IMG/VR virus record: IMGVR_UViG_3300024259_001623
Source of the DNA: a virus
Taxonomy: Duplodnaviria > Caudoviricetes
DNA length: 64,000 bases
Strand: one strand, 5' to 3'
Shown piece by piece: positions 1 through 64,000 of this stretch. The notes under the pieces are model-generated. The model did no database searches, was not told the origin of the DNA, and saw only the letters and a program-made list of their open reading frames with translations. Both the position numbers and the translations under genes were made by a program. Within the stretch, counting starts at the first letter, position 1; each line of letters opens with the position of its first letter.

Positions 1-508
1 AAGTACCTATAGACCCAGAATACCTTACTGTTCTGAAATCTTCAGAAACAGCTTTTAATGTAAAACGAGTAACATTCTCACTTGGTATAATAATGTCATC
101 ATCGGATTGAACATCAACAATTATATTTGCATATGGAACTAGATAACTATAAAGTGTATCATGCTCATTTCGACATCTTGACAATAACTTACTACATGCG
201 GCCTCATTAGCATCAACATAAATACTGCACTTCAAAGCCTCTCCAGCAGAAACGTCAATAGCAAATTCTTTTACAACTATGTTATTATATATATAGCCCT
301 TATCTTTGTCTACAAGATAAGAATCAAACAATATAGTATTATCCCTCAAAGAATCAAATATATAAGAGAAATAATCAAAAGACATTATATCGTCTACATT
401 TCTTGAAACCGGATAAAACTCTATAAGAATATTATATGAACCCTTTGTATCTTTTTCCATATATTCTATTTTATTTAATGGTAAAAGAGACTTACCTATT
501 TTTAACAT
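1..508 (-). CDS. Hypothetical protein, runs off the window start (3'-truncated); absent from the ORF track
   Basis: Manual translation: ATG at 508 after GGAG SD and the stop of the 518-1165 gene, MLKIGKSLLPLNKIEY...RYSGSIGT, no stop down to position 1 (about 169 codons). Confidence 0.8.
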   Translation of the reverse strand, partial: MLKIGKSLLPLNKIEYMEKDTKGSYNILIEFYPVSRNVDDIMSFDYFSYIFDSLRDNTILFDSYLVDKDKGYIYNNIVVKEFAIDVSAGEALKCSIYVDANEAACSKLLSRCRNEHDTLYSYLVPYANIIVDVQSDDDIIIPSENVTRFTLKAVSEDFRTVRYSGSIGT

Positions 509-517
509 GTTATTCTC

Positions 518-1165
518 CTATACCAAATCAGCCGTTTTTTCCATACATCTTTTTTCCCACATTGCATATCTCAAAATAAAAGGAGACTGTCCGATACTCT
601 CATCTCCATCAAGTATAAATTCATATATCTTACACAATGAGTCTATATTTTCAGATAATATCAACTTATCAATTTCTTGATAAAGTTTATCTAAAAATAT
701 TGCTTCTTCATCGTCAAATTCTACTCTTTCTAAATAATTATATCCCAATAAACTAACTTCCAATGATATATCATACATCATATCTGATGCATTTTTCATT
801 GATTCTTCTTCTGATTCTTTCCTAATCTTCCCAATTATAAAATTCAATTCATCATTTTTATTGATATCTAAATCGCCACCAAAAAACTTAACAGACTGAT
901 GCCAAGGAATATTTTTTAGTTGAGCGTTCAGAGATACTACATCTCCACTTCTCTTACAACCAAAGCAATAAAAATTATCATATTCCCCTGAATCATATAC
1001 TGCTAAAGAAGGATTATTATCATTATGATCAGGGAACGGACAGACATACATATATTTGCCCTTATATTGATATTCATAATTAATTCCTTCAGAAGATAAA
1101 AAATTCACTATCTTATTGGTAGATCTTATATTCTCTATGACATATTGACTTATTTTTTCAGACAC
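518..1165 (-). CDS. Stand-alone DNA primase zinc-binding (CHC2) domain protein
   Basis: CPFPDHNDNNPS...FYCFGCKRSGD matches the DnaG CHC2 zinc finger; no TOPRIM domain in 215 aa; directly downstream of the helicase. Confidence 0.85.
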   Translation of the reverse strand: MSEKISQYVIENIRSTNKIVNFLSSEGINYEYQYKGKYMYVCPFPDHNDNNPSLAVYDSGEYDNFYCFGCKRSGDVVSLNAQLKNIPWHQSVKFFGGDLDINKNDELNFIIGKIRKESEEESMKNASDMMYDISLEVSLLGYNYLERVEFDDEEAIFLDKLYQEIDKLILSENIDSLCKIYEFILDGDESIGQSPFILRYAMWEKRCMEKTADLV

Positions 1166-1167
1166 AA

Positions 1168-2718
1168 CTACACTCCCAACAATTCTTCAAAAGCATCTTT
1201 CTGAGTTTTTGTGATACCGGCTGCATCATCCTGGCTATCTATATCATCTATATCACTTTGAAAATCCAAATCCATATTATCAGAATCGTTGATTTTTTCC
1301 ATAATATTTTCTTGATTACCAGTATAGAAATTATCACTTATACTTTGTATCAAACTAATGTCTGGTCTTACTTCTAAAGTAGCTCTAGTAGAATTGTTAG
1401 CAAACATTTTCTTGCCGTATCTAGATTTGATGCAAAAGAAATTAATCCTTTTGCCTGGCTGCTGGGGGTCTTCCATCTGAACATACATAGCATCTGAATC
1501 AGCAGAATACTCGTGAGAACCTCGTATGTCTTCCGAATAGAACGCAGTCTTATTAGCCCCACTTCTTCTGATTCTCTTTAGAGCCTCTCTACCTATCTGA
1601 GCGCCAGAGACAACAGAGAAACCTTCTTCATGGACCGCTCCAGGCTTTCCCATCGTTCTCAAACCTTTCAGCATTTGACCGATTTCTAAATCATTTCTTC
1701 CTTTATTCCTGTCACTATCTGGAACTAAATTAGCTATATAATCAATAACTACCATGCTAGGCTTGAATACATCTACATGCTTTTCTATTTCTTTTCTAAT
1801 AACAGAAACTGGAACTTGATCATCAGCTTCCATAATAAAAAACTTACTTCCAGTTTCGGCCTCTTTATCTTTCAAATACTGGCTGAATCCTTTGACCTTT
1901 TCAAGTTCATCTTTATCTAAAAGAGTAGGATGCTCTAACTTATTAAAAGGTATCTGCAACTCTCTCGACATAAACTTCTGGAACATCTTTTCTCTAGGCA
2001 TTTCTAATGGAACATATAAAACATCTTTGCCTCCCTTGCTCCATACATTAGCTGCGACATTAAGCATAATTGTAGACTTATATCCTCCTACATCGCCGCA
2101 GAACAGCACCAGAGAACCAGGTGTAAAACCAACAACTAATGTTTCATCTATTTCTTTGATGAAACATTTAATATTAGTCTCATCTTCACCTTTTTCTAAA
2201 CGTTCAACAAATTTCTCATAATAAGTAGGAGAATAATCTGTTACAGATTCGTAAAATATTTCTTTTTTCTTTTCTGTATCAACAACAAGAGAACTCAATT
2301 TGTCCTCTAATTGTTTAGAAGCGAAAACGCTACCTTTTGCAGATACAGTCTTTTGATAATTTTCTATATACTCTACAGTCTGATCAGCGATATAAGATTC
2401 TACAATCTTGCTGCTTAATTCAGGAAAATCATCTCTACTAGTATTTAACGTATTAATATTATTATACAAATATTCTTGAGCCTGTATCTCCATTTTGGAA
2501 GATAAATACTTATGAAGAAAACTCACAAACGTCTTTCTAGTTAACAAAACGTCATTATTAAATGCATATATAACAGCATTTAATATCATCTGATGAGAAC
2601 TATCAAAATATTCTTCTTTTAAAGCACTTCCAGCCCAGTCCGAAACCAAATCTTTGTATTTTATAAGCAAACTTATAAAATCTCTTTCTATTTTAATTTT
2701 TTCTTTTTTTGATATCAT
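1168..2718 (-). CDS. dnaB: Replicative DnaB-like helicase
   Basis: N-terminal DnaB-like helical region, Walker A variant GDVGGYKST, LEM, Walker B VVIDY, AQIGRE, KSRYG. Confidence 0.85.
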   Translation of the reverse strand: MISKKEKIKIERDFISLLIKYKDLVSDWAGSALKEEYFDSSHQMILNAVIYAFNNDVLLTRKTFVSFLHKYLSSKMEIQAQEYLYNNINTLNTSRDDFPELSSKIVESYIADQTVEYIENYQKTVSAKGSVFASKQLEDKLSSLVVDTEKKKEIFYESVTDYSPTYYEKFVERLEKGEDETNIKCFIKEIDETLVVGFTPGSLVLFCGDVGGYKSTIMLNVAANVWSKGGKDVLYVPLEMPREKMFQKFMSRELQIPFNKLEHPTLLDKDELEKVKGFSQYLKDKEAETGSKFFIMEADDQVPVSVIRKEIEKHVDVFKPSMVVIDYIANLVPDSDRNKGRNDLEIGQMLKGLRTMGKPGAVHEEGFSVVSGAQIGREALKRIRRSGANKTAFYSEDIRGSHEYSADSDAMYVQMEDPQQPGKRINFFCIKSRYGKKMFANNSTRATLEVRPDISLIQSISDNFYTGNQENIMEKINDSDNMDLDFQSDIDDIDSQDDAAGITKTQKDAFEELLGV

Positions 2719-2721
2719 ATA

Positions 2722-3495
2722 TTATAACTCTATAAAACATGTCCTAGAAGAACCAATCACTTTTGTTATAGCTAAACCTAAATCATCTTCGCTTTGTTTT
2801 TGTTTAACATTAAATCTAAAAACAAAAATAGTTGGCAATCCATCTCTAATTCTTTCTATGAAAAATGGATTCATCATTTCACGCTTCCATCTTGTACTGG
2901 AATAAGGAATATCTTCTACAACGAGCCAATCTGCCGATCTTATATCAGATAACTCAGATTCCTCTTGTTTCCGTACCATGTCTTCCAATATAGCATATTC
3001 AATCCAATCATATGTTTGAGCCAAATCTAAACCATTATTAACTCTACTCTTTATAGCTTCTTTCATAATTAGAGAAGCACAAAAAGTTTTTCCCTTTTGC
3101 TCAAACGACTTCACTTTAGGATATATGACAACGTTATCACAGTTGCTTTTTCTCTTATTGATTATAGACACATTATCCAATTCTTTTTGATCCATAGAAT
3201 TGATTTTGTCTAAAGGAATATTCCCCCAGCAATATTTGACTATTTCTTTTTTAGCCGCGACCGCGACTTTAGGCTCTAGCACCTGCAAATTATGTTCTGA
3301 TAATCCATCAAAATCTTTTATGGAGAATTTATAATAAGGTTCAGGTATCACAGCCCTCAAGTATGCTTGAGTCTCTGCAACCAAAGAGCAGATATATCTC
3401 TCTTCATCGGAACATGAATTTATGTCTTTTACTCCGAAAAATTTATATGCAAATATATCTTCTAATTTTGTTTTAAGATCGTTTATGTTTTTCAT
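2722..3495 (-). CDS. DnaC/IstB-like helicase loader (degenerate AAA+)
   Basis: IPEPYYKFSIKDF, KGKTFCAS, 'IRSADWLVVEDI', 'FFIERIRDGLPTIF' resemble DnaC/IstB; adjacent to the DnaB-like gene. Confidence 0.65.
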   Translation of the reverse strand: MKNINDLKTKLEDIFAYKFFGVKDINSCSDEERYICSLVAETQAYLRAVIPEPYYKFSIKDFDGLSEHNLQVLEPKVAVAAKKEIVKYCWGNIPLDKINSMDQKELDNVSIINKRKSNCDNVVIYPKVKSFEQKGKTFCASLIMKEAIKSRVNNGLDLAQTYDWIEYAILEDMVRKQEESELSDIRSADWLVVEDIPYSSTRWKREMMNPFFIERIRDGLPTIFVFRFNVKQKQSEDDLGLAITKVIGSSRTCFIEL

Positions 3496-3496
3496 A

Positions 3497-4591
3497 TTAA
3501 ATATCTATGCCTATCTCTCCACTTTTCCCGACTTTGGTATCATCTCCATTTGCAGGGACACATCTATCTGTTGCCCAATCTCTCATTTCATCGAAATCTT
3601 CTTTTCTCATTGCATACAATGGCTTAAAAGTACCAGCAGCAGTTACAAGATCTTCTGTTTTAATCTCTCTTGCATTATCTCCAAAAGCCTCAAACATGGC
3701 AGTAATGATGCATTTTTCTATTTCCGCACCGCTATAATTTTCTGTAACAGAAGATAATTTGCCAAGATTAAAATCTTTAGGCTTTCTGTTATATCTTCTC
3801 AACAATACTTCAAAAATCTCTCTTCTTTCTTTTGGATTAGGAAGATCAACAAAGAACGTTTCATCAAATCTGCCTGCTCTCATAAATTCTGGGGGGATAG
3901 CCTCATGATCATTTGCAGTACAGAACATAAAGACTGGTGCGGTTTTTTCTTGCATCCAAGTCAAGAACGTTGACACTACTCTACTCGTCGTTCCGCCATC
4001 AGTCTGTCCACTCGATTTTGCTCCAGCTAATCCCTTTTCAATTTCATCACACCATAAAACACAAGGTGCAATCGCTTCTGCTAATTTGATAGCATTTCTG
4101 GAAGCTTCTTCTGATTCTCCTACGTAAGAACCAAACAACTTGCCAAAATCCAATCTCAATAAAGGCATCTGATATAAATCTGCAACAACCTTAGCACATA
4201 AAGACTTTCCCGTATTATGAGAAACAATTCCATTAGAGTAATACTTATGACTTTCGCTTAAAACCTCCAAGTCATAAGTATTATACTTTTCAGATAAAAA
4301 TTCCTTAGTAACAATTTCCACAAATCCATTATCTGTTTCTACCAAATCCTCATTAACAGATAATTGTTCTAAAGACTGCCATCCATTTTTTGTATTAACA
4401 CAATGATCACTGGAGCATTTTAAAACTCTACCATCAGATAATGTCAAACAATAACACTCCTTATTACCCTTATTTACCAAACTACCTATTTTTTGCCACC
4501 CATCAGGCGTATCTATTTCGAACTCGCCTTCTTCTTGAGAAAGTTTAAAAAAATCCTCAATCGCCATTTCTTGTTCGTCATAAAGTTCCAT
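3497..4591 (-). CDS. C-intein (126 aa) fused to the C-terminal half of a Ycf46-like AAA+ ATPase
   Basis: Intein block B (KCSSDH), block F/G (TYDLEV...YYSNGIVSHN), then TGKS, Walker B WCDEIEK, TAN, SRH PPEFMRAGRFDE; own SD AAGGAG. Confidence 0.93.
   Translation of the reverse strand: MELYDEQEMAIEDFFKLSQEEGEFEIDTPDGWQKIGSLVNKGNKECYCLTLSDGRVLKCSSDHCVNTKNGWQSLEQLSVNEDLVETDNGFVEIVTKEFLSEKYNTYDLEVLSESHKYYSNGIVSHNTGKSLCAKVVADLYQMPLLRLDFGKLFGSYVGESEEASRNAIKLAEAIAPCVLWCDEIEKGLAGAKSSGQTDGGTTSRVVSTFLTWMQEKTAPVFMFCTANDHEAIPPEFMRAGRFDETFFVDLPNPKERREIFEVLLRRYNRKPKDFNLGKLSSVTENYSGAEIEKCIITAMFEAFGDNAREIKTEDLVTAAGTFKPLYAMRKEDFDEMRDWATDRCVPANGDDTKVGKSGEIGIDI
4214..4591 (-). mobile_element. Split intein, C-terminal fragment (126 aa)
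   Basis: Ends in His-Asn (AAT at 4214-4216) with +1 Thr; contains blocks B, F and G but no block A. Confidence 0.9.
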
Positions 4592-4595
4592 TTTT

Positions 4596-5489
4596 TTACT
4601 CCTTCAATAAAAATTCCTTAATAAACACATCATCCCACTTTTTTATGAACTTAATTTTCCCATCAAGATATAAACCCTTCAGTTGTTCAGGAGGCATAAT
4701 TTTTACATCAATAATTCGATATTCCATATCATTATCTTTACAAAAAATTTTAGCAGCCTCAACCTTTCTTCTATTATTATCTGTAAACATTAATTTTTTA
4801 GGTTTTATTTCTAATAGCAAACTCTCTTCAATTATAAAATCTGGTCTATATGTTCTACTTCTACCTTTAAAATCTATATATGGAATATTTATTGCCCCCT
4901 CAGCACTTCTCCATTTCAAATTATTTTTTTCAATTACATTAATCATATATGACAACTCACGTAATGATCTAAAATACCAATTATTATACCATCCAGACCA
5001 CCCCCCTCCAGAACCTTTAGGAGAAGGCTTGCCATACATGGGATTATTTTTTCCAGACATTTTTTTAGACTTTATTTCTGCTATCTCTTTTTTTCTATTA
5101 TCTGCATAATTTTTTCCATATTTTGCAACCCAAATATCATATACACTTTTTCCATACATAGGATTATTCTTACCAGAAGTTACATTTGACATTGTTTCCC
5201 TAAAACTGTCTTTTTGTGTATAAGACCTATCCAAACTCTTTAATTTATCTATTGTCTCTCTTGTATGTCTTTTTCCATAAAAAGGATTATTTTCCCCCAT
5301 ATATTTCTTTTTATGTCTATCTGATAATGCATTATACTGTTTTTTCCCCTCATCCGTTAATGCGTACAACTTAAGAGAACAAGACAAACAGGGCTTATTA
5401 CTTCTTATCGCTCTTCTTTTTCCCTTTTCTGTTGTATATGATATCACCTTTTTACACTTAGGACACTCTCTTGTAAACTTTTTTTCCAT
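4596..5489 (-). CDS. Free-standing homing endonuclease-like protein (Zn finger, NUMOD3 repeats, TnsA-N-like PD-(D/E)xK domain)
   Basis: CPKC...CLSC; three NP(F/M)YGK motifs (NUMOD3-like); YRPDFII...LLEIKP...KVEAAKIFC. Start probably ATG 5489 (AGGAG SD) rather than 5528. Confidence 0.8.
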   Translation of the reverse strand: MEKKFTRECPKCKKVISYTTEKGKRRAIRSNKPCLSCSLKLYALTDEGKKQYNALSDRHKKKYMGENNPFYGKRHTRETIDKLKSLDRSYTQKDSFRETMSNVTSGKNNPMYGKSVYDIWVAKYGKNYADNRKKEIAEIKSKKMSGKNNPMYGKPSPKGSGGGWSGWYNNWYFRSLRELSYMINVIEKNNLKWRSAEGAINIPYIDFKGRSRTYRPDFIIEESLLLEIKPKKLMFTDNNRRKVEAAKIFCKDNDMEYRIIDVKIMPPEQLKGLYLDGKIKFIKKWDDVFIKEFLLKE

Positions 5490-5532
5490 AGCGATAGTCT
5501 CTCCTATTGGGCATTCCTGGAATCGCACTATT

Positions 5533-6549
5533 CTATTTCTTATATATTTTTAATTTTCCTTTATTAGAAATTTTTCTTACTTTTATTTTTGTTTCAGGAA
5601 AAACACAACCAGGCATCCCAATTGTCATAACTCCTTTAGGAAAAGGCAACCCATATTTAGAAGCTTCAGAACTGAATCCAACCTTTCTTCTTTCTAGCCA
5701 AGTCATCATATTTTTAAGACCACCGACATCCTTGACAGAGAATTTAGGTTCAAAGAACTCTAAAATACCTTTCTTCCTGATAGTCTGCTGCTTTTCTTTC
5801 AAAATACAATTTATATCAAACTTATTGTGAACAACAATGGATTTAGAAAATGCCATTTGAGCATCTACCAGTGTCAATCCATTAGCAGCCTTTACAATTT
5901 CATCTTCATTTTTCTTAGTCTCTTTAGGAAGATTAGGCAACTTATTTTGAGACTGTATTGCATTAACCAATGACCACAAAGCATTTTTTATCTCATTCTC
6001 GTTAGGATATGGAAAATCCAAAACTGATACTATATCTTCTGTAGCAGGCGTAGTAACAAAGAATGGACCTGTCATAACAACATGAGTCATAGACTCAATA
6101 TCAGCAAACGCCTTCAATCTTCTTTCCAAATCCGGTGGAGCATCATCTAAATACCTATGAAAATCTAAAAGGATATATATATTACCAGAAATCCCTTCGT
6201 CTCTGAAATTCTTTATATTAGCTTCATCCTGCTTGGCACTAGATATAATATGTTCAAGAGCGACCAAGGGATCAGTCAAATCCTCAGAAACTCCAACAGC
6301 TTCCTTTTCTGTTATAAGATCCAATAACCCGTTATAGCAATCCCATATAAAAACTTTATAACCTCTTACGGCAGCAAGATGCCTGAAATAAACTTTCAAT
6401 CTCTGCTCTTCCACGCAGGTCAGATAAACCAAAGGAGCGCGACTTCTTAATAGAGCAAGAATATCATTAGTAAAATCTTCTGTTGCCATTGAGTCTAAAG
6501 CTTTTTGATGCTCTTGATCCAACGTTGATGCTTCTTTTTTCTTAGCCAT
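5533..6549 (-). CDS. N-terminal half of Ycf46-like AAA+ ATPase fused to a 24-aa N-intein
   Basis: LLRSRAPLVYLTCVEEQR, LLDFH, DVGGLKNMMTWL, LPFPKGVMTIGMPG, then CVFPETKIKV... and stop; Walker A is interrupted after GMPG. Confidence 0.92.
   Translation of the reverse strand: MAKKKEASTLDQEHQKALDSMATEDFTNDILALLRSRAPLVYLTCVEEQRLKVYFRHLAAVRGYKVFIWDCYNGLLDLITEKEAVGVSEDLTDPLVALEHIISSAKQDEANIKNFRDEGISGNIYILLDFHRYLDDAPPDLERRLKAFADIESMTHVVMTGPFFVTTPATEDIVSVLDFPYPNENEIKNALWSLVNAIQSQNKLPNLPKETKKNEDEIVKAANGLTLVDAQMAFSKSIVVHNKFDINCILKEKQQTIRKKGILEFFEPKFSVKDVGGLKNMMTWLERRKVGFSSEASKYGLPFPKGVMTIGMPGCVFPETKIKVRKISNKGKLKIYKK
5536..5607 (-). mobile_element. Split intein, N-terminal fragment (24 aa, block A only)
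   Basis: CVFPETKIKVRKISNKGKLKIYKK starts with Cys1 exactly at the Walker A break and fits block A (C-h-x-x-D/E-T-x-h). Confidence 0.88.
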
Positions 6550-6584
6550 GAAAAATCTCCATTTCTTCTTCTATAAAAAATTTA

Positions 6585-7109
6585 TTAAGTCTTAGACACG
6601 TTAGGCAACAACACAGTAGAGATCGTAGAACCTGACATAGAAGGAGCGCTCCATGTGGCGATCTCCGAAAACGGGCTAACAAACTCCTTGAACCTAACCA
6701 TAGCTTCGTCCGACATACTTCTATTTCTTCCCTTTAGTCTCAAAACATACAAAACTTTGTATCCCTTGTCTAGGAATTGTCTTGCCTTTTTATTTTTGAC
6801 TTGCAAATCATGATCGCTTATATTCAAGCCATTAGAAGAGCCATGACCAATGCGTATTTCTTTAGTAACGCTGACATGATGATTCTTTTTTTTGTTTTTC
6901 CCTTCTTTGTACTTCATCTTGCCATAATCAATAATTTTGCATACTGGATTACTTCTATCTTGAGAAAATTGAACTAAATTCAACCCCTCTTCCTCAGCCA
7001 TATTGATAGCGACTTGCTTATCGACTATACCAACATTTTCTCCACTAGACGAAATCAATCTTACGGATTTGCTTTCGATCTGATAATCCACCTTCTTGTT
7101 TTGGACCAT
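6585..7109 (-). CDS. infC: Translation initiation factor IF-3
   Basis: VRLISSSGENVGIV, AEEEGLNLV, PVCKIIDYGKMKY, KEIRI, DHDLQVKNKKARQFLDKGYKV, LKGR. Confidence 0.95.
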   Translation of the reverse strand: MVQNKKVDYQIESKSVRLISSSGENVGIVDKQVAINMAEEEGLNLVQFSQDRSNPVCKIIDYGKMKYKEGKNKKKNHHVSVTKEIRIGHGSSNGLNISDHDLQVKNKKARQFLDKGYKVLYVLRLKGRNRSMSDEAMVRFKEFVSPFSEIATWSAPSMSGSTISTVLLPNVSKT

Positions 7110-7111
7110 TT

Positions 7112-8038
7112 CTAATTAACTCTCCTTATTTTCCAATTTGGAAATTCATTAAACTTTATTTCTTCGTTAAAACTAAAATCAATACCACACTTTGTCTCAA
7201 AAAACATTTTGAATTCTTTAATATCCTTAAAAACGAAATCACTAGGATATTCAAAATTATTATTAATATCCAAAATATCGTTTAGCACCTTACTTTCTTT
7301 ATTATATATGTCCAACAACGCACATGAAACTTTTTTAAATGCATTTTCTTTAGACATATTTTTTTCCATCATAAAAAAGTTGACTGGAATAATTACGCCA
7401 AAATTCAAAACTAAACTATTAACACTCAAAAGATAAAAATCTTCTACATCAGACAGAGAGACATATACATCTTTTTCTTTTTGAATCTCCTGCTGGTCTT
7501 CGCTAAATTTATCTTTAACATTAGTTTGCTTAACGCTTGCTTTATAATTGTAAGATGATATAAAAGAATCTATAGGACTATATTCTCTCATGTCTCTCAA
7601 CCAAAATTTTGACTTTCTTTCTAAAACATAATAGTCTAACCAATTATTATAGAAATAATCGATATAATCTTTAAGAACGATATTATCACAAAATCCAAAA
7701 TACTCTCTTATAGATTCTTTAATATTACCTAAATATGTAACAACTAAAGTAGATTTCATATCCCAAATTCTGTGATACTTCTCTTTGAATTCACCAGACA
7801 TATATATTGTGAAATCTCTTTGGTTCCAATTTAACAAACTGTCTTTTTTTATAACCCATTGACTCTTGGGAGCTACATATATGTCTTCCCAAGAACTTTT
7901 ACTATTCTCTATTATCTCAACTTCCTGAGATTCAATTTGTTTAAGTCTATTATCCTTTTTATTATTACCAGTTTCAGTTTTCTTTATAGCACTAGATATA
8001 ATAGATTCAACATTCATATTTTTATTCTTCCTTTTCAT
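7112..8038 (-). CDS. Hypothetical protein
   Basis: 308-aa ORF tightly packed with neighbours; no recognised motif. Confidence 0.8.
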   Translation of the reverse strand: MKRKNKNMNVESIISSAIKKTETGNNKKDNRLKQIESQEVEIIENSKSSWEDIYVAPKSQWVIKKDSLLNWNQRDFTIYMSGEFKEKYHRIWDMKSTLVVTYLGNIKESIREYFGFCDNIVLKDYIDYFYNNWLDYYVLERKSKFWLRDMREYSPIDSFISSYNYKASVKQTNVKDKFSEDQQEIQKEKDVYVSLSDVEDFYLLSVNSLVLNFGVIIPVNFFMMEKNMSKENAFKKVSCALLDIYNKESKVLNDILDINNNFEYPSDFVFKDIKEFKMFFETKCGIDFSFNEEIKFNEFPNWKIRRVN

Positions 8039-8039
8039 T

Positions 8040-9119
8040 CTAATAAGATATTATCAAGAACTCCTTACCAATAGGATTCTTTCTATATTTATACTTGTAA
8101 CCTATGTCAGTTACCTTTACTGTTTTTTTGAAATCTTTTACGATTTTTTTTATTACATCTATACTCTCCCAGCTAGAATCATTATAACTTATTACCCAAC
8201 AAGGTAGATACGATAATCTATCGAGTAGGTCTACAAAATTATTTTTATAATCAGATTTGTTAACAAACTTTTTACTATCTATTTGTCTGTTTTTAGGACA
8301 TGCAAATTCTTCAAAAAAATTATACATATCGTGATAATCACTTTGACTCCCCCCATATGGAGGATCAATATAAACTAAATCCGCTTGAGGTTTTATCTTA
8401 TCTAAAAATTCTATAACATCCAAATTATACGCTTTAGATTTTTCAGATATAACAAAATCATTCTCATTAAAATCAGGCCAAATCATCTTATGCAGATTCA
8501 TAGATTCGCCCCTATTCCTCTTATGGTTTAATCTATGATCTAAGTCTGCAAGAACTTGACCTCTATTAAGACGACCTCCCAGAAAACATCTATCCATTAT
8601 GAATAACTGTATACTTATCATCGCCATACAATATCCGATATCATCTTTATCAGATTCAAATATACTCAAAGCATTTTGTTTAAAATTGTTTAATTCTTCT
8701 GCTTCATCTTGCGTAAATCTATTTATAAATTTTTGACTTATAAATCCATCAGCATTGTTTTTATTATGTATTAAATATTTTCTATCTTCATCGTTCAATA
8801 CATATGAATTGTTTTCAACAAAACATTTTGCGTAGAGAAAGGAACTGTAAAGAATATCATTTGAGATAACTTCTTTTCCAAGAATTTTCATAACCATAGA
8901 AAAGGATGCGCTACCGCTAAAAATATCTAAAACAGAATCAAATTTAATGCCTTCTTTCTTGATTTCTCTGATTATATAATTTAATATTTTTCTCTTATTA
9001 CCTATGTACGGATTTTTAATTCCGTTAATTCTATCACATGCATAATCCAATTGAGATTCAAAAGTTCTTTCACATGATCCGGTATCAAAATTTATTTCTT
9101 CTGGACAAGAAAATTTCAT
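8040..9119 (-). CDS. DNA N6-adenine methyltransferase (D12/Dam-FokI-like)
   Basis: PYIGNKRK, DIFSGSASFS (SAM binding), YIDPPY (motif IV), ISYN, EFLI. Confidence 0.9.
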   Translation of the reverse strand: MKFSCPEEINFDTGSCERTFESQLDYACDRINGIKNPYIGNKRKILNYIIREIKKEGIKFDSVLDIFSGSASFSMVMKILGKEVISNDILYSSFLYAKCFVENNSYVLNDEDRKYLIHNKNNADGFISQKFINRFTQDEAEELNNFKQNALSIFESDKDDIGYCMAMISIQLFIMDRCFLGGRLNRGQVLADLDHRLNHKRNRGESMNLHKMIWPDFNENDFVISEKSKAYNLDVIEFLDKIKPQADLVYIDPPYGGSQSDYHDMYNFFEEFACPKNRQIDSKKFVNKSDYKNNFVDLLDRLSYLPCWVISYNDSSWESIDVIKKIVKDFKKTVKVTDIGYKYKYRKNPIGKEFLIISY

Positions 9120-9121
9120 TT

Positions 9122-11878
9122 TTATTCTTCTTGTAATTCTTTGATATTAAACTGAGGTTCAGTCTTGTAAATTCTTTTACGAGTATCAGAATGCTTTGTA
9201 AGATATTCACAGTGGTCCTTGAAATCTATAACCAGAGCAGATTCCTTTTTGTAATCGCCGCTCGTAAATGGCCTGAGAACTCGCCCAACCCTCTGTAAGG
9301 CCCTCGTTTTGCTTTTACCACCGCCAGCTAGTATTAACGTGTCTAGGGGCCTACAATCGACTCCTTCATCGAATATAGAGGTAGCTATAGTTATCGCAGC
9401 ATCCCTATCTCTATTTCTCATCTTAGATAGATGGGCTTTTCGCTGCTTCCCAGAATGGACTCCATGCAAAAATGTACTTCCATCTATCATTTCACTTAAT
9501 AAATTACCATGATTAACTTGCTGGCATAATATCAAAATATTTTTACCATTTTCTTCAAAAGATTTAGCCATATTGGCAATATATTCATTTCTAACAGAAT
9601 TTTCTACTATTCCCTGTTTATAATAAGACTGGTAATTAAACAACTTACCAGGCATCCCTTTTCTAATAGGAACAAAATAAATATCGGGCTTGACGAGATA
9701 ACCTCTTTCGATCAAAAAAGAAGCTGATACATTTGCTATTTCTCTTCCGAAACAGGCATCGATTAATATATCATCTCCCTTGTCTCGCATAGGAGTCGCT
9801 GACATACCATACCTATATCTTGCATTACTAGAATAATCAGATATAACTTGACATGTATCTGATGCCCAATGCTGACAATTATGAACTAAAATATCATTAG
9901 CAAAAAAACAATGAGTGTCTTCAACTGTTATGTCATAAACATTATCTGATCCGCAATCTTCGATACTACTTATGCCAACGTAATTTGTATTCCATGTGTT
10001 TAGAGATGTGGTCTTTAACAACTCCGTAGATATTTCCTCTTGCTTCTTTCGATATATACAAGACATAATATTTTTTTTTGTATTTATGGATTGTTGATTT
10101 TCCATATTTGGCATTAAACCAATCAGCGCACAATTCGACTTCTGGTAAAGAAAATCCTTCTGTATGTAATCGTAGGCTATTATGAGTTGCTGAACCATCA
10201 TCTCCGATCCACCAAGCCAAGCCAACAGGTCCGATGAGATCAAGCCACTCTTTATTGACTCGTTTTTTACCATCTTTATATACAATCTTATAAATTCCAG
10301 AAAAACATGACGAACAAGGTGTATAACAAGAAATTGTGGTATCTCCATACCCGCCATTCGGGGATATATAATATTTAGGAGATAATCTGTCAAGAAAATC
10401 TGCCTTATACTTTGCCCAACCTTCTTGACATAACCCATGATTGTACACCAATCTTGGAGTTTTACTTCTTTGTGAAGGAAATGATAAACAAGAATCTCCC
10501 AAAAGTGTGCCAAAAATTGCTTGTGATTCTTTTTTAAGTAATGACAATCCCCACAAGTTATTCCTTTTATCATGTCCATAAATGTATTTTCTGTATTTTT
10601 TTGCCCCTTTATTTTTAATAAATGATTCCAATGATGTATATTTTGGCCGCACTTTTCCTCCGCAGCCGCATTTACATTTCGGAGCATTCTCGACAAACTC
10701 TTGGAAAACTTTTTTCCAATCCTCATTAGATCTTTTTCTGATTTGATGACCGAGGATATACTTTGGGTATCTACTCGGGCTTCGACCAAAGACTTCAATT
10801 TTTCCTCCGCAACCACATCTGCACATGACAAAATCTTGTCTGTTTTTTTTATGTCTCCTGCTTGAACCCATCCTTTCTGCGTTTTTATTAAATGATTTTT
10901 TGTACATTTTATATATCTACCTGAATCTAATACTATTTTAATAATAGAGTGTCTACCCTTATACATAAAATTAGTTATTTTCTTCCATACAACACTAGTT
11001 CCATCAAAACTAAGTATATCCTCTCCAATAAAATTAGAAAGTTCTGACATTTTTTTTCTACCACTTCTTGTGACAACTATAGAATCACCAGTTATGCATT
11101 CATCAGCAATGAATCCCTTTGAAGACATAATAATATCTAAAATGTCTTTACGCCTTTCAGATAAAATATTCTTCTCTGCTTTACTAATTTTCTTTGTTTT
11201 ATCTTCTTCGTCAAATCTGACGTATTTTTTACCACAAGCCAAAACAGCAGTTTGGATTGTCATAATAGTTATATCTTGAACATCAAATTTTCCACCACCG
11301 ACTATACCAACCTTAATAGGAATATTATTATAACGCAAAAACTTTTCAAACTCTTCTTTTGTTTGAGTTAAAAGATCTACAGATGGCACATAAAAAATAA
11401 ATGGAGATATTCCTAGTTCTGCAATAAGACCAGCAGCAATAGAAGTTTTTCCACCACCAGTGGCTACTTTGATAATGCCCCTTTGCATTTTAGAAGCTTG
11501 ATGTATAATAGTCTGCTGATAGTCTCTTGTTTCAAAATCATTAGACATATTCAATGATATATTTTTTGCTACAGGTTCTCTCTCATCGAATATGTCAAAT
11601 GGAACAGAATTTTTTACAAAATGATCTCTAGCTTTATTAAAAAGACCAGTTGGGAAATGCGTTCCATCCTTTTTTATTGCACATTTACAATATTTTTTGC
11701 AATAACAAAGGGTAGACTCTATGCCGTCCCATTTTGCATCGGAGCCTCTGACTTGAAAAATGGCCCCTTCTGGACGGTATCCTAAAAGTTTTCTCAAACC
11801 CTGATAAACATCAGAATCTAATCTTCCCTGAATATAAGTCTTTGTATTGGTTACTAATAATTTTATTTTATTTTTCAT
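9122..11878 (-). CDS. SF2 DExH helicase (UvsW/XPB-like), intein-containing; about 511 aa after splicing
   Basis: RDYQ, ATGGGKT, ADE[intein]CQH, GMSATPMR, IFDEGVD, QRVGRVLR. Confidence 0.92.
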   Translation of the reverse strand: MKNKIKLLVTNTKTYIQGRLDSDVYQGLRKLLGYRPEGAIFQVRGSDAKWDGIESTLCYCKKYCKCAIKKDGTHFPTGLFNKARDHFVKNSVPFDIFDEREPVAKNISLNMSNDFETRDYQQTIIHQASKMQRGIIKVATGGGKTSIAAGLIAELGISPFIFYVPSVDLLTQTKEEFEKFLRYNNIPIKVGIVGGGKFDVQDITIMTIQTAVLACGKKYVRFDEEDKTKKISKAEKNILSERRKDILDIIMSSKGFIADECITGDSIVVTRSGRKKMSELSNFIGEDILSFDGTSVVWKKITNFMYKGRHSIIKIVLDSGRYIKCTKNHLIKTQKGWVQAGDIKKTDKILSCADVVAEEKLKSLVEARVDTQSISSVIKSEKDLMRIGKKFSKSLSRMLRNVNAAAEEKCGQNIHHWNHLLKIKGQKNTENTFMDMIKGITCGDCHYLKKNHKQFLAHFWEILVYHFLHKEVKLQDWCTIMGYVKKVGQSIRQIFLTDYLLNIIYPRMAGMEIPQFLVIHLVRHVFLEFIRLYIKMVKNESIKSGLISSDLLAWLGGSEMMVQQLIIAYDYIQKDFLYQKSNCALIGLMPNMENQQSINTKKNIMSCIYRKKQEEISTELLKTTSLNTWNTNYVGISSIEDCGSDNVYDITVEDTHCFFANDILVHNCQHWASDTCQVISDYSSNARYRYGMSATPMRDKGDDILIDACFGREIANVSASFLIERGYLVKPDIYFVPIRKGMPGKLFNYQSYYKQGIVENSVRNEYIANMAKSFEENGKNILILCQQVNHGNLLSEMIDGSTFLHGVHSGKQRKAHLSKMRNRDRDAAITIATSIFDEGVDCRPLDTLILAGGGKSKTRALQRVGRVLRPFTSGDYKKESALVIDFKDHCEYLTKHSDTRKRIYKTEPQFNIKELQEE
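9878..11098 (-). mobile_element. Intein (407 aa) in helicase Walker B, with an out-of-frame homing endonuclease
   Basis: Begins CITGDSIVVT (TGC 11096-11098), block B KCTKNHLI, ends VYDITVEDTHCFFANDILVHN with +1 Cys; removal restores DECQH. Confidence 0.93.
9966..10907 (-). CDS. LAGLIDADG_2-type homing endonuclease overprinted in the -1 frame inside the helicase intein
   Basis: Two CxCGCGG motifs, AIFGTLLGDSCL, GLAWWIGDDGS, LRLHTEGFS; offset 971 nt (mod 3 = 2) from the helicase start. Real start may be ATG 10826 (MCRCGCGG). Confidence 0.88.
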   Translation of the reverse strand: MYKKSFNKNAERMGSSRRHKKNRQDFVMCRCGCGGKIEVFGRSPSRYPKYILGHQIRKRSNEDWKKVFQEFVENAPKCKCGCGGKVRPKYTSLESFIKNKGAKKYRKYIYGHDKRNNLWGLSLLKKESQAIFGTLLGDSCLSFPSQRSKTPRLVYNHGLCQEGWAKYKADFLDRLSPKYYISPNGGYGDTTISCYTPCSSCFSGIYKIVYKDGKKRVNKEWLDLIGPVGLAWWIGDDGSATHNSLRLHTEGFSLPEVELCADWFNAKYGKSTIHKYKKKYYVLYISKEARGNIYGVVKDHISKHMEYKLRWHK

Positions 11879-12078
11879 AAACTAGCTTTTGGTATTTCTT
11901 CTTTAACTTTTCTTAGTTTCTTCTTTTGTTTCCACATTTTTTTGATAGCAGATGCAGTATCGCTATTATCTGGATCATTAAAAATAGTGACCCCTTGCTC
12001 ATTATTATCTCTATTGACGAATCCTGGTTGATCTCCAACATCACCTGGAGTCCCCCTATTCGTTTGGTTAAAAGACAT
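11875..12078 (-). CDS. Small hypothetical protein
   Basis: Start probably ATG 12078 (13 nt after the upstream stop); its stop overlaps the helicase ATG. Confidence 0.6.
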   Translation of the reverse strand: MSFNQTNRGTPGDVGDQPGFVNRDNNEQGVTIFNDPDNSDTASAIKKMWKQKKKLRKVKEEIPKASL

Positions 12079-12091
12079 TTTTATAAAACTA

Positions 12092-12325
12092 TCAGTCCGC
12101 AGTACTTTCATTAACTTTTGAATCCCCGTATTTAACCATTTTTTCACTAGATGAATTCTTTTCTTCTGTTTCTTCTAACATTGACGCAAGATACCCTAGT
12201 TTTTGGTATACGCCAAGAATCTTATTATAAGCTAGGGTCACTTTGCCATTATTCATTAAATTCATAGCACCTTTAACTTTGATCATTGTTTTTATGAGTT
12301 GTTCTCTTACGATTTTTTCTTCCAT
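12092..12325 (-). CDS. Hypothetical protein
   Basis: 77 aa, strong AAAGGAG SD, operonic packing. Confidence 0.75.
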   Translation of the reverse strand: MEEKIVREQLIKTMIKVKGAMNLMNNGKVTLAYNKILGVYQKLGYLASMLEETEEKNSSSEKMVKYGDSKVNESTAD

Positions 12326-12338
12326 TTTTCATCTCCTT

Positions 12339-13430
12339 TTACCAAACTCTATCGGAACTAAGGTTTTTTTCTATTAGCTTAATATCTTCAGGCTTAGTCT
12401 CTTCAGATCTAACTCTTAATAAAGCTTCATATGTAAGACCTTCTCTTCCTTTTTCTTTTCTTTTCTTTTCGATTTTATCCCATAAAGCCTTATGAATAGG
12501 CTCCAATGCTGTATACGTACTCCAATCAGACCCTCTAACAGGCTCAAGTAGCCTTTCTATAACGCCCAAGAACCACCATGTTGAATTTAATCCATCTGAA
12601 AAAGCAGACGAATTGCCCAATTGTTCGCGTTGTGCCGTTTTTGTGTCAGATATCGTTTTTTCAATATCATTACTAATTCCAGCTATGTATTCCAATATAA
12701 CCACAAAATCTTCATATTCTTCATCTTTATCATTGAAACATAACTTAGCTGCTCCAAGCAACTTTTCTCTAGCATTAGATTCTAAAACCGATTTCAAAAC
12801 ATCTTTACAATTCAGACCATGAATCTCAATACCACTTTTGACTAAACAAGCCATTTTACAAGGCTTATATGACACATCTGCATTCAAAAATATAACTTGA
12901 TCTTCCCTATAAATATCATCATTAGAATCATCAATCACATCATCAACAACTAAAGAGGTATCTACATAGGGAGAATTATATAATACAATTTCATAATTAG
13001 TGAAAGTGATATCATTTAAAGGACAAATTATATCATTCAAAATTATCCATAACATCGGATACTGATATATTCTCTGTATAACAGGCTTTTCCAATTTTTC
13101 TAGAACAACATCACTTCCATATAGAACATTTCTCAAAAAATTAGCTATAGAAACCAAAACTTCTACCTTTTGGTTATCATTTACGAAAACTTCTGTTCCA
13201 CAAATCAAATTAAAATTATTTAAATAGACACTTACGATATTATATACAGATTCAGGCATATTTTCAGTCTTTTTGCAAATAATTTTTCCGTCCTCAAATT
13301 TAGATTCTTCCATGTTTAAATCTGTTTGATTGCAGAATCGAACTTCTAAATCTACAAAAGGACATTCAACGGCGTTACATGCTGCCTGTAATATACTTGT
13401 AGCTAAACTAAAATCACTTACTTTATACAT
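12339..13430 (-). CDS. Hypothetical protein
   Basis: 363-aa ORF, start overlaps upstream stop (TAATG); contains KTAQ near the C-terminal quarter. Confidence 0.8.
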   Translation of the reverse strand: MYKVSDFSLATSILQAACNAVECPFVDLEVRFCNQTDLNMEESKFEDGKIICKKTENMPESVYNIVSVYLNNFNLICGTEVFVNDNQKVEVLVSIANFLRNVLYGSDVVLEKLEKPVIQRIYQYPMLWIILNDIICPLNDITFTNYEIVLYNSPYVDTSLVVDDVIDDSNDDIYREDQVIFLNADVSYKPCKMACLVKSGIEIHGLNCKDVLKSVLESNAREKLLGAAKLCFNDKDEEYEDFVVILEYIAGISNDIEKTISDTKTAQREQLGNSSAFSDGLNSTWWFLGVIERLLEPVRGSDWSTYTALEPIHKALWDKIEKKRKEKGREGLTYEALLRVRSEETKPEDIKLIEKNLSSDRVW

Positions 13431-13906
13431 TATGATTCTCTTTTACCCCTATTTTGTAAATATTCTTTTCTGCCATCTCTTTTATATTGCTCTATTGTTT
13501 CTGTAGAAAAACCCATAGCAGTCAATAAATCATCACCAGAAGAACATTTTTTCAAGAAATCTTTCATTTCTAGGACTTCTGCGTCTTGTATTTTACTTTT
13601 TGTAGCTTTTTTATTTGCCCTGCCAGTTTTTTTACTAGTTTTGTCATTCCTTTCTCCATCAGGACCAGTATATTCATCTAACATACTCATAACAAAATCT
13701 TCAACTGTCATAAAATCTAATTCGACAAATACTCTATTTTCGCATTTTTCGCAATCATATTCAAAAAAGAATACACTTTTATCTTTATATTTTGTACTCA
13801 TTCTAATACCTACACCTACTACTCTATCCCTTACCATAGTAACGGTACAATGAGGACAACTATACTTTTCTATACTTTGTTTAAGCCAATCTGGGATTTC
13901 TACCAT
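13430..13906 (-). CDS. Zinc-ribbon hypothetical protein
   Basis: CPHC...CEKC; start probably ATG 13906 (GGAG SD). Confidence 0.75.
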   Translation of the reverse strand: MVEIPDWLKQSIEKYSCPHCTVTMVRDRVVGVGIRMSTKYKDKSVFFFEYDCEKCENRVFVELDFMTVEDFVMSMLDEYTGPDGERNDKTSKKTGRANKKATKSKIQDAEVLEMKDFLKKCSSGDDLLTAMGFSTETIEQYKRDGRKEYLQNRGKRES

Positions 13907-13956
13907 AATAATCTCCAATATATAAATACTAATTAATAATAAAAAATCCTTGGCGA

Positions 13957-15168
13957 TTATCTATCATGATCAAGATCTAAATTGTACGACCAAGTTATAC
14001 CTCTATTATCGTGTATACCGAAGATTTTCTGTTCTGCCTTAGAGCTACTCTGTAAATTCTTCAAAGCATATATGTCTGGACCAACAAAAGACCCATTTAT
14101 CAACAATCTACCATGATTAGTAGTTAATTCAGCAGCAGCATGGAAATGTGCAGATAATGTATAATCAGGGATAGTCTTGATAATACCGATCATCTTTTGC
14201 TCATAATTTTGCAAACCCTTGACAGGTAACACTCCACCTTTAACATCTTCGCCATGAACAACCAAGAAATTATGATTTCTAATATTTGCTAATATCCACC
14301 AAGTCTTAGGAACAACGAACTTAACTCTAGGATTATCTTTAAAACGAGCTTCTAAGAACTTATAACACAAGAAGTCCCAATTAACGTATTCTTTTTCATA
14401 GCCGATAGCTGCTGCTCTACCATGATTACCCATAACTCCATAAAAAGTTATTTCATCGAATAACCCCAACCAATAGTAAATGACATCAGAAAAAGCTTCA
14501 AAGCCTTCTATCATCTGATCATAAATAGGCATATTAATGTATACTGGCGACCAATTACCTGCTCTATTCATGCCAGCAACAATATCTCCAAGAGAGAAAA
14601 TATGCAATTTATCTATTTTATACAACTGAGAATGCAATTCGACTATTTCTTCAGTAGCCTTTTTGACATTATTGATCCGAGTCTTGAATACATCTACATT
14701 ATACTCGCTCAAGCCTCCAGTCTCTTCTAGAGTATGATGGTGACCAATATGCATATCGCTTAACATAAGCCCTACATCTTCTCCACCAGAACTATGCTTT
14801 TTCGATCTTACTGTTCTTTTGTATACTGGTTTCTTAACTCTTGGCAAAGCGTCTACTGCCAAAGCAATTTTATCAGCAATAATTTCAGTCTTAAATTTTT
14901 GACTTTTCATTTGCGTTTCGTGTGTCTTAACCAATCTCTTCAAATATTGCTGCTTGAGATTATTCTTCATTCTGTCTTTCAAGGAATCGAAGAACTCTGT
15001 GTTACTCCATACTGTTGTCTGATACTTTTTCTCACAAGCCCTTACTGTTCTCTTCAATTCAGTGGCTATGATCTTATATGGAATTCCATCTTCCCTAGCG
15101 GCATACAAATAACCCATCTCGTCTTGTGTCCATGCTCTGCTAAGAATGTTATCTTTCTTTTTTGACAT
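13957..15168 (-). CDS. Calcineurin-like metallophosphoesterase with N-terminal Myb/HTH-like region
   Basis: SDMHIG, LGD, GNHG, VHG, AHFH; N-terminal WTQDEMGYL...IATELKRTVRACEKKY. Confidence 0.85.
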   Translation of the reverse strand: MSKKKDNILSRAWTQDEMGYLYAAREDGIPYKIIATELKRTVRACEKKYQTTVWSNTEFFDSLKDRMKNNLKQQYLKRLVKTHETQMKSQKFKTEIIADKIALAVDALPRVKKPVYKRTVRSKKHSSGGEDVGLMLSDMHIGHHHTLEETGGLSEYNVDVFKTRINNVKKATEEIVELHSQLYKIDKLHIFSLGDIVAGMNRAGNWSPVYINMPIYDQMIEGFEAFSDVIYYWLGLFDEITFYGVMGNHGRAAAIGYEKEYVNWDFLCYKFLEARFKDNPRVKFVVPKTWWILANIRNHNFLVVHGEDVKGGVLPVKGLQNYEQKMIGIIKTIPDYTLSAHFHAAAELTTNHGRLLINGSFVGPDIYALKNLQSSSKAEQKIFGIHDNRGITWSYNLDLDHDR

Positions 15169-15170
15169 AA

Positions 15171-16286
15171 TTAATTTCCTTTTGAAAAAATTCTATTATA
15201 CTTATTTAATACAGAATCGAAGCAAAAACTTTCTTGAATCATTTTTCTTCCTTTTATACCCAATTCTTTTTTCAACTCTTCATCAAAAATAATTTTTTTA
15301 ATACTATTGCTAAAATCATTTTCTACTTTCTTAGTATATACGATATTGTCATCAGCATCCTTGTTTTCTGCTTTAATACATATACCTCCTTCAAGGTCTG
15401 GAGTATTGCCTACATTCAAAGAAACCCAAGGCAATCCCGCATTCATAGATTCTAAAACGACCAACGGAGCAACTTCTTTTTTAGAGGGAAAAACGAAAAC
15501 ATCAGAATCTAAAAAAGCTCCCACAGTATGCTCTCTTGGGATGTCACAAAGAACTTTATACTTGAACGGAACGTTTTTCAGCTTCATGACAAATTGATTT
15601 TTTATAACTTGAGAAAATGCAAAACCTTTCAGAGATGAGATAAATATCGCTGTAAAATCTTTGAACTCCGAATAGATATTATTTAATATAGGAATAATAT
15701 TGTCCTGGCCCTTACCTGGGAAAAAATTAGAAACACATAATAATATTTTACTTGTTTCTATATTATAAAATTTTCTAAAATCAAACTTACAATTCTCAAA
15801 CTCTGAGTCGTCTACGCTATTAGGTATTACTGTAAAAGGTATTTTATACCTCTTGCACATTAAAGAATCTTGATATTTTTCTGAATGAGTTATAACATTA
15901 AATGATTCAGTTTTGGACAAAAAGGAATTGAACAATGATCTGTTTCTGATCATATTATTCATTCCAACTAGCGCAATACTCTTACCGCAATCCAAACTAT
16001 TAGAAAATTTTACTACTTCCTTCCAATATGAAAACAAGTCTCCATAAACAAATAAATGATCAGGAGATTGTGTTTGCACCTGATTTATAAATCCTCTGCC
16101 AGAAGGACTTAAAGGTATGATCTTAACCCCGTTATGGATTAACTCTTTTTTCTTAACAGATTTGCTTAGGACAACACATTCATGACCGTACTGATTATGT
16201 AATCCTTCCGAAACTTGTTGTACTACCTTTTCTGATCCGCCGACATTTGGATAAGAATTATTTACTGCGAAAAATATTTTCGACAT
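15171..16286 (-). CDS. Glycosyltransferase, GT4 (GT-B) family
   Basis: GGSEKVV, IPNSVD, KGQD, DVFVFPSKKEVAPLVVLESMNAGLPWV. Confidence 0.92.
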   Translation of the reverse strand: MSKIFFAVNNSYPNVGGSEKVVQQVSEGLHNQYGHECVVLSKSVKKKELIHNGVKIIPLSPSGRGFINQVQTQSPDHLFVYGDLFSYWKEVVKFSNSLDCGKSIALVGMNNMIRNRSLFNSFLSKTESFNVITHSEKYQDSLMCKRYKIPFTVIPNSVDDSEFENCKFDFRKFYNIETSKILLCVSNFFPGKGQDNIIPILNNIYSEFKDFTAIFISSLKGFAFSQVIKNQFVMKLKNVPFKYKVLCDIPREHTVGAFLDSDVFVFPSKKEVAPLVVLESMNAGLPWVSLNVGNTPDLEGGICIKAENKDADDNIVYTKKVENDFSNSIKKIIFDEELKKELGIKGRKMIQESFCFDSVLNKYNRIFSKGN

Positions 16287-16287
16287 A

Positions 16288-17115
16288 TTACCTCTCTTGT
16301 AAAGAACTAAATACTTCTAAGTGCTTCTGCCTCATCACTGGTAACCTTTTCCCTTTCCACTTTTCCCGAAATTTAAAAAGACTACTTAATAATATTTTAT
16401 GTTTTTTATTCGAATCTATCTGGCCGAGTGTTCTATGAGGCATGTGAACTATTTTTGCCTTAATATTCCATCCTATCTTAAAACCACTTTCCACAGATCT
16501 TAAACAAAAATCTGGATCTTCAAAATATGCTGGACTAAATCTTGTATCGAACATCCCAATCTCGTCAGTAACTTCTCTCTTTATAACCATTCCTCCACAA
16601 CCTACATAATGGAAAAATTGATTGAGTCTTTTGATATGTAATACTGGCATAAAAGAATCACTTAACTGCCAAGCCTCTACCCCAACAAGATCATATCCCT
16701 GGTCTAAAACAGCTAAATGATGTTCTAGCCAACCTTCACCTACAAATTGGTCATTATCCAAAAACATTAATTTTTCGCATGGAGGCTCTTCGCCATTAAT
16801 GAAATTACTAACATCAAAACCTAAATTTCTTCCCTCTATGACTCCAAGATTTGTGTTGGATAATATCAGAACTCCATTTTCAACTACTTCATCAAAAGTT
16901 TTTTGCAAAAACTTCCGAGTCCCATCAGAAGAACCATTATCAACCCAAATTAATCTAACATTATCATGGGGGGTATTCAAAAGGAAAAACTTCAAAAAAT
17001 CTTTGCTTGTTTCCAGCCCGTTAAAAGATAAAACTATCACATCTAATGAACAAGATGAAAAATCTTCTTTAGTCTTCCAAATCTCACAATTTTTATAGTC
17101 TGTTTCTCGTATCAT
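16288..17115 (-). CDS. Glycosyltransferase, GT2 (GT-A) family
   Basis: VIVLSFN, WVDNGSSDGT, NLG...GRNLG, FLDND, GMFDTRFSPAYFEDPDFC. Confidence 0.93.
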   Translation of the reverse strand: MIRETDYKNCEIWKTKEDFSSCSLDVIVLSFNGLETSKDFLKFFLLNTPHDNVRLIWVDNGSSDGTRKFLQKTFDEVVENGVLILSNTNLGVIEGRNLGFDVSNFINGEEPPCEKLMFLDNDQFVGEGWLEHHLAVLDQGYDLVGVEAWQLSDSFMPVLHIKRLNQFFHYVGCGGMVIKREVTDEIGMFDTRFSPAYFEDPDFCLRSVESGFKIGWNIKAKIVHMPHRTLGQIDSNKKHKILLSSLFKFREKWKGKRLPVMRQKHLEVFSSLQER

Positions 17116-17130
17116 GTTCTATATCATATT

Positions 17131-17139
17131 ATTATATCA
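17131..17139 (-). promoter_or_regulatory. Possible extended -10 promoter element TGATATAAT upstream of the GT2 gene
   Basis: Exact TGnTATAAT 15 nt upstream of ATG 17115; AT-rich context makes chance matches plausible. Confidence 0.35.
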
Positions 17140-17153
17140 TTCACTTTGTAACA

Positions 17154-20100
17154 TCAAGTATTATTTTTATTATACATGAAACCGACATTATTGACAGTGA
17201 TATCCTGTCCAGAATTGTAATTAGATGTTTTAATCCCAACGTTATATGTAGTAGGATTGGTGATTTCTATTCTCAAATCATCCCGCTTAGACTCAGCAAA
17301 AATTACGACCCCATCTCTAGGACGCAATACATATTCAGATGAAGATATAGCAACATCGCTTGAGTCCCTTACAACAACAGTTGAATCCTCATCCCAGCCA
17401 CTATTAGATGTCTTATACATGAAATCATCTACTCTAATCAGTGGCTCTATTTTTGTGTCTAATATTTCTCCATTTCTTATAGGAATAATTATTTTTCCAC
17501 CCTTATCCCTATCTGGCTTAGAGTCTCTGTTATAATCATTCCAATTATGAGAATGAGCAGTAGACGCGCCCACATTCAAATCGCTAGTATCAAAAGAATC
17601 TATATTAGATCCTGTTGATATAACTATTTGTTGTACAGTTCTATCAATAGTCTCTTTATTCAAGAATATAAAATCTTCTTTAACGCCAGTGTAATCTATA
17701 GTCATACTAATAATTTTTGGAACATTTGGAGAAGGAACATCTTCATATCCTTCAGCATCAGAAATACTTATTCCGCTAGTAAGCTCCATATCAAATTTGA
17801 TATATCTTGCCAAAATATCTCCGAACAACGCTTCATATTCTGGTTCAAATTTATCAGTAAAATTAGAATAATTATAACCATCCTCACTGACTGCGATTCT
17901 CCATTGTCCATTTGTATTTGCCGGTAATTCAAAACTAACAATAACAGAATTCAAATTAACGATCTCGGATAAATCTAAAACATATTCAGCACTACCATAT
18001 CCTAATCCGCCCTTAACGTGTCCAGCCATATTGCCAACATCTCTATCTTCAAAATCATCGACAGCAATAGTAAAAGCTTGTCCTCCAGTTCCATTAGATA
18101 TCAGATTCAATTCTGAATGTCTAGTTTCTTCTTCTAAAATAGAATCTATAGCGATATCATGAACAGACATATTAGCGATAACTACAGGAGAAACAGCCTC
18201 ATCTATGCCATTAACGTACATAATAGCATCTGCCAAAGTCTCTACAGAACCATTTGGTTCATGATCAGCAAAAACAAAATTAGTTTTTCCTATAGAATCA
18301 TATAATGTATCCGAAAGTATTTTAGATCCGAATATCAAAGCATCGTATAGTGGAGAAGCTCCTAAGAAACTCTTAGTAGCGACTTCATTGTCTATAATAT
18401 CTATTGCAGAACTTGCAGACACCAAACCTGTATCTGTTAAATCCTCAATAGATGTTAGCCACAATTCATTCCCTATACAATCTATACTAGATGCTGGCTC
18501 TTGATACAAAAAATCAGAGATTATCTGGAATTCTGTATCATCAGCCAATATACCCAACCCTTCTATCAGCATATTAGAATTTATATTTACGCAACTAGAA
18601 GTATCTATATCAATCTGCTCAAATTCTTCTACAACATTAACAAAGTTTTTGCCGTAATACAAATCATCCATTACGGTTGCTTCTATAACGATTTTATACC
18701 TGATGTCATCCTCTAACTCATGAAAAGCAATATTATCAATAACAGTTGTAATTATATCATCTGCCCTAGGATACAACTGAGCAAATCCTTTTCCATCAAC
18801 TGTTGTAATTGTATCGTTAACAAACAAAACAACATTTTGAGAGATATTTCTTTGTATTAATGGAACAGAAACTCCTGTAGCATCAGCAAATTGCAAATAT
18901 CCTTTGACTCCAACTAATATATCACCAGAAGGAGAATCTCCATTATCGTCTGTCAAATCAATTTCTACTTCTATATTATTTTTACCATCCAAAATCATAT
19001 CATCAGACGCAATAGATGCAACTACACTCAAAAAACTCTTCCCTTTGCCGCTTTCTATTCCGCCGATGACATAAAGACCATCATTTGCCCCATCGTTCAC
19101 CACAGCGGCACCTGAGCCGTTCCTTCCTTGCTCTAAATCGACTAACCCAGTGTAAGTAAAAGCTCTTGCAGCCTCAGCGGCTGAAAAATCTACACTTTCA
19201 AAAGTTTTCAAATTACCAGACTTATCGTTCGACCCACCAACAACATACATTATATTATTAAATGACGTATATGCTGATTTATATTTCAACTCTGGGATAT
19301 CATCAAACAAATTATTTGCTTCAGTCAATAACCCTGAAACAACATTATACTTATAGGCACTAGATAAATAATCTAATTGATTATTTTCTTCAAAGGTTCC
19401 ATTAAGAGCGTATATAATATTTCCTTTTATAAATGAGCAAGGACACAATCTATAATATATACTTGTATCAATAGCATCTATTGCATCAGTGTATGACCAA
19501 GAATCGCCAGATATATTATATGACAAAATTCTATCATTATAAACAAAACTCAATCCGTCAGATGCTATTTTTCTTATACCGCTTAATATATAAACATTAC
19601 CAGTAGACGATATATATTCTGCTGATCCATATGCATTACCATACCCATCAGAAGATACCCCAGAGCCTATCTGAGGCATATCTTCTAATTCCGTCCATGT
19701 ATCAGCAACAGTATCATATTTTTCTACTTTTCTACTTACTACCAAAGCATTATCATTTGAATTATATTCTATACCGCCAAAAACATATATATCAGTTCCG
19801 ACAACTACAGAAGATGTTCCGAATCTTGCTGTATTCATATTTTCTAGGCTTAACCAAGCATCAGTTACAGGATTATAAACTTCTGTACTCTTTAGAACTA
19901 CATTTCCATTTATGCCGCCCATAGCATAGATTTTATCAGCGACAGCCTCGATAGAAAAATACCCTCTACCTGTTGTCATATCAGCAACATCTGTCCAAGT
20001 AACTCCACCTATTACATGTTTACTATTTTTGGCACTAAAGAAAGTAGATGTTCCAACAGAATCTTCAGCATCATTAGTCAATCGAATACAAAAAGTTTTT

Positions 20101-23100
20101 GTATCATTAGAGAGTGCATAATCTACAGTTAAGGTTATTAAAGCATCAAATGTCGTTGATTGAGGAATAGGATCTAAGACTATCGTTGCATAACTCCTTA
20201 CCACGCCTTCATCTATAGCGTCATCGACATCATTATCAACATTAAGAGTTGCATCTTGAACTTTAATTGCATCATTATATATATTAGTAACGCTTACTTG
20301 AACTTCAGTTCCATTCAATATAGGATATCCAGCGCTAGAGACATCAAATAGTATATTATTTTCTGATACTCCATCTATAACAATATTATCTACTCTGTTA
20401 TTATCAACAGTCTTTTCCCATATTCTTATCTCTAAAGGTTCTTGAGGTATAATGACGGTAGGAACTATGGCATTTGAAACATTTCCTCCGCCAGTTATAT
20501 TAATGCCCTTACCGTCGAATACAGAAGTTATAGATGCAGACACAGTAATTTCATTTTCATATTTTACAATTTTACTTTCTGCGCAAAAACATTCATTAGA
20601 AGGTTCTTCAAACCCTGTTGATCTTTGTCCGGCAATATCTTTACCTAGTCTGAAATACACTTCAGTAGAATCGCCATCATCTAAACTAACAAAAGCAGAT
20701 CCATAATCTATATTTGCACTAGATATATCTAAGATAAGTTCTCCGGTATATGGATCAACTTGTTCAATCACATCTCCCCAAATAATTTCTAATTCTTCCT
20801 CATCAGATGTTATATTAACAACCTGTCCTGGCAGAAGTTCATATATAGTCTTACCCAAACTGGTCATGCAACTTCTGAAACAAGATGAATATGCAGTTGC
20901 AGAAGTACTAGCGTCATGACTTATTAAAGCTTTAACATAAAATCTACCATCGGTATATAGCGTTTGTTTTACGTTGTCGAATTCCATTAACAAATGAGAA
21001 CCAGCAGACTCTTGCCCATCGAATCCAACCGGGACCATATTCATTACTCTACTGGAAGTAACAGACATCCCATCATATAAAACTGATGCTTGCAATAAAT
21101 GAGATTCGTATAAAATATTTCCATCATTATCGTATCCCTGGAACTCTACCCCTGAAACTGGTCCTACAAAAACATTATCAGATATACCATTTGTTATATA
21201 TGAATATACACCGTCTGGCATTGCTATATCATCATCTGAGTATATAATTCTCTGAGGATAGGAATTACTTTGTTTTATTAACTCCCATTTAACTATAGTA
21301 TTATCATCTGGATATTCCCTTTTAGATACATTATCAGGGTCATCCGGGTCTATAACGAAAACATTCGCCATCTGTTCAGCTACATTAACTCCATTTGCTA
21401 TAGGAGCATTTGATAATAACTCTATTTTTAATGTGCTATCAAAAACAACCAAAAACTTTTTGACTAAAGATACTCCAAACATAGACACTTTGGCATACAT
21501 CAAAATATTTTGTGGAACAGATGGAGGATCAATAGATACATCAAAAACATTTGCATCTATACTTCCAGATGCATTTCCCAATTCATCTAAAAGATCTATT
21601 TGAGTACTTTTATTCTCAGTAGCAACCAGAAGACTATCATTTAAAGCAGACTTTTCAGCTTCTGAACTATCGCATAAATCCTTATCAGTATTGTATAAAG
21701 CTATCTGTATATTACTAAAGTTTCTATTGTAATTATTCTTGTAAGACATTATCAATCTAGATACGAAATTTTCTGACGCATTTATATAAGTGCCATCATA
21801 CGTTTTTATTGATAATGGAGAATTGTCATCCAACACAGAAATAGCATTATTGCATTTTATCTCAACCGTCTTTTTATCTCTATTAGTAATATCAAAATCT
21901 AATGGATTATCTAATATTACTTCAACCTCTTGAGGATGATACTCAAACACGTTTGTAACATAGTCGCCATTACTATCTATTTCGCTATTTACATCAGGAA
22001 CAAATATCTTCATCTGTATAGTGAATTTAAGCCGTTTAATATTTTTAAGTAACTCTAGGACAGAACCGCTAGAAAATCTTACTGTAAGTACTCCATTATT
22101 AACACCATCTTCTATATTAGTTAAAACAAAATTATATAATTCATCATCAGAAGGAACAGTTATACTTGTTTCATCATTAAAAACATCTTCTGCTGCATCA
22201 TCAGCTATTGTAGACTCTACAGTTATTGTGGAGTCTACCTGTAAATCTTCTGCCAATAGGTTGTCAAATTCGTCCAATAATTTAGAATAAACAATAATAT
22301 CATCATCGAAATAACCTGTTATTCTTCTAGGATTTGGGATAGTGTTCCAAGAGATATTGGCAGAAGTACCATTTAATATTTCATAAGATAGGTTTTCTAT
22401 CTTTCTTAAAGGAATACCATCGTCATTCAAATCTCTTTCTGGAGTACCAGCAACATTGGCGACATTAGAAATTCTATTATATCTATCAATAGTAAAAACA
22501 GAATAATAATAAGAATCTCCATTTTGCAGTCTTCTATGTACAAAATTGGTTTCATCAGCATTCCCATCAAAAACTTTTGTTCCTGCAAAATTGTCATCTT
22601 CGGTAATCGGGAAAGATTCATTAGACATATAAACTAAAATTCTTTCTGCCAATCCATTTAAATTACTTAATGTCCATGAGATATAATTTTTTTCATTACC
22701 CTCTCTGAGAACAACATTAGATGGGCCAGGAATATCATCAACAGAAACAGGCAACGACTGACGATTCTTACTATCAATATCTTCCATCAATAATGGAACA
22801 TTAATAGAATCATTAATATTATTATAAAAATCAGATGAGTTATTGGCAAACATCCTGAAATTATAACTATTATTTAATATAAAGTCTTCTCTATAAGTGG
22901 TATAAAAATTACCAGCAGATATTACTGCTTCATATATAATAGATCCATCATCTTCATTACCGGGAATACTAAAATCATTTTTGACTATTCTAGCTGTTCC
23001 ACCAATTGAATCTGAGGTAGCAGGCACAGAATATTTCAATATCGCAAGTCTATCTCCGTTATCCGTGACTGAATTATTGAATTGTTCTAAAATATAAGTA

Positions 23101-24446
23101 CTACTCCTAATACTTTTATGTACACTTACTTCTGTCATTTCACCAGCAAATTGATCGACTACCCCAAGTCTGTCAAAACCTATATCCAAAAACATATCTG
23201 CTGGCGTATAAATTTTACCAATTGAGGAAGTACCTGAGGAAATCCCATTTACAAAAAACTCTACATTGACATTAGCCGAATCTGAATAATCCATTGTAAT
23301 AGCTACATGATTCCATTCATTTTCTGTTATAACGCCAGCATCAGATGCAACAAGGGTAGGAGTAGACAAGAACACAGAACCAGAGGCTACAATAACAGCA
23401 TAATCCCTTACAGCCACACCACTTCTCGCTATAACAGTAGCAGTAATAGAATTATCATATGGCTTAATCCAAAACATTAATGTCATAGTTTGATTTTCTA
23501 ACAATTCAAAATTCCTATTGGCAATAGCTGTAGATGCTGTTGTATGTATCCCATCAAACCTCAAACCAGATCGTCCAACAGGAGTTTCATTCTCTGTTAG
23601 CCATACAGGATTAACATCAGATAATGTTAAATCGTCGGTAGCATTCATATCATAAAGAGTATTTTCTGTACCCTCATCGAGATGCCACGCCCCCTCTACA
23701 TTACTATCAACTCTAACAGATGAACCATTAAGAGTTTCCCCGCTAAATGTTTTAATACCAGTAGGAGCATCACCGCTTTGAGGAGAAACTATAACTTGAA
23801 CTGGATCGCTAAAATGATAATTAGAATCAAAAGTATATATAGAATAATAATATGTTGTATTAACTACAAGCTCATTATCATAAACTTTCTTGGCAACTCC
23901 ATCATAAACCAACTCTCCGTCTATTGGGCTATCAGAAAAGCTACCTTCTTTTCTTAAAACTCTGATACCATAAAAATCATCATCTCTGTCCACAAAATCA
24001 TCAACCAAATAAATAGAATCTGTATTAAATGTATGAGATAATGGATTATTTTCCAATAAAGCTGCCCCTACAGAAATAGATACTTTTTTACCTCCATATG
24101 TCAATACATTATATTCTACCAACCCCGGATATGTAGCGGATATTCTTCTTATCAGTCTCTTAGCTATTTCCAAATCTAATTCGTCTTTATCATTCCATGA
24201 CATACTTCCGCTTCTATCAAAAACCAAATTGACAATCCTATCATCCAATTTTAATTTTATATCTTCTCCACCAAAATTGTCATTTATCTTTTGTGTATTA
24301 TATAAAGTAAGATTCGCATCCGAAAAAGAATTCACGAACAACGACTGGTCAGTTGGAGCCGGTATCGAAATCTCTCCATAACCTGACTGGCTATTATCGC
24401 TAAAAATCTTTAAAGCATGCTGTTTATTAAAATCTACTGTCCACAT
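17154..24446 (-). CDS. Giant virion (tail fibre/baseplate/adhesin-like) protein: VWA + FN3 + LamG + Ig-like + Kelch propeller
   Basis: MIDAS VFDRSGSMS (~24200); LamG GAWHLDEG...TLMFWIKP...WNHVAIT (~23700-23080); FN3-type YYYSVFT; Kelch repeats (~20010-19040); GASPLYDAL...TGGQAF (~18420-18070). 2430 aa, acidic, beta-rich. Confidence 0.8.
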   Translation of the reverse strand: MWTVDFNKQHALKIFSDNSQSGYGEISIPAPTDQSLFVNSFSDANLTLYNTQKINDNFGGEDIKLKLDDRIVNLVFDRSGSMSWNDKDELDLEIAKRLIRRISATYPGLVEYNVLTYGGKKVSISVGAALLENNPLSHTFNTDSIYLVDDFVDRDDDFYGIRVLRKEGSFSDSPIDGELVYDGVAKKVYDNELVVNTTYYYSIYTFDSNYHFSDPVQVIVSPQSGDAPTGIKTFSGETLNGSSVRVDSNVEGAWHLDEGTENTLYDMNATDDLTLSDVNPVWLTENETPVGRSGLRFDGIHTTASTAIANRNFELLENQTMTLMFWIKPYDNSITATVIARSGVAVRDYAVIVASGSVFLSTPTLVASDAGVITENEWNHVAITMDYSDSANVNVEFFVNGISSGTSSIGKIYTPADMFLDIGFDRLGVVDQFAGEMTEVSVHKSIRSSTYILEQFNNSVTDNGDRLAILKYSVPATSDSIGGTARIVKNDFSIPGNEDDGSIIYEAVISAGNFYTTYREDFILNNSYNFRMFANNSSDFYNNINDSINVPLLMEDIDSKNRQSLPVSVDDIPGPSNVVLREGNEKNYISWTLSNLNGLAERILVYMSNESFPITEDDNFAGTKVFDGNADETNFVHRRLQNGDSYYYSVFTIDRYNRISNVANVAGTPERDLNDDGIPLRKIENLSYEILNGTSANISWNTIPNPRRITGYFDDDIIVYSKLLDEFDNLLAEDLQVDSTITVESTIADDAAEDVFNDETSITVPSDDELYNFVLTNIEDGVNNGVLTVRFSSGSVLELLKNIKRLKFTIQMKIFVPDVNSEIDSNGDYVTNVFEYHPQEVEVILDNPLDFDITNRDKKTVEIKCNNAISVLDDNSPLSIKTYDGTYINASENFVSRLIMSYKNNYNRNFSNIQIALYNTDKDLCDSSEAEKSALNDSLLVATENKSTQIDLLDELGNASGSIDANVFDVSIDPPSVPQNILMYAKVSMFGVSLVKKFLVVFDSTLKIELLSNAPIANGVNVAEQMANVFVIDPDDPDNVSKREYPDDNTIVKWELIKQSNSYPQRIIYSDDDIAMPDGVYSYITNGISDNVFVGPVSGVEFQGYDNDGNILYESHLLQASVLYDGMSVTSSRVMNMVPVGFDGQESAGSHLLMEFDNVKQTLYTDGRFYVKALISHDASTSATAYSSCFRSCMTSLGKTIYELLPGQVVNITSDEEELEIIWGDVIEQVDPYTGELILDISSANIDYGSAFVSLDDGDSTEVYFRLGKDIAGQRSTGFEEPSNECFCAESKIVKYENEITVSASITSVFDGKGINITGGGNVSNAIVPTVIIPQEPLEIRIWEKTVDNNRVDNIVIDGVSENNILFDVSSAGYPILNGTEVQVSVTNIYNDAIKVQDATLNVDNDVDDAIDEGVVRSYATIVLDPIPQSTTFDALITLTVDYALSNDTKTFCIRLTNDAEDSVGTSTFFSAKNSKHVIGGVTWTDVADMTTGRGYFSIEAVADKIYAMGGINGNVVLKSTEVYNPVTDAWLSLENMNTARFGTSSVVVGTDIYVFGGIEYNSNDNALVVSRKVEKYDTVADTWTELEDMPQIGSGVSSDGYGNAYGSAEYISSTGNVYILSGIRKIASDGLSFVYNDRILSYNISGDSWSYTDAIDAIDTSIYYRLCPCSFIKGNIIYALNGTFEENNQLDYLSSAYKYNVVSGLLTEANNLFDDIPELKYKSAYTSFNNIMYVVGGSNDKSGNLKTFESVDFSAAEAARAFTYTGLVDLEQGRNGSGAAVVNDGANDGLYVIGGIESGKGKSFLSVVASIASDDMILDGKNNIEVEIDLTDDNGDSPSGDILVGVKGYLQFADATGVSVPLIQRNISQNVVLFVNDTITTVDGKGFAQLYPRADDIITTVIDNIAFHELEDDIRYKIVIEATVMDDLYYGKNFVNVVEEFEQIDIDTSSCVNINSNMLIEGLGILADDTEFQIISDFLYQEPASSIDCIGNELWLTSIEDLTDTGLVSASSAIDIIDNEVATKSFLGASPLYDALIFGSKILSDTLYDSIGKTNFVFADHEPNGSVETLADAIMYVNGIDEAVSPVVIANMSVHDIAIDSILEEETRHSELNLISNGTGGQAFTIAVDDFEDRDVGNMAGHVKGGLGYGSAEYVLDLSEIVNLNSVIVSFELPANTNGQWRIAVSEDGYNYSNFTDKFEPEYEALFGDILARYIKFDMELTSGISISDAEGYEDVPSPNVPKIISMTIDYTGVKEDFIFLNKETIDRTVQQIVISTGSNIDSFDTSDLNVGASTAHSHNWNDYNRDSKPDRDKGGKIIIPIRNGEILDTKIEPLIRVDDFMYKTSNSGWDEDSTVVVRDSSDVAISSSEYVLRPRDGVVIFAESKRDDLRIEITNPTTYNVGIKTSNYNSGQDITVNNVGFMYNKNNT

Positions 24447-24463
24447 GTTGATTTCCCAGAATA

Positions 24464-25327
24464 TTATTCATTTATAGCTGAAGGTTCTGAAGTATAACCA
24501 TCAGCGTTACTATCAAAGTTTTCCCATACTAAAAAATTATCATCATCGCTACCAGATGAAGATAAAACTATCGCAAAAGAGTCATCATAAGTTATACTGA
24601 CTCCATCATCAATTGGATTTAAATCAAAATTATACCAATCGCTTTGCTTCATATTCTCTCTAGTAGTTTTGAAATCATGTATATATAACGGAGTTGTTGG
24701 CTGATAATCAACGTTAATGTTGTATAAGCCAACATGGGCCGTTATATAAGGAGCATCAGTAAATATCTTAGCGCTGGCTCCAACTGGAGCAACAACAGGA
24801 TCAATAGCGACCTGATCTAACAAGGCATCAGTCGTTCCAATTCGTATTCCCAAATCATGTTCATTACTATCAGCAAGATTAATGCTTAACGGTCCAATCC
24901 ATTCCCAGACCCCACCAGCAGCAGCAAAAGGCCCATTTAAGGCCACGGCATCATCTATCAATATTTGATAATCTATATTGCCCGCAGCTAATTTGTTTAC
25001 TCTTAAATAAACGTCATGGTTCCCGCTATCCTTAACTGGGAATTCTATTATAGAAAAATTAGTTATAGCACCTGGAGCGGCATATACAGCAGATGGTACT
25101 ACTACATATCCTGATCCGCTGTATCCAGAAACGGTATCGCTTACAAATATATTATTTGTAAAAAGAGATACCGCATAAAAATTATTAGCATCAATAATAT
25201 TTTCTTGCGATAAATCAAAAAAATCCGTTTTGTCTGGGTTATTCACTAATAATTTCAAAGAGGCTTTTGTTGGAACAAAATTCCCGTTTACACTAAAAAC
25301 TTGTGCTAATTTACTTGTTCTTCTCAT
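24464..25327 (-). CDS. Virion protein with CBM6/CBM35-like carbohydrate-binding jelly roll
   Basis: YSGSGYV, GNHDVYLRV, WEWIG, GEH/NEH-type strand, LLDQVAI; located among tail genes. Confidence 0.6.
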   Translation of the reverse strand: MRRTSKLAQVFSVNGNFVPTKASLKLLVNNPDKTDFFDLSQENIIDANNFYAVSLFTNNIFVSDTVSGYSGSGYVVVPSAVYAAPGAITNFSIIEFPVKDSGNHDVYLRVNKLAAGNIDYQILIDDAVALNGPFAAAGGVWEWIGPLSINLADSNEHDLGIRIGTTDALLDQVAIDPVVAPVGASAKIFTDAPYITAHVGLYNINVDYQPTTPLYIHDFKTTRENMKQSDWYNFDLNPIDDGVSITYDDSFAIVLSSSGSDDDNFLVWENFDSNADGYTSEPSAINE

Positions 25328-25332
25328 TTATA

Positions 25333-28300
25333 TTAAATTTCCTTTCCGTTACTTATTTTTATCGGGTCAGACTCCGAAGAAACTTTCAATAAACCATATC
25401 CAAAAGCCCATATATCGTTATCAACATATAATCCTTTATGTATAGTTGTTAAACCAGTGCTTGTCGCAGAAAAAGTCGATCCGTCCGTAGTAGTATAATA
25501 ACTACCATTATTCGCAAACGCCACAAAGCTTATTCCATCGCTTTTTAATGCAACGCTATTAACCACTAAAAGTTCTGATGCTGTTAGATTACCTAAAACA
25601 TCAACCACAGAAGTTTGAGCATTTCCGCTTGGGAACGTCGTATTATCATATCTCAGACCAGTATTGGAACCCATAGCAATATTAACTTTATATTTAACCA
25701 TATCATTAATCTGATCATTTAATAAACCGCTGCTGTTCCAGACAAATCCATCTAAACTGTATTTCAATTCATCATTATCTACTACATACAATAAATTAGT
25801 TGATAACATATTTGTAACATCAGAAGTAGACAAGACCAAGTGCCATTCCCTTCTGTCAGATTCTTTATAAAATATACCATCATCAGTAGAAACAACCAGG
25901 TTCCCCTTGAATGTATCTATCTTATTAATATCGCCAGTTATACCTCTTATAATAATTCTCTCCCAATTCGACAAATCTTGTGTCTTATATATATTACTTC
26001 TCGTTACAATATAGACATCATCATCATCAATTAAAATATTATTTACCGTGGAATTATTAGCATCAGCGTCAAAAACGACATTAGACAAAGAGAAATCATC
26101 TTTATCCATAGAAACCAAACCATCCAAATGAGCTATCAAAACAACGCCTTCGTCATCAAAATATTTGGCATCTAGAACATAATCAACATTGATATAATCT
26201 CCAATGATAGATTTCTCTTCTATATAATCTACAGTAGAATTTAAAGTATCATACCAATTAGAATCTGTAGAAATTATATATTTTGAATTAACGGGAGTAG
26301 TAAGATCAACTCCACATTCATCCACATTGTTCTCTTGCTCGTCTGGATATGTTTCTTCCAAAAATATTCCCATATTGACTATATTAGATTGTTGTACCTC
26401 GGACAATGCTGTAGACAAACCAGAATCTATTATTTCAAAGACATCATCTTCTAATTCTTCATGAGTAAATATTCCACCATGTCTTATAGAAGTACCTTCC
26501 AAAGTTATTGAGATTACATCATATTTATCAAAATTATTTTCAAACACAAATATCCCGCTTGAAGCATCTATAAATGTAACCTCATTCTTACTAGACTCAA
26601 ATACAGAGATACTAGGAGAAACAGCAGGAATCATTTCGACCAAATCATATTCGCTTGAACTAAAATCTTCTCCTACAGTAGAAGCCAAAAATCTATCATA
26701 ATCAATAATTTTATAATCAACACTATCTATCTGAGCGTCAACAAAAAATCTTACTTTTTTGTATCTTTGAGCATAGACTTTATAAAAATCATCTACTATA
26801 TCTCCGACTACATCATATATTGTTTCATCGCCAGTTAATATTTCTGTTCCGGCAATAACATTTTGCAATCTCAATAAATCAACACCGTAATCAGCTATAT
26901 ATCCATTGGCTCTACTCAAATTAGAATTATCTTCTGTAAAATCATCAAAAGAAACACTTGAAAGAGACTCTTCTACCGCAGATGTAGTTGCTCCTATATT
27001 ATCATAATAACTCGCATAGTTCCTTTTGAATCCTATTACTGAATCATATTTTTGATCGAACCATGTTGTATTTTTGATTTTATATAACATATATTGATTA
27101 GCAACAGAGACTATAGAGCTATCATCTATTCTAATATCAAAAGATACTGAATTATTAGGAATTGAATAATACGCTCCAATTTCTCTTCTATTTTTATCAA
27201 CATAGATTGAGGGAGTTATTACACTACTCTCTTCAAAAACTTTCGTTACGTTATTTAAATTGCTTACTCCAGAAGAAAATTGATTATCGCTTCCAATGTA
27301 TATATTACTTCCTATAACATTTAATGATGTGGCTATATTAATGCCCCTATTAGAATTATCATCAGGAACTCCAACTTCATCAAACGATATAGCAGAACTC
27401 GTTTTTATATCATCGCTTGATATATGTATTCCATTATCTGTAGCAACCATAAGTCTATCAGTTCCGCCATCATCAAATATAACAAATCTTCTAGCCTCAT
27501 TACAATTAAGAGATGCTACCATTGTATATTCAGAATCAGTATTCAACTTTCTCCATATATTACATTCTGCTAACGCGAAAATATAAAATCCATCTACAAT
27601 AAACTGGTGTATAGGATTTTTCTCTACATATTCATCTATAGCTTCCCAAACCGTTTCTCCATCATCCAACTGGAATAGTCCTATTTCCGTGCTAACAATA
27701 ACATTATTGAATCTAACCAACATACCAAAACAATTTGACGAGATTCCAGACATCAATCTTGTTTGAGTAAAAGCAGGAAATTCATTCAAAGTAGCAAAAG
27801 AAATTTCATAAACACCTATATCTGTGCTTATATATATAGTTCCATCTGATTTCTCTGCTATATCTCTACATACTGAAACTCCTCTAATGCCTTCTATCTT
27901 ACTCCATGTGATTCCATTCTTACTTGTATAAACAAAACCAAAACCTAAAGCAAAATAACTATCAGATACAGAAGAGTAATACAATTTATGAACGACTCCA
28001 TCTGTCTCAAGAGCTAAATTCCAACTAGCTCCACTGTTAGTAGAATACATTATACCCTTACTCGTAGCTGCGACTAGAGGAGGAGTAACGTCTATCCCTG
28101 GGAAATATCCTAATGGGAAATAGTTAGGAGGAAAAACTCCTATAGTAAAATATCCAGATGTCAGAACTTCTGCTGGAGTGCTGGAAACATACAAGAATCC
28201 TGGAGGGAAATAGTTAGGAGGAAAATAGCCAGAAGCAAAATACTGATTTACAGCCGAATCTCCAGAAACCGTAGTTACATCATAAAAAGTAATAGAAGAT

Positions 28301-31284
28301 CCAATAGTTTCCGAATTATCGCTATTCAAATTTTGATCAATCTCAAAAACATATCCATCCTGAGTAGACATAGGTAGTTGTATTGGAACTAATTCTTCTT
28401 CTTTTCTCCCAGAATGGTCTATATCTGGTAAAGAACGGGTGTCTGCTTCAGATGTACCAGCTATCGATGGGAATATCTCACCTATTTTATATTTTGATAA
28501 AGTATTCTGTACTTCAGCTAAACCAACACATTCCAAAGAGATATTGGAAGATGGAGTAGGAGAAGCAAAAATGATTCTTCTATTCAAAACATCTACTTCA
28601 AAAAAGATATTAGACCTTTCTCCATCTATATAAGCTATATAAGATGTTGCCCCAGCAAAATCTTCAAGCAAATTTACGTATATAGTATTATCTGTTGTAT
28701 ACCAAGTATCAATAATAATATTTTCGCTTAAATCTATTCTCTTATCTATAGTATTAGATAAAGTTATAGATAGATCGCTATCATCTACTATTCCATCTCC
28801 ATTGTAATCATTTTCTTCAGATGTTTTACTCAAAAAGTTATCCAAAACTCTTTGAACTCTGTAATTATCAACTCCAGCAGTCCTAACATGCTCATGATCA
28901 TCTATGGCAGTCTGCAAAAAGTCATCTGCAACTTTTCCTAATTCTCCTATATCAGTAGACAAATCTGTGAAAGTAAAACTGTTGGTCGTTGGCTGAATTT
29001 TACCAAGTACTATAGAATCTATAGGTGGATTGTCAGTACTCAAAGATGAAACCAATCTAGCCTCATTTCTATATTTTCTTACCATATAATAGTATCTTGT
29101 GTTATTGACTAATAATACATTTCTATCTATGAAAGAAGTTTCATCTTTGTCAGCACTCCCTACTTTTTCCCAAGAATATTTATTACCAGTAGATCTGTAT
29201 ATTTCATATCCATCAAATGAATCATTCGCAGATTCCCAGGAAATTGCAGTATTATATGTTCCATCATTTGTAACAGAAATAGCCCCCATATCAACAAAAG
29301 TATTCAGATCATTAGCGGGATAAGACTGTACAGGGAGCGCTCTAATCAAAGGATAACTCAAAAAACCATCATCAGTAGGATTCAAAGACTCTTTACCATA
29401 TATGTCAACAGTAGTGATAAAATAAGAATATCCTTGTCCGTTCTCAACTGTATAATCTACATATGTTTCATTAGAAGCGTCTATTGTATCTATAAGTGTA
29501 AAATCAGATGCAGCATATCCAAATCTTTTGAAATTAGCTCTCCAAATTTTAAAACTACTGGACGTTCTTTTGTTTACATCTTCCCATCCCAAGAAAATCT
29601 GCTTATCACCATTCATGGCAAATTGTTTTTTAGGAGCGCTCAAAATATCCGTAGATTGAGACCCTGTATTAACCGACAAACTAGTAGAAGAACTTGTAAG
29701 TCCTTCGCCATCAACCGCTTTAACGCTGACAGTATATTTTGTGCTAAAAAACAAAGGTGCGGCAAAAGTGTAAGAACTTTTTCTACCATAATTAGAATCA
29801 GTTAACACATTAGTCGTTATATCTGTTGTCAAATCTTTTGTTGTAACAGTTATTAAGTTGTGATCAAAAGTACTAGAAGAATTAGACCATGTTATTAACA
29901 AATCATTGTCTCTAGCAGAAAACGATAACATATTAGATATAGGACTAGGATTAACAAAATTTGTAGTTTTGATAGAAAACACAATACCAGTATTAGTATT
30001 GTCATTTTCATCTACAGCTTGTACTTTTACAATATAATTTGTTCTAGGAGATATACCTCTGACAGAACCTGATATGCTATATGTTTCTATACTTTTTGAA
30101 AAAGATCCAGATATATTTTCATTTACAAAAACTTCTATAGGATCAGATGATAAATTACCATTTTCTACTATTGTAATCAAAAATTTATCAGCAACAGGTA
30201 AATAAACGCCTATTCCTTCGTCCCAAGATATATTCAACGATATACCTTCATCATTATTTATACTTTGAGACTCAGTTACCTGTAAATTATCAACTTCAGG
30301 CGGTCCTAAATTATTTATAGGAGATATATTAGTTATATAGCCGGAAGAAAGAACTCCATTATCACTAACAGAATATATAGTGGCTTGATACAATATTCCA
30401 TTACTTAAAGATTCAAACACAACTTGATTAGAAGTAGTATTCTTCGTATCAACAGCAGCGACTACGCTTTCATCATCTCCTAACTCGCTCAATGATACTC
30501 TGAAAGATGCAATATTATTAAAATCAGGAGTTTCCCAAGCGAATTGAACAAATCCATTACCGGCAAAAGACATAATGCTATTTGGATTAGGTGGAGGAGT
30601 CAAATTCAGCGGAGTTGTATCTGTAACAACTGCTGATGGATTACTTATATTCCCACTCAAATCTACAGACCGAATTCTATAAAAATACGCTGTATTTTCC
30701 GCTACAGAATCATCATCATATAAAGCAGTCGTTGTTGTAGTAAGATTTGTATAAGAAACGCCATCCGGACTTCTCTGAACTATATAATGCGAAAAATCTA
30801 CTTCTGCATTCTCATCCCATATCAACGATACATTTCCAAAAGATATCGAATCAATACTAGGATTGATAGGAATAGCTGGAGCAGATGTATCAGTATTCAA
30901 AATACTAGCCCTGTCAGAAAAAGCACTAAAACTAGCTATGTAATTTCTTTTTCTTTGCATATACAGATAAACTGTCTGCCCGCAATTTAATTCGATCTCT
31001 AATTCACCGAAAGTTCTCACATAGAATCTATCTATAAACCCTGCTCCGGACAGAACTCTTACAGTAAACGTGCTGTCAGACCCACAAGATACTACAGGGC
31101 CAGCAGATGAGCCTGAGCTTTCATCTAAGACGCTCCATCCTTCTACAATTCCATTTCCTACCAAGTCTGATAAAAAAGCAAGCTGATTATCTACGATTTT
31201 AAATCTTCTTCTATCTTCAGAAGAAGAATATGCGTCGCCGGCATAAAAAGCAGCTAATCCATATTTTTTAGTATATAAAGGCAT
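25333..31284 (-). CDS. Giant virion protein: multiple FN3 domains and beta-propeller(s)
   Basis: FN3 signatures (VSLIWD...YIVQRS...YFYRIRSVDLSGNIS) repeated in the N-terminal third; BNR/propeller-like STNSGASW, ISTDIGVY blades later. 1983 aa. Confidence 0.8.
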   Translation of the reverse strand: MPLYTKKYGLAAFYAGDAYSSSEDRRRFKIVDNQLAFLSDLVGNGIVEGWSVLDESSGSSAGPVVSCGSDSTFTVRVLSGAGFIDRFYVRTFGELEIELNCGQTVYLYMQRKRNYIASFSAFSDRASILNTDTSAPAIPINPSIDSISFGNVSLIWDENAEVDFSHYIVQRSPDGVSYTNLTTTTTALYDDDSVAENTAYFYRIRSVDLSGNISNPSAVVTDTTPLNLTPPPNPNSIMSFAGNGFVQFAWETPDFNNIASFRVSLSELGDDESVVAAVDTKNTTSNQVVFESLSNGILYQATIYSVSDNGVLSSGYITNISPINNLGPPEVDNLQVTESQSINNDEGISLNISWDEGIGVYLPVADKFLITIVENGNLSSDPIEVFVNENISGSFSKSIETYSISGSVRGISPRTNYIVKVQAVDENDNTNTGIVFSIKTTNFVNPSPISNMLSFSARDNDLLITWSNSSSTFDHNLITVTTKDLTTDITTNVLTDSNYGRKSSYTFAAPLFFSTKYTVSVKAVDGEGLTSSSTSLSVNTGSQSTDILSAPKKQFAMNGDKQIFLGWEDVNKRTSSSFKIWRANFKRFGYAASDFTLIDTIDASNETYVDYTVENGQGYSYFITTVDIYGKESLNPTDDGFLSYPLIRALPVQSYPANDLNTFVDMGAISVTNDGTYNTAISWESANDSFDGYEIYRSTGNKYSWEKVGSADKDETSFIDRNVLLVNNTRYYYMVRKYRNEARLVSSLSTDNPPIDSIVLGKIQPTTNSFTFTDLSTDIGELGKVADDFLQTAIDDHEHVRTAGVDNYRVQRVLDNFLSKTSEENDYNGDGIVDDSDLSITLSNTIDKRIDLSENIIIDTWYTTDNTIYVNLLEDFAGATSYIAYIDGERSNIFFEVDVLNRRIIFASPTPSSNISLECVGLAEVQNTLSKYKIGEIFPSIAGTSEADTRSLPDIDHSGRKEEELVPIQLPMSTQDGYVFEIDQNLNSDNSETIGSSITFYDVTTVSGDSAVNQYFASGYFPPNYFPPGFLYVSSTPAEVLTSGYFTIGVFPPNYFPLGYFPGIDVTPPLVAATSKGIMYSTNSGASWNLALETDGVVHKLYYSSVSDSYFALGFGFVYTSKNGITWSKIEGIRGVSVCRDIAEKSDGTIYISTDIGVYEISFATLNEFPAFTQTRLMSGISSNCFGMLVRFNNVIVSTEIGLFQLDDGETVWEAIDEYVEKNPIHQFIVDGFYIFALAECNIWRKLNTDSEYTMVASLNCNEARRFVIFDDGGTDRLMVATDNGIHISSDDIKTSSAISFDEVGVPDDNSNRGINIATSLNVIGSNIYIGSDNQFSSGVSNLNNVTKVFEESSVITPSIYVDKNRREIGAYYSIPNNSVSFDIRIDDSSIVSVANQYMLYKIKNTTWFDQKYDSVIGFKRNYASYYDNIGATTSAVEESLSSVSFDDFTEDNSNLSRANGYIADYGVDLLRLQNVIAGTEILTGDETIYDVVGDIVDDFYKVYAQRYKKVRFFVDAQIDSVDYKIIDYDRFLASTVGEDFSSSEYDLVEMIPAVSPSISVFESSKNEVTFIDASSGIFVFENNFDKYDVISITLEGTSIRHGGIFTHEELEDDVFEIIDSGLSTALSEVQQSNIVNMGIFLEETYPDEQENNVDECGVDLTTPVNSKYIISTDSNWYDTLNSTVDYIEEKSIIGDYINVDYVLDAKYFDDEGVVLIAHLDGLVSMDKDDFSLSNVVFDADANNSTVNNILIDDDDVYIVTRSNIYKTQDLSNWERIIIRGITGDINKIDTFKGNLVVSTDDGIFYKESDRREWHLVLSTSDVTNMLSTNLLYVVDNDELKYSLDGFVWNSSGLLNDQINDMVKYKVNIAMGSNTGLRYDNTTFPSGNAQTSVVDVLGNLTASELLVVNSVALKSDGISFVAFANNGSYYTTTDGSTFSATSTGLTTIHKGLYVDNDIWAFGYGLLKVSSESDPIKISNGKEI
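28115..28225. repeat. 21-nt exact direct repeat (GGGAAATAGTTAGGAGGAAAA) at 90-nt spacing, encoding FPPNYFP twice
   Basis: Copies at 28115-28135 and 28205-28225. Confidence 0.9.
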
Positions 31285-31293
31285 TCATATATC

Positions 31294-32919
31294 CTATATA
31301 TTTAATTGCATTTTAGAGTTATTTTCCATTTCAAACATAAAAGCTAGATTCTTGATCTGAGGCAAATATCCATATTGATTGCAGAAACCACTTCCCTGAG
31401 TAGTCAAAAAAGTGAATCCTGATTCTTCATTAGTAAAAGTTGTCCCATCCCATACATCTATTATTACATAGTATACCTTGAATGGAACAAATACAGACAA
31501 GTCTGGATAATATGAAACAATAACAGATTGACTAGGATTAACAGTATATCCACAATCAAGAATAGGATCAACATCATTTATAAGCCAATTATTCTGATCA
31601 TTTTGGCTAAAAGCTGTATAAAATAAATCTGTAGTACCAGCGTCATTGTACCATCTTACTCTAAAATGAACATCAACTGCCGCAACAGATTCATTAATAA
31701 AATTAAAATCAATTATATCTTCAAAAGAAGCATCATATGGATCAAAAGGATTAATGCTACTATTATGAATTAATTTTGCTCCAACTCTAAGATTTTCTTC
31801 TACAGCATTTACAATATTAACCTTATCTATATCTATTACATCATAATCATCAAAATCAACAGAATTAGTAGTATTTACTCCCCAAATTATTTGAGAGCCA
31901 GCCGGTATAGACTGGTTAGCAGTCAAAATTATCCTATTAGCTTTATCATTCAAAGAGAAGTTATCAGTGAAAAAATAAGTTGTATTTGTATTAGTAGGCA
32001 AACCTACTATACATTGATTAGAATCATTTACAAAAACCGTACTATTAGCTTCATCTATTAATCCACTATTAACCCCAGGAATAATAGATATTTCATTGAA
32101 AAAGAACTGATCTACAGAGGAATATGTATATTTCAGGAATAGAGTCTGTTGCATCAAATTCAAAGATGCTATTTCTCCCAACAAACCATCATTAAACAAA
32201 TCATCTTGATCTAAATCTAATTCCGCTGCTAATGTATCTAGTTGAGCATGAGTTAAAACACCTATATTAGTCAAATTCTTATGATTAATAATAGGCATTC
32301 TTGTGCTATCAAACCTGCCAGATGTTATCTTAGACATATCGAAATCTTCTAATTTCGCACCTGGTAACTCATTTTTTGTATCTTTTATCAAATCTATTTT
32401 AGATGGAGTTCCTCTATGTTTATGAGAATCAATTTCACTAGTAATAGATGCTTCAAAATCAACCATCTCTCTAACGCTATTATCTATAGATGTAATACCG
32501 TTCTCAGATGTTACAACTGTAGCTATCAATATAGCTGTAGAGTTAGGAGCAGAAGCTCTAGTCACAAAAGATACCTTTCTATTTGTGACAGTAGACCCTT
32601 CTTTGATGGCATAGATATTAAATGTAGAAGAAGGAGTCAAAGAATCTAGAGAGACTGCTGAAGACGTTTCAGAGGCCACAGAATCGATTATTCCCATCCC
32701 GTTAGTAATACCTACCGATATCCCCTTAGTCTCGTTAAAACCGTTATCAAATACATCCCAACCTGAGATAGTTCCATTGCCGAATACAGAATACAATCCA
32801 TATAGTTGTCTATCTATACTCGTAAATCTATCTATTTCTTTTTGTACATTGATCCCAAAATCTAAACGATCTGAAAAATCAAAAAACGCTAATTTATAAA
32901 ATGGAGTCTTGCCTGCCAT
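31294..32919 (-). CDS. Virion/baseplate protein; N-terminus paralogous to the 1983-aa protein
   Basis: RFTSIDRQL...FGNGTISGWDV versus RFKIVDNQL...VGNGIVEGWSV; position in tail module. Confidence 0.7.
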   Translation of the reverse strand: MAGKTPFYKLAFFDFSDRLDFGINVQKEIDRFTSIDRQLYGLYSVFGNGTISGWDVFDNGFNETKGISVGITNGMGIIDSVASETSSAVSLDSLTPSSTFNIYAIKEGSTVTNRKVSFVTRASAPNSTAILIATVVTSENGITSIDNSVREMVDFEASITSEIDSHKHRGTPSKIDLIKDTKNELPGAKLEDFDMSKITSGRFDSTRMPIINHKNLTNIGVLTHAQLDTLAAELDLDQDDLFNDGLLGEIASLNLMQQTLFLKYTYSSVDQFFFNEISIIPGVNSGLIDEANSTVFVNDSNQCIVGLPTNTNTTYFFTDNFSLNDKANRIILTANQSIPAGSQIIWGVNTTNSVDFDDYDVIDIDKVNIVNAVEENLRVGAKLIHNSSINPFDPYDASFEDIIDFNFINESVAAVDVHFRVRWYNDAGTTDLFYTAFSQNDQNNWLINDVDPILDCGYTVNPSQSVIVSYYPDLSVFVPFKVYYVIIDVWDGTTFTNEESGFTFLTTQGSGFCNQYGYLPQIKNLAFMFEMENNSKMQLNI

Positions 32920-32939
32920 TATTTATTAACTCCTTATCC

Positions 32940-33170
32940 TTACTGTACGGTAGGAGGAACTGTGTTAGGACCACCAACTACATATTTAACTTCATCGGAT
33001 GTATCTCCATATCTCATAAACTGATTCGTCCCTAAACCTCTATAACCACTCAAGATAACATTTTTAGCCGTATCTGTGTCTCTATCTTTTATAATTAATT
33101 CTTCAACTCTTTTGTCTATGAAATTTTTTATTTTATCTACAAAAACATCTGTTTTTTCATTATTAGCCAT
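32940..33170 (-). CDS. Small hypothetical protein in tail module
   Basis: 76 aa, plausible SD, packed between tail genes. Confidence 0.7.
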   Translation of the reverse strand: MANNEKTDVFVDKIKNFIDKRVEELIIKDRDTDTAKNVILSGYRGLGTNQFMRYGDTSDEVKYVVGGPNTVPPTVQ

Positions 33171-33215
33171 AAATTCACTCTCTATATACTTTGAGCCTAT
33201 TGAATATATTAAAAA

Positions 33216-36200
33216 TTATGAGTACGTTTCCTCTGACCCATACCATTCACCTTCAACATTTTGCCACCATAAATTCTTTTGAGGGTCTATTTCTGAACTA
33301 ACATTAGTTATAATTATATTTTGACCATCAACATTTGCTATATCAAAACATCTAGCAGGAACTCCATAACTTTGAAATTTATAAACAATAGGAGCCTTGA
33401 AGAATTTTGAATAATGATCAGCCAATGCTTGTAAAGTATTCAAACTGCCGAATATACCTTCTTGCTGCAAATATACTTTCTTATATCCAAGGAACCCTGG
33501 AGAAGAACTATCATAAATAGATTCCCAATTAACCTTGTCATAAATAGCTAATTCTCTTTCAGGTGTAGAAGTCATTAAGTGAATAATATTAAAAGTATCT
33601 GAAACCGTTCTTTGTCTAACAATATTATCGAATATTAATTGACCGGCACCATCAGGACTTCTAGTATACTGCCATAAAGGTTCTACATCATTTGCTTCTC
33701 CACCACCATATAAATATTCATCATATGGTAAATTCTCATAATGAAAAACTCCATACGAATCAAAAAATGCAACCTTTCCTGCTTTTTTGGTTATTTTCTG
33801 TATAACCTGCCAATATGGAGTTCCATCCTGGAATTTGAAAAATGCCTCTTTCAATCTTGCATAAGAATTAGGCAAAACATAAACAGTATTGAAACTTCCT
33901 CTTCCGTCCTGCGTCTGCAATCTAACTTCTGTTAAATCTGTACTAGCTAGTTGCTTCAATAATGACGCTGGACCAGCGTTACCTGTGTCTCCTACCTCAG
34001 TATCTTTCATTCCAACCATCTGCAATAATGTATATATTGCATTAGTATCTCTCATACCATCCAAAAATGGAGAATTAAATATATATGATTCCTGTAATAT
34101 CTTAGTGTAATCTACTATCTGACAAGACATAGTTCTCCTGCCAGCACTTTCATTTATGGTTCCTCCTAAACATAAACCAGTAAATAATTTATATCCCTCG
34201 TTTATATTCAATTTAGTATAATTACAATCTAAATATCCTGCATATACTTCTATATAAAATGCTCTATTTCTCAAATTATATAATTTATTAACAACATCAT
34301 CTGAAGATTCCATACCTTTATTCAATAGAAATTCAATTGTTGCTGAATGATTCATAGAGTGAAAATCTGATGATGAGTAACTCTCACTATATTTCATCAC
34401 CAAATCAGTCGCGTCAATAGCATCTACTTCCCAAGCATCTTCCCTATTAGGAACAGCAACCATTCTAAAATTAGTTAAAATAGGTGTTTTACAAGCATCT
34501 AAAATCCATCCTCCTTCCATATCATGACCACCGGCAGTCATTTTAGCCTTAATATTATACGAGAATGTATGTTTATATCCCTGCTTTTCTTCATCTACCT
34601 GTACATTTTGAGCCTCTAATTCTATTTTAGAAGCGAATTCATCTTCAGGTTTCTTAGTTACTTCATCTTTTTCACCAAATCCCCCCGAAGCTTTTATATA
34701 CTTTCCTAATATAATATAATGACTTATAGCGTCTGACTGCAACTTACTAGCGTTGACAGTCCCAGAATCTACATTCATTCTAAATTTAATCTCAGATACA
34801 ATTTGAGCATCACATGTAAATAATGGATCTCTATTGGATGACTGCGAATTATCATTAGATGATTCATTTATGTCAAGGTCTTGTTCTCCATTTGCTGCAT
34901 CTTCTGTTGATTCTGTTTCTGCGTCTTCGCTACTATTGCTGGCTCCGCTATTAGCAGAACCTTGTCCACCGATATCTATATTAGAAAGTAAAGCATATCC
35001 CGTTTCTGATCCAAAAAACGGCAATTCATATTTAGGAATTTTTTCAGTTACTTCTAGCTCTTCGTCTTCTCCTTCTCCAGTTGTAGAAGTAGTAACTTTT
35101 ACTTCTGATTCTGTTTTCATTTGAGGAGGTAAAAGTATATCGCCTGTTTTTTTATATTGCAGCGGTGAGAAACAAAAACTAGAAGATATATTTCCTCCCC
35201 AAACACCTATTATAGCCGAAGGTACAACTAAAAAATTATTTTTACTAACATCTTCATTATTTGGTTCATCATTGACTTTTTTAAATCTATTAACAATTGG
35301 TCCTGGAGGATTAATAATCCAAGGGTTTTCTCTATCTCCGTCAAAATAAACAACTATAGATCCTAAATGGTTTCTGACCGTCATTGTCCATTTATCTTTA
35401 TTTATTAAGGCATCTCCTATAAACTTATCATATACTCCTAGATTATATGTTATAGCTTTACCTTGTTCATTTCTCTTCATTAAAACACAAGTTGGATAAG
35501 CTTTTTGAGTAAAAATAAAGAACAATATATCTTTATCTTCATTTGGCCCTATTTCTACGACATAATAAGCTTGTTTATTGAAATCGTAAATTTTTCTACT
35601 ATCTTCAATAGCTTTATATTCTTTGACCTTTATTGTTTTTTTTGACTCTTCTTCTATCTTTTCTTTAAAAACAGTTTCATACCTAACAACTGCTTGATTT
35701 GCAGGAACATCTTCTCCATCTGCAACATAATTAGCATCTAAGAAGAAATAAGGATAATCATCTCCCCTTTCATAATACAATCTACTATACGAATTAAACT
35801 TTTCTGAATCAATATTAGATAAATCTGTTGCTATTGTATTTTTTCTAAAAGTAATAAAAAAATCTTCGCCAGTGAATAAAGGTTCTTCTTTTTCTGCTCT
35901 CCAATGTATACCTTTTTCATTATCTGGATTAGATGAATGACTTCCTATATATAAAACATTAGAATCTTCGACCTCATTATCATTCTTCTTTGTAACATCT
36001 TCATTCTCGGTTTCAGGATTATCCATAGCCTCATTATGTCTTATATAACGCCATAAAGCCCTATTCTTAGCTTCACTCGGATCGACATTAGAACCGTCTA
36101 AAGGGCCATGTAGAAAATCATCAAATACACTGTTAGTAGCATTAAATGTTTGTTCTGTTTTATAAATTGGCTCAGTATCTGTTATTTCTGGATAAATATT

Positions 36201-36554
36201 TTCTACTTCTTTGTCTTTAACTTTCAAAAAATTAGATCTATATCTATAAATCTCTCTTAGATACATACCATTTAAACCAGGGATAGATACAAAATTATCT
36301 CTATCTTCATCTCTAAAAGTCTTCACAGTTTCATCGTTAAATGTGATATTATCTTCTACAAGAAACTTCTGCATCATAGGACAAAAAGCATTGATCAGGC
36401 ATATCATTGCTACATTGCCAGCATTATAATTCATAAATCCATCAGAATGCTTATCCTGCGGGATACCCGGGATATCATTCTGTACAGATAAACCTTTTGG
36501 TGGCTTAGAGCTATTGCCATCTGGTGATTGAGGAGTTTGATTATCAGTTGCCAT
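33216..36554 (-). CDS. Baseplate hub-like (gp27/GpD-like) tail protein
   Basis: C-terminal LFTGLC...SCQIVDYTKIL...YWQVIQKITKKAGKVAFFDSYGVFHY resembles hub proteins; 1112 aa, two genes downstream of the tape measure gene region. Confidence 0.6.
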   Translation of the reverse strand: MATDNQTPQSPDGNSSKPPKGLSVQNDIPGIPQDKHSDGFMNYNAGNVAMICLINAFCPMMQKFLVEDNITFNDETVKTFRDEDRDNFVSIPGLNGMYLREIYRYRSNFLKVKDKEVENIYPEITDTEPIYKTEQTFNATNSVFDDFLHGPLDGSNVDPSEAKNRALWRYIRHNEAMDNPETENEDVTKKNDNEVEDSNVLYIGSHSSNPDNEKGIHWRAEKEEPLFTGEDFFITFRKNTIATDLSNIDSEKFNSYSRLYYERGDDYPYFFLDANYVADGEDVPANQAVVRYETVFKEKIEEESKKTIKVKEYKAIEDSRKIYDFNKQAYYVVEIGPNEDKDILFFIFTQKAYPTCVLMKRNEQGKAITYNLGVYDKFIGDALINKDKWTMTVRNHLGSIVVYFDGDRENPWIINPPGPIVNRFKKVNDEPNNEDVSKNNFLVVPSAIIGVWGGNISSSFCFSPLQYKKTGDILLPPQMKTESEVKVTTSTTGEGEDEELEVTEKIPKYELPFFGSETGYALLSNIDIGGQGSANSGASNSSEDAETESTEDAANGEQDLDINESSNDNSQSSNRDPLFTCDAQIVSEIKFRMNVDSGTVNASKLQSDAISHYIILGKYIKASGGFGEKDEVTKKPEDEFASKIELEAQNVQVDEEKQGYKHTFSYNIKAKMTAGGHDMEGGWILDACKTPILTNFRMVAVPNREDAWEVDAIDATDLVMKYSESYSSSDFHSMNHSATIEFLLNKGMESSDDVVNKLYNLRNRAFYIEVYAGYLDCNYTKLNINEGYKLFTGLCLGGTINESAGRRTMSCQIVDYTKILQESYIFNSPFLDGMRDTNAIYTLLQMVGMKDTEVGDTGNAGPASLLKQLASTDLTEVRLQTQDGRGSFNTVYVLPNSYARLKEAFFKFQDGTPYWQVIQKITKKAGKVAFFDSYGVFHYENLPYDEYLYGGGEANDVEPLWQYTRSPDGAGQLIFDNIVRQRTVSDTFNIIHLMTSTPERELAIYDKVNWESIYDSSSPGFLGYKKVYLQQEGIFGSLNTLQALADHYSKFFKAPIVYKFQSYGVPARCFDIANVDGQNIIITNVSSEIDPQKNLWWQNVEGEWYGSEETYS

Positions 36555-36579
36555 AATGTATCCTTTTAAATCTTATTAT

Positions 36580-36586
36580 ATTATCG
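36580..36586 (-). promoter_or_regulatory. Candidate phage late-promoter motif CGATAAT
   Basis: Intergenic, 25 nt upstream of ATG 36554; same 7-mer recurs in two other intergenic gaps. Confidence 0.4.
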
Positions 36587-36602
36587 TAATTATTTATATA
36601 TT

Positions 36603-39464
36603 TTATTCATTATAATGAAATAAAGATGTAGGTAATAATTCAATATACCATAAATCATAGTCATCATTAAAATAAAAAGTTTTTAAAATACCTTTTCTAT
36701 CAAAATAAGCATCAGGCTGTATAAGAGATGCTACTCCCTTACTCGCCTTGCCACTAGTAGTCGGAGGTATAACCATAAAACCCAATTGCCCCAAGCCAGC
36801 CAATCTAATATTTTTATTTTTTTCTCCATTCTTCATAATATTAAATACTCTAATCTCTGTGTCTACGTCATCATTCTCTATAGCAACTTCATATGTTTTC
36901 ATCCAATCAGCTTTCATTTTTTTGACGAATAAAGAACTATAGACCCCAAATAATACAGCTATATCATCAGTTTGATTATCATATATAACCTGTATTGAAG
37001 AATTTGCATCTCCATCAATGATTGGTGTGGTTATTAATGGAAAATCAGTAGAAGTATCAACCCAATATAATTTATCATATGAACTTTTCATACCACACAT
37101 CAAATCTCCTCTTTTAAGATAGAATAATCTCAAATTACCATGTCTATCTATTATAGCAGAAAAAGATATATCAGCATCACTAAACGGCTCATTTAACATT
37201 GTATCTTCATCATAACCTTTACGCATTCTTACACCATCCTCAAAAGAATAATCACCAGCTATTTTACCTCCATCAATTACTGTTATTGGACTATTTCTCA
37301 AAGCTTTACCTTTATTAGAAAAATCTCCAAGACCAGTATCTTCAGATGCATCTCCTCCAACCGGAACAAATTCAGTTATATGCTTATATGCATCATCTAT
37401 ATCAAACAATGTAGAATCTATAGTTTTCATGCATAATAATTCATCATTTATAACAAAAAATAAATACATAAGTCCTGTTACAATATTATCAACAACAACA
37501 TGAGGTCTTCGAGCGGTTTCTTCACCGCTTAATCTTAATAAATCATAAAAAGCGTACCAAGATGTTCCATCATTATAAGATAAAGCACAAGATATATTTC
37601 CATCAATATCTTCATAAAATGTAAATAGTCTGCCAGCAAGATCATATGCTACACTAGACCTATTCCCTGTCGTTTTATATTTTTTAAAAGTTTCGCAACT
37701 TATAGATGTCATTTCTGCCTTTACCTGATTTCCACCACCTTGAATTCCAAGACGACCAGCTTCAGAATAGCTAGTATCAACAAAAGTTTCATCTGTAGAC
37801 GTGCTATTCAGCACATTTGTATTTATTTCATCAATACAATTAATTCTACATTGAGAACCAATTGTCAACAGCCTAAGATTCCAATCACCTTTTTGAGGCC
37901 ATTTAAATTTTATACTTTTTACAAAAGGATAAGATGACAATTCTAATATTTTGGGATTGCCTGTAAGTGTAAAACTACTGACAGTATAAATATTAGGATT
38001 TTCTACTCCTGATTCTACTGCACCGCCCTCAGTAGCGATTGTTTTTCCAAATTTCCAAGCAACTTTTTCACTAATAATCTCATCAGCCCTTATAAAAGGT
38101 TTGCATTCTCCTACTGTATAAGAGATTGTACCTGTAAAACCATCATTATCGAAACACAACTCATGAACTTTTGCTCTATCAGAGAAAGGGGGAACAGGGT
38201 TTGCCAAGTTCACGATAGTGAAAAGAGCTTGAACTTCGGAATGACTTAATCCCCATTTAGACCATGAAGGATAAACTTCATCTTCTATTTTATGATAACT
38301 TATACTATTATATTGCCATTCAGGACAACTCAATGCGGCATAATTTCTATTTGGTCTTTCTATTACGGATATATTTCCTAGTATTCCCTCTTCCCCAGAC
38401 GAACTACTTGATGAACTAGAACTACTTGATGAACTAGAACTACTTGATGAACTAGAGCTAGAACTTATAGCAGGCGAACTCTCAGAACTAGAAGAACTGG
38501 AACTAGACGTTGAACTAGAACTTGAACTTGACGAACTAGACGAGCTTGAAGATTCTGAACTACTAGACGAACTAGACTGATCGCCAGACGAACTCTCACT
38601 CGAACTACTGGACGAGCTAGGACTACTTGAACTACTGGACGAGCTAGGACTTGAACTACTGGACGAGCTATGAGAACTGCTAGACGAACTTTCAGAACTG
38701 CTAGAACTTTCAGAACTTTCAGAACTGGACGAACTTGGACTACTGCTAGAAGAGCTTGGAGAACTACTAGATGAACTTGGACTGCTACTAGATGAACTTG
38801 GAGAGCTACTAGATGAACTAGGACTGCTACTAGATGAACTAGAGCTACTTACGGCCGGTGATGATGACGAACTTGACGAGCTACTAGAACTATTAATTTC
38901 ATCCAATTCCATCCTGTCAAGATTGAAATTATGTAAAGCAGACCCATTTGAAGTATGGACAATACGAACAATGGCATCTCCGCTATCGTAATAATTCGAA
39001 GATGTCATCTCAAAACTATAAGATTCTTTACTGCCAGTGCTTATAAAATCACGTATATCAGTCGTTAAATTGTCCCAATCACTTGCTATATAATCCCATG
39101 CTTGTATTTTAACAACATGCGCAGGATTTCCCTGATAATATCCATCAATTAAAATATTATTAGATTCGGTAGGAATGCCAGAAAAATTGAATCTATAATC
39201 GAATGCTGGCCCGAGGCCAGTAAACTCATCTAAAATCAAATAATTGTCATCATTGAATTTTACATCATATATGTCACCAGAATCAATTGATCCTTTGGTT
39301 ATTGTGAGAGAATGGGGATTACGCCATGTACTATTAGAGGAACTACTGCTAGACGAACTACTAGCATCGCCATCAAAATCTAATGGAGATATAGGAGCAT
39401 CTATACCCAGATTTGATGCGAATAAAGGGTTTCCAAGTAATCCATGAGTTAGTAGGCCCGCCAA
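36603..39464 (-). CDS. Virion-associated protein with a 165-aa poly-serine tract
   Basis: TTG start with GGGAG SD; jelly-roll-like domain, Ser tract at aa ~192-356, large C-terminal beta domain; between tape measure and hub genes. Confidence 0.8.
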   Translation of the reverse strand: MAGLLTHGLLGNPLFASNLGIDAPISPLDFDGDASSSSSSSSSNSTWRNPHSLTITKGSIDSGDIYDVKFNDDNYLILDEFTGLGPAFDYRFNFSGIPTESNNILIDGYYQGNPAHVVKIQAWDYIASDWDNLTTDIRDFISTGSKESYSFEMTSSNYYDSGDAIVRIVHTSNGSALHNFNLDRMELDEINSSSSSSSSSSSPAVSSSSSSSSSPSSSSSSPSSSSSSPSSSSSSPSSSSSSPSSSSSESSESSSSSESSSSSSHSSSSSSSPSSSSSSSSPSSSSSSSESSSGDQSSSSSSSESSSSSSSSSSSSSSTSSSSSSSSESSPAISSSSSSSSSSSSSSSSSSSSSSSGEEGILGNISVIERPNRNYAALSCPEWQYNSISYHKIEDEVYPSWSKWGLSHSEVQALFTIVNLANPVPPFSDRAKVHELCFDNDGFTGTISYTVGECKPFIRADEIISEKVAWKFGKTIATEGGAVESGVENPNIYTVSSFTLTGNPKILELSSYPFVKSIKFKWPQKGDWNLRLLTIGSQCRINCIDEINTNVLNSTSTDETFVDTSYSEAGRLGIQGGGNQVKAEMTSISCETFKKYKTTGNRSSVAYDLAGRLFTFYEDIDGNISCALSYNDGTSWYAFYDLLRLSGEETARRPHVVVDNIVTGLMYLFFVINDELLCMKTIDSTLFDIDDAYKHITEFVPVGGDASEDTGLGDFSNKGKALRNSPITVIDGGKIAGDYSFEDGVRMRKGYDEDTMLNEPFSDADISFSAIIDRHGNLRLFYLKRGDLMCGMKSSYDKLYWVDTSTDFPLITTPIIDGDANSSIQVIYDNQTDDIAVLFGVYSSLFVKKMKADWMKTYEVAIENDDVDTEIRVFNIMKNGEKNKNIRLAGLGQLGFMVIPPTTSGKASKGVASLIQPDAYFDRKGILKTFYFNDDYDLWYIELLPTSLFHYNE
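38397..38891 (-). repeat. Low-complexity Ser-codon repeat (165 codons), with 18-nt and 21-nt (S6P) periodicities
   Basis: GAACTACTTGATGAACTA x3 at ~38401-38454; SSSSSSP heptads ~38730-38850; mixed AGY/TCN codons. Confidence 0.95.
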
Positions 39465-39482
39465 TTAATTACTCCCGAAAAT

Positions 39483-40043
39483 TTAATCAGATTCGTTAAT
39501 AGGTACTCTGATAGTCGGATCTAATGCCGAATCAAGCTTGAACTCTGCAAGAACAGTTTCTCCATCATTTTGATATATCCTCAAAATAGTACCCACAACT
39601 TCTGACCTATTTACGGCTGCTGCACGGGCCAAAGAAAGTGCCGCTCCAATTGTTAATCCAGTCCCGACATCAGACTCATCATATTTTTGAGATAAATCTA
39701 TTCGAACAGGAGTTAAATCTATTTCTTGTCTGTAACAAGTTATATATTTATCCAAAGTTTCTTCAATTATAATTTGTACTTTATCTGATCCTTCTGCTAT
39801 AGCTTCGTCAGGAATATCTATTCTACATAATCCAGAACGTTCATGAACTACATAAATACCGTAAGGTTTATAAGAATCACATGACGACTGTAGTATAAAG
39901 GCTTTTTTTGTAACAGGAAGACATTTATCCCTTATATATGTTAAAAATACAAACTCTGATGGAAGTTTATAAATAGAGTTACCTTTTATATCTTTCAACT
40001 CAACATATATACTTTGACTTTTGGAACCAGCAGCTATTTTCAT
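39483..40043 (-). CDS. Putative virion structural protein
   Basis: 186 aa directly downstream of the tape measure gene; SQSIYVEL...GLCRIDIPDEAI pattern resembles phage structural proteins. Confidence 0.55.
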   Translation of the reverse strand: MKIAAGSKSQSIYVELKDIKGNSIYKLPSEFVFLTYIRDKCLPVTKKAFILQSSCDSYKPYGIYVVHERSGLCRIDIPDEAIAEGSDKVQIIIEETLDKYITCYRQEIDLTPVRIDLSQKYDESDVGTGLTIGAALSLARAAAVNRSEVVGTILRIYQNDGETVLAEFKLDSALDPTIRVPINESD

Positions 40044-40060
40044 TATTTTCTCCTCTCGTA

Positions 40061-43000
40061 TTACGATGTTTTTCCTAAATCTATTTCAGCCAAGAATTGA
40101 GCCATCTTATTACCTGTAGCATCTCCAACTGCTTTTGCTATAGCTTCTGCCGAACTCAGCCCTGTAAAATCTATCGACACATTCAATCTAGAAGATACAC
40201 CGCTCCCAGGCCCTGCACTTTCTACAGCACTCTGCAAATTATCTTCCATAGCAGTATTAGGAACTCCCCTACCAGAACCAGTCACTCCAGACGTGCCTCG
40301 ACCTCCTACTGCTCCTGGCCCTTTGCCTACTTTGCCTCGGCGTCCAGTTCCTACAGTAGGAGCAGTTGTCGCACTAGTCGCTCCAGGCTGATTAGCAAGA
40401 CCAGCAGGGAATCTTCCCCTTATGGCATCAGTTATTCTAGTAGTTGATTTTTCATAAGTTTTTATTATTCCTTCTCTTAGTTCTCTTAGCATCTTATTAT
40501 TTTCGTCCATTTTAATTCCGACATCAGGAGCATATCCCTGCCCCCTTGTCCTGCCACCGTCAATAGATAAACCTCCGCCCTGAGTCGCTCTAAATCTTTC
40601 GGCATTTGTGAAACCTATTGGTCCCTCGCCTCTTCTAGCAACCGCACCACTCAATGCCGATCTATATTGCTGCATATATTGTAAACTTTGACGCATATTT
40701 TGATCAGAAGATATTCTCAATTTTGCTATACGACCAGAACCTATTGTTTGAGCGTTAATAGCGCTTACCCAACCATCTCTCATAGATTTAGCAACAGACG
40801 CTTCTTGTTGTAACATCTGAACGCTCTTGTTCTGCAATGCTAATCTTCTCTTTCTTTGTGTAATATTTTCTTCTTCTAGATTGTATCTTGATAGATGATC
40901 CTTTAGCTCTCTTTGAACCAATTCTCTCTGTTGTCTTATCATTTCTAACTGTTTCTGTCTCATTGCAACGCTAGCTCCAAGACCAGTTACCATATTATCC
41001 ATCAAACTAACCATATTAGAAGCATGTTGAGCTTCAGCGGCCAATACTTGTTCTCTTTCTCTATATTTTAAACCAACAGATAAAATAACTTCTTGTCTAT
41101 CTTTTTCCAATTTAGCAAGTTCTGCTGTAACATTCTTTTCTTTAATCTTTAACTGCAAATAAAGTTCGCCAGTTTTCTCTTCTTCTTTTAAAGTAGATAA
41201 CGCTTCTCTAGTAGCCTCTAAATCTTCTTGAGCAGCAGTAGATTGATTTTGTATCAACTTTATTCTATTCTGATAGGCTTTCTCGAACTGTGCCTCCCCC
41301 TTACCTGTTAAAGCAAAATATTGAGCAGCGGAATCAAGATCAGTTCTTCCAGCAGCCGCTAAATTCTTCCTTACACTCAACAATCTTCCAGTCTGATCAG
41401 ACGTAAAAGTGATAAGTTTAGCTCCTTGCATCTGAGTCTGAGCAATTTTTGCTTGTATATTATTAACCTTAACCATAGCTTGCGCGTATTCGATTCCATC
41501 TTTAGGTAATTGTCTGGCAAGGGCTTCAGCTTCTTTCAATTCGTGCTTTTGGACCTTAATCAAATGAACCAAATGAGCTTCCGTTTTCGCTCTATCCCTC
41601 GTAACTGTTCCTGACATCAATAAATTAAGATCTCTTCTGGCTTCTAATTCCGATCTGACAGACTGTGCAGCCGCACTCGACGCAGCAGATATTTTCTCTG
41701 CAAATACTAATTTCATTTTGTCAATATCTAATGCTTGTTTTGCCTGGTTTGCTGATTCGGCCTGTAATGCAGATATTTGAGCGTTTACGTCCTGCAAGCT
41801 TTTATCCGACATCAATTGAGCCATTTTTGTATCTTTTTCCTCTTTTGATATTGTTCCATTTTCGACAGCCATATCAATTTGCTTCTTCATAGCAGAAACT
41901 AAATTCTTACGCAAAGCGACTTGAATTTTCAAACTAGCTTGAGTCATAGTCCTAGCCTTAGCTATTCTTGTTTGAGAAACTGCTTGAGCCTCATAAGCTT
42001 TTGCAACATTGCCAGTTATAGCAGCAGCTTCAAATTCTGCCTGAGCAGCAGATGCCGCAGCAGATGCAGATTTTACATAGGCTTCTTTTAATTCTTTTTG
42101 TTGTTTTGCTATAATAGCTATTTGGGCTTCAAATTCTTGAGCTTCTTTCAATTTATCATTAACACCAGCATAAGCCTTTTGTCTCTCATCTACTATGGCA
42201 TTAATACTTCTTCCTAAAGTATCAGCCTTTGCTTGAACCATGTTTATTTCTTCTTCTGTGGCTTTTTCTTCTTTCTTTTTAGCGACTAAATCTGTAAGGA
42301 CTTGATGTTGTTCTTTCATATTCGCTAAATTCTTTACCGACAATTTACCAGTCAAATCTTTTTCTACTCTTGCCCTTATATCTGTAGAACTTGCGGCTCC
42401 TCCTCTAGCGCTAATCAATGCAGCCGCCGATTTACCTCCGATGCCGGTAACAGCAGCAGAACGAATCTCATTTAATCTCTTTCTTTTAGACTTTTCTCCA
42501 GAAGCCTTCGCTTGAGCTTCTTCCATTTCTCCAGAAATCTTGGCTTTAACTTTTGCAATTCTTGCCGCTTCAGCTTTAGCCTCTCTATCTTGTCTTCTTT
42601 TGCCTAATTGCATAATTCCGCCGACGAGAGTTGTATTAAACGCAGCCTTTGCACCTTTAGCTATCCATCCTCCTAATTTTTTAGCACCGCCGATCACGGC
42701 CTTGCCTATTTTAGTACTGGCAAAAGCACCACCTATCTTTTTAGCTATGGTAAAAGGCAATTTCTGTATTTTTAACCATGTTTTCCCAAGCCACTTAACT
42801 GCTCCCCAAACTTTACCGACAAGACCTTTTATACCATCCCAAATTATACTTCCAAGCTCTTTAATGCCTGACCAGAATGTACCGCCAGCATCTTTTATAT
42901 CCTTCCAAGCCTTTTTAGTTGAAGTTAAGACTTTCTTCCCTATTTCGGATTTACCCAATATAGTTTCAACACTAGCAGAAATATTTTTAAATTCCATAGC

Positions 43001-44677
43001 GAAACCAACAAGACCACCAACAATTCCACCTATAGCGGTTCCTATAATAGGAACCGCAGAACCGACAGCCATCCCTGCTAATGCCATACCCCCAACTGAT
43101 GCAGCAGATTTACCTAACCCTGCTGCCGCTCCTTTTGTCTCAGCACTCTCAGCCGCTCTTATATCTCCACGCTCTCTTAATGTTGCTGCCTGGCTTTCAT
43201 AATTACTTTGCATACCTCCGAAAATCAATTCTCCACCAAGAGCAGCAATACCAGCGCCAGATGCTAATTTAGCAGCTTTACCTAAATTGGCTCCTGTCTT
43301 AGCTAACCCGCCAGCCCTACTTAATAATCCGCCAGCTTTAGATCCGCCTTTACCCAAAAGTTTTCCAATAAAACCACCAGCACGTTTGCCAAGCAATTTT
43401 TGTGCAATTTTACCGCCTTTACCTTTAGTTACTCGACCCAAAACCTTGCCAGCTATATCTCCAATAATACCACCAGCAGCACCTCCAGCCATAACAACAT
43501 GCAACGGTTTTGATTTCGTTCCATCTGGTCTACCGCCAGATAATACTCCAGATAAAAAGCCTTTTACGCCTCCCCCGCCTCTTGCCCCTGCAATTCCGCT
43601 TTTAACTCTGTGCATTAATCCACCAGCCATTGTTTTTGCACCACCAATAGCAGATGCCCCAGCACCAACAACCTTCATAGCCGCTCCAACCGCAACCAAA
43701 GGAGCAACCCATTTAGCAATAAAAGATGCTATCTTCTTGACAGTATCCATATTATTCTTCAAAAAATTAGATAGCTTTTCTACTAAAGGCATAACCTCTT
43801 TACCTATAGAGATAGCAATCTCTTGCCAGAACAACTTCATTTTACCCATAGTCTTAGTATATTCATCAGCTATATTTTTTCTATTTTGATCACCTTCAGT
43901 CGCCTGTTTATTTTGCGAAACATAATCCTGCAAAGACTTATACTGGCTCTCACTAATCTTTCCAGTTGCAACCATTATGCTCAGTTGGGCCTTTAAACGC
44001 TCCTTATCGGCCCCTGCGAGATCTTCTGCTGCTCTTTGCAGTTCAGGATACTGAGAAACTAAATTGCCTACATTAGCCACCATCTGCTGCATTGCTGCCA
44101 CATTAGAACCAGTTGTTGCCCTAATATTCTTTAATAAATTATTAGCACCTTTTAAAGTAGCTAATGGGAAACCTTTTTCATAAGTTTGAAATAACTTAGT
44201 TGTCTCCATACGAGTCAAATTCAACTGCTTCGACATGTGCTTCAGTTGACCTTCTACTTCCCTGATTCCAACTCCATATTTTGCAAATTGTGCTGATAAT
44301 TGTAATAATTCTTTATTATAATCAACAACTATTGTCATAGAACCTTTCAAGTCTAATGTGGCACCAGCCAAGCTGGCCACAGATCTAGCGACTCCCATAA
44401 TAGTTGTAGTAGCCTTATTGAACTGACTAAAAGATCTAGATACAGTTAATACTGCTCCTTCTACTCCCCCTAAAGCCTTTTTCATGTCTTTAAACTGATC
44501 TGTAGCAGATTTGGTCTTTATACTATTCAGAGAATTCGTGATCTTTTTAGTTGATTTCTCTGTTTTATCAAAAGTCCCCATCAACTTCTTCATTTGATTT
44601 TCTAATGAAGAAACATCAGATTCACCTACTACTTTCAGTACATGTTCATGAACAGTTTGATTTGTTTCTTTTGCCAT
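40061..44677 (-). CDS. Tape measure protein
   Basis: 1538 aa, Ala/Gly/Lys-rich helical; Gly-rich amphipathic middle (GTAIGGIVGGLVG), W/K periodic repeats, coiled-coil C-terminus; follows tail chaperones. Confidence 0.92.
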   Translation of the reverse strand: MAKETNQTVHEHVLKVVGESDVSSLENQMKKLMGTFDKTEKSTKKITNSLNSIKTKSATDQFKDMKKALGGVEGAVLTVSRSFSQFNKATTTIMGVARSVASLAGATLDLKGSMTIVVDYNKELLQLSAQFAKYGVGIREVEGQLKHMSKQLNLTRMETTKLFQTYEKGFPLATLKGANNLLKNIRATTGSNVAAMQQMVANVGNLVSQYPELQRAAEDLAGADKERLKAQLSIMVATGKISESQYKSLQDYVSQNKQATEGDQNRKNIADEYTKTMGKMKLFWQEIAISIGKEVMPLVEKLSNFLKNNMDTVKKIASFIAKWVAPLVAVGAAMKVVGAGASAIGGAKTMAGGLMHRVKSGIAGARGGGGVKGFLSGVLSGGRPDGTKSKPLHVVMAGGAAGGIIGDIAGKVLGRVTKGKGGKIAQKLLGKRAGGFIGKLLGKGGSKAGGLLSRAGGLAKTGANLGKAAKLASGAGIAALGGELIFGGMQSNYESQAATLRERGDIRAAESAETKGAAAGLGKSAASVGGMALAGMAVGSAVPIIGTAIGGIVGGLVGFAMEFKNISASVETILGKSEIGKKVLTSTKKAWKDIKDAGGTFWSGIKELGSIIWDGIKGLVGKVWGAVKWLGKTWLKIQKLPFTIAKKIGGAFASTKIGKAVIGGAKKLGGWIAKGAKAAFNTTLVGGIMQLGKRRQDREAKAEAARIAKVKAKISGEMEEAQAKASGEKSKRKRLNEIRSAAVTGIGGKSAAALISARGGAASSTDIRARVEKDLTGKLSVKNLANMKEQHQVLTDLVAKKKEEKATEEEINMVQAKADTLGRSINAIVDERQKAYAGVNDKLKEAQEFEAQIAIIAKQQKELKEAYVKSASAAASAAQAEFEAAAITGNVAKAYEAQAVSQTRIAKARTMTQASLKIQVALRKNLVSAMKKQIDMAVENGTISKEEKDTKMAQLMSDKSLQDVNAQISALQAESANQAKQALDIDKMKLVFAEKISAASSAAAQSVRSELEARRDLNLLMSGTVTRDRAKTEAHLVHLIKVQKHELKEAEALARQLPKDGIEYAQAMVKVNNIQAKIAQTQMQGAKLITFTSDQTGRLLSVRKNLAAAGRTDLDSAAQYFALTGKGEAQFEKAYQNRIKLIQNQSTAAQEDLEATREALSTLKEEEKTGELYLQLKIKEKNVTAELAKLEKDRQEVILSVGLKYREREQVLAAEAQHASNMVSLMDNMVTGLGASVAMRQKQLEMIRQQRELVQRELKDHLSRYNLEEENITQRKRRLALQNKSVQMLQQEASVAKSMRDGWVSAINAQTIGSGRIAKLRISSDQNMRQSLQYMQQYRSALSGAVARRGEGPIGFTNAERFRATQGGGLSIDGGRTRGQGYAPDVGIKMDENNKMLRELREGIIKTYEKSTTRITDAIRGRFPAGLANQPGATSATTAPTVGTGRRGKVGKGPGAVGGRGTSGVTGSGRGVPNTAMEDNLQSAVESAGPGSGVSSRLNVSIDFTGLSSAEAIAKAVGDATGNKMAQFLAEIDLGKTS

Positions 44678-44704
44678 ATTTTTTCCATATTTTTATAAAA
44701 ATAA

Positions 44705-44753
44705 AGAGGAACCGCTGTTATAAATCATTATATTTAATAACGTTGATTCCTCT
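44705..44753 (-). terminator. 49-nt imperfect hairpin followed by U-rich tract upstream of the tape measure gene (terminator/attenuator or processing site)
   Basis: Arms AGAGGAA/TTCCTCT and GTTAT-AAAT/ATTT-ATAAC; followed by TTTATTTTT on the minus strand. Confidence 0.4.
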
Positions 44754-44785
44754 AATATTCAATTATATTGAAATATATAAATATT

Positions 44786-45193
44786 TTAATCTTCTGCCGC
44801 TACGACCTCATCAAATCGATCCATAATTATAGCTGCAACGTCTGGATTTAATTTATCAATATTATTTCTATTTACCTTAACCGCTTCTCCATCTGCATCT
44901 GTCAAAGTCCATTCCTTAACTAAGGCACAAAATCTTTCATATCTTAGCAATGCAGGATCGATTTCTACATCATCTCCCTTAGTCTTCAATGTCATACTAA
45001 GAATTTCTACATTATCTCTATATGATGCCTGTCTAAACCTAACAGTATGTTCAACCGTATTTGTCACTCCCGCCCCTTTATCAAAAGAATTTGTATCTTT
45101 AGCAACAACTAAACCGCCTTTCTTGTCAGTTGCTGATGCGAATGTAACTTCCATAAGTTCTTTATTATTTATAAATAGTCCTGTGTTTTTCAT
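44786..45193 (-). CDS. Second tail-assembly-chaperone-like protein
   Basis: LVKEWTLTDADGEAVKVNRNNIDKLNPDV mirrors LVKWDLKDETGAEIPLTPQNVDRLPSDV of the 45399-45941 protein; ATGA overlap with upstream ORF. Confidence 0.65.
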   Translation of the reverse strand: MKNTGLFINNKELMEVTFASATDKKGGLVVAKDTNSFDKGAGVTNTVEHTVRFRQASYRDNVEILSMTLKTKGDDVEIDPALLRYERFCALVKEWTLTDADGEAVKVNRNNIDKLNPDVAAIIMDRFDEVVAAED

Positions 45194-45396
45194 AATCCTA
45201 CTTGCTCCTTAAAGCTGGGTTTTAATCTATCATGTATCAAAGCCAATGTGGTAAAAATCTCATAATCCTTTAACGACAAATTTCTTACGTATTCTAGAGT
45301 CCATCCAGTTTTTTCTACAACTATATATTCTTTTATTGATATCGGCAATGGCTGTCCAGCAGGAGATCTACCCCTAATATAATCAGCCATCGCCAT
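45190..45396 (-). CDS. Tail assembly chaperone -1 frameshift extension (gpT-like)
   Basis: In the -1 frame of the upstream chaperone; TGWTLEYVRNLSLKD resembles gpT-type segments. Confidence 0.8.
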   Translation of the reverse strand: MAMADYIRGRSPAGQPLPISIKEYIVVEKTGWTLEYVRNLSLKDYEIFTTLALIHDRLKPSFKEQVGL

Positions 45397-45408
45397 GCTT
45401 AGTTTTTT
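45344..45408 (-). promoter_or_regulatory. Programmed -1 ribosomal frameshift signal: A AAA AAC plus downstream stem-loop
   Basis: Heptamer at 45402-45408 immediately before TAA; 7-nt spacer; 11-bp stem GGCGAUGGCUG (45384-45394) / CAGCCAUUGCC (45344-45354). Confidence 0.88.
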
Positions 45409-45941
45409 GCTTCTTCCGCCGAGATAGATATCATATTTTCATACTTAGATAATAATGTCATTACAACATCGCTAGGTAATCTATCTACATTTTGAGGGGT
45501 TAAAGGAATTTCTGCCCCAGTTTCGTCTTTCAAATCCCATTTTACAAGACAAGTCTTTAGTCTTAAATCTCTGAACTTCCAGACATTCAAATCTTGCATC
45601 GCTTCATTTTGATTATAATATGAAGCTTTCTCGGTAATATCGTTTTGTTCTCTCCAAGAAATAGATTTCCATAATGTTCTTACACACTGTATGTTAGGAA
45701 ATGTCTTCTCTTCAATATCTGGCTGACTAACAACCTTTTCATCGCCATCAACTGGATCTATTTTTACCTCTGACTCTGCTTTCTTTCTTCTTTTCTCTTC
45801 ATATTTTTCTTTTTTATTCAGTTCTGTTTCTGCTTCTTCGTCATCCCAAACAACTATCTTTTTATAGCCATATTTTGTAACAACTTCTTCAAAATATAAC
45901 TTTACCTCTACTGTCCAGTCTTGTTCATTAAGAAGTCCCAT
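45399..45941 (-). CDS. Tail assembly chaperone (gpG-like)
   Basis: Between tail tube and tape measure genes; ends in a slippery heptamer. Confidence 0.85.
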   Translation of the reverse strand: MGLLNEQDWTVEVKLYFEEVVTKYGYKKIVVWDDEEAETELNKKEKYEEKRRKKAESEVKIDPVDGDEKVVSQPDIEEKTFPNIQCVRTLWKSISWREQNDITEKASYYNQNEAMQDLNVWKFRDLRLKTCLVKWDLKDETGAEIPLTPQNVDRLPSDVVMTLLSKYENMISISAEEAKN

Positions 45942-45983
45942 TGAATATCTCTCCTTTTGCGACTAACAAATCTCTCATTTAAT

Positions 45984-45990
45984 ATTATCG
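45984..45990 (-). promoter_or_regulatory. Candidate phage late-promoter motif CGATAAT
   Basis: Intergenic, just downstream of the tail-tube terminator, 42 nt upstream of ATG 45941. Confidence 0.45.
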
Positions 45991-46012
45991 TCAGATATTA
46001 TGGATATATAAT

Positions 46013-46046
46013 AAAAAAAGGAGAGAATTTTTATTTCTCTCCTTTT
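46013..46046 (-). terminator. Rho-independent terminator after the tail tube gene
   Basis: 12-bp stem AAAAGGAGAGAA/TTCTCTCCTTTT, 7-nt loop, T7 run on the minus strand, about 24 nt after the stop. Confidence 0.85.
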
Positions 46047-46069
46047 AAAACTTAATTTTATTTGTAATA

Positions 46070-47077
46070 TTATGTTAGGAAATTGTAACTTCTCTGGTTG
46101 GTGTATCCTTCGCTGATGCCGCTGGCAACAATAGGACTACCAGGAAGAACTCTGTAATTAACTGTAGTCTCTAGCAATTCATTTGTGATTGCTATTTCTT
46201 CAATCTGGAAAACAGTTCCGCCCATTCTAACTATAAAGTTACCAGCACATCCAACTCCAATATCTCCAGCACAAGTTGGGGCGGCAGTAGAACCTGCCGA
46301 CAAATTACTTTTACTTCCAACGCAATATCCCCAAATGACTTCAGACGTTTCGGTGCATCTTGTCTGATTGTCTTGACCCTTAAAGCCGGCTCTTGCAGCT
46401 AAAAGTTCATTTCTACCCATAACAGTAATGCTACCAGTGATGTCCCTCTTGGTCGCGGCAACATCCTGAGCAACTAACTTACCATTTAGAGTATAATAAC
46501 GCTGAGAATTATTATTGACATTGATACTGAAAGATCTGATCTCGTCGCCACCAACGGCTCCGCTACCTACTAGGAACTTTACAACAGCATCATTCCAAGT
46601 AACAACTCTTGAATTTCTTTGCTCATAAAACGCTTGAGATTCTGTAGCATCGCCAGTAGCACCGTTATCTCTATCAATACCTATAATACCAATATTGATA
46701 TTAACCATATCACTCTGAGTAACGCTATATTCAAACGTATCTACGATATTACTGCTATATTCGTAAGAAACACCAGTTGCATACTTGACTTTAATATTAT
46801 CAATTCTATTTGCTAATCTACCAGATGTATTTCTTTCTATAACTCCATTCCATAATGTTCTAGTGACAGAATCACCATCTTCATGAACAGCAGGGAAAGA
46901 TATTGATCCGCCGACTTCTTTTGCTTGTACCTGATAAGTAGTCTTATCGAATTTACCGTCTACTAAGTTAGGAGAATCAATAGCTTGCGTTGCCCTAATA
47001 TCACAAGATGTCGCTCTAACTCTAGACCCGTCTAAACTGACGAATCCTACATATCCTAATTGGGCTTGATTTGGCAT
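46070..47077 (-). CDS. Major tail (tube) protein
   Basis: 335 aa, beta-rich, IRSFSINVNNN...KRDITGSITV tube-like pattern; upstream of chaperones and tape measure; own terminator. Confidence 0.8.
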   Translation of the reverse strand: MPNQAQLGYVGFVSLDGSRVRATSCDIRATQAIDSPNLVDGKFDKTTYQVQAKEVGGSISFPAVHEDGDSVTRTLWNGVIERNTSGRLANRIDNIKVKYATGVSYEYSSNIVDTFEYSVTQSDMVNINIGIIGIDRDNGATGDATESQAFYEQRNSRVVTWNDAVVKFLVGSGAVGGDEIRSFSINVNNNSQRYYTLNGKLVAQDVAATKRDITGSITVMGRNELLAARAGFKGQDNQTRCTETSEVIWGYCVGSKSNLSAGSTAAPTCAGDIGVGCAGNFIVRMGGTVFQIEEIAITNELLETTVNYRVLPGSPIVASGISEGYTNQRSYNFLT

Positions 47078-47128
47078 AAATAAGCTCCTATATTCCTATT
47101 CTGTATAACACTTATGATAAACCGACTA

Positions 47129-47554
47129 TTAAATACTATCTGTGACATAAATATCACTGATATCAAATCCTACTTCTGAGCTTAGTGACTGCCAGGTTTC
47201 ATCAACGGTGATAGGTGTTCCATCCGTAGTACACGCAGCGAAAAACTCATCTATTTCAGTATAACTTCCTCTAACGATAACATGATTATTCAATGCTCTA
47301 ACAGCTTCTAATAAAGCAGTAGGAGTATTAAACTGAGAAGAACTAAGATTATACGAATTCCAAAAAGAACTCAATAAGTCTATCTCAGGAATACATGTCT
47401 GCAACATAACTATTTGATAGACGGCATCTAACAAATCTTGATTAACAGCCAAAACCCTTTCTCTAGCTTGAGCGTATAAATCAGCCAAGCACTTATAATC
47501 TTCGCAACTGATTAATCCACTGTCTAAATCGCATGATCCTGTAACACAAGCCAT
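47129..47554 (-). CDS. Hypothetical protein in tail/neck module
   Basis: 141 aa, AGGAG SD, Cys-rich N-terminus. Confidence 0.75.
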   Translation of the reverse strand: MACVTGSCDLDSGLISCEDYKCLADLYAQARERVLAVNQDLLDAVYQIVMLQTCIPEIDLLSSFWNSYNLSSSQFNTPTALLEAVRALNNHVIVRGSYTEIDEFFAACTTDGTPITVDETWQSLSSEVGFDISDIYVTDSI

Positions 47555-47639
47555 ATTATTTCTCCTGATGATAAAAGGAAAATAATTCCAATTAATTACT
47601 TATATTGTTCTTCAATATTTTCCTTCGAAACCTTTTTAT

Positions 47640-48851
47640 TTATTCAAAAATTTCTAAATTTAATTCATTTTTATTATTTCTAACTACTTTTATAACATCC
47701 TTTATTTTTCGTAAAAAGTTTCTTAATTCAAACTTCTTAGAAACCTTTACGCTACATGACTTTATTTCTTGAAAAACTTCTGGTTTCCTTTTTTTTATAT
47801 TTTCTAATTCCAATAAAATATCAGCGAATGATTTATAAGAAGCAACTTCATAGTGTTCTGCCAAAGCTCCTACATAAACATTACTATCAACAAAGAATTG
47901 ATATGCCTCTGGCATCTCCTCAATAATCTCTTTTAATGCTCCAACTTTTGTAGCTACAGGTATACAACCACAAGCCATTCCCTCTAAAACAGACATTCCA
48001 GTAGCCGCTCTAACAGATAAGTCTGCTACTACATCACATCCGTTTAATTTTTCGACCAACGCTTTTTCTTCTATACCTTCATTAATACCAATAAACTCTT
48101 CTGGTAATGCAATAGCATTATGCTTATCATATCTTTCTTTCAAATAATATAAGTCATAATCCCCTTCATCAGATATATTTGTGTGCATATAAGATTCTAT
48201 ATTCTCATTGCGATCTCTTGCAGAAGCTACGCCCATCATATATGTAGCAGAACCAGAAGATTGAGAGTTTTTGCCACAACCAAATATCTTTAATTTATTA
48301 GAATTTTTAATAATATTATCTTTTATATTAAAAACATCATGATCTATTCCTATAGGTACATATTCACATAAGGTATTACAGAACTCGCTGACTTCTTTTG
48401 CCCCTTCCTTTGTGGATGATAAAATATAATCCATATACTGAAAAGAATCTTTTCTAGAATCGTTAATCGGAACTGCATCAATAGTTAATATATTAATCCA
48501 TTTGAATAATGTAGGATGTAGAGATTTTATAGCAAATATAAAATCTGTCTCATGATAATCTCCTATAGAGATAACGACATCTGGCTGTGCCTTTTTCATT
48601 ATCTCATAAACTTGTGGAGAAGACATGTCTACTCTATTAATAAACGGATATATACGACATATCTTTTTATCATTTTTTTCAAAAAAGAATTGACCATCTT
48701 CACTGGCAGAATACCAACTAATATCATGATGCCAAACAGCAGAACTAACTTCTACATCTGGCATCTCTGATAAACATTCTAATACATAAGAGTTGATTTT
48801 TCCTAACTTTGTAGACAAATAGGGTGAGGCACTTACCGTTAAAATTTTCAT
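47640..48851 (-). CDS. Glycosyltransferase, GT4 (GT-B) family
   Basis: VPIGIDHDVF, DVVADLSVRAATGMSVLEGMACGCIPVATKVGALKE. Confidence 0.88.
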   Translation of the reverse strand: MKILTVSASPYLSTKLGKINSYVLECLSEMPDVEVSSAVWHHDISWYSASEDGQFFFEKNDKKICRIYPFINRVDMSSPQVYEIMKKAQPDVVISIGDYHETDFIFAIKSLHPTLFKWINILTIDAVPINDSRKDSFQYMDYILSSTKEGAKEVSEFCNTLCEYVPIGIDHDVFNIKDNIIKNSNKLKIFGCGKNSQSSGSATYMMGVASARDRNENIESYMHTNISDEGDYDLYYLKERYDKHNAIALPEEFIGINEGIEEKALVEKLNGCDVVADLSVRAATGMSVLEGMACGCIPVATKVGALKEIIEEMPEAYQFFVDSNVYVGALAEHYEVASYKSFADILLELENIKKRKPEVFQEIKSCSVKVSKKFELRNFLRKIKDVIKVVRNNKNELNLEIFE

Positions 48852-48866
48852 TATATTCCTTTCTAA

Positions 48867-49775
48867 TTACGTCAAGTTTGTGTCTATTGGGAACTCTGGC
48901 TGAACTTGCTCTTCCCATGCAAACCAGGATATAGTAGCAGCTTTCAGCATCGAACCCTTAAATATAGTACCATATTGAGTACTGTCAGGCCACGAATTAT
49001 ATATAAATCTGGTAGTGTTAATGATTTTTGCTCCATCGGCAACATCATAGCTACAAGATGTAGGTTCAAGCAATTTTACAGTAGTTGCATCTATAATTTC
49101 TTCAATTCTATTTTCTTCTGATTTATATGCATCTTCAATCAATATTCTTTGTTGCTCTGGAATATTAAATATAGAACTATCTGCGACTTTCAAATATATA
49201 TCTGCCAACGCTGCATCAGCGGCAAGAGATGTAGTCTGATAAGGACCGACTAACGGAAATATATTGTTTTTAAGACCTTCTCTTATTGTATCAGTGACTC
49301 TCATCAAAAATCTATATGTATCTTCTTGATTACCAGATAAAACATATACAGATAATTCAACTTGATATGATTCTTTTGTACTATCTAAGGTCAACCATTC
49401 GGAATCTGCCGACACAGCCTTAATAGTTATAGCTGGATATCTAGGAATATTATCAGGTTCTCCCAAATATACTTGTTGAACAAAATTTTGGAAGAATGTC
49501 TTCTCTAGGATTGGACTCTCGTTGATATCCCAATAATATTGTATAGCAGTAGTCAATTCAAGATGAGTAGAATCTACTATACTTTTAACTATCAAAGGCG
49601 TTTCGGCTAAAGTAGGCGTTCTGATTAAAACTTCATCCCCTACTCTAAATCTTTTGGTAGTATTTATATTCAAAATTGTATCGCCAGGGGTTGCATCACT
49701 CAAAAGAGGAGCATTTGTAGCGGCCCAGCGGTCCACCATTCTTTTAACACTATCAAGGATCTCTTCCATAGCCAT
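48867..49775 (-). CDS. Tail terminator/completion-like protein with two inserted beta domains
   Basis: QVYLGEPDNIPRYPAITI...YQVELSVYV...LMRVTDTIREGL; position between adaptor and tube genes. Confidence 0.6.
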   Translation of the reverse strand: MAMEEILDSVKRMVDRWAATNAPLLSDATPGDTILNINTTKRFRVGDEVLIRTPTLAETPLIVKSIVDSTHLELTTAIQYYWDINESPILEKTFFQNFVQQVYLGEPDNIPRYPAITIKAVSADSEWLTLDSTKESYQVELSVYVLSGNQEDTYRFLMRVTDTIREGLKNNIFPLVGPYQTTSLAADAALADIYLKVADSSIFNIPEQQRILIEDAYKSEENRIEEIIDATTVKLLEPTSCSYDVADGAKIINTTRFIYNSWPDSTQYGTIFKGSMLKAATISWFAWEEQVQPEFPIDTNLT

Positions 49776-50056
49776 TATATCAAACCCTTAGTAAAATTTT
49801 CTAATATATCAGTTACCAAATTGTCTACATGCTTGCCTTTCAATTTATTCTTTTCAAGAGCTTTTAAGTATTGAGCTTGCTCCATAGCTTGTTTCTCATT
49901 CTCGCTAAGTCTACTCGTATCGACACTCATAGATTCAACAACCTGTCCTTTCTCTACTAAAACTCTACCATCTAATGTTTTTGCTTTTTTAATGCCAGCA
50001 TTCATCATTTTAATATCTTTGACTAGCTTCTCAATGCCCTCAACCTTTTTAGCCAT
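49775..50056 (-). CDS. Hypothetical protein (neck region)
   Basis: 93 aa, TAATG overlap with the next gene. Confidence 0.7.
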   Translation of the reverse strand: MAKKVEGIEKLVKDIKMMNAGIKKAKTLDGRVLVEKGQVVESMSVDTSRLSENEKQAMEQAQYLKALEKNKLKGKHVDNLVTDILENFTKGLI

Positions 50057-50061
50057 AATGA

Positions 50062-50787
50062 TTATACCTCATCCATATTATTGTCACCTGGCTGAACATA
50101 AGGCAATCCATACCTATCTACGACATTGGAATTATAGAATCTTCTACCTATTCTTATTTGACCATGCAAAATTGTTCTACCATTTAATATATTATTTAAA
50201 TCTCTTTTCGCCAATTTTCTCATCAGACCACCATATTCTGATTCGCTAGGAGAGGCTTGAGACATAAAATATTTTTCATAAATAGAAGCCCCAGCCATTC
50301 TTGCAGAAACTAAAGGAATAGGATCGGGATATCTAACTCTTATCAATCTAGTCTCAGTAGCGACAAACGCATAACTTATTGGTTCAGTCGTGGTAAATAC
50401 ATTTGTGTCAATATCATCAACAATAGACTCAATAATAACTCTTTCTTCATTATCTCCATCAGTCAAAATTAGATTATCACCCGGATAAAAAGGACAACTT
50501 TTTTCGGTTATAATATAATCATTATAGTCATCTATATTTGACAGCAAAGTAGTCTCAAAATCTGACTTTTCACAAAGAGGAGTTATATATAACTCGCTCA
50601 AAGCTGAATTAATCTCAGAATCAGCCCATTTAATATATTGATCAACAATCTCTGATGATATAATATTTGAATCAAAAGTATTTCCGATTTTCAACAAATC
50701 TTCTGGTTCTCCAGAACTTCTTGGAGCAGCAGAAGTTAACGCCTGTGCCACAATATACTCTATTGAAGTTATATTAGAATATCCCAC
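50062..50787 (-). CDS. Head-tail adaptor (Mu gp36/DUF1320-like)
   Basis: GTG start; VDQYIKWADSEINSALSELYITPL...PDPIPLVSARMAGASIY...AKRDLNNILNG. Confidence 0.75.
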   Translation of the reverse strand: MGYSNITSIEYIVAQALTSAAPRSSGEPEDLLKIGNTFDSNIISSEIVDQYIKWADSEINSALSELYITPLCEKSDFETTLLSNIDDYNDYIITEKSCPFYPGDNLILTDGDNEERVIIESIVDDIDTNVFTTTEPISYAFVATETRLIRVRYPDPIPLVSARMAGASIYEKYFMSQASPSESEYGGLMRKLAKRDLNNILNGRTILHGQIRIGRRFYNSNVVDRYGLPYVQPGDNNMDEV

Positions 50788-50791
50788 GTAT

Positions 50792-51883
50792 TTAATCTCC
50801 TAAAATACTGGATAAATCATCGTCAGACGATTTATTTATTTTCTTTTGAGTTATCATAGCTTGAGTTAAACATCCTTTTACAACCGAATTCCTAGGATCA
50901 GCAGAGTGTTTTACATCTTTCACCTTAAACGGCAATTTCAAGCCTCTTATTACTTCTTCTATTTTATTGCAAAATCCTTTAGGCATACTTGTGCCACCAG
51001 CAACAACTATATCCAATGGAGAATCAAATTCGCTCTCAACATTAGCAAATTTAACTGCGAAATTCTTTAAAACGTATTCTATCATCGCTCCATAATAAAC
51101 ATCAAGAGCATATAAAATATCATCATCTTCATCCAAATTATTAAAATCTAATCTTTTCTCTTTGGCAGAAGTGACCTTAGATACAGAGATACCCAACTGC
51201 TCAGAAACCTTATTATCTATCCAATCACCACTTCTCGACGTAGACATGCCTAAAATCTTCAACCCCTTATAAGCCAAAACACAATTAACCCTACCAGCAC
51301 CGAAACTAATTCCAATACCACTATAAGGAGATTCAGTTCCATCCTCTTCGACAACAACAGGTCTTTCAGACAATATGACAGCCAAACCTTCTTCTATAAC
51401 CTTAACATTCCAACCATTCTTCTTAAACATACCCATCAATCTTGCCTTATGGAAGGCGCTATCAGCAGAACCATCAGTAGGAGGAGAAGACACACAAGTA
51501 CATACAACGGATTTGTCATTAGGAGCCTTGCCCAAAGATGTATTAATCAATTCAGATAATACTAACATCTTTTTCTCTTCATTCTTATTTAATACTCCGC
51601 TTTCCATAGGACGCCTTAACTCGACTTTACCTGGGAACAATTTTGCAACTCTCAAAGAGTCTTCACCTATAACAAAATAATCACCATCGTCCCTAACGAA
51701 TTTCCATTTATTTTGAGATAATACATCTTCAATATCATCTGTGGCTTCGATCTGCACAAATGCATTTCTGATGTTTTTTAATTCAATTTTATTATCTGCG
51801 TTTTTTTCTGCTGTTTGGAAAAACATAGTTCCGACATCGGCTCCGCACACTCTAGATTGTTTTTTATTTGCATCTTTTTCCAT
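50792..51883 (-). CDS. Actin-like ATPase (MreB/ParM/Alp superfamily)
   Basis: Phosphate-1 GADVGT, connect-1 EEGLAVI, phosphate-2 GISFGAGRVN, adenosine VVAGGTS, connect-2 NSVVKGC; start probably ATG 51883 (AGGAG SD). Confidence 0.88.
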   Translation of the reverse strand: MEKDANKKQSRVCGADVGTMFFQTAEKNADNKIELKNIRNAFVQIEATDDIEDVLSQNKWKFVRDDGDYFVIGEDSLRVAKLFPGKVELRRPMESGVLNKNEEKKMLVLSELINTSLGKAPNDKSVVCTCVSSPPTDGSADSAFHKARLMGMFKKNGWNVKVIEEGLAVILSERPVVVEEDGTESPYSGIGISFGAGRVNCVLAYKGLKILGMSTSRSGDWIDNKVSEQLGISVSKVTSAKEKRLDFNNLDEDDDILYALDVYYGAMIEYVLKNFAVKFANVESEFDSPLDIVVAGGTSMPKGFCNKIEEVIRGLKLPFKVKDVKHSADPRNSVVKGCLTQAMITQKKINKSSDDDLSSILGD

Positions 51884-51921
51884 TACATTTTCTCCTATTT
51901 TTTGCATATATTTCTATATTA

Positions 51922-51928
51922 ATTATCG
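51922..51928 (-). promoter_or_regulatory. Candidate phage late-promoter motif CGATAAT
   Basis: Intergenic, 38 nt upstream of ATG 51883. Confidence 0.4.
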
Positions 51929-51943
51929 GATATATGATGATTA

Positions 51944-52522
51944 TTACATCAGATTTTCTAATTCTGATGCATTATCTAGAATTGAGTCATCAGATACTTC
52001 AGATTTCTCGTAATCAACAGAACCTTCAGTATTTTTAGACATTTTAGAAACAGCCTTAGCATGCATTGTAGCTATCTTTTCTATATCGATATCATCAGAT
52101 TCTTCTATCGCTACAGGCTGCTCAGTGTTATTTGAATCCCCAGACGTATTACTATTTTTTAATATATTTAATATCTGACTGACTTGCCCCATAATATCAG
52201 AATCAGAATTATTATTATCTTGCTTTTTAAGTCCAGACAACTGCTCTTTCAACTCATCTTTCATAAAATTCTTCAATTCATTTAAGATTTCTTCTTTTTC
52301 AAAATTATTAGGATTATCTACTTGAGACTTCTTAGAGACAGATTCCTCTCTATGTATGACTTTAACTTTCCCTTTTCGTTCAGCAAGTCGTAAATTATCT
52401 GACCTCTCTGGAGATACAAGAGTTTTTACTTTATGTAGATCGATAGCCTGATTAGGCCCTAAAGTTATACCTAAATCCGATAAAGTTATTTCATTCCGAC
52501 TTGAATTAGCTATTAGATACAT
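51944..52522 (-). CDS. Hypothetical protein
   Basis: 192 aa, packed against neighbours. Confidence 0.75.
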   Translation of the reverse strand: MYLIANSSRNEITLSDLGITLGPNQAIDLHKVKTLVSPERSDNLRLAERKGKVKVIHREESVSKKSQVDNPNNFEKEEILNELKNFMKDELKEQLSGLKKQDNNNSDSDIMGQVSQILNILKNSNTSGDSNNTEQPVAIEESDDIDIEKIATMHAKAVSKMSKNTEGSVDYEKSEVSDDSILDNASELENLM

Positions 52523-52705
52523 TTAATATCTTCTTTGTGTTCGTATCCTGGGTAAGGGTTCTGGTTTTGGTTCTAAACAGATTTTATTTTCTTTTTTACA
52601 ATGAGGACATACATAATATAAGTTCCCATCAGAAAAATTTATCTCAATAGTTATATCGTCACCAGAAGGTTCTGCGCAATATTTGCAAATACAATATATT
52701 TTCAT
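52523..52705 (-). CDS. Small zinc-finger protein
   Basis: CKYC...CPHC in 60 aa. Confidence 0.7.
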   Translation of the reverse strand: MKIYCICKYCAEPSGDDITIEINFSDGNLYYVCPHCKKENKICLEPKPEPLPRIRTQRRY

Positions 52706-52707
52706 TT

Positions 52708-55104
52708 TTACCCCAACAATTGTCTGATCATAAACATGCCTCTAATATATATATCGTCCATTTTATCATGCATATTCTTAACAGATTCCGGAGAAGAAGA
52801 TATCCTGATCATTTTTCCATTCATCTTTCTCAACTTAGATATCTTAGTCATCATGTTTACATAAATCGCAACAGCCTGCTTATATCCTTCCCATCTAGAC
52901 AACTTGCTCTCTAATAAAGTGAATATCTGCTTTAATCTTGGAGGAAGAGGACCACCAGCGATCATAGAAATCATATCTCTACCATTTAACTTATTAATTC
53001 CTAACTCTTTATAAAGTCCTGGTCCTATATCTTCCAAAATACCTTTCAATTTAGCGTGACCCCCAACTTTATCTTTTGGAGAACCTTCCGGCTTTGGCCC
53101 CAAAGACGCATGAAATCTGATAAAGGTTAAAAAGTTTTGTCTAGCAATCTGAAAATCTCTGATTCTCTTCTCTCTTTCTCCTGGCATTAAAGTAGATATT
53201 TCTTTTTCCAGTTTTCCTTTACCTCTTATAAAAGCAATAAGAGCATCTGCTGCAAGCTTTCCCCAAACGAAGCCAGATTGTGAAAGATATTTTTGTGTAT
53301 TTAAATTAGATCTTGCGTCTATATATTTTTGACTCTGTTCTAAAGTATGTCTAACAAAATTATCATCATTTAGAAATTTCGCTAATGTTGGATCCTGATA
53401 TACTGGATTAGAAGAAACAGTTTTCCGTATTCTATCATAAAAATCCTCGCTACTATCTAGTCCCTGTACCTGCAACTTTTCAGCAATAGATTTAATATCA
53501 GTTTTCATTTGATATAATAAGTTATTATATTGAGTAGTAACTTTAGGGCTAACAGCATTCGCCATCTGATTTTCATAATCACTTTTATTTGTTTTTTTCC
53601 ACCTAATACCTCCTATATTATTAAAAATACCTACAGGAGTAGCATAAACCTCACCGGGAGCTAATTTCTCTAATATACTATCTATCTCCTTTTGATCTAC
53701 AGGACTAGTGGATTTTTCACTGTTATCCATTAGTTTTAATAATTTTCTTAATTCTGGATCTTTTACTTCTTCTGGTTTTCTCAAGAAAGTAGCATTAGAG
53801 AAAAGATCAGATACCTGCCTCTTGAATAATGCAGATTTCAAAGAAACTAAGTCTACAGCCCCAATAGCTGAATCTTTTGTTTTTTGACTAACTCCAGAAA
53901 GAGAATCTACATATGTTCCCATAACATCTTTCATCTCATTCATAAAATCATTAACTAAAACAGTACCATCTCTAACAGAATTAATCCTTTCCTCGGGACT
54001 CATTCTACTTTCTGACCTATCAACCACTGTCTTATTAAATTTATCGACAGGATCTAAAACGTCAAACTCACCAGCTTCCCCTTCCTCGACCATATCTTTT
54101 GGCATACTTTGTTCCTGCTGAGGAAAATCCTTATAGGCAACATATGCAGCTATATCTTCCGCCCTTCTAAGAATACCCGGAAGAACTCTTTGGTCCCGGG
54201 CCTTTAATAATTCGCTAAGATGTTCCTGCAAATCATTAGCAAGTTTACCGCCGGCATAACTTGCCAATAATTTTTCTTTTGTTGGTCCAGTTATACTTTT
54301 TTTTACTGGCCTTACATAAAATTTACCAGGAAGATGTGAATCCTCTTTCGTATTAACGATATCCTCTTTTGTATAACCTTGAGCCAAAGCCTTCTGTACA
54401 TCTTTGTCATATCGAGCTTGATCTTTTTGTGTAGATAACCGCAATGCATAATCCCAAGATTTTTTAACGTCTTCCCAAGATCCTCTTAAATGGTCTGGAA
54501 CTAAATCTTCATTATTAACAAATATAGCAAGTCTAGAGTCTCTCAAATCCCCCTGGGCAGCGTATTCATATATACGACGATTCTCCCCAAGGGCAGCTTC
54601 CATAGCTTGCCATAAATAACCTAAAATAATCTTTATTCTCTCTTCTTTTGAAATGCTTTTATCAAGTAATCCCAATCTTTGTGCTGCTCCACCAGGATAA
54701 CTATATCTACTTTTAATTTTACTTGCTAAACTATTTAAACTATCCATAAATTCTGGAGATTGCCTAACAACCTCCGGAGGAAAATTATCTTTAAAAAGCT
54801 GAGATTGTTCTGTAGGCATAAAATAATTAGAAATACCAAAAAAATTAGTCTTATCAGTATTTACAGCTTCATCCCCAAAATCAAATGAAATATTAGATGG
54901 TTTTGCTGGAGGATCTATAACTTTTTCTATATTATACTGAGCGTTTTCATTTTCATCTATATCATCTAAATTGTCACTTATATCAGGCTCGATAGCATCA
55001 TCATTTTGTACAGTATTAACATTATACGTATCGACTACAGACTTATCAAATTTCGAGACTGATGCTAATAGATTAAACTTTTTTGAGGAATCTTCAAAAG
55101 ACAT
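52708..55104 (-). CDS. Large hypothetical protein, paralogue A (possible internal head protein)
   Basis: 798 aa; highly similar to 55117-58005 over about 715 aa. Confidence 0.85.
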   Translation of the reverse strand: MSFEDSSKKFNLLASVSKFDKSVVDTYNVNTVQNDDAIEPDISDNLDDIDENENAQYNIEKVIDPPAKPSNISFDFGDEAVNTDKTNFFGISNYFMPTEQSQLFKDNFPPEVVRQSPEFMDSLNSLASKIKSRYSYPGGAAQRLGLLDKSISKEERIKIILGYLWQAMEAALGENRRIYEYAAQGDLRDSRLAIFVNNEDLVPDHLRGSWEDVKKSWDYALRLSTQKDQARYDKDVQKALAQGYTKEDIVNTKEDSHLPGKFYVRPVKKSITGPTKEKLLASYAGGKLANDLQEHLSELLKARDQRVLPGILRRAEDIAAYVAYKDFPQQEQSMPKDMVEEGEAGEFDVLDPVDKFNKTVVDRSESRMSPEERINSVRDGTVLVNDFMNEMKDVMGTYVDSLSGVSQKTKDSAIGAVDLVSLKSALFKRQVSDLFSNATFLRKPEEVKDPELRKLLKLMDNSEKSTSPVDQKEIDSILEKLAPGEVYATPVGIFNNIGGIRWKKTNKSDYENQMANAVSPKVTTQYNNLLYQMKTDIKSIAEKLQVQGLDSSEDFYDRIRKTVSSNPVYQDPTLAKFLNDDNFVRHTLEQSQKYIDARSNLNTQKYLSQSGFVWGKLAADALIAFIRGKGKLEKEISTLMPGEREKRIRDFQIARQNFLTFIRFHASLGPKPEGSPKDKVGGHAKLKGILEDIGPGLYKELGINKLNGRDMISMIAGGPLPPRLKQIFTLLESKLSRWEGYKQAVAIYVNMMTKISKLRKMNGKMIRISSSPESVKNMHDKMDDIYIRGMFMIRQLLG

Positions 55105-57256
55105 AATAATCTCCTTTTACCCCAACAACTGTCTAATCATAAACATTCCTCTTCTATGAATATCTGCTATCTGATCTTGAACATTCTTAACAGATTCAGT
55201 AGTTGCAGCCATCCTGATCATTTTTCTATTCATCTTTCTTAACTTGGCTATCTTAGTCATCATGTTTACATAAACTGCAACAGCCTGCTTATATCCTTCC
55301 CATCTAGACAACTTGCTCTCTAATAAAGTGAATATCTGCTTTAATCTTGGAGAAAGAGGACCGCCAGCAATCATAGAAATCATGTCTCTACCATTTAATT
55401 TATTAATTCCTAACTCTTTATAAAGTCCTGGTCCTATATCTTCCAGAATACCTTTCAATTTAGCGTGACCGCCAATCTTATCTTTTGGAGAACCTTCCGG
55501 TTTTGGCCCCAAAGACGCGTGATATCTAATAAATGTCAAGAAATTTTGTCTAGCGATCTGGAAATCTTTTATTCTCTTCTCTCTTTCTTCTGGCATTAAG
55601 GTAGATATTTCTTTTTCCAGTTTTCCTTTACCTCTTATAAAAGCAATAAGAGCATCTGCTGCTAATCTGCCCCATACCTGACCAGATTGAGAAGTATACT
55701 GTTGAGAAGTTAATTCAGATCTTGCGTCTATATATTTTTGACTCTGCTCTAAAGTATGTTTGATAAAATTATCATCATTTAAGAAGCCAGCCAATGTTTT
55801 ATCTTGATATGCAGCATTAGAAGAAACAGATTCCCTGATTCTATCATAAAGATCGCTGCTACCGGCTAGCCCCTGAGACTGCAATCTTTCAGAAACATTT
55901 TTAATATCAGCTTTCATTTTATATAACAAATTATTGTATTGTGTAGCCGTTTGAGTGCTAATAGTATTAGCCATCTGATTACTATAAGAACTTTTCCCGG
56001 TTTTATCCCATCTTATTCTACCCCTATTATTGAAGATACCTTGAGGAGTAGCATAAGATTCGCCAGGAGCTAATTTTTCCAGCATACTATCTATCTGTTT
56101 TTGGCATTTAGCTCCGCAATCTTCTCCACTGTCATCCATTAGTTTTAATAATTTTCTTAATTCTGGGTCTTTTACTTCTTCTGGTTTTCTCAAGAAAGTA
56201 GCATTAGAGAAAAGATCAGATACCTGTCTCTTAAACAATTCAGATTTCAAAGAAACTAAGTCTACAGCGCCAATAGCTGCATCTTTGCTACTTTGACTAA
56301 CTCCAGAAAGAGAATCTACATATGTCCCCATCACATCTTGCATTTCATCCATAAAACCTTTAACTAAGACAGATCCATCTCTAACAGAATTAATCCTTTC
56401 CTCTGGACTCATTCTACTTTCGATTCTATCAACAACTGTCTTATCAAAATCTGCTGACTCAGCTACGCTTCTTTCTTCCCCTTGGTCATCTGTAGCGGTA
56501 GGCATACTTTTCTCTTTATGAGGGAATTCTTTATAAGCAGCATATGCCGCAATATCTTCCGCTCTTCTAAGAATACCTGGAAGAACTCTTTGATCTCCAG
56601 CCTTCAGCAACTCGCTAAGATGTTCCTGCAAATCATTACCTAATGTTCCATCAGAATGAAGAGACAATAATTTTTCTTTTGTTGGGCCTGTTATACTTTT
56701 CTTTAATGGTCTAACATAAGCCTTGCCTGGGGCACGAGCTTCAACTCTAGTATTAACGATATCATCTTCTGAATAACCACTAGCCAAAGCTTTCTGCACA
56801 TCTTTGTTATATCGTGTTTGATCTTTTGCGATTTCGGACTGTAACTGATAATCCCAAGATTTTTTAACATCTCCCCACCCTTCCTGTAGATGGTCTGGAA
56901 CTAAATCTTCATTATTAACAAAAATCGCCAATCTTGAATCTCTCAAGTCTCCCTGAGCGCCATAATCATACATTCTATGATTAGTTCCAAGAGCAGCTTC
57001 CATAGCTTGCCATAAATAACCTGAAACAATAGCTACTCTCTCTTCTCTTGAAATGCCTCTATCAAGTAATCCTAATCTTTGTGCTGCTCCACCAGGATAA
57101 CTATACCTACTTTTAATTTTACTTGCCAAACGTACTAGACTCTCCATAAATTCATCAGTTTCAACAACACCTTCTGGAGGGAAATTCTCTTTAAAAAGCT
57201 TAGATTGATCTGTTGGCATAAAGTAATTGGAAATACCAAAGAAATTAGTCTTATCA
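52708..57256. repeat. Tandem duplication of about 2.15 kb (52708-54856 vs 55117-57256)
   Basis: Stops 2409 nt apart; long identical tracts, e.g. about 70 nt from ~52871 and ~55280, and about 57 nt from 53761 and 56170. Confidence 0.93.
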
Positions 57257-58005
57257 CTTTTAACAGCTTTTGCGTCTAATAAATCACTAAAATTGAATTT
57301 AGAACCAGTATCTTGATCCTCATTAACAGCCGCCTCGTCAGCCTCAGCCATCTGCTCTCTTACTTCTTCAATTTCTCCGCGATTATCTTCATACAGTTCA
57401 TCAGTCTGTGTAACAGGTGCCTCAGCGGGGGCTTCAGCAGGAGCTTCCACAGGGGCTTCTACTGTCTCAGGAGCCTCTATAACTGGTTCTTCTTCTATCG
57501 GGGCCTCTGTCTCAACAACGGTTTCTGGGGCCTCTTCTGTTACATAATCCTCGCTCCCCAACATATCAATATAATTGATGATTTCTTCTTTAGCGATATC
57601 ATATGTAACATATTCTTTTTGTAAATTAGAATTGATATCTGAGAATAACTCTTGTAGTACTGCGTTAGTATCAAAATCTATTCCCTGTTCCGCAGAGTAT
57701 TCTTTGAAAAAATCCAAATCTTCTTGGGAGAATCCACCTTCTTCTGCTTCAAAGCCGTATTCTGGTTGTACCGAAGTATCTGCAAATTCATCATCTTCGG
57801 AGATTTCTACTAAGCCTTCTCCTGGCCTAGCAACAGGTCTAGCAACGCCAGTGGGGTCTATAACAGCTTGTTCTTGCCCATAACCTTCATCAAAATCTTC
57901 TACCCATTCTCCTTCATCGTTCACATAGCCAGACTGTTTTTTAATTTTATTTGTATCTGCCGACTTTTTCAAATTGAATTTCTTTCTGGCCTTTTCAAAA
58001 GACAT
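55117..58005 (-). CDS. Large hypothetical protein, paralogue B with acidic EAP-repeat N-terminal extension
   Basis: 962 aa; EAPVEAPAEAPAEAPV repeats near 57413-57536. Confidence 0.85.
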   Translation of the reverse strand: MSFEKARKKFNLKKSADTNKIKKQSGYVNDEGEWVEDFDEGYGQEQAVIDPTGVARPVARPGEGLVEISEDDEFADTSVQPEYGFEAEEGGFSQEDLDFFKEYSAEQGIDFDTNAVLQELFSDINSNLQKEYVTYDIAKEEIINYIDMLGSEDYVTEEAPETVVETEAPIEEEPVIEAPETVEAPVEAPAEAPAEAPVTQTDELYEDNRGEIEEVREQMAEADEAAVNEDQDTGSKFNFSDLLDAKAVKSDKTNFFGISNYFMPTDQSKLFKENFPPEGVVETDEFMESLVRLASKIKSRYSYPGGAAQRLGLLDRGISREERVAIVSGYLWQAMEAALGTNHRMYDYGAQGDLRDSRLAIFVNNEDLVPDHLQEGWGDVKKSWDYQLQSEIAKDQTRYNKDVQKALASGYSEDDIVNTRVEARAPGKAYVRPLKKSITGPTKEKLLSLHSDGTLGNDLQEHLSELLKAGDQRVLPGILRRAEDIAAYAAYKEFPHKEKSMPTATDDQGEERSVAESADFDKTVVDRIESRMSPEERINSVRDGSVLVKGFMDEMQDVMGTYVDSLSGVSQSSKDAAIGAVDLVSLKSELFKRQVSDLFSNATFLRKPEEVKDPELRKLLKLMDDSGEDCGAKCQKQIDSMLEKLAPGESYATPQGIFNNRGRIRWDKTGKSSYSNQMANTISTQTATQYNNLLYKMKADIKNVSERLQSQGLAGSSDLYDRIRESVSSNAAYQDKTLAGFLNDDNFIKHTLEQSQKYIDARSELTSQQYTSQSGQVWGRLAADALIAFIRGKGKLEKEISTLMPEEREKRIKDFQIARQNFLTFIRYHASLGPKPEGSPKDKIGGHAKLKGILEDIGPGLYKELGINKLNGRDMISMIAGGPLSPRLKQIFTLLESKLSRWEGYKQAVAVYVNMMTKIAKLRKMNRKMIRMAATTESVKNVQDQIADIHRRGMFMIRQLLG

Positions 58006-58048
58006 TATAAACTCCCATTATATTTTATTACAATAACCCTATGCAAAA

Positions 58049-59794
58049 TTAATTTCCATTATTTTCGTACCTTTCCTCTATTTTTGCTACAATAGGATCT
58101 CTTACTATACTTTTTTTAGTTAATTGATGAATACCTACTCCATCAATGCCCACAAAACGACTAATAGCGTCTTTAAGACCGTTTGATTCCTTTATATCGG
58201 ATTGTCCTAAATCTCCAGTAACTATACATTTAGATCCTTGTCCGATTCTAGTCAAAAACATTCTCATTTGGCCCTTCAAAGAATTTTGAAATTCATCTCC
58301 AATAACTATAGCCTTATTAAATGTAACTCCTCTTTGAAAAGCTAATGGTAATGTAATAATCTCTTTATCTTTAAGCATTCTTTGTAATTCTATTTCTGGA
58401 ATCCTATCGCATAAAAAGCTTATTAGGGGAAGCATATATGGAGCTAATTTTTCTTCCATATCGCCAGGCAAGAATCCTAATTTCTCTCCATATGCTTCAA
58501 CAGCAGGACGAGTCAAAATCATTTTGTCGAATTTACCATGTAAAAGCTCATTTAATCCCCACATTGTAGCCAAAAAAGTATTATGCGTAACAATGCAATT
58601 ATTAGTCAAATATAAATGATCTTCACTATCCAAATAAATACATTGAGCTAAAGTTTTTCTACTTTTTTCTATTTTTGATATAACTCTCTTTACCTTATAT
58701 TTCGTTCTTTTCTTAGTTTTATCTTTTTTCCTTTGCAGATTAAACAACTCACTAGGATCATTATATCTAATAAAGCATCTGTAAGCCTTTCGACCTTTCT
58801 TTTTTTCTCCATTATATGTATATGATGTGCACCTTTCTTTTATTACGCAAATCCCTCCCAATGATCCAATAACTTCTTTAACGTCAAAAGCCAATTGATG
58901 AGAAGTAGTCGTAAAGCCAATCTGACCCCCCTTTTCCACGTAGCCATCCGAATCAAATAACCCCCTTAAAATACCAACCCTGACATTTCTGAGATTGTAT
59001 TTGTAATTATCTGGAATAAATTTCTCATAAGAAAGTTTTTTATATAAGCCACACTTTTCCAACTTATCGGTATAATAATTCCTATCGTTACGTTTCTTTT
59101 TCCTACAGATAGAATAACCAAACTTATGCTTTAATCTGTGAATTTCATAATCTTCCTTGATAACCATATATTGCAAAACTTCGCTATCATCTGTATAAAT
59201 TTGAGGACTTGCAAGTTTTAACATCCCATCGCCGATTAAAAATCCTAATAAATATGGATCTATATCCACTTCCTGTTCATTAAAATAAACCTCTTCTGGA
59301 ACACTTATTGACAACTTGTTATAACCGGAATGCGTTTTATAATTATTCAGAATCCACTCTAAGTCTCGAACCTTTTCAGATTTCCACCACTTACAATCTA
59401 TTTTCCATAAATGTTCCTTACAACATTCAACACTATCCCCATCAGAAAATGTAATCTTATAAATTTGTTTTTCGCCTTGAGGATAAACTTCTAAAACTTT
59501 TGCCGAAGAACCATCTGGAGTACAAATATCATTTCCAACCTTTATTTCTCCCATTTTTTTTGGTCCGTTTGGAGTATAAACCAAAGAATCTAATGGCTGT
59601 GCCTTACCTGTTCCGGGAGGACCATAAACAAAATCGATTTTGTTTTCATTAAAAGATTTTAAAATGACTTTTTGTTCATCTGTCTTAGCTGTTGGACTAC
59701 AATTAAATACTTTTTTCTTTTGAGAAGTGGTGGCTACTGGCATTCTTGTTGACACTTTCCTTGCTGTAGCCTTCTTAATTTTTCTTGTTGACAA
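58049..59794 (-). CDS. phoH: PhoH-family ATPase, intein-containing; 240 aa after splicing
   Basis: TTG start; GPPGTGK[intein]TFLA, LTRPAVEA, LGFLPGDMEEKLAPY, QRGVTF, DEFQN, LTRIG, VTGDLGQSD, IVRDPIV. Confidence 0.95.
   Translation of the reverse strand: MSTRKIKKATARKVSTRMPVATTSQKKKVFNCSPTAKTDEQKVILKSFNENKIDFVYGPPGTGKAQPLDSLVYTPNGPKKMGEIKVGNDICTPDGSSAKVLEVYPQGEKQIYKITFSDGDSVECCKEHLWKIDCKWWKSEKVRDLEWILNNYKTHSGYNKLSISVPEEVYFNEQEVDIDPYLLGFLIGDGMLKLASPQIYTDDSEVLQYMVIKEDYEIHRLKHKFGYSICRKKKRNDRNYYTDKLEKCGLYKKLSYEKFIPDNYKYNLRNVRVGILRGLFDSDGYVEKGGQIGFTTTSHQLAFDVKEVIGSLGGICVIKERCTSYTYNGEKKKGRKAYRCFIRYNDPSELFNLQRKKDKTKKRTKYKVKRVISKIEKSRKTLAQCIYLDSEDHLYLTNNCIVTHNTFLATMWGLNELLHGKFDKMILTRPAVEAYGEKLGFLPGDMEEKLAPYMLPLISFLCDRIPEIELQRMLKDKEIITLPLAFQRGVTFNKAIVIGDEFQNSLKGQMRMFLTRIGQGSKCIVTGDLGQSDIKESNGLKDAISRFVGIDGVGIHQLTKKSIVRDPIVAKIEERYENNGN
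58580..59602 (-). mobile_element. Class 3 intein (341 aa) with in-frame LAGLIDADG endonuclease
   Basis: Ala1 (AQPLDSLV); WCT triplet EHLW / AQCI / VTHN; LLGFLIGDG and LRGLFDSDG; +1 Thr. Confidence 0.93.
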
Positions 59795-59817
59795 AAAAAT
59801 AGTCTCCTTGTATATAA

Positions 59818-60225
59818 TTAAGATCTAAATAATAAAACTGTATCTTTATTCTCAACAGATACATCTATACCTTCAAAAATATATTTTGTATGCTTTTTAT
59901 CATACTCCATAAATACATCTACAATAAAATCCCAGTCCTTCTTTTTCATAAAATGACTTTTACCAGATAATACTTTATATTTTATCCTTAAAAGATCTAT
60001 ATTATACTCTTCTTTTAACTCGTCTAATCTCTTATCCACATGATTTCTCATGAATACGTCTTCCCATCCACAAACATGATAGGATTTCTGTATGTTCTTT
60101 TGCTGCTCTGAAGATAAACTATTAAAAATAGTATCTCTTTGGCTTTTATCCAAATATTTTGCATAAAACCAATACTCCGCAAAATCTGCAAAAACATCAT
60201 TATTCTTGATATTTTTAGTAGCCAT
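59818..60225 (-). CDS. Hypothetical protein
   Basis: 135 aa, AAGGAG SD. Confidence 0.75.
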   Translation of the reverse strand: MATKNIKNNDVFADFAEYWFYAKYLDKSQRDTIFNSLSSEQQKNIQKSYHVCGWEDVFMRNHVDKRLDELKEEYNIDLLRIKYKVLSGKSHFMKKKDWDFIVDVFMEYDKKHTKYIFEGIDVSVENKDTVLLFRS

Positions 60226-60269
60226 TTTTAAACTCCTTTAAAATGGAACTAATACTAATGTTATTATTG

Positions 60270-60683
60270 TTATTCTACAACTTTTATTTCCACACAATGG
60301 TCTGTTACTAAAATAGCACAATCCATACCAAAATTTTCCAACAATTTTAAACATTGTGCTTCCACATCTTTAAGGGCTTCAGTTGATGAAGGATTAGAAT
60401 TATTACCAACCTTTATATGTAACAACTTTCCTTTTACACTAAGTATATTAGGCATCTCGCCAATGTCTTTATTGTTATAATTATCAGTATTATCCTCTTT
60501 TACTTCAATTTTCTCTTTTTGCGCTGGTGGTTTTACTTGAGGTTTTACTTCAACCTTTTCTTTTTTAACTGGAGCTTTTTTCACTGTAGGCTTTTTAACT
60601 AATGGTTTTTTGATCAACGATGGAGTTTCTTTTTTAACTGTTGTTGTTTTCTCATTCATCTCATCTATCTTAATCTCTTCCAT
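60270..60683 (-). CDS. Hypothetical protein with Lys/Pro-rich N-terminal linker
   Basis: 137 aa, AGGAG SD. Confidence 0.75.
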   Translation of the reverse strand: MEEIKIDEMNEKTTTVKKETPSLIKKPLVKKPTVKKAPVKKEKVEVKPQVKPPAQKEKIEVKEDNTDNYNNKDIGEMPNILSVKGKLLHIKVGNNSNPSSTEALKDVEAQCLKLLENFGMDCAILVTDHCVEIKVVE

Positions 60684-60692
60684 AACCTTCTC

Positions 60693-61058
60693 CTATAAAT
60701 CTTTATTTTCTTTGCCATCGGCAATAATAGGAACATTTGTATTCTCAACGCCATCATCTTTCTTCTTGATAATCATCCTAATATCACCATTAGATAAGAT
60801 AAAAGCATTTTTCTCGTCTAATTTACCCTGAATCCAAGCAAGAACCATTCTCTTTTGAATATAAATACCTTCTCCACTCAAAATAGACGCCTTATGTACA
60901 TCAGGTAAATCCTTCACTACTTGGGCCTCACCTTTAGCAACTATATTTTTAAGATTAACAGAAGGCAAAAAATACAGAAAAATATCATCTCGCAAAATAA
61001 CACTTTCTATCTTCTTCATCTTTTCTTTAATCAGTGGATCATTCATGTTAAGCTTCAT
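60693..61058 (-). CDS. Hypothetical protein
   Basis: Start probably ATG 61058 (GAGGG SD). Confidence 0.7.
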   Translation of the reverse strand: MKLNMNDPLIKEKMKKIESVILRDDIFLYFLPSVNLKNIVAKGEAQVVKDLPDVHKASILSGEGIYIQKRMVLAWIQGKLDEKNAFILSNGDIRMIIKKKDDGVENTNVPIIADGKENKDL

Positions 61059-61225
61059 TTTTATCCCTCTATAAAATAACAATCTCTATGATATATATCG
61101 AAATATTTTTGACGATGTTACAATGCCACGAAAAACTTTATAAACATTTTCACAAAAACAACAAAGGAATAAAAACATACAACGAGAATATAATATATCT
61201 AAGTGACTATAGTAGGCAAAACAAA

Positions 61226-62125
61226 ATGAATGATAAAAAAAGAAATTACCAAAAATGGACAAATAATGAAACTAACTTTTTAATAAAAAATTACCCATCT
61301 AAAGGAAAAGAATTCTGTCTACAACACCTAAAAACTACAGAAACAAGAATGATGTTAAAGATTCAAAATCTTGGGCTAAAACTGAACAAAAAAACTTATA
61401 AAAAAGCAATACAAAAAAGATACGATAAACCAATGGACAACTATAACGTAAATCGTGATATTTTCAAAAATATAAACTTACCACAAGTAGCATACGTATT
61501 AGGTTTTTTATGGGCAGATGGGAACATATACCACAAAAACTATCATTATAAAATATCTACATCAATAAAAAAAATAGACGGTATTATATTAAAAAATATA
61601 TTTTTCAAAACTGGTAAATGGTCGATAAGTGAAAGAAAAAAATACACTACTGACACAAGAAACAATAGCGCTCAACTAAAAATAAGCACAAATAACAAAC
61701 ATTTATATAAACTATTAGAAAAATACGGATATAGAAATAAACAAAATGCCAAGAATATTACTAAAAAAATCCCAAAAACGTTATTGCATTATTGGTGGAG
61801 AGGATATTTCGATGGCGATGGATGTGTTTTTTATTCACAAAAAACAGGCTATAAAACATCTGTATCCATAAGTGGACCTTATGATACAAATTGGGAATTC
61901 GCAGAAAGCCTATTTGATAATCTAGGAATAAAATACTCGATAAATAGAAGACACAGTAAAAATGGATCTTCTTCGAACATAATAGCTTACCAAAGAGAAC
62001 ATGTAAATATATTTGGAGAGTATTTATATCGAGGAGAACTATTTGGACTTATAAGAAAATATAAACGTTTTCAAAATATAAAGAATTTTAAAAAGAAAAA
62101 TAAAAATTATTCTGTTTCGTCATAA
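61226..62125 (+). mobile_element. Free-standing double-motif LAGLIDADG homing endonuclease
   Basis: YVLGFLWADGNI and WWRGYFDGDGCV; N-terminal KWTNNETNFLIKNY HTH-like; only plus-strand gene in the window; likely start ATG 61226. Confidence 0.9.
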
Positions 62126-62709
62126 TAACTTCCTTTCTTTCCCCTATAATCATGAGCTTTATTAGCAGGATGGTTATAACACCATACATCATCATCATAA
62201 TATTTATTTATAGCATTCATTAAAAATATAATTTTTGATAAAGAAACAGGACTATAAGCATGCGCATCTATCCCGACATTGACCATATTCTTCTGAACCT
62301 TCCACAATCCATGAACATGACCACAAATGTTCCAACAATCTTTCTTCCCCTTTGTAGGATAATGATTCAAAAACATCTGCATTTTTTTGTTTTTCTGAGG
62401 CTTGATGTTCAACATTACATCTTCGCTAACAGACTCAAAATATTTCCTGTATTCATCATCAGGAATTTTGCCTTCGTGATTCCCCTTGATAAGATGCTTT
62501 TTACCATTCATATTAGAGACAACATCAAAAAACTTTTTGTCTGTTAATACATCTCCCAAAAAGAAAACTGTATCATCTTCCTTCACAAGACTATTATGTT
62601 TTTCAAGAATATCATTATTGAAATTCTCTACTGAGTCATAAGGTCTAAATAAAATATCAAATCTGTCATCTCCAAAATGATGATCAGAACAGAACCATAC
62701 ATTAGCCAC
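62107..62709 (-). CDS. Calcineurin-like metallophosphoesterase
   Basis: CSDHHFG, LGD, GNHE, NHYP, GHVHG. Confidence 0.92.
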   Translation of the reverse strand: MANVWFCSDHHFGDDRFDILFRPYDSVENFNNDILEKHNSLVKEDDTVFFLGDVLTDKKFFDVVSNMNGKKHLIKGNHEGKIPDDEYRKYFESVSEDVMLNIKPQKNKKMQMFLNHYPTKGKKDCWNICGHVHGLWKVQKNMVNVGIDAHAYSPVSLSKIIFLMNAINKYYDDDVWCYNHPANKAHDYRGKKGSYYDETE

Positions 62710-63478
62710 TATTCTTCTCCTTGTAACTCTTCATGAAGATATCTCCGTCTACAACCCATTTATCTTCTTTTTTCTCTTTATCTCTTAAAACGAAATCTCC
62801 ACATTTTCCCTTCATTCCATTAACTTCAAAGCTCCCTTCTTCAACAATCTCGACAGCCTCTACCTCTGAATACTTAGGCTTCCAAATCGTATAATCTCCC
62901 TTTACTCCAATCTTTTCGTATTTAGTTTCAACCCTCTTAGCCTTTTGAGGCCATGCTTCATCCATAACACCAATACAAATCAGATCATTCTCGTCAGCTT
63001 CCTGGTCCCCTTCCATTGTCTCTACATTGCCTTCGCTATTAACTAAACCCTGTTCTTTGGCCTTATCAAATGGTAATGTCTTCATAGTGGCAACTTTGTA
63101 ATAAGTTCCCCATAAATCTTCATCCGATAATACATCTGGCAGTTTCGACGCTTCTTTTCCTATCATCTCTTGATACTCCTTCTTGTCTTCCCTCGACAAA
63201 CAATATGTTGATAAAATCCACGTTAATAACTCTGTAGCTCGGCGAACCGCATAAAATTCTGTCGGCTCATGAACTCCAATTCTATCACCATCATTTGTCA
63301 CTACGTCCCAAAAACCATCTTCAGTTCTCTTTAAGTGAAAAAGATTTTTAGGCAATTTATGTTCTTTTCTTATAGATGGCAAAATCTTACAAGCGAATTG
63401 AGGGGTAAAATGTTCAGAGATATACTGTAGCAATGCACTGGATACAATATTCTTTTTAGCTACCTTGTACCAGTTCAT
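62702..63478 (-). CDS. Hypothetical protein with two tandem PGDYG-like repeats
   Basis: Start ATG 63478 by ATGA overlap (MNWYKVAKK); ETMEGDQEADENDLIC...EAWP and GKCGDFVL...KWVVDGDIFMKSY resemble the PGDYG-type domain. Confidence 0.6.
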   Translation of the reverse strand: MNWYKVAKKNIVSSALLQYISEHFTPQFACKILPSIRKEHKLPKNLFHLKRTEDGFWDVVTNDGDRIGVHEPTEFYAVRRATELLTWILSTYCLSREDKKEYQEMIGKEASKLPDVLSDEDLWGTYYKVATMKTLPFDKAKEQGLVNSEGNVETMEGDQEADENDLICIGVMDEAWPQKAKRVETKYEKIGVKGDYTIWKPKYSEVEAVEIVEEGSFEVNGMKGKCGDFVLRDKEKKEDKWVVDGDIFMKSYKEKNSG

Positions 63479-64000
63479 TTTTGAGTACCCCAAAATTTCA
63501 TCTCCTGAGCATAGCTAGGTTCTGTGTATTTGGGGTATCTATTCCCGTAGATATTTTGTCTCCAATCCGGAGATGTTTTATAACGCTTAGAATAATTAAC
63601 GTATGGAATATTGGAAGCGACATTATCTTCAAGGTCAACATCATCTAATTTGTCACTTAAAATAGGCCAAAATATAGATGTAGGAGTCTCATTATCTATA
63701 AAATCACTCATAGTCTCAACAGCGATTTTCTTTATTTTATTATATACCTTCTTGGCCTTAGCAAAATCAGATTTATCGTATGTCCAATATCTATTCCACC
63801 CCAAAGACCCCAAAAATGCATGATTAATAACTACAGCAACAGCAATTTTCTCTTTTGTTTCAGATATGGATATTCTTATTGTATAAGCATCCATGACATA
63901 TCTCTGCAAATCAAACATGGTCATCCACTCTCCATCCTGATTTGTAGCAGCGGCGTCATCTTCACAATCGAATCTGCCAGATGCGGTCTTTACTACTCTC
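63475..64000 (-). CDS. Hypothetical protein, 5'-truncated by the window end
   Basis: The frame of the 63475-63924 ORF stays open to the window edge (RVVKTASGRFDCEDD...GEWMTMF), so the listed ATG is probably internal. Confidence 0.8.
   Translation of the reverse strand, partial: RVVKTASGRFDCEDDAAATNQDGEWMTMFDLQRYVMDAYTIRISISETKEKIAVAVVINHAFLGSLGWNRYWTYDKSDFAKAKKVYNKIKKIAVETMSDFIDNETPTSIFWPILSDKLDDVDLEDNVASNIPYVNYSKRYKTSPDWRQNIYGNRYPKYTEPSYAQEMKFWGTQK

Follow-up and report, generated by a model that had tools for sequence, protein, structure and literature searches.

Naturally occurring inteins that are split at an atypical site carry an N-terminal piece (IntN) of 15–37 aa (PMC13014065), and those named in the 2023–2026 literature are AceL-TerL, GOS-TerL, two VidaL inteins and PolB16 OarG. 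VidaL (PDB 6vgv and 6vgw) has an IntN of 16 aa (Neugebauer et al. 2017 and Burton et al. 2020, as cited in PMC13014065). GOS-TerL was described from a fractured terminase locus with an 'unusual' break point, where the 122-residue C part lacks only motif N1; the spacers in such fractured genes are 27–51 nt long (PMC2677866). Atypically split inteins pose a topological problem, as the N-extein must either pass through the C-terminal piece (IntC) or be wrapped by it (PMC11766414). Those whose N piece is small enough to be made by peptide synthesis are wanted as tools for protein semisynthesis and for editing proteins in live cells. The P-loop is the most conserved DNA of its gene and a recurrent 'safe haven' for inteins (Novikova et al. 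2016, PMC4760082).

Here we describe a locus from a 64,000-nt stretch of DNA (the window) of a large marine phage, which is very probably a fractured gene at which a Ycf46-like AAA+ ATPase carries an atypically split class-1 mini-intein (Table 1). We call the locus a 'fractured gene', following Dassa et al. (2009), because a free-standing endonuclease gene sits between the two halves.

Table 1. Position of the split ATPase, its intein pieces and the endonuclease gene in the window
Feature	Position	Strand	Description
N-extein	5608..6549	-	Ycf46-like AAA+ ATPase residues 1–314, up to GMPG, the first half of the Walker A; PHROG 8638 positions 16–316; uninterrupted homologues align without gaps
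IntN	5533..5607	-	24 codons (CVFPETKIKVRKISNKGKLKIYKK) and TAG stop; only Cys1 and block A; net charge +8
Spacer	5490..5532	-	43 nt, from the stop of the N half to the nuclease ATG; AGGAGAG at 5505..5499
Endonuclease gene, free-standing	4596..5489	-	297 aa from the ATG at 5489; Pfam and PHROG matches
AAGGAG Shine-Dalgarno of the C-half gene	4599..4604	-	7 nt 5′ of the ATG
IntC	4214..4591	-	126 codons; blocks B (SSDH, His63), F and G (GIVSHN)
C-extein	3497..4213	-	238 codons and stop; TGKS as the second half of the Walker A, Walker B, AAA lid

The first gene is a 338-aa ORF (6549..5533, minus strand) with the N-extein and IntN, whose translated tail reads GVMTIGMPG-CVFPETKIKVRKISNKGKLKIYKK-stop. 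The last gene is a 364-aa ORF (4591..3497, minus strand) with IntC and the C-extein; its translation starts with MELYDEQEMAIEDFF, in which YYSNGIVSHN ends at residue 126 and is followed by TGKSLCAK. An initial annotation, made from the letters of the DNA, had described the same N half ending in GMPG and a 24-aa piece, and the same C half of 126 aa up to SHN-TGKS, and both were exact in the ORF translations. The Shine-Dalgarno sequence it had assigned to the second gene was also located, and coincides with the codons AAG GAG at the end of the nuclease gene, just before its TAA stop (4598..4596), which lies 4 nt 5′ of the C-half ATG. The initial annotation was correct on the split into two genes and left out the endonuclease ORF between them, for which an in-frame GTG upstream, at 5528, offers an alternative start and a 310-aa product. 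Folding of the spacer 5′ of the nuclease gene gave no significant hairpin, and the promoter/terminator scan gave no signal above chance. No match, and hence no annotated relative, was found by blastn of positions 3000–7200 against the GenBank phage collection. No RNA run was found to contain the stretch. Elsewhere in the window, only a weak match was seen, to a separate helicase intein.

Judged by sequence, all that a naturally, atypically split class-1 intein requires is present. The first intein residue is Cys1 in block A (GMPG|CVFPET), with the pattern CV...T.I.I conserved in 17 N halves, and block B shows the (T/S)xxH signature (LKCSSDHCV). The block B His63 and the terminal S-H-N were invariant in the IntC alignment (A1), and the C-terminal junction, GIVSHN|TGKS, provides the terminal His-Asn followed by Thr+1. 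The initial annotation had singled out this Thr; it is indeed there and is ordinary next to Cys1, as Thr+1 is found in 12% of Cys1 inteins (PMC11766414) and in 48 of the 94 split relatives described below. IntC scored above the cut-off of TIGR01443 (intein_Cterm; 22.4 bits, cut-off 15.6) and below the curated one of Pfam Intein_splicing (26.8 bits, cut-off 35.8). In the PDB search, the best match of IntC was VidaL (6vgv; E 1.4e-12, query 5–129 against chain 22–145), and CatC (6dsl_B) was found at E 5.4e-05. The 39-aa tail of the N half matched AAA P-loops only among the PDB sequences, with none for IntN, because IntN is too short. The intein belongs to the clade of VidaL, an atypical split intein that has been characterised. 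The initial annotation had traced the few known atypical split inteins to phage terminases; they are not confined to these, as VidaL and PolB16 OarG are also known, and the closest solved relative of the window intein is VidaL, not the TerL inteins.

A contiguous relative (P0034), which reads through as one protein, is 45% identical to the window intein in IntC and shares 13 of the 24 residues of IntN. We used the model of its residues 290–465 as a stand-in for the window's own two-piece fold. It shows a HINT domain (pLDDT 90.3) whose best PDB fold match was VidaL (TM 0.90, rmsd 2.2), with the N-terminal beta-hairpin, the counterpart of IntN, at pLDDT 87–97. The window's break maps, in this model, after a beta-hairpin and in the sole low-confidence linker. 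The two pieces bear opposite charges: IntN has 9 K/R and 1 E, and the first 30 residues of IntC have 12 D/E and 1 K (net -11), counts that agreed exactly with those given initially. The proposed charge complementarity kept the same sign in 10/10 matched pairs and was weak in some of them (+2 and -1 in the relative L002).

The two ORFs matched PHROG 8638 (568 positions) at 16–316 for the N half and 315–544 for the C half in the profile search, and are therefore abutting pieces of one family; the C-extein also matched Pfam AAA (2.8e-23) and AAA_lid_3 (8.4e-08). Joining the exteins in silico gave a protein of 314 + 238 = 552 aa, the length predicted initially, which aligned with no gap at the junction to an uninterrupted homologue (P0178) at 64% identity. 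In uninterrupted homologues, the search for which had been suggested in the initial annotation, the junction reads GxPG|xGKS, and about 40 of them have GxPG[C/T/G/A/V]GKS. In every intein-bearing allele, the +1 residue is C, T or S. Partial inteins that seemed present in four relatives (L009, L011, L025 and L040) were tblastn over-extensions, and these genes are uninterrupted. The model of P0178 (pLDDT 85) matched plastid Ycf46 (5 entries) over residues 13–536, with TM 0.79–0.91, 35–37% identity and E down to 1e-48. Going by this model, the Ycf46-like assignment, first made from the sequence, holds over the whole length, that is, for the N-terminal domain and the single C-terminal AAA+ module.

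The endonuclease combines a Cys4 zinc-ribbon-like motif at the N terminus with three NUMOD3 motifs and a TnsA-like PD-(D/E)xK domain (RPDF...LEIKP). Pfam NUMOD3 (4.1e-13) and Tn7_TnsA-like_N (9.6e-08) were both over their curated cut-offs, the profile search placed it in PHROG 15427 ('endonuclease'), and the alignment with its homologues begins at residue 14. The D...ExK motif is retained in the nuclease of two relatives (L001 and L016). There was no GIY-YIG or Vsr match in the Pfam scan and nothing meaningful among the PDB sequences. A literature search restricted to open-access text, which makes for weak evidence of novelty, found no description of a homing endonuclease with TnsA and NUMOD. 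This NUMOD3 and TnsA-like nuclease is a predicted homing endonuclease, apparently of an undescribed type.

The same break was found in 17 other N halves, with IntNs of 24–25 aa (35 aa in one) and the consensus CV...TKIKIKKIS..GK.KI, and 94 of the 171 relatives (~94 sequence clusters) start with IntC. At +1, 48 of these have T, 24 have C and 22 have S, and the hosts include Ycf46-like, other AAA+, Clp, DnaX, DnaB-like and TerL proteins. Split inteins of this kind are not rare. As the break is shared with these 17 N halves and with many C halves of other metagenomes, it is not a matter of chance. One relative (L002) keeps the split without a nuclease gene, with a spacer of ~50 nt that holds a stop codon and a new GGAG and ATG, and in two others (L130 and L132) the nuclease gene is frameshifted while both intein pieces are intact. 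That a split should outlive its nuclease with the intein pieces intact is what one would predict if the ATPase cannot be made without them. The break is conserved and under selection, and not a one-off lesion.

We considered whether the halves might never be ligated, so that the intein pieces would be decayed association domains or parts of a dead gene, and the ATPase a two-subunit enzyme or none. There is a precedent in an Aeromonas phage, whose NrdA is fragmented and reported to be assembled via interaction domains from a mobile element (PMC3045599). Yet the break here lies inside the Walker A (GMPG|TGKS), and one would hardly expect a two-chain P-loop with 24 + 126 extra residues to bind ATP. 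Moreover, every split allele examined retains Cys1, the block B His, the terminal His-Asn and a nucleophile at +1, whereas G, A or V can stand at this last position in uninterrupted homologues, residues that the split alleles do not show. Such retention is the mark of selection on the chemistry of splicing, beyond mere binding, and both ORFs are intact across many diverged genomes (42–67% identity). We therefore regard the absence of ligation as improbable.

Phage genes commonly hold homing endonucleases, either free-standing or intron-borne, and the interruption could accordingly be imagined as a group I or II intron with a nuclease ORF, removed in RNA, or as a bypassed segment, the intein-like residues being incidental; the initial annotation had pointed to RNA splicing as an alternative. 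This seems highly improbable, as no Rfam family was found at E <= 1 in positions 3300–6800 on both strands, and as a conserved HINT domain with all splicing blocks is encoded on either side of the nuclease gene, in frame with the exteins. The closely spaced halves of the nuclease-free relative, separated by a stop codon and a new start, and the contiguous relative that is a single read-through protein also speak against removal in RNA. An assembly or binning artefact joining different genomes comes to mind with a window from a metagenome-type record, and the initial annotation had named misassembly as a risk. At least 16 contigs, which come from several projects (JGI, ENA and Logan samples), have identical proteins in the identical three-gene order, and single contigs of independent seawater runs, covering 3489–6011 and 4382–5838, bridge all the junctions with 0 differences and no joints. 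Diverged relatives also keep the layout and the neighbours, with an IF3-like gene upstream, and a 257-aa ORF and DnaB downstream. On account of the shared layout and the bridging contigs, misassembly is excluded for practical purposes.

For the preferred reading, protein trans-splicing of a split intein, we propose the following course. A class-1 mini-intein interrupts the ATPase gene in the Walker A, between GMPG and TGKS, and the gene for the putative NUMOD3/TnsA-like homing endonuclease in turn breaks the intein behind the first beta-hairpin. Three proteins would then be made, the N-extein with the 24-aa IntN, the endonuclease, and the 126-aa IntC with the C-extein. We infer that the basic IntN hairpin may dock on the acidic N-terminal region of IntC, which is nearly complete by itself, and complete the HINT fold, upon which Cys1, the block B His, the terminal His-Asn and Thr+1 would perform trans-splicing. 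The products would be a 552-aa ATPase whose GMPGTGKS P-loop is intact and the released intein pieces. Given the topological problem, the efficiency of splicing is uncertain here, since the natural N-extein is a protein of 314 residues. The endonuclease would be the mobility engine, presumably by cutting uninterrupted alleles in or close to the DNA coding for the Walker A, after which repair would copy the intein and nuclease cassette into the cut allele; the carrier would be protected because the cassette disrupts its own target.

It is also possible, although we hold it to be somewhat less than an even chance, that the nuclease family recognises Walker A-coding DNA (GxxGxGK[S/T]) in general, which would make the cassette a 'P-loop hopper'. 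Free-standing relatives of the nuclease lie directly upstream of small P-loop kinases, whose Walker A falls within the first few dozen codons; where the Walker A lies deep in a gene, the nuclease would persist only inside an intein, thereby breaking that intein. If this is true, the cassette moves among non-orthologous ATPases (Ycf46-like, other AAA+, Clp, DnaX and SF1 helicase), and the frequent splitting of VidaL-clade inteins at the atypical site would be accounted for.

The locus adds a natural Cys1/Thr+1 candidate to the known split inteins; its N piece has 24 aa, and its native junctions are GMPG and TGKS. The ~94 clusters of IntC-first relatives, with C, S or T at +1 and the exteins of many ATPases, are a large untapped set of candidates. 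From its sequence, this is a phage ATPase whose ATP-binding loop would exist only after protein ligation. The family also presents stages of a homing cycle side by side, namely a contiguous intein, a nuclease-bearing split, a decayed nuclease and a nuclease-free split, and it points to an association of the predicted NUMOD3 and TnsA-like type of homing endonuclease with P-loop-coding DNA.

Compared with the fractured genes of Dassa et al. (2009), the layout is the same, with N-extein-IntN, a short spacer (43 nt, inside the range above), a free-standing endonuclease gene and IntC-C-extein on one strand; their phage origin and the existence of variants without the endonuclease are also as in the window's family. 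The hairpins that they described are not evident in the window's spacer. In contrast to the window intein, the break is at the canonical site (IntN 88–105 aa) in 26 of the 27 loci that they describe, and their hosts are gp41, IMPDH, DnaE, NrdA/J, ligase and terminase, with no AAA+ ATPase (PMC2677866). Their endonucleases are GIY-YIG or Vsr-like (EDxHD), unlike the NUMOD3 and TnsA-like PD-(D/E)xK enzyme found here; the former type belongs to the described examples and not to the arrangement itself.

The P-loop inteins of RFC-S site a, DnaB and MCM share the P-loop insertion with the window intein, but those are contiguous and lie in cellular replication proteins, and a host of the Ycf46 family is not mentioned (PMC4760082). 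A literature search for an intein in Ycf46 gave no relevant report, only one unrelated plastid-genome match. AceL-TerL, GOS-TerL and Cat-TerL (IntN of 25, 37 and 30 aa) are, like the window intein, natural and phage-borne, with a short IntN and a long IntC, but the relatives hosted by TerL stand apart in the IntC tree, as a clade of their own with full support, and differ in host and insertion site. Like the window intein, VidaL has Cys1, a short N piece with block A only, a long C piece with blocks B, F and G, and a break that falls at roughly the same point of the fold; the identity at the fold level is ~27%. Its IntN has 16 aa against 24 aa in the window intein, which adds a basic second strand (KLKIYKK). 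The window intein also differs from VidaL in its host and insertion site, and is a known kind of split intein in a new host protein and at a new site, the Walker A of a Ycf46-like AAA+ ATPase.

The ATPase is divided between two ORFs with a third gene between them, and the minus strand carries every feature of the locus (see table). The intein part of the C half (IntC) starts with MELYDEQEMAIEDFF and ends with ...YYSNGIVSHN, and the C-extein begins at residue 127 with TGKSLCAKVV. Pfam identified AAA (2.8e-23) and AAA_lid_3 from residue 126 of the C half and gave no domain match for the N half. In PHROG 8638 (568 positions, a family of unknown function), the N half covers positions 16-316 and the C half positions 315-544; thus, the two are abutting pieces of one protein family. 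The initial annotation had described a naturally split, atypical intein (24-aa N part, 126-aa C part) in a Ycf46-like ATPase, and its counts proved exact for the joined length (314 + 238 = 552 aa), the N part of the intein (IntN; 9 K/R, 1 E) and the first 30 residues of IntC (12 D/E, 1 K); the AAGGAG that it had assigned to the second gene is also present.

Features of the fractured ATPase locus and of a second intein-bearing ORF in the window
Feature	Coordinates	Strand	Description
IF3 homologue	6585..7109	-	Translation initiation factor, directly upstream of the fractured ATPase
N half	6549..5533	-	ORF, 338 residues, ends ...KGVMTIGMPG-CVFPETKIKVRKISNKGKLKIYKK, then TAG
Terminator-like hairpin	5605..5625	-	Followed by a T-run; over the codons of the extein/intein junction (TIGMPGCVFPE)
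Nuclease gene	ATG 5489 to TAA 4598..4596	-	Third gene between the halves, 297 aa
Shine-Dalgarno of C half	4604..4599	-	AAGGAG, 7 nt before the ATG
C half	4591..3497	-	ORF, 364 residues; IntC = residues 1-126
918-aa ORF	9122..11878	-	Carries a separate intein
Weak likeness to IntC	10987..10733		tblastn, 22% identity, E 1.6e-07
313-aa ORF	9966..10907	-	Overlaps the 918-aa ORF in another frame

For the gene between the halves, ATG 5489 is favoured over an in-frame GTG at 5528 (310 aa) because homologues align from residue 14; AGGAGAG lies 9 nt upstream of this ATG, and a 43-nt spacer separates it from the stop of the N half. The stop of the gene lies 4 nt before the ATG of the C half, and its final two sense codons, AAG GAG, are the Shine-Dalgarno sequence of the latter. 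Pfam detected 3 NUMOD3 motifs (4.1e-13) and a TnsA-like N-terminal endonuclease domain (9.6e-08), both above the Pfam cut-offs, and the product also matched PHROG 15427 "endonuclease", with a classical PD...ExK signature (RPDFII...LLEIKP) that is kept in the related IMG/VR loci L001 and L016. This layout is that of Dassa et al. 2009 (PMC2677866), reported mainly from phage: an N-extein with IntN, a spacer of 27-51 nt, a free-standing endonuclease gene, and IntC with the C-extein. The locus is a "fractured gene" in their sense.

Pfam IF3_N and IF3_C were found on an identical copy of the IF3 gene, and its neighbourhood with the fractured ATPase is kept in the diverged relatives L001, L002, L016 and L130. 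The terminator-like hairpin is probably due to chance, since such sites are no commoner in the region than in shuffles.

Misassembly is excluded: an identical layout, with an identical C half, occurs on at least 16 contigs assembled from several samples (JGI, ENA and Logan), and single contigs of independent runs bridge 3489-6011 and 4382-5838 without joints or differences. The window's stretch is contained, whole or in part, in 22 seawater or marine metagenome runs, and the gene order (IF3-like, N half, nuclease, C half, 257-aa ORF, DnaB, DnaG zinc ribbon) is the same in every locus shown that reaches far enough. The four runs examined showed no intein-free allele of this phage. One contig of the seawater run X7, from the same phage, has a 1-nt deletion in a T-run at window position 5101, inside the nuclease gene, which reflects either a frameshifted nuclease allele present in the population or a mistake in assembly.

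Uninterrupted homologues occur in related phages, as the initial annotation had proposed to look for. Most ATPase relatives in IMG/VR are single genes with the N-extein match running directly into the C-extein match (L003-L008, L030 and many others), and a protein search with the N half retrieved some 40 full-length homologues (480-590 aa) that carry GxPG[C/T/G/A/V]GKS. When joined in silico, the 552-aa product reads GMPGTGKS and aligned end to end with no gap at the junction, with 64% identity to the uninterrupted homologue P0178 (553 aa) and 51-59% to five other full-length homologues. The AlphaFold model of P0178 (pLDDT 85) matched five plastid Ycf46 proteins over nearly the whole length (TM 0.79-0.91, 35-37% identity, E down to 1e-48) and Cdc48, PEX and AFG2 far worse, so the Ycf46-like label is correct.

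Some ATPase relatives have a second insertion in the Walker B region, between AEAIAP and CILWIDE, which starts with C(V/I) and ends with HN (L016:6534-7060; proteins P0007, P0009 and P0010; L018, L022 and L033). In L016 and P0010 the insertion is a contiguous intein, and a ~1.4-kb insert of unread sequence lies at this place in L018, L022 and L033. The Pfam matches of P0029 (851 aa), LAGLIDADG_3 (weak) and Intein_splicing, are consistent with a second, LAGLIDADG-type intein; a single gene can carry two or three inteins.

The best PDB sequence match of IntC was VidaL (6vgv_A, E 1.4e-12, query 5-129 to chain 22-145), followed by gp41-1, Npu DnaB, the CatC piece of a consensus TerL intein and others. 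The NCBIfam intein C-terminal model scored above its cut-off and Pfam Intein_splicing below. In an alignment of ten relatives, block-B His63 (SSDH), block-F Asp107/Leu108 and the terminal Ser-His-Asn are invariant, while IntN starts with Cys and shows the block-A pattern CVxxxTxIxV. An Rfam scan of both strands detected no intron or other RNA family.

The position of the break was read from a model of P0034, a natural contiguous relative in another AAA+ host (...SPG, then CVIKGTKIKIRKKNNKGKHTIICD-(linker)-MHIGEEKEVDIQDFF...GIVSHN, then CGKT), which serves as proxy for the two-piece intein, with 45% identity to IntC and 13 of 24 residues equal in the IntN part. In this model (pLDDT 90.3), the IntN equivalent folds into a beta-hairpin whose strands are model residues 14-21 and 28-30; next come a poorly predicted linker at about residues 31-49 (mean pLDDT 61 over 31-40) and then a strand and helix matching EMAIEDFFKL of the window's IntC. 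The model therefore places the break in a surface loop behind the first hairpin, an "S1" type position. VidaL, its best PDB fold match (TM 0.90 by target, rmsd 2.2 A), is broken at about the same place, but its IntN has 16 aa (PMC13014065), compared to 24 aa for the window's IntN, which is longer because of a second, basic strand. In all ten matched pairs IntN is positive (+2 to +10) and IntC(1-30) negative (-1 to -11), with a contrast that is strong in the window (+8/-11) and weak in L002 (+2/-1).

P0034 (L133:2501-4543) is a contiguous or re-fused version of the intein: its IntN-like hairpin is connected by an in-frame linker to an IntC whose first residues are still MHIGEEKE. In P0044 and P0055, nuclease-derived sequence is fused in frame to IntC, and all three look like intermediate stages between the split and contiguous forms.

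The three-gene layout recurs in the same host family in L001, L016, L050/L051 and L130-L132, all with an IntN of 24 aa (e.g. CVLKNTKVKIKKISNKGKLKIHKK) and C or T at +1, and the N-half search retrieved 17 proteins with a terminal IntN of 24-25 aa, or 35 aa in one case (consensus CV...TKIKIKKIS..GK.KI...). L002 has the same split without a nuclease gene: about 50 nt downstream of its TAG come GGAG and ATG. The nuclease gene is whole in L131 and broken into two ORFs in L130 and L132, with the intein pieces intact in all three. Judged from these sequences, the break is a conserved state across relatives, and decay or loss of the selfish nuclease with both intein pieces kept is expected if the pieces are needed to make the ATPase. 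The +1 residue of intein-bearing alleles is always C, S or T, and uninterrupted alleles also have G, A or V, which points to selection for splicing chemistry. The VidaL match, the invariant splicing residues and the recurrent short IntN bear out the initial reading: on sequence grounds, we consider the element a genuine atypically split intein in a fractured gene, and predict that it is probably active.

With IntC as query, a full HMMER search against 1.84 billion representative proteins returned 1152 matches at E <= 0.001, 119 of them at E <= 1e-10. Among 171 relatives examined (the best 150 representatives plus the matches of a separate search), 94 have the C piece starting no more than 12 residues from their N-terminus and are therefore atypically split. 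Their C-exteins are Ycf46-like (18), T4-type TerL (16), DnaB/gp41-like (12), Clp-like (8), of another AAA+ family (7), DnaX (5), and SF1 and SF2 helicase (1 each), with no host assigned for 26. A maximum-likelihood phylogeny built on the intein parts sets the TerL inteins apart as their own clade (100/100) and unites the AAA+-hosted inteins in one group of 40 with interleaved hosts, where the window's IntC is closest to that of P0004, from a different AAA+ host (63% identity; pairing weakly supported, 85/59). Given a short alignment with many open forks, the tree only suggests movement of the intein between non-orthologous P-loops.

In Clp-like pieces (proteins P0017, P0019, P0021 and P0025; locus L134), an IntC like that of the window opens the protein at the first Walker A, and GxSGxGK of the second AAA module is directly followed by another short intein-like N piece, with which the protein stops (e.g. 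...GNSGVGK-CLCKETIVTLRNKKTNKIEKIDISNLIYTIKH-stop). Such an arrangement implies that the Clp ATPase is divided into three pieces; at L134, neither of the partner genes lies next to the piece found there.

Relatives of the nuclease are encoded on 160 IMG/VR stretches, some in genes fractured by the same intein (L050-52, L065, L069, L071 and L090; Ycf46-like, another AAA+ and Clp-like hosts) and others free-standing with no intein. In 14 of 30 loci with a free-standing nuclease gene, the ORF that comes directly next encodes a strict Walker A ([AG]xxxxGK[STDN]) among its first 60 residues, versus 13 of 473 other ORFs of these loci, and relaxed motifs added several further loci. This gene association does no more than suggest that the nuclease family targets Walker-A-coding DNA. 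In L053-L087, free-standing relatives lie directly upstream of small P-loop NTPase/kinase genes with Walker A in the first ~10-40 residues.

In open-access text, we found no paper on a NUMOD3 plus TnsA-like homing endonuclease or on an intein in a Ycf46-family ATPase. The host protein and the insertion site are new and the endonuclease type is a different one, and the main value of the locus lies in the lead it gives to a large natural pool of split inteins with a short IntN, together with a nuclease family that appears tied to P-loop DNA. Dassa et al. 2009 (PMC2677866) had already reported fractured genes as well as a terminase intein with an atypical split, and natural atypical split inteins with an IntN of 15-37 aa (AceL-TerL, GOS-TerL, VidaL and PolB16 OarG) are established tools (PMC13014065). 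Cys1/Thr+1, as in the window, is a common pairing (PMC11766414). Contiguous P-loop inteins are already known from AAA+ and DnaB proteins (Novikova et al. 2016, PMC4760082).

Follow-up and report, generated by a model that had tools for sequence, protein, structure and literature searches.

How can an intein stay open across the slot of its homing endonuclease when the nuclease is read from another frame over the same bases? This question is raised by a helicase gene of a marine virus (IMG/VR virus record IMGVR_UViG_3300024259_001623; Duplodnaviria; Caudoviricetes), of which a stretch of 64,000 nt, hereafter the window, was analyzed. Considering all the evidence below, we find it likely that the locus is a mobile non-canonical intein with an overprinted, separately made homing endonuclease. 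Its general design is already published, in a cyanobacterial dnaX intein (Gorbalenya 1998; Phillips 2026) and in actinobacteriophages (Gosselin 2025).

The helicase intein and its nested reading frame

The features of the locus are the following.

9122–11878, minus strand: helicase precursor ORF, 918 aa, SF2, interrupted by the intein (ORF list, Pfam and PHROG)
11099–11878, minus strand: N-extein, aa 1–260, ending in ADE of motif II (translation and boundary search)
9878–11098, minus strand: putative intein, 407 aa (ORF aa 261–667), first residues CITGDS, last residues ILVHN, with the +1 Cys in the CQH that follows (boundary search)
10826–11098, minus strand: N-terminal splicing (Hint) region, intein aa 1–91, blocks A and B (AlphaFold2, identity)
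9986–10825, minus strand: in-frame linker, intein aa 92–371, stop-free and with no sign of protein constraint (AlphaFold2, Pfam, substitutions)
9878–9985, minus strand: C-terminal splicing region, intein aa 372–407, blocks F and G with the HN end (AlphaFold2, identity)
9122–9877, minus strand: C-extein, aa 668–918 and stop, beginning with CQHWASD (translation, Pfam)
9966–10907, minus strand: nested putative homing endonuclease gene, 313 aa and TAG, at offset 2 (-1) relative to the host frame (Pfam, PDB, AlphaFold2)
10905–10907, minus strand: first ATG of the nuclease frame, inside block B, where the K-C codons AAA TGT are read A ATG T (sequence)
10843–10850, minus strand: A8 run, A AAA AAA in the host frame, probably incidental (sequence)
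10803–10823, minus strand: first CxCGCGG motif, nuclease aa 29–35 (translation; CxCGCG conserved in the alignment)
10656–10676, minus strand: second CxCGCGG motif, nuclease aa 78–84 (C78, C80, G81, C82 and G83 invariant in 10 sequences)
10491–10517, minus strand: LAGLIDADG motif 1, IFGTLLGDS, nuclease aa 131–139 (G133–D138 invariant in 10 sequences)
10191–10220, minus strand: LAGLIDADG motif 2, LAWWIGDDGS, nuclease aa 230–239 (L230, A231, W233, D236, D237 and G238 invariant in 10 sequences)

The host ORF is a DNA helicase according to PHROG (1.3e-69) and carries the Pfam domains ResIII (9.7e-15) and Helicase_C (8.7e-09), one on either side of the intein. Phage helicases align to both exteins and leave out the insert, which lies in frame with the host within helicase motif II (DE|CQH). 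Boundary search returned the same limits as the earlier note, and the Pfam model Intein_splicing covers aa 273–667 (1.3e-16; 61.2 bits against a cut-off of 35.8). All class-1 residues were found, namely Cys1 in CITGDS, the block B TxxH in CTKNH (intein aa 65–69), and the HN end followed by the +1 Cys; C1, T66, H69, D389, H406 and N407 are invariant across four relatives. The N-terminal splicing region is modeled by AlphaFold2 with pLDDT 60–85 and beta strands to residue 93, and is 56–66% identical among relatives, while the C-terminal region is 63–67% identical to relatives, with pLDDT of about 80 for aa 372–394. These features point to a class-1 intein with a Hint domain, and the intact catalytic residues, together with the conservation of an apparently essential helicase, suggest that it undergoes protein splicing. 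As the host frame is unbroken (0 stops), the intein in the window would be contiguous and cis-splicing. A helicase related to this one, L088 (57% identity across the part of the C-extein that could be matched), carries no insert at motif II and reads DEVQH there.

The nested ORF matches LAGLIDADG_2 in Pfam (4.7e-27; 95.4 bits against a cut-off of 25), and its sequence matches in the PDB are I-WcaI and I-SceI. Foldseek paired its AlphaFold2 model (mean pLDDT 81, core 90–97) with I-WcaI (6x1j, TM 0.77, E = 4.8e-14) and with I-SceI (TM 0.74), and the predicted fold is the pseudo-dimeric alpha-beta-beta-alpha-beta-beta-alpha arrangement. The acidic residues of the LAGLIDADG motifs (D138; D236/D237) are invariant in 10 sequences. 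We also recovered the two CxCGCGG motifs that had been noticed earlier along with this -1-frame LAGLIDADG_2 nuclease; the N-terminal part that holds them is modeled with moderate confidence (pLDDT 53–88), and the repeats gave no significant Pfam match (best DUF6527, E = 0.015). Sequence and model together suggest a monomeric homing endonuclease of the I-SceI type within LAGLIDADG_2.

Selection in the two frames

Over the 313 codons overlapped by the nuclease, a span that takes in the whole linker, the host frame contains 0 stops and the third frame 32. The +1 frames of the exteins hold 0.071 stops per codon, from which about 22 are predicted over the overlap, and synonymous-codon shuffles that kept the nuclease protein and its codon usage gave a mean of 7.5 stops, with zero reached in 0 of 5000. 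Hence, the claim in the earlier note that so long a stop-free off-frame stretch is unlikely without selection is borne out (0 stops against 7.5–22 expected). We extended the comparison to 88 loci sampled by similarity to the window nuclease, 26 of which, amounting to 21 distinct sequences, carry the overprint in either -1 or +1. The 12 distinct -1 loci, that is the window and 11 other viral loci including the cultured phage FoX3, which has the same -1 overprint, contained 0 host-frame stops against 67.5 expected, and their third frame 316 against 321.7 expected. Likewise, the 9 distinct +1 loci contained 0 host-frame stops against 80.8 expected, while observed stops were close to expectation in the 33 free-standing, 6 in-frame, 2 fractured and 1 in-frame split loci. 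Avoidance of stops is confined to the host frame, and relatives of the fractured, in-frame and free-standing kinds lack it. The overprinted layout itself is shared by many divergent phages.

We also compared the two frames by codon position, and found that it is the nuclease frame that the substitutions obey. When the window is set against four relatives, position 3 of the nuclease codons varies most, then position 1, then position 2; differences per site at positions 1, 2 and 3 were 0.32, 0.26 and 0.45 for the window versus L004, and 0.21, 0.14 and 0.38 for L005 versus L006. As nuclease position 3 is the most variable, it is codon position 2 that varies most in the intein frame. The nuclease aligns to the four relatives nearly without gaps (one 1-residue indel and differing C-terminal tails) and is 54–56% identical to relatives, versus 36–41% for the linker. 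Purifying selection is thus shown, at the sequence level, in the nuclease frame. On the contrary, the only detectable constraint on the linker peptide appears to be freedom from stops: its pLDDT is below 50 throughout, in a model built from an alignment of only 4 sequences, and it has no significant Pfam match. The earlier view of the in-frame linker as tolerated filler fits with its low identity, its poor pLDDT and the variability of intein-frame position 2.

Expression of the nuclease and alternative readings

The nuclease had been thought to start right after block B, but its first ATG sits within that block, and the nuclease ORF shares its first 27 codons with the final strands of the N-terminal splicing domain. 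An ATG is found at the equivalent place in L004–L007, L011, L015 and the phages Ymer and AN_ECEAS. In the window it is preceded by a weak Shine-Dalgarno match only (AGGTAG, 9 nt upstream); across the family, 8 of 19 overprint loci have a Shine-Dalgarno core ahead of the first ATG of the nuclease, versus a background of 12% (P = 0.001). Internal sigma-70-type promoter matches for the nuclease were not above chance (12 against 14.7 expected), and the window stretch was in none of the RNA runs searched. The evidence supports the nuclease as a separate out-of-frame product, which would be translated independently.

In the mechanism that we propose, the helicase would be translated as a 918-aa precursor, in which the two Hint halves (intein aa 1–91 and 372–407) would associate, excise the 407-aa insert and restore motif II (DE-CQH). 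The ~280 residues between the halves would be a by-product of the nuclease gene read one base off register, kept without stops because a stop would destroy the helicase. In turn, the -1 frame would provide a free-standing monomeric LAGLIDADG_2 nuclease of the I-SceI type with two N-terminal CxCGCGG modules, most likely initiated independently, and at a low level, at the block B ATG. This nuclease would cut intein-less helicase alleles at DE|CQH, and repair would copy the intein in. Independent initiation, splicing, cleavage and homing are four steps that we infer. The window is about as close to its relatives in the exteins as in the intein, which gives no sign of recent horizontal transfer, and homing at present is conjectural.

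The nuclease might alternatively be reached by -1 ribosomal frameshifting or transcriptional slippage at the A8 run, giving a fusion of N-extein, N-intein and nuclease that ends at the nuclease stop. Indeed, read in the 0 frame the run is a heptamer of the slippery type X XXY YYZ, a -1 slip there would lead into the nuclease frame immediately ahead of the first CxCGCGG motif, and a natural 547-aa protein of that make-up is present in L008–L010; the poor Shine-Dalgarno match at the window ATG also speaks for it. However, no comparable A run occurs at the equivalent place in L004, L005 or L006, which all have the same overprint, the sequence downstream folds no better than shuffles (z = -0.85), and the family conserves an ATG with Shine-Dalgarno-like purines. 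An AGGAG, moreover, ends only 3–4 nt before the heptamer, which is too near for -1 stimulation, going by dnaX and prfB. As the run is not conserved and the fold resembles that of shuffles, we retain slippage only as a rival of quite low probability. It is also unlikely that the element is a relic, in which the intein splices for the helicase while the nuclease no longer homes, being inactive or kept for another role. Extein and intein parts do diverge in step between the window and L004–L006, consistent with vertical descent without recent invasion. Against this stand the pattern of purifying selection in the nuclease frame (position 3 > 1 > 2), the nearly gap-free alignment at 54–56% identity with invariant catalytic Asp residues, and the consideration that a functionless ORF would have gained stops, as the third frame has (32). 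In addition, the empty motif II site of L088 indicates that the presence of the intein is sporadic.

Two further readings were considered. Two compensating indels, from assembly or sequencing, could have shifted an ordinary in-frame nuclease domain, and the frame does change at both ends of the nuclease module, at the 5' end near the homopolymer A8. A host frame displaced in this way would nonetheless hold about 22 stops, and 0 were found; contigs from four other seawater runs match across both junctions with 0 mismatches and 0 gaps, so that the frame relation is not an assembly error, and eleven other distinct loci, from unrelated samples and the cultured FoX3, have it too. We consider such an artefact effectively refuted and its probability negligible. 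Finally, the linker might be a functional polypeptide, for example a splicing regulator, making the region dual-coding at the protein level. This would agree with a frame kept open across long divergence and with helices that AlphaFold2 places there, at very low confidence, but position 2 of the linker codons is the most variable site class, linker identity is the lowest of all gene parts, pLDDT is about 26–43 with no significant Pfam match, and the fractured-gene relatives dispense with the linker wholly. We therefore regard a functional linker as very improbable, and keep to an overprinted, separately made nuclease within a splicing intein.

Relatives and published precedents

Among the relatives, the phages Ymer and AN_ECEAS have a fractured gene of three overlapping ORFs, with a homologous nuclease in the same -1 frame and with 13 and 10 stops, respectively, in the host frame. 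In L008–L010, the nuclease is in frame with the N-half, and one TAA, with an ATG after it, severs it from the C-half, so that the 547-aa protein comprises N-extein, N-intein and nuclease. We rejected a reading of the window locus itself as a fractured gene with a naturally split intein, as its host frame is continuous; Ymer, AN_ECEAS and L008–L010 have a broken one. In a 66-row tree, overprinted, fractured and in-frame split forms made up one supported clade (98/94), whose inner order is a polytomy, and an AU test on an 18-row tree did not reject a single overprinted clade excluding the fractured pair (p = 0.139). We suggest, tentatively and with more doubt than conviction, that the fractured form could derive directly from the overprinted contiguous form (or give rise to it), and that out-of-frame nucleases could offer a general route between cis-splicing and split inteins. 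If so, the intermediates that Dassa et al. 2009 postulated would be represented in this family as a living series.

Those authors described genes that are fractured, with a split intein, and that carry a free-standing endonuclease gene (PMC2677866). As in their case, a phage replication gene in the window holds an intein whose nuclease slot is occupied by a free-standing nuclease gene on the same strand, which overlaps the downstream intein part; Ymer and AN_ECEAS have exactly their three-ORF layout, with a homologue of the window nuclease. The published nucleases are GIY-YIG and Vsr-like and follow a non-coding gap of 27–51 nt, whereas the window nuclease ORF overlaps both intein halves and leaves the host frame unbroken.

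The earlier note held the layout to be rare rather than unprecedented, and pointed to out-of-frame intein nucleases in actinobacteriophages. Both points were right (bioRxiv 10.1101/2025.01.02.630785), although the dnaX intein is the closer precedent (10.64898/2026.09.14.751524). According to later papers, an out-of-frame LAGLIDADG homing endonuclease was described for the cyanobacterial DnaX intein in Gorbalenya 1998 (NAR 26:1741), and the intein has been treated again by Phillips, DeSimone & Gogarten (bioRxiv 10.64898/2026.09.14.751524). In both the DnaX intein and the window, the host frame is open and its in-frame stretch is predicted to be disordered (10.64898/2026.09.14.751524), selection is purifying in the nuclease frame and relaxed or inverted in the host frame (same paper), and structural comparison of the nuclease gives I-WcaI 6X1J as the top PDB entry. 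They differ in that the window host is motif II of a phage SF2 helicase in a marine virus, not bacterial dnaX, and in that the window nuclease carries two CxCGCGG modules and belongs to a family with fractured and in-frame split forms. A single peptide-pattern scan of bacterial genomes gave one relative, in a Melainabacteria MAG, and no cyanobacterial dnaX locus, so that, within the limits of the pattern, nothing pointed to the dnaX nuclease as a close homologue. Judging from sequence and models, the window element appears to be a dnaX-type non-canonical intein with a same-strand out-of-frame nuclease gene.

The non-canonical inteins of actinobacteriophages (Gosselin, Arsenault & Gogarten, bioRxiv 10.1101/2025.01.02.630785), for which those authors proposed that a free-standing nuclease gene invaded an intein, share with the window a phage host, a nuclease encoded apart from the intein frame and an in-frame stretch without recognizable structure. 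However, the gene in 'frame 3' that makes up their out-of-frame case is endonuclease VII-like, the antisense strand carries their LAGLIDADG and Vsr-like nucleases, and the inteins reside in terminase, DNA polymerase, minor capsid protein and thymidylate synthase, not in helicases. Canonical inteins such as PI-PfuI and PI-SceI also place the nuclease between blocks B and F and have the splicing chemistry predicted here (Cys1, TxxH, HN, +1 Cys); in the window, on the contrary, the nuclease lies outside the intein polypeptide and belongs to the intron-type LAGLIDADG_2/I-SceI group, not to LAGLIDADG_3, the type usual in inteins.

The locus provides a clear and statistically well-controlled case of overprinting, in which one frame is selected as protein and the other would be selected only against stops, because protein splicing discards the linker. 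A nuclease clade in which contiguous, fractured and in-frame split forms occur together, all in inteins at helicase motif II, is also material on the origin of split inteins, and the family may be a source, for engineering, of new orthogonal pairs of split inteins and of nucleases resembling I-SceI. Gene callers and intein surveys would take such elements for decaying or mini inteins, missing the nuclease gene.

A nuclease gene out of frame in the helicase intein

The helicase of the window, its intein and the nuclease within it occupy the following positions, the host frame being that of helicase and intein.

9122-11878, minus strand: helicase precursor ORF, 918 aa (ORF list)
9878-11098, minus strand: intein, aa 261-667 of the 918-aa ORF (translation and boundary search)
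9966-10907, minus strand: nuclease ORF, 313 aa, at offset 2 (= -1) of the host frame, nested in the intein (LAGLIDADG_2, 4.7e-27)

The 918-aa ORF matches ResIII/DEAD (aa 115-224) and Helicase_C (aa 774-869) in Pfam, with an Intein_splicing match spanning aa 273 to 667 (1.3e-16), and the flanks of the intein are named DNA helicase in PHROGs. The intein starts with CITGDS immediately behind helicase motif II (...ADE) and ends in ...ILVHN, followed by CQH; its splicing residues C1, T66, H69, D389, H406 and N407 are all invariant between the window and four relatives. A DNA methyltransferase-like gene with a DPPYGG motif (8040-9119, minus strand) starts 3 nt past the helicase stop, and a homologous gene lies behind the helicase in the relative L004, showing that synteny is conserved.

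The nuclease is indeed encoded in the -1 frame within the intein, as the earlier note had claimed. Sequence comparison gave I-WcaI (6x1j) and I-SceI as its nearest solved relatives, which an AlphaFold2 model from a 10-sequence alignment (mean pLDDT 81; LAGLIDADG core 90-97) matched with TM 0.77 and 0.74, respectively. Both LAGLIDADG motifs keep their acidic residues in every aligned nuclease sequence, and the N-terminal third carries two CxCGCGG motifs, for which no Pfam family was found.

Over the 313 overlapped codons, the host frame contains 0 stops and the third frame 32. In the +1 frames of the two exteins, the stop density is 0.071 per codon, which predicts about 22 host-frame stops across the overlap. 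In a more conservative approach, synonymous codons were permuted with the nuclease protein unchanged and with its codon usage, which is itself biased already, retained; the 5000 shuffles had a mean of 7.5 host-frame stops and none (0/5000) reached zero, while the reverse test gave 15.5 stops expected in the nuclease frame. Therefore, both frames of the overlap are kept stop-free by selection, in agreement with the proposal that the intein frame is open beyond chance.

The earlier note had also raised the possibility of indels. Contigs from four other seawater metagenome runs aligned with 0 mismatches and 0 gaps across the start and the end of the nuclease ORF and across an A8 run (10843-10850). 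This identity rules out an assembly artefact; more decisive is the recurrence of the arrangement in independent, much diverged sequences. Short contigs in seawater runs X6 and X8 match the window only at the block B region (10881-10912) and have flanks identical to the L005-type relative, so that those samples also contain another phage that carries this overprinted intein.

We also looked at which frame is selected as protein. In four relatives from IMG/VR (L004-L007), the helicase is syntenic, the intein occupies the same site and the same nuclease lies in the -1 frame. Their nucleases are 54-56% identical to that of the window in an almost gap-free alignment (one 1-residue indel and differing C-terminal tails); for the in-frame linker, identity reaches only 36-41%. 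At nuclease codon positions 1/2/3, the window and L004 had 0.32/0.26/0.45 differences per site, and L005 and L006 had 0.21/0.14/0.38; this order (3 > 1 > 2) is the classic mark of purifying selection in the nuclease frame. Variation is thus highest at the sites that form codon position 2 in the intein frame, so that the linker is not preserved at the peptide level. In the AlphaFold2 model of the intein frame (4-sequence alignment), residues 1-91 had pLDDT 60-85 and residues 372-394 about 80, with values below 50 in between (92-371). The interpretation given in the earlier note, with the linker as tolerated filler, is supported.

Both alternative frames in related nucleases

A nuclease HMM was run over 88 loci (the window, 3 GenBank phages, 80 IMG/VR contigs, 3 assembly contigs and 1 MAG), and classes were assigned by HMMs of the intein N-half and C-half.

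Locus classes among the 88 loci
Host frame at nuclease +1 (the window's -1 arrangement): 14
Host frame at nuclease +2 (+1 overprint): 12
Canonical in-frame intein: 10
In frame but split: 3
Fractured: 2
Partial: 3
No intein detected: 44

Pfam placed Intein_splicing between ResIII/DEAD and Helicase_C in representatives from each of the two overprint classes. Stops were counted on distinct loci, with duplicates removed. In the 12 distinct -1 overprint loci, the host frame had 0 stops against 67.5 expected and the third frame 316 against 321.7; the 9 distinct +1 overprint loci had 0 against 80.8 and 148 against 141.7, respectively. Observed and expected stops were about equal in both frames of all control classes, so that stop avoidance is controlled for across the whole family. 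The +1 set (L017, L019-L023, L027, L028, L030-L032 and L080) carries a related LAGLIDADG gene in DEAD-box helicases and unidentified proteins. In the nuclease tree these loci form separate groups, and the window falls in a supported clade (98/94) of 11 -1 overprint, 2 fractured and 1 in-frame split rows.

Contiguous, fractured and split forms

Xanthomonas phage FoX3 has a contiguous helicase (gp40, 'putative DNA helicase', L001:1782-4316) with a -1 overprinted nuclease, a 252-aa LAGLIDADG ORF (2381-3139) unannotated in the record. In Pectobacterium phage Ymer (L002:1731-4937) and Escherichia phage AN_ECEAS (L003:1782-4916), the helicase consists of two same-frame ORFs with intein halves, both overlapped by a homologous LAGLIDADG ORF in the -1 frame; host-frame stops are 13 against 13.4 expected from shuffles in Ymer and 10 against 12.2 in AN_ECEAS. 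The nuclease ORF of AN_ECEAS is also unannotated, and the N piece of Ymer is labelled hypothetical protein.

In L008-L010 (L008:4001-6538), N-extein, N-intein and LAGLIDADG nuclease form one 547-aa protein, whose frame ends in a single TAA with an ATG directly next; GAGG lies upstream of a second ATG, and the frame continues with C-intein plus C-extein as a gene of 293 aa. This layout, present on 14 contigs, looks like a natural split intein with the nuclease on the N-part. Residues 106-319 of the L008-type intein align to the nuclease-frame ORF of the window and its ends to the host frame; therefore, the two layouts differ by one frame switch per nuclease module edge. As to the order in which the overprinted, fractured and in-frame split forms arose, an AU test on an 18-row tree did not reject a single overprinted clade from which the fractured pair is left out (p = 0.139). 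In L008 and L009, but not in L010, the DNA polymerase and helicase module is preceded upstream by an OrfB_IS605/Cas12f-like TnpB gene (417-1559 in both).

Gorbalenya is said to have proposed out-of-frame or antisense nuclease genes in inteins in 1998. The out-of-frame design is already known and recently characterised, and the window adds another member. The actinobacteriophage cases named in the earlier note are on record; there, the out-of-frame genes are endonuclease VII-like and the antisense ones LAGLIDADG and Vsr-like (Gosselin et al. 2025, bioRxiv 10.1101/2025.01.02.630785). In a cyanobacterial dnaX intein, the LAGLIDADG gene occupies the +2 ORF, the in-frame stretch is disordered and omega values depend on the frame (Phillips et al. 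2026, bioRxiv 10.64898/2026.09.14.751524), and its nuclease shares the best PDB match, 6X1J, with that of the window. The arrangement in Ymer and AN_ECEAS is that of the fractured genes described by Dassa et al. 2009 (PMC2677866). No literature was found on this helicase family or on such a nuclease arrangement in FoX3 or Ymer. Besides the stop control, our analysis adds the use of both alternative frames by related nucleases and the presence of contiguous overprinted, fractured and in-frame split versions inside one nuclease clade.

Nuclease expression and intein mobility

The first nuclease-frame ATG sits within block B of the intein, where AAA TGT becomes A ATG T in this frame, and an ATG is found at the equivalent place in L004-L007, L011, L015, Ymer and AN_ECEAS, the last two with GGAGAGG 7 nt upstream. 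A Shine-Dalgarno core is present at -17 to -4 in 8 of the 19 distinct overprint loci, against a background of 12% at other ATG triplets within the same ORFs (P = 0.001). The AGGTAG site of the window is weak, which would fit low nuclease expression but is not evidence for it, and no promoter signals for the nuclease were above chance in the window. Alternatively, the nuclease might be reached by a -1 frameshift at the A8 run (10843-10850), which is in the right register and would give a product like the L008 protein; we consider this very improbable, as the run is missing in L004-L006 and the fold downstream is unremarkable (z = -0.85).

Concerning mobility, extein and intein divergence are alike among the window and L004-L006, with no sign of recent transfer in this comparison. 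The related helicase of L088 (L088:3-4157; 57% identical over the matched C-extein part) lacks the motif II insert, reading DEVQH; therefore, the presence of the motif II intein is sporadic. This helicase has two canonical in-frame LAGLIDADG inteins elsewhere, one following GGGK in Walker A and the other preceding SATPWRD. Moreover, the L006 helicase ORF (L006:1946-6064) has 1372 aa against about 920 usual, indicating that a further large insertion, probably another intein, lies downstream of the overprinted one.
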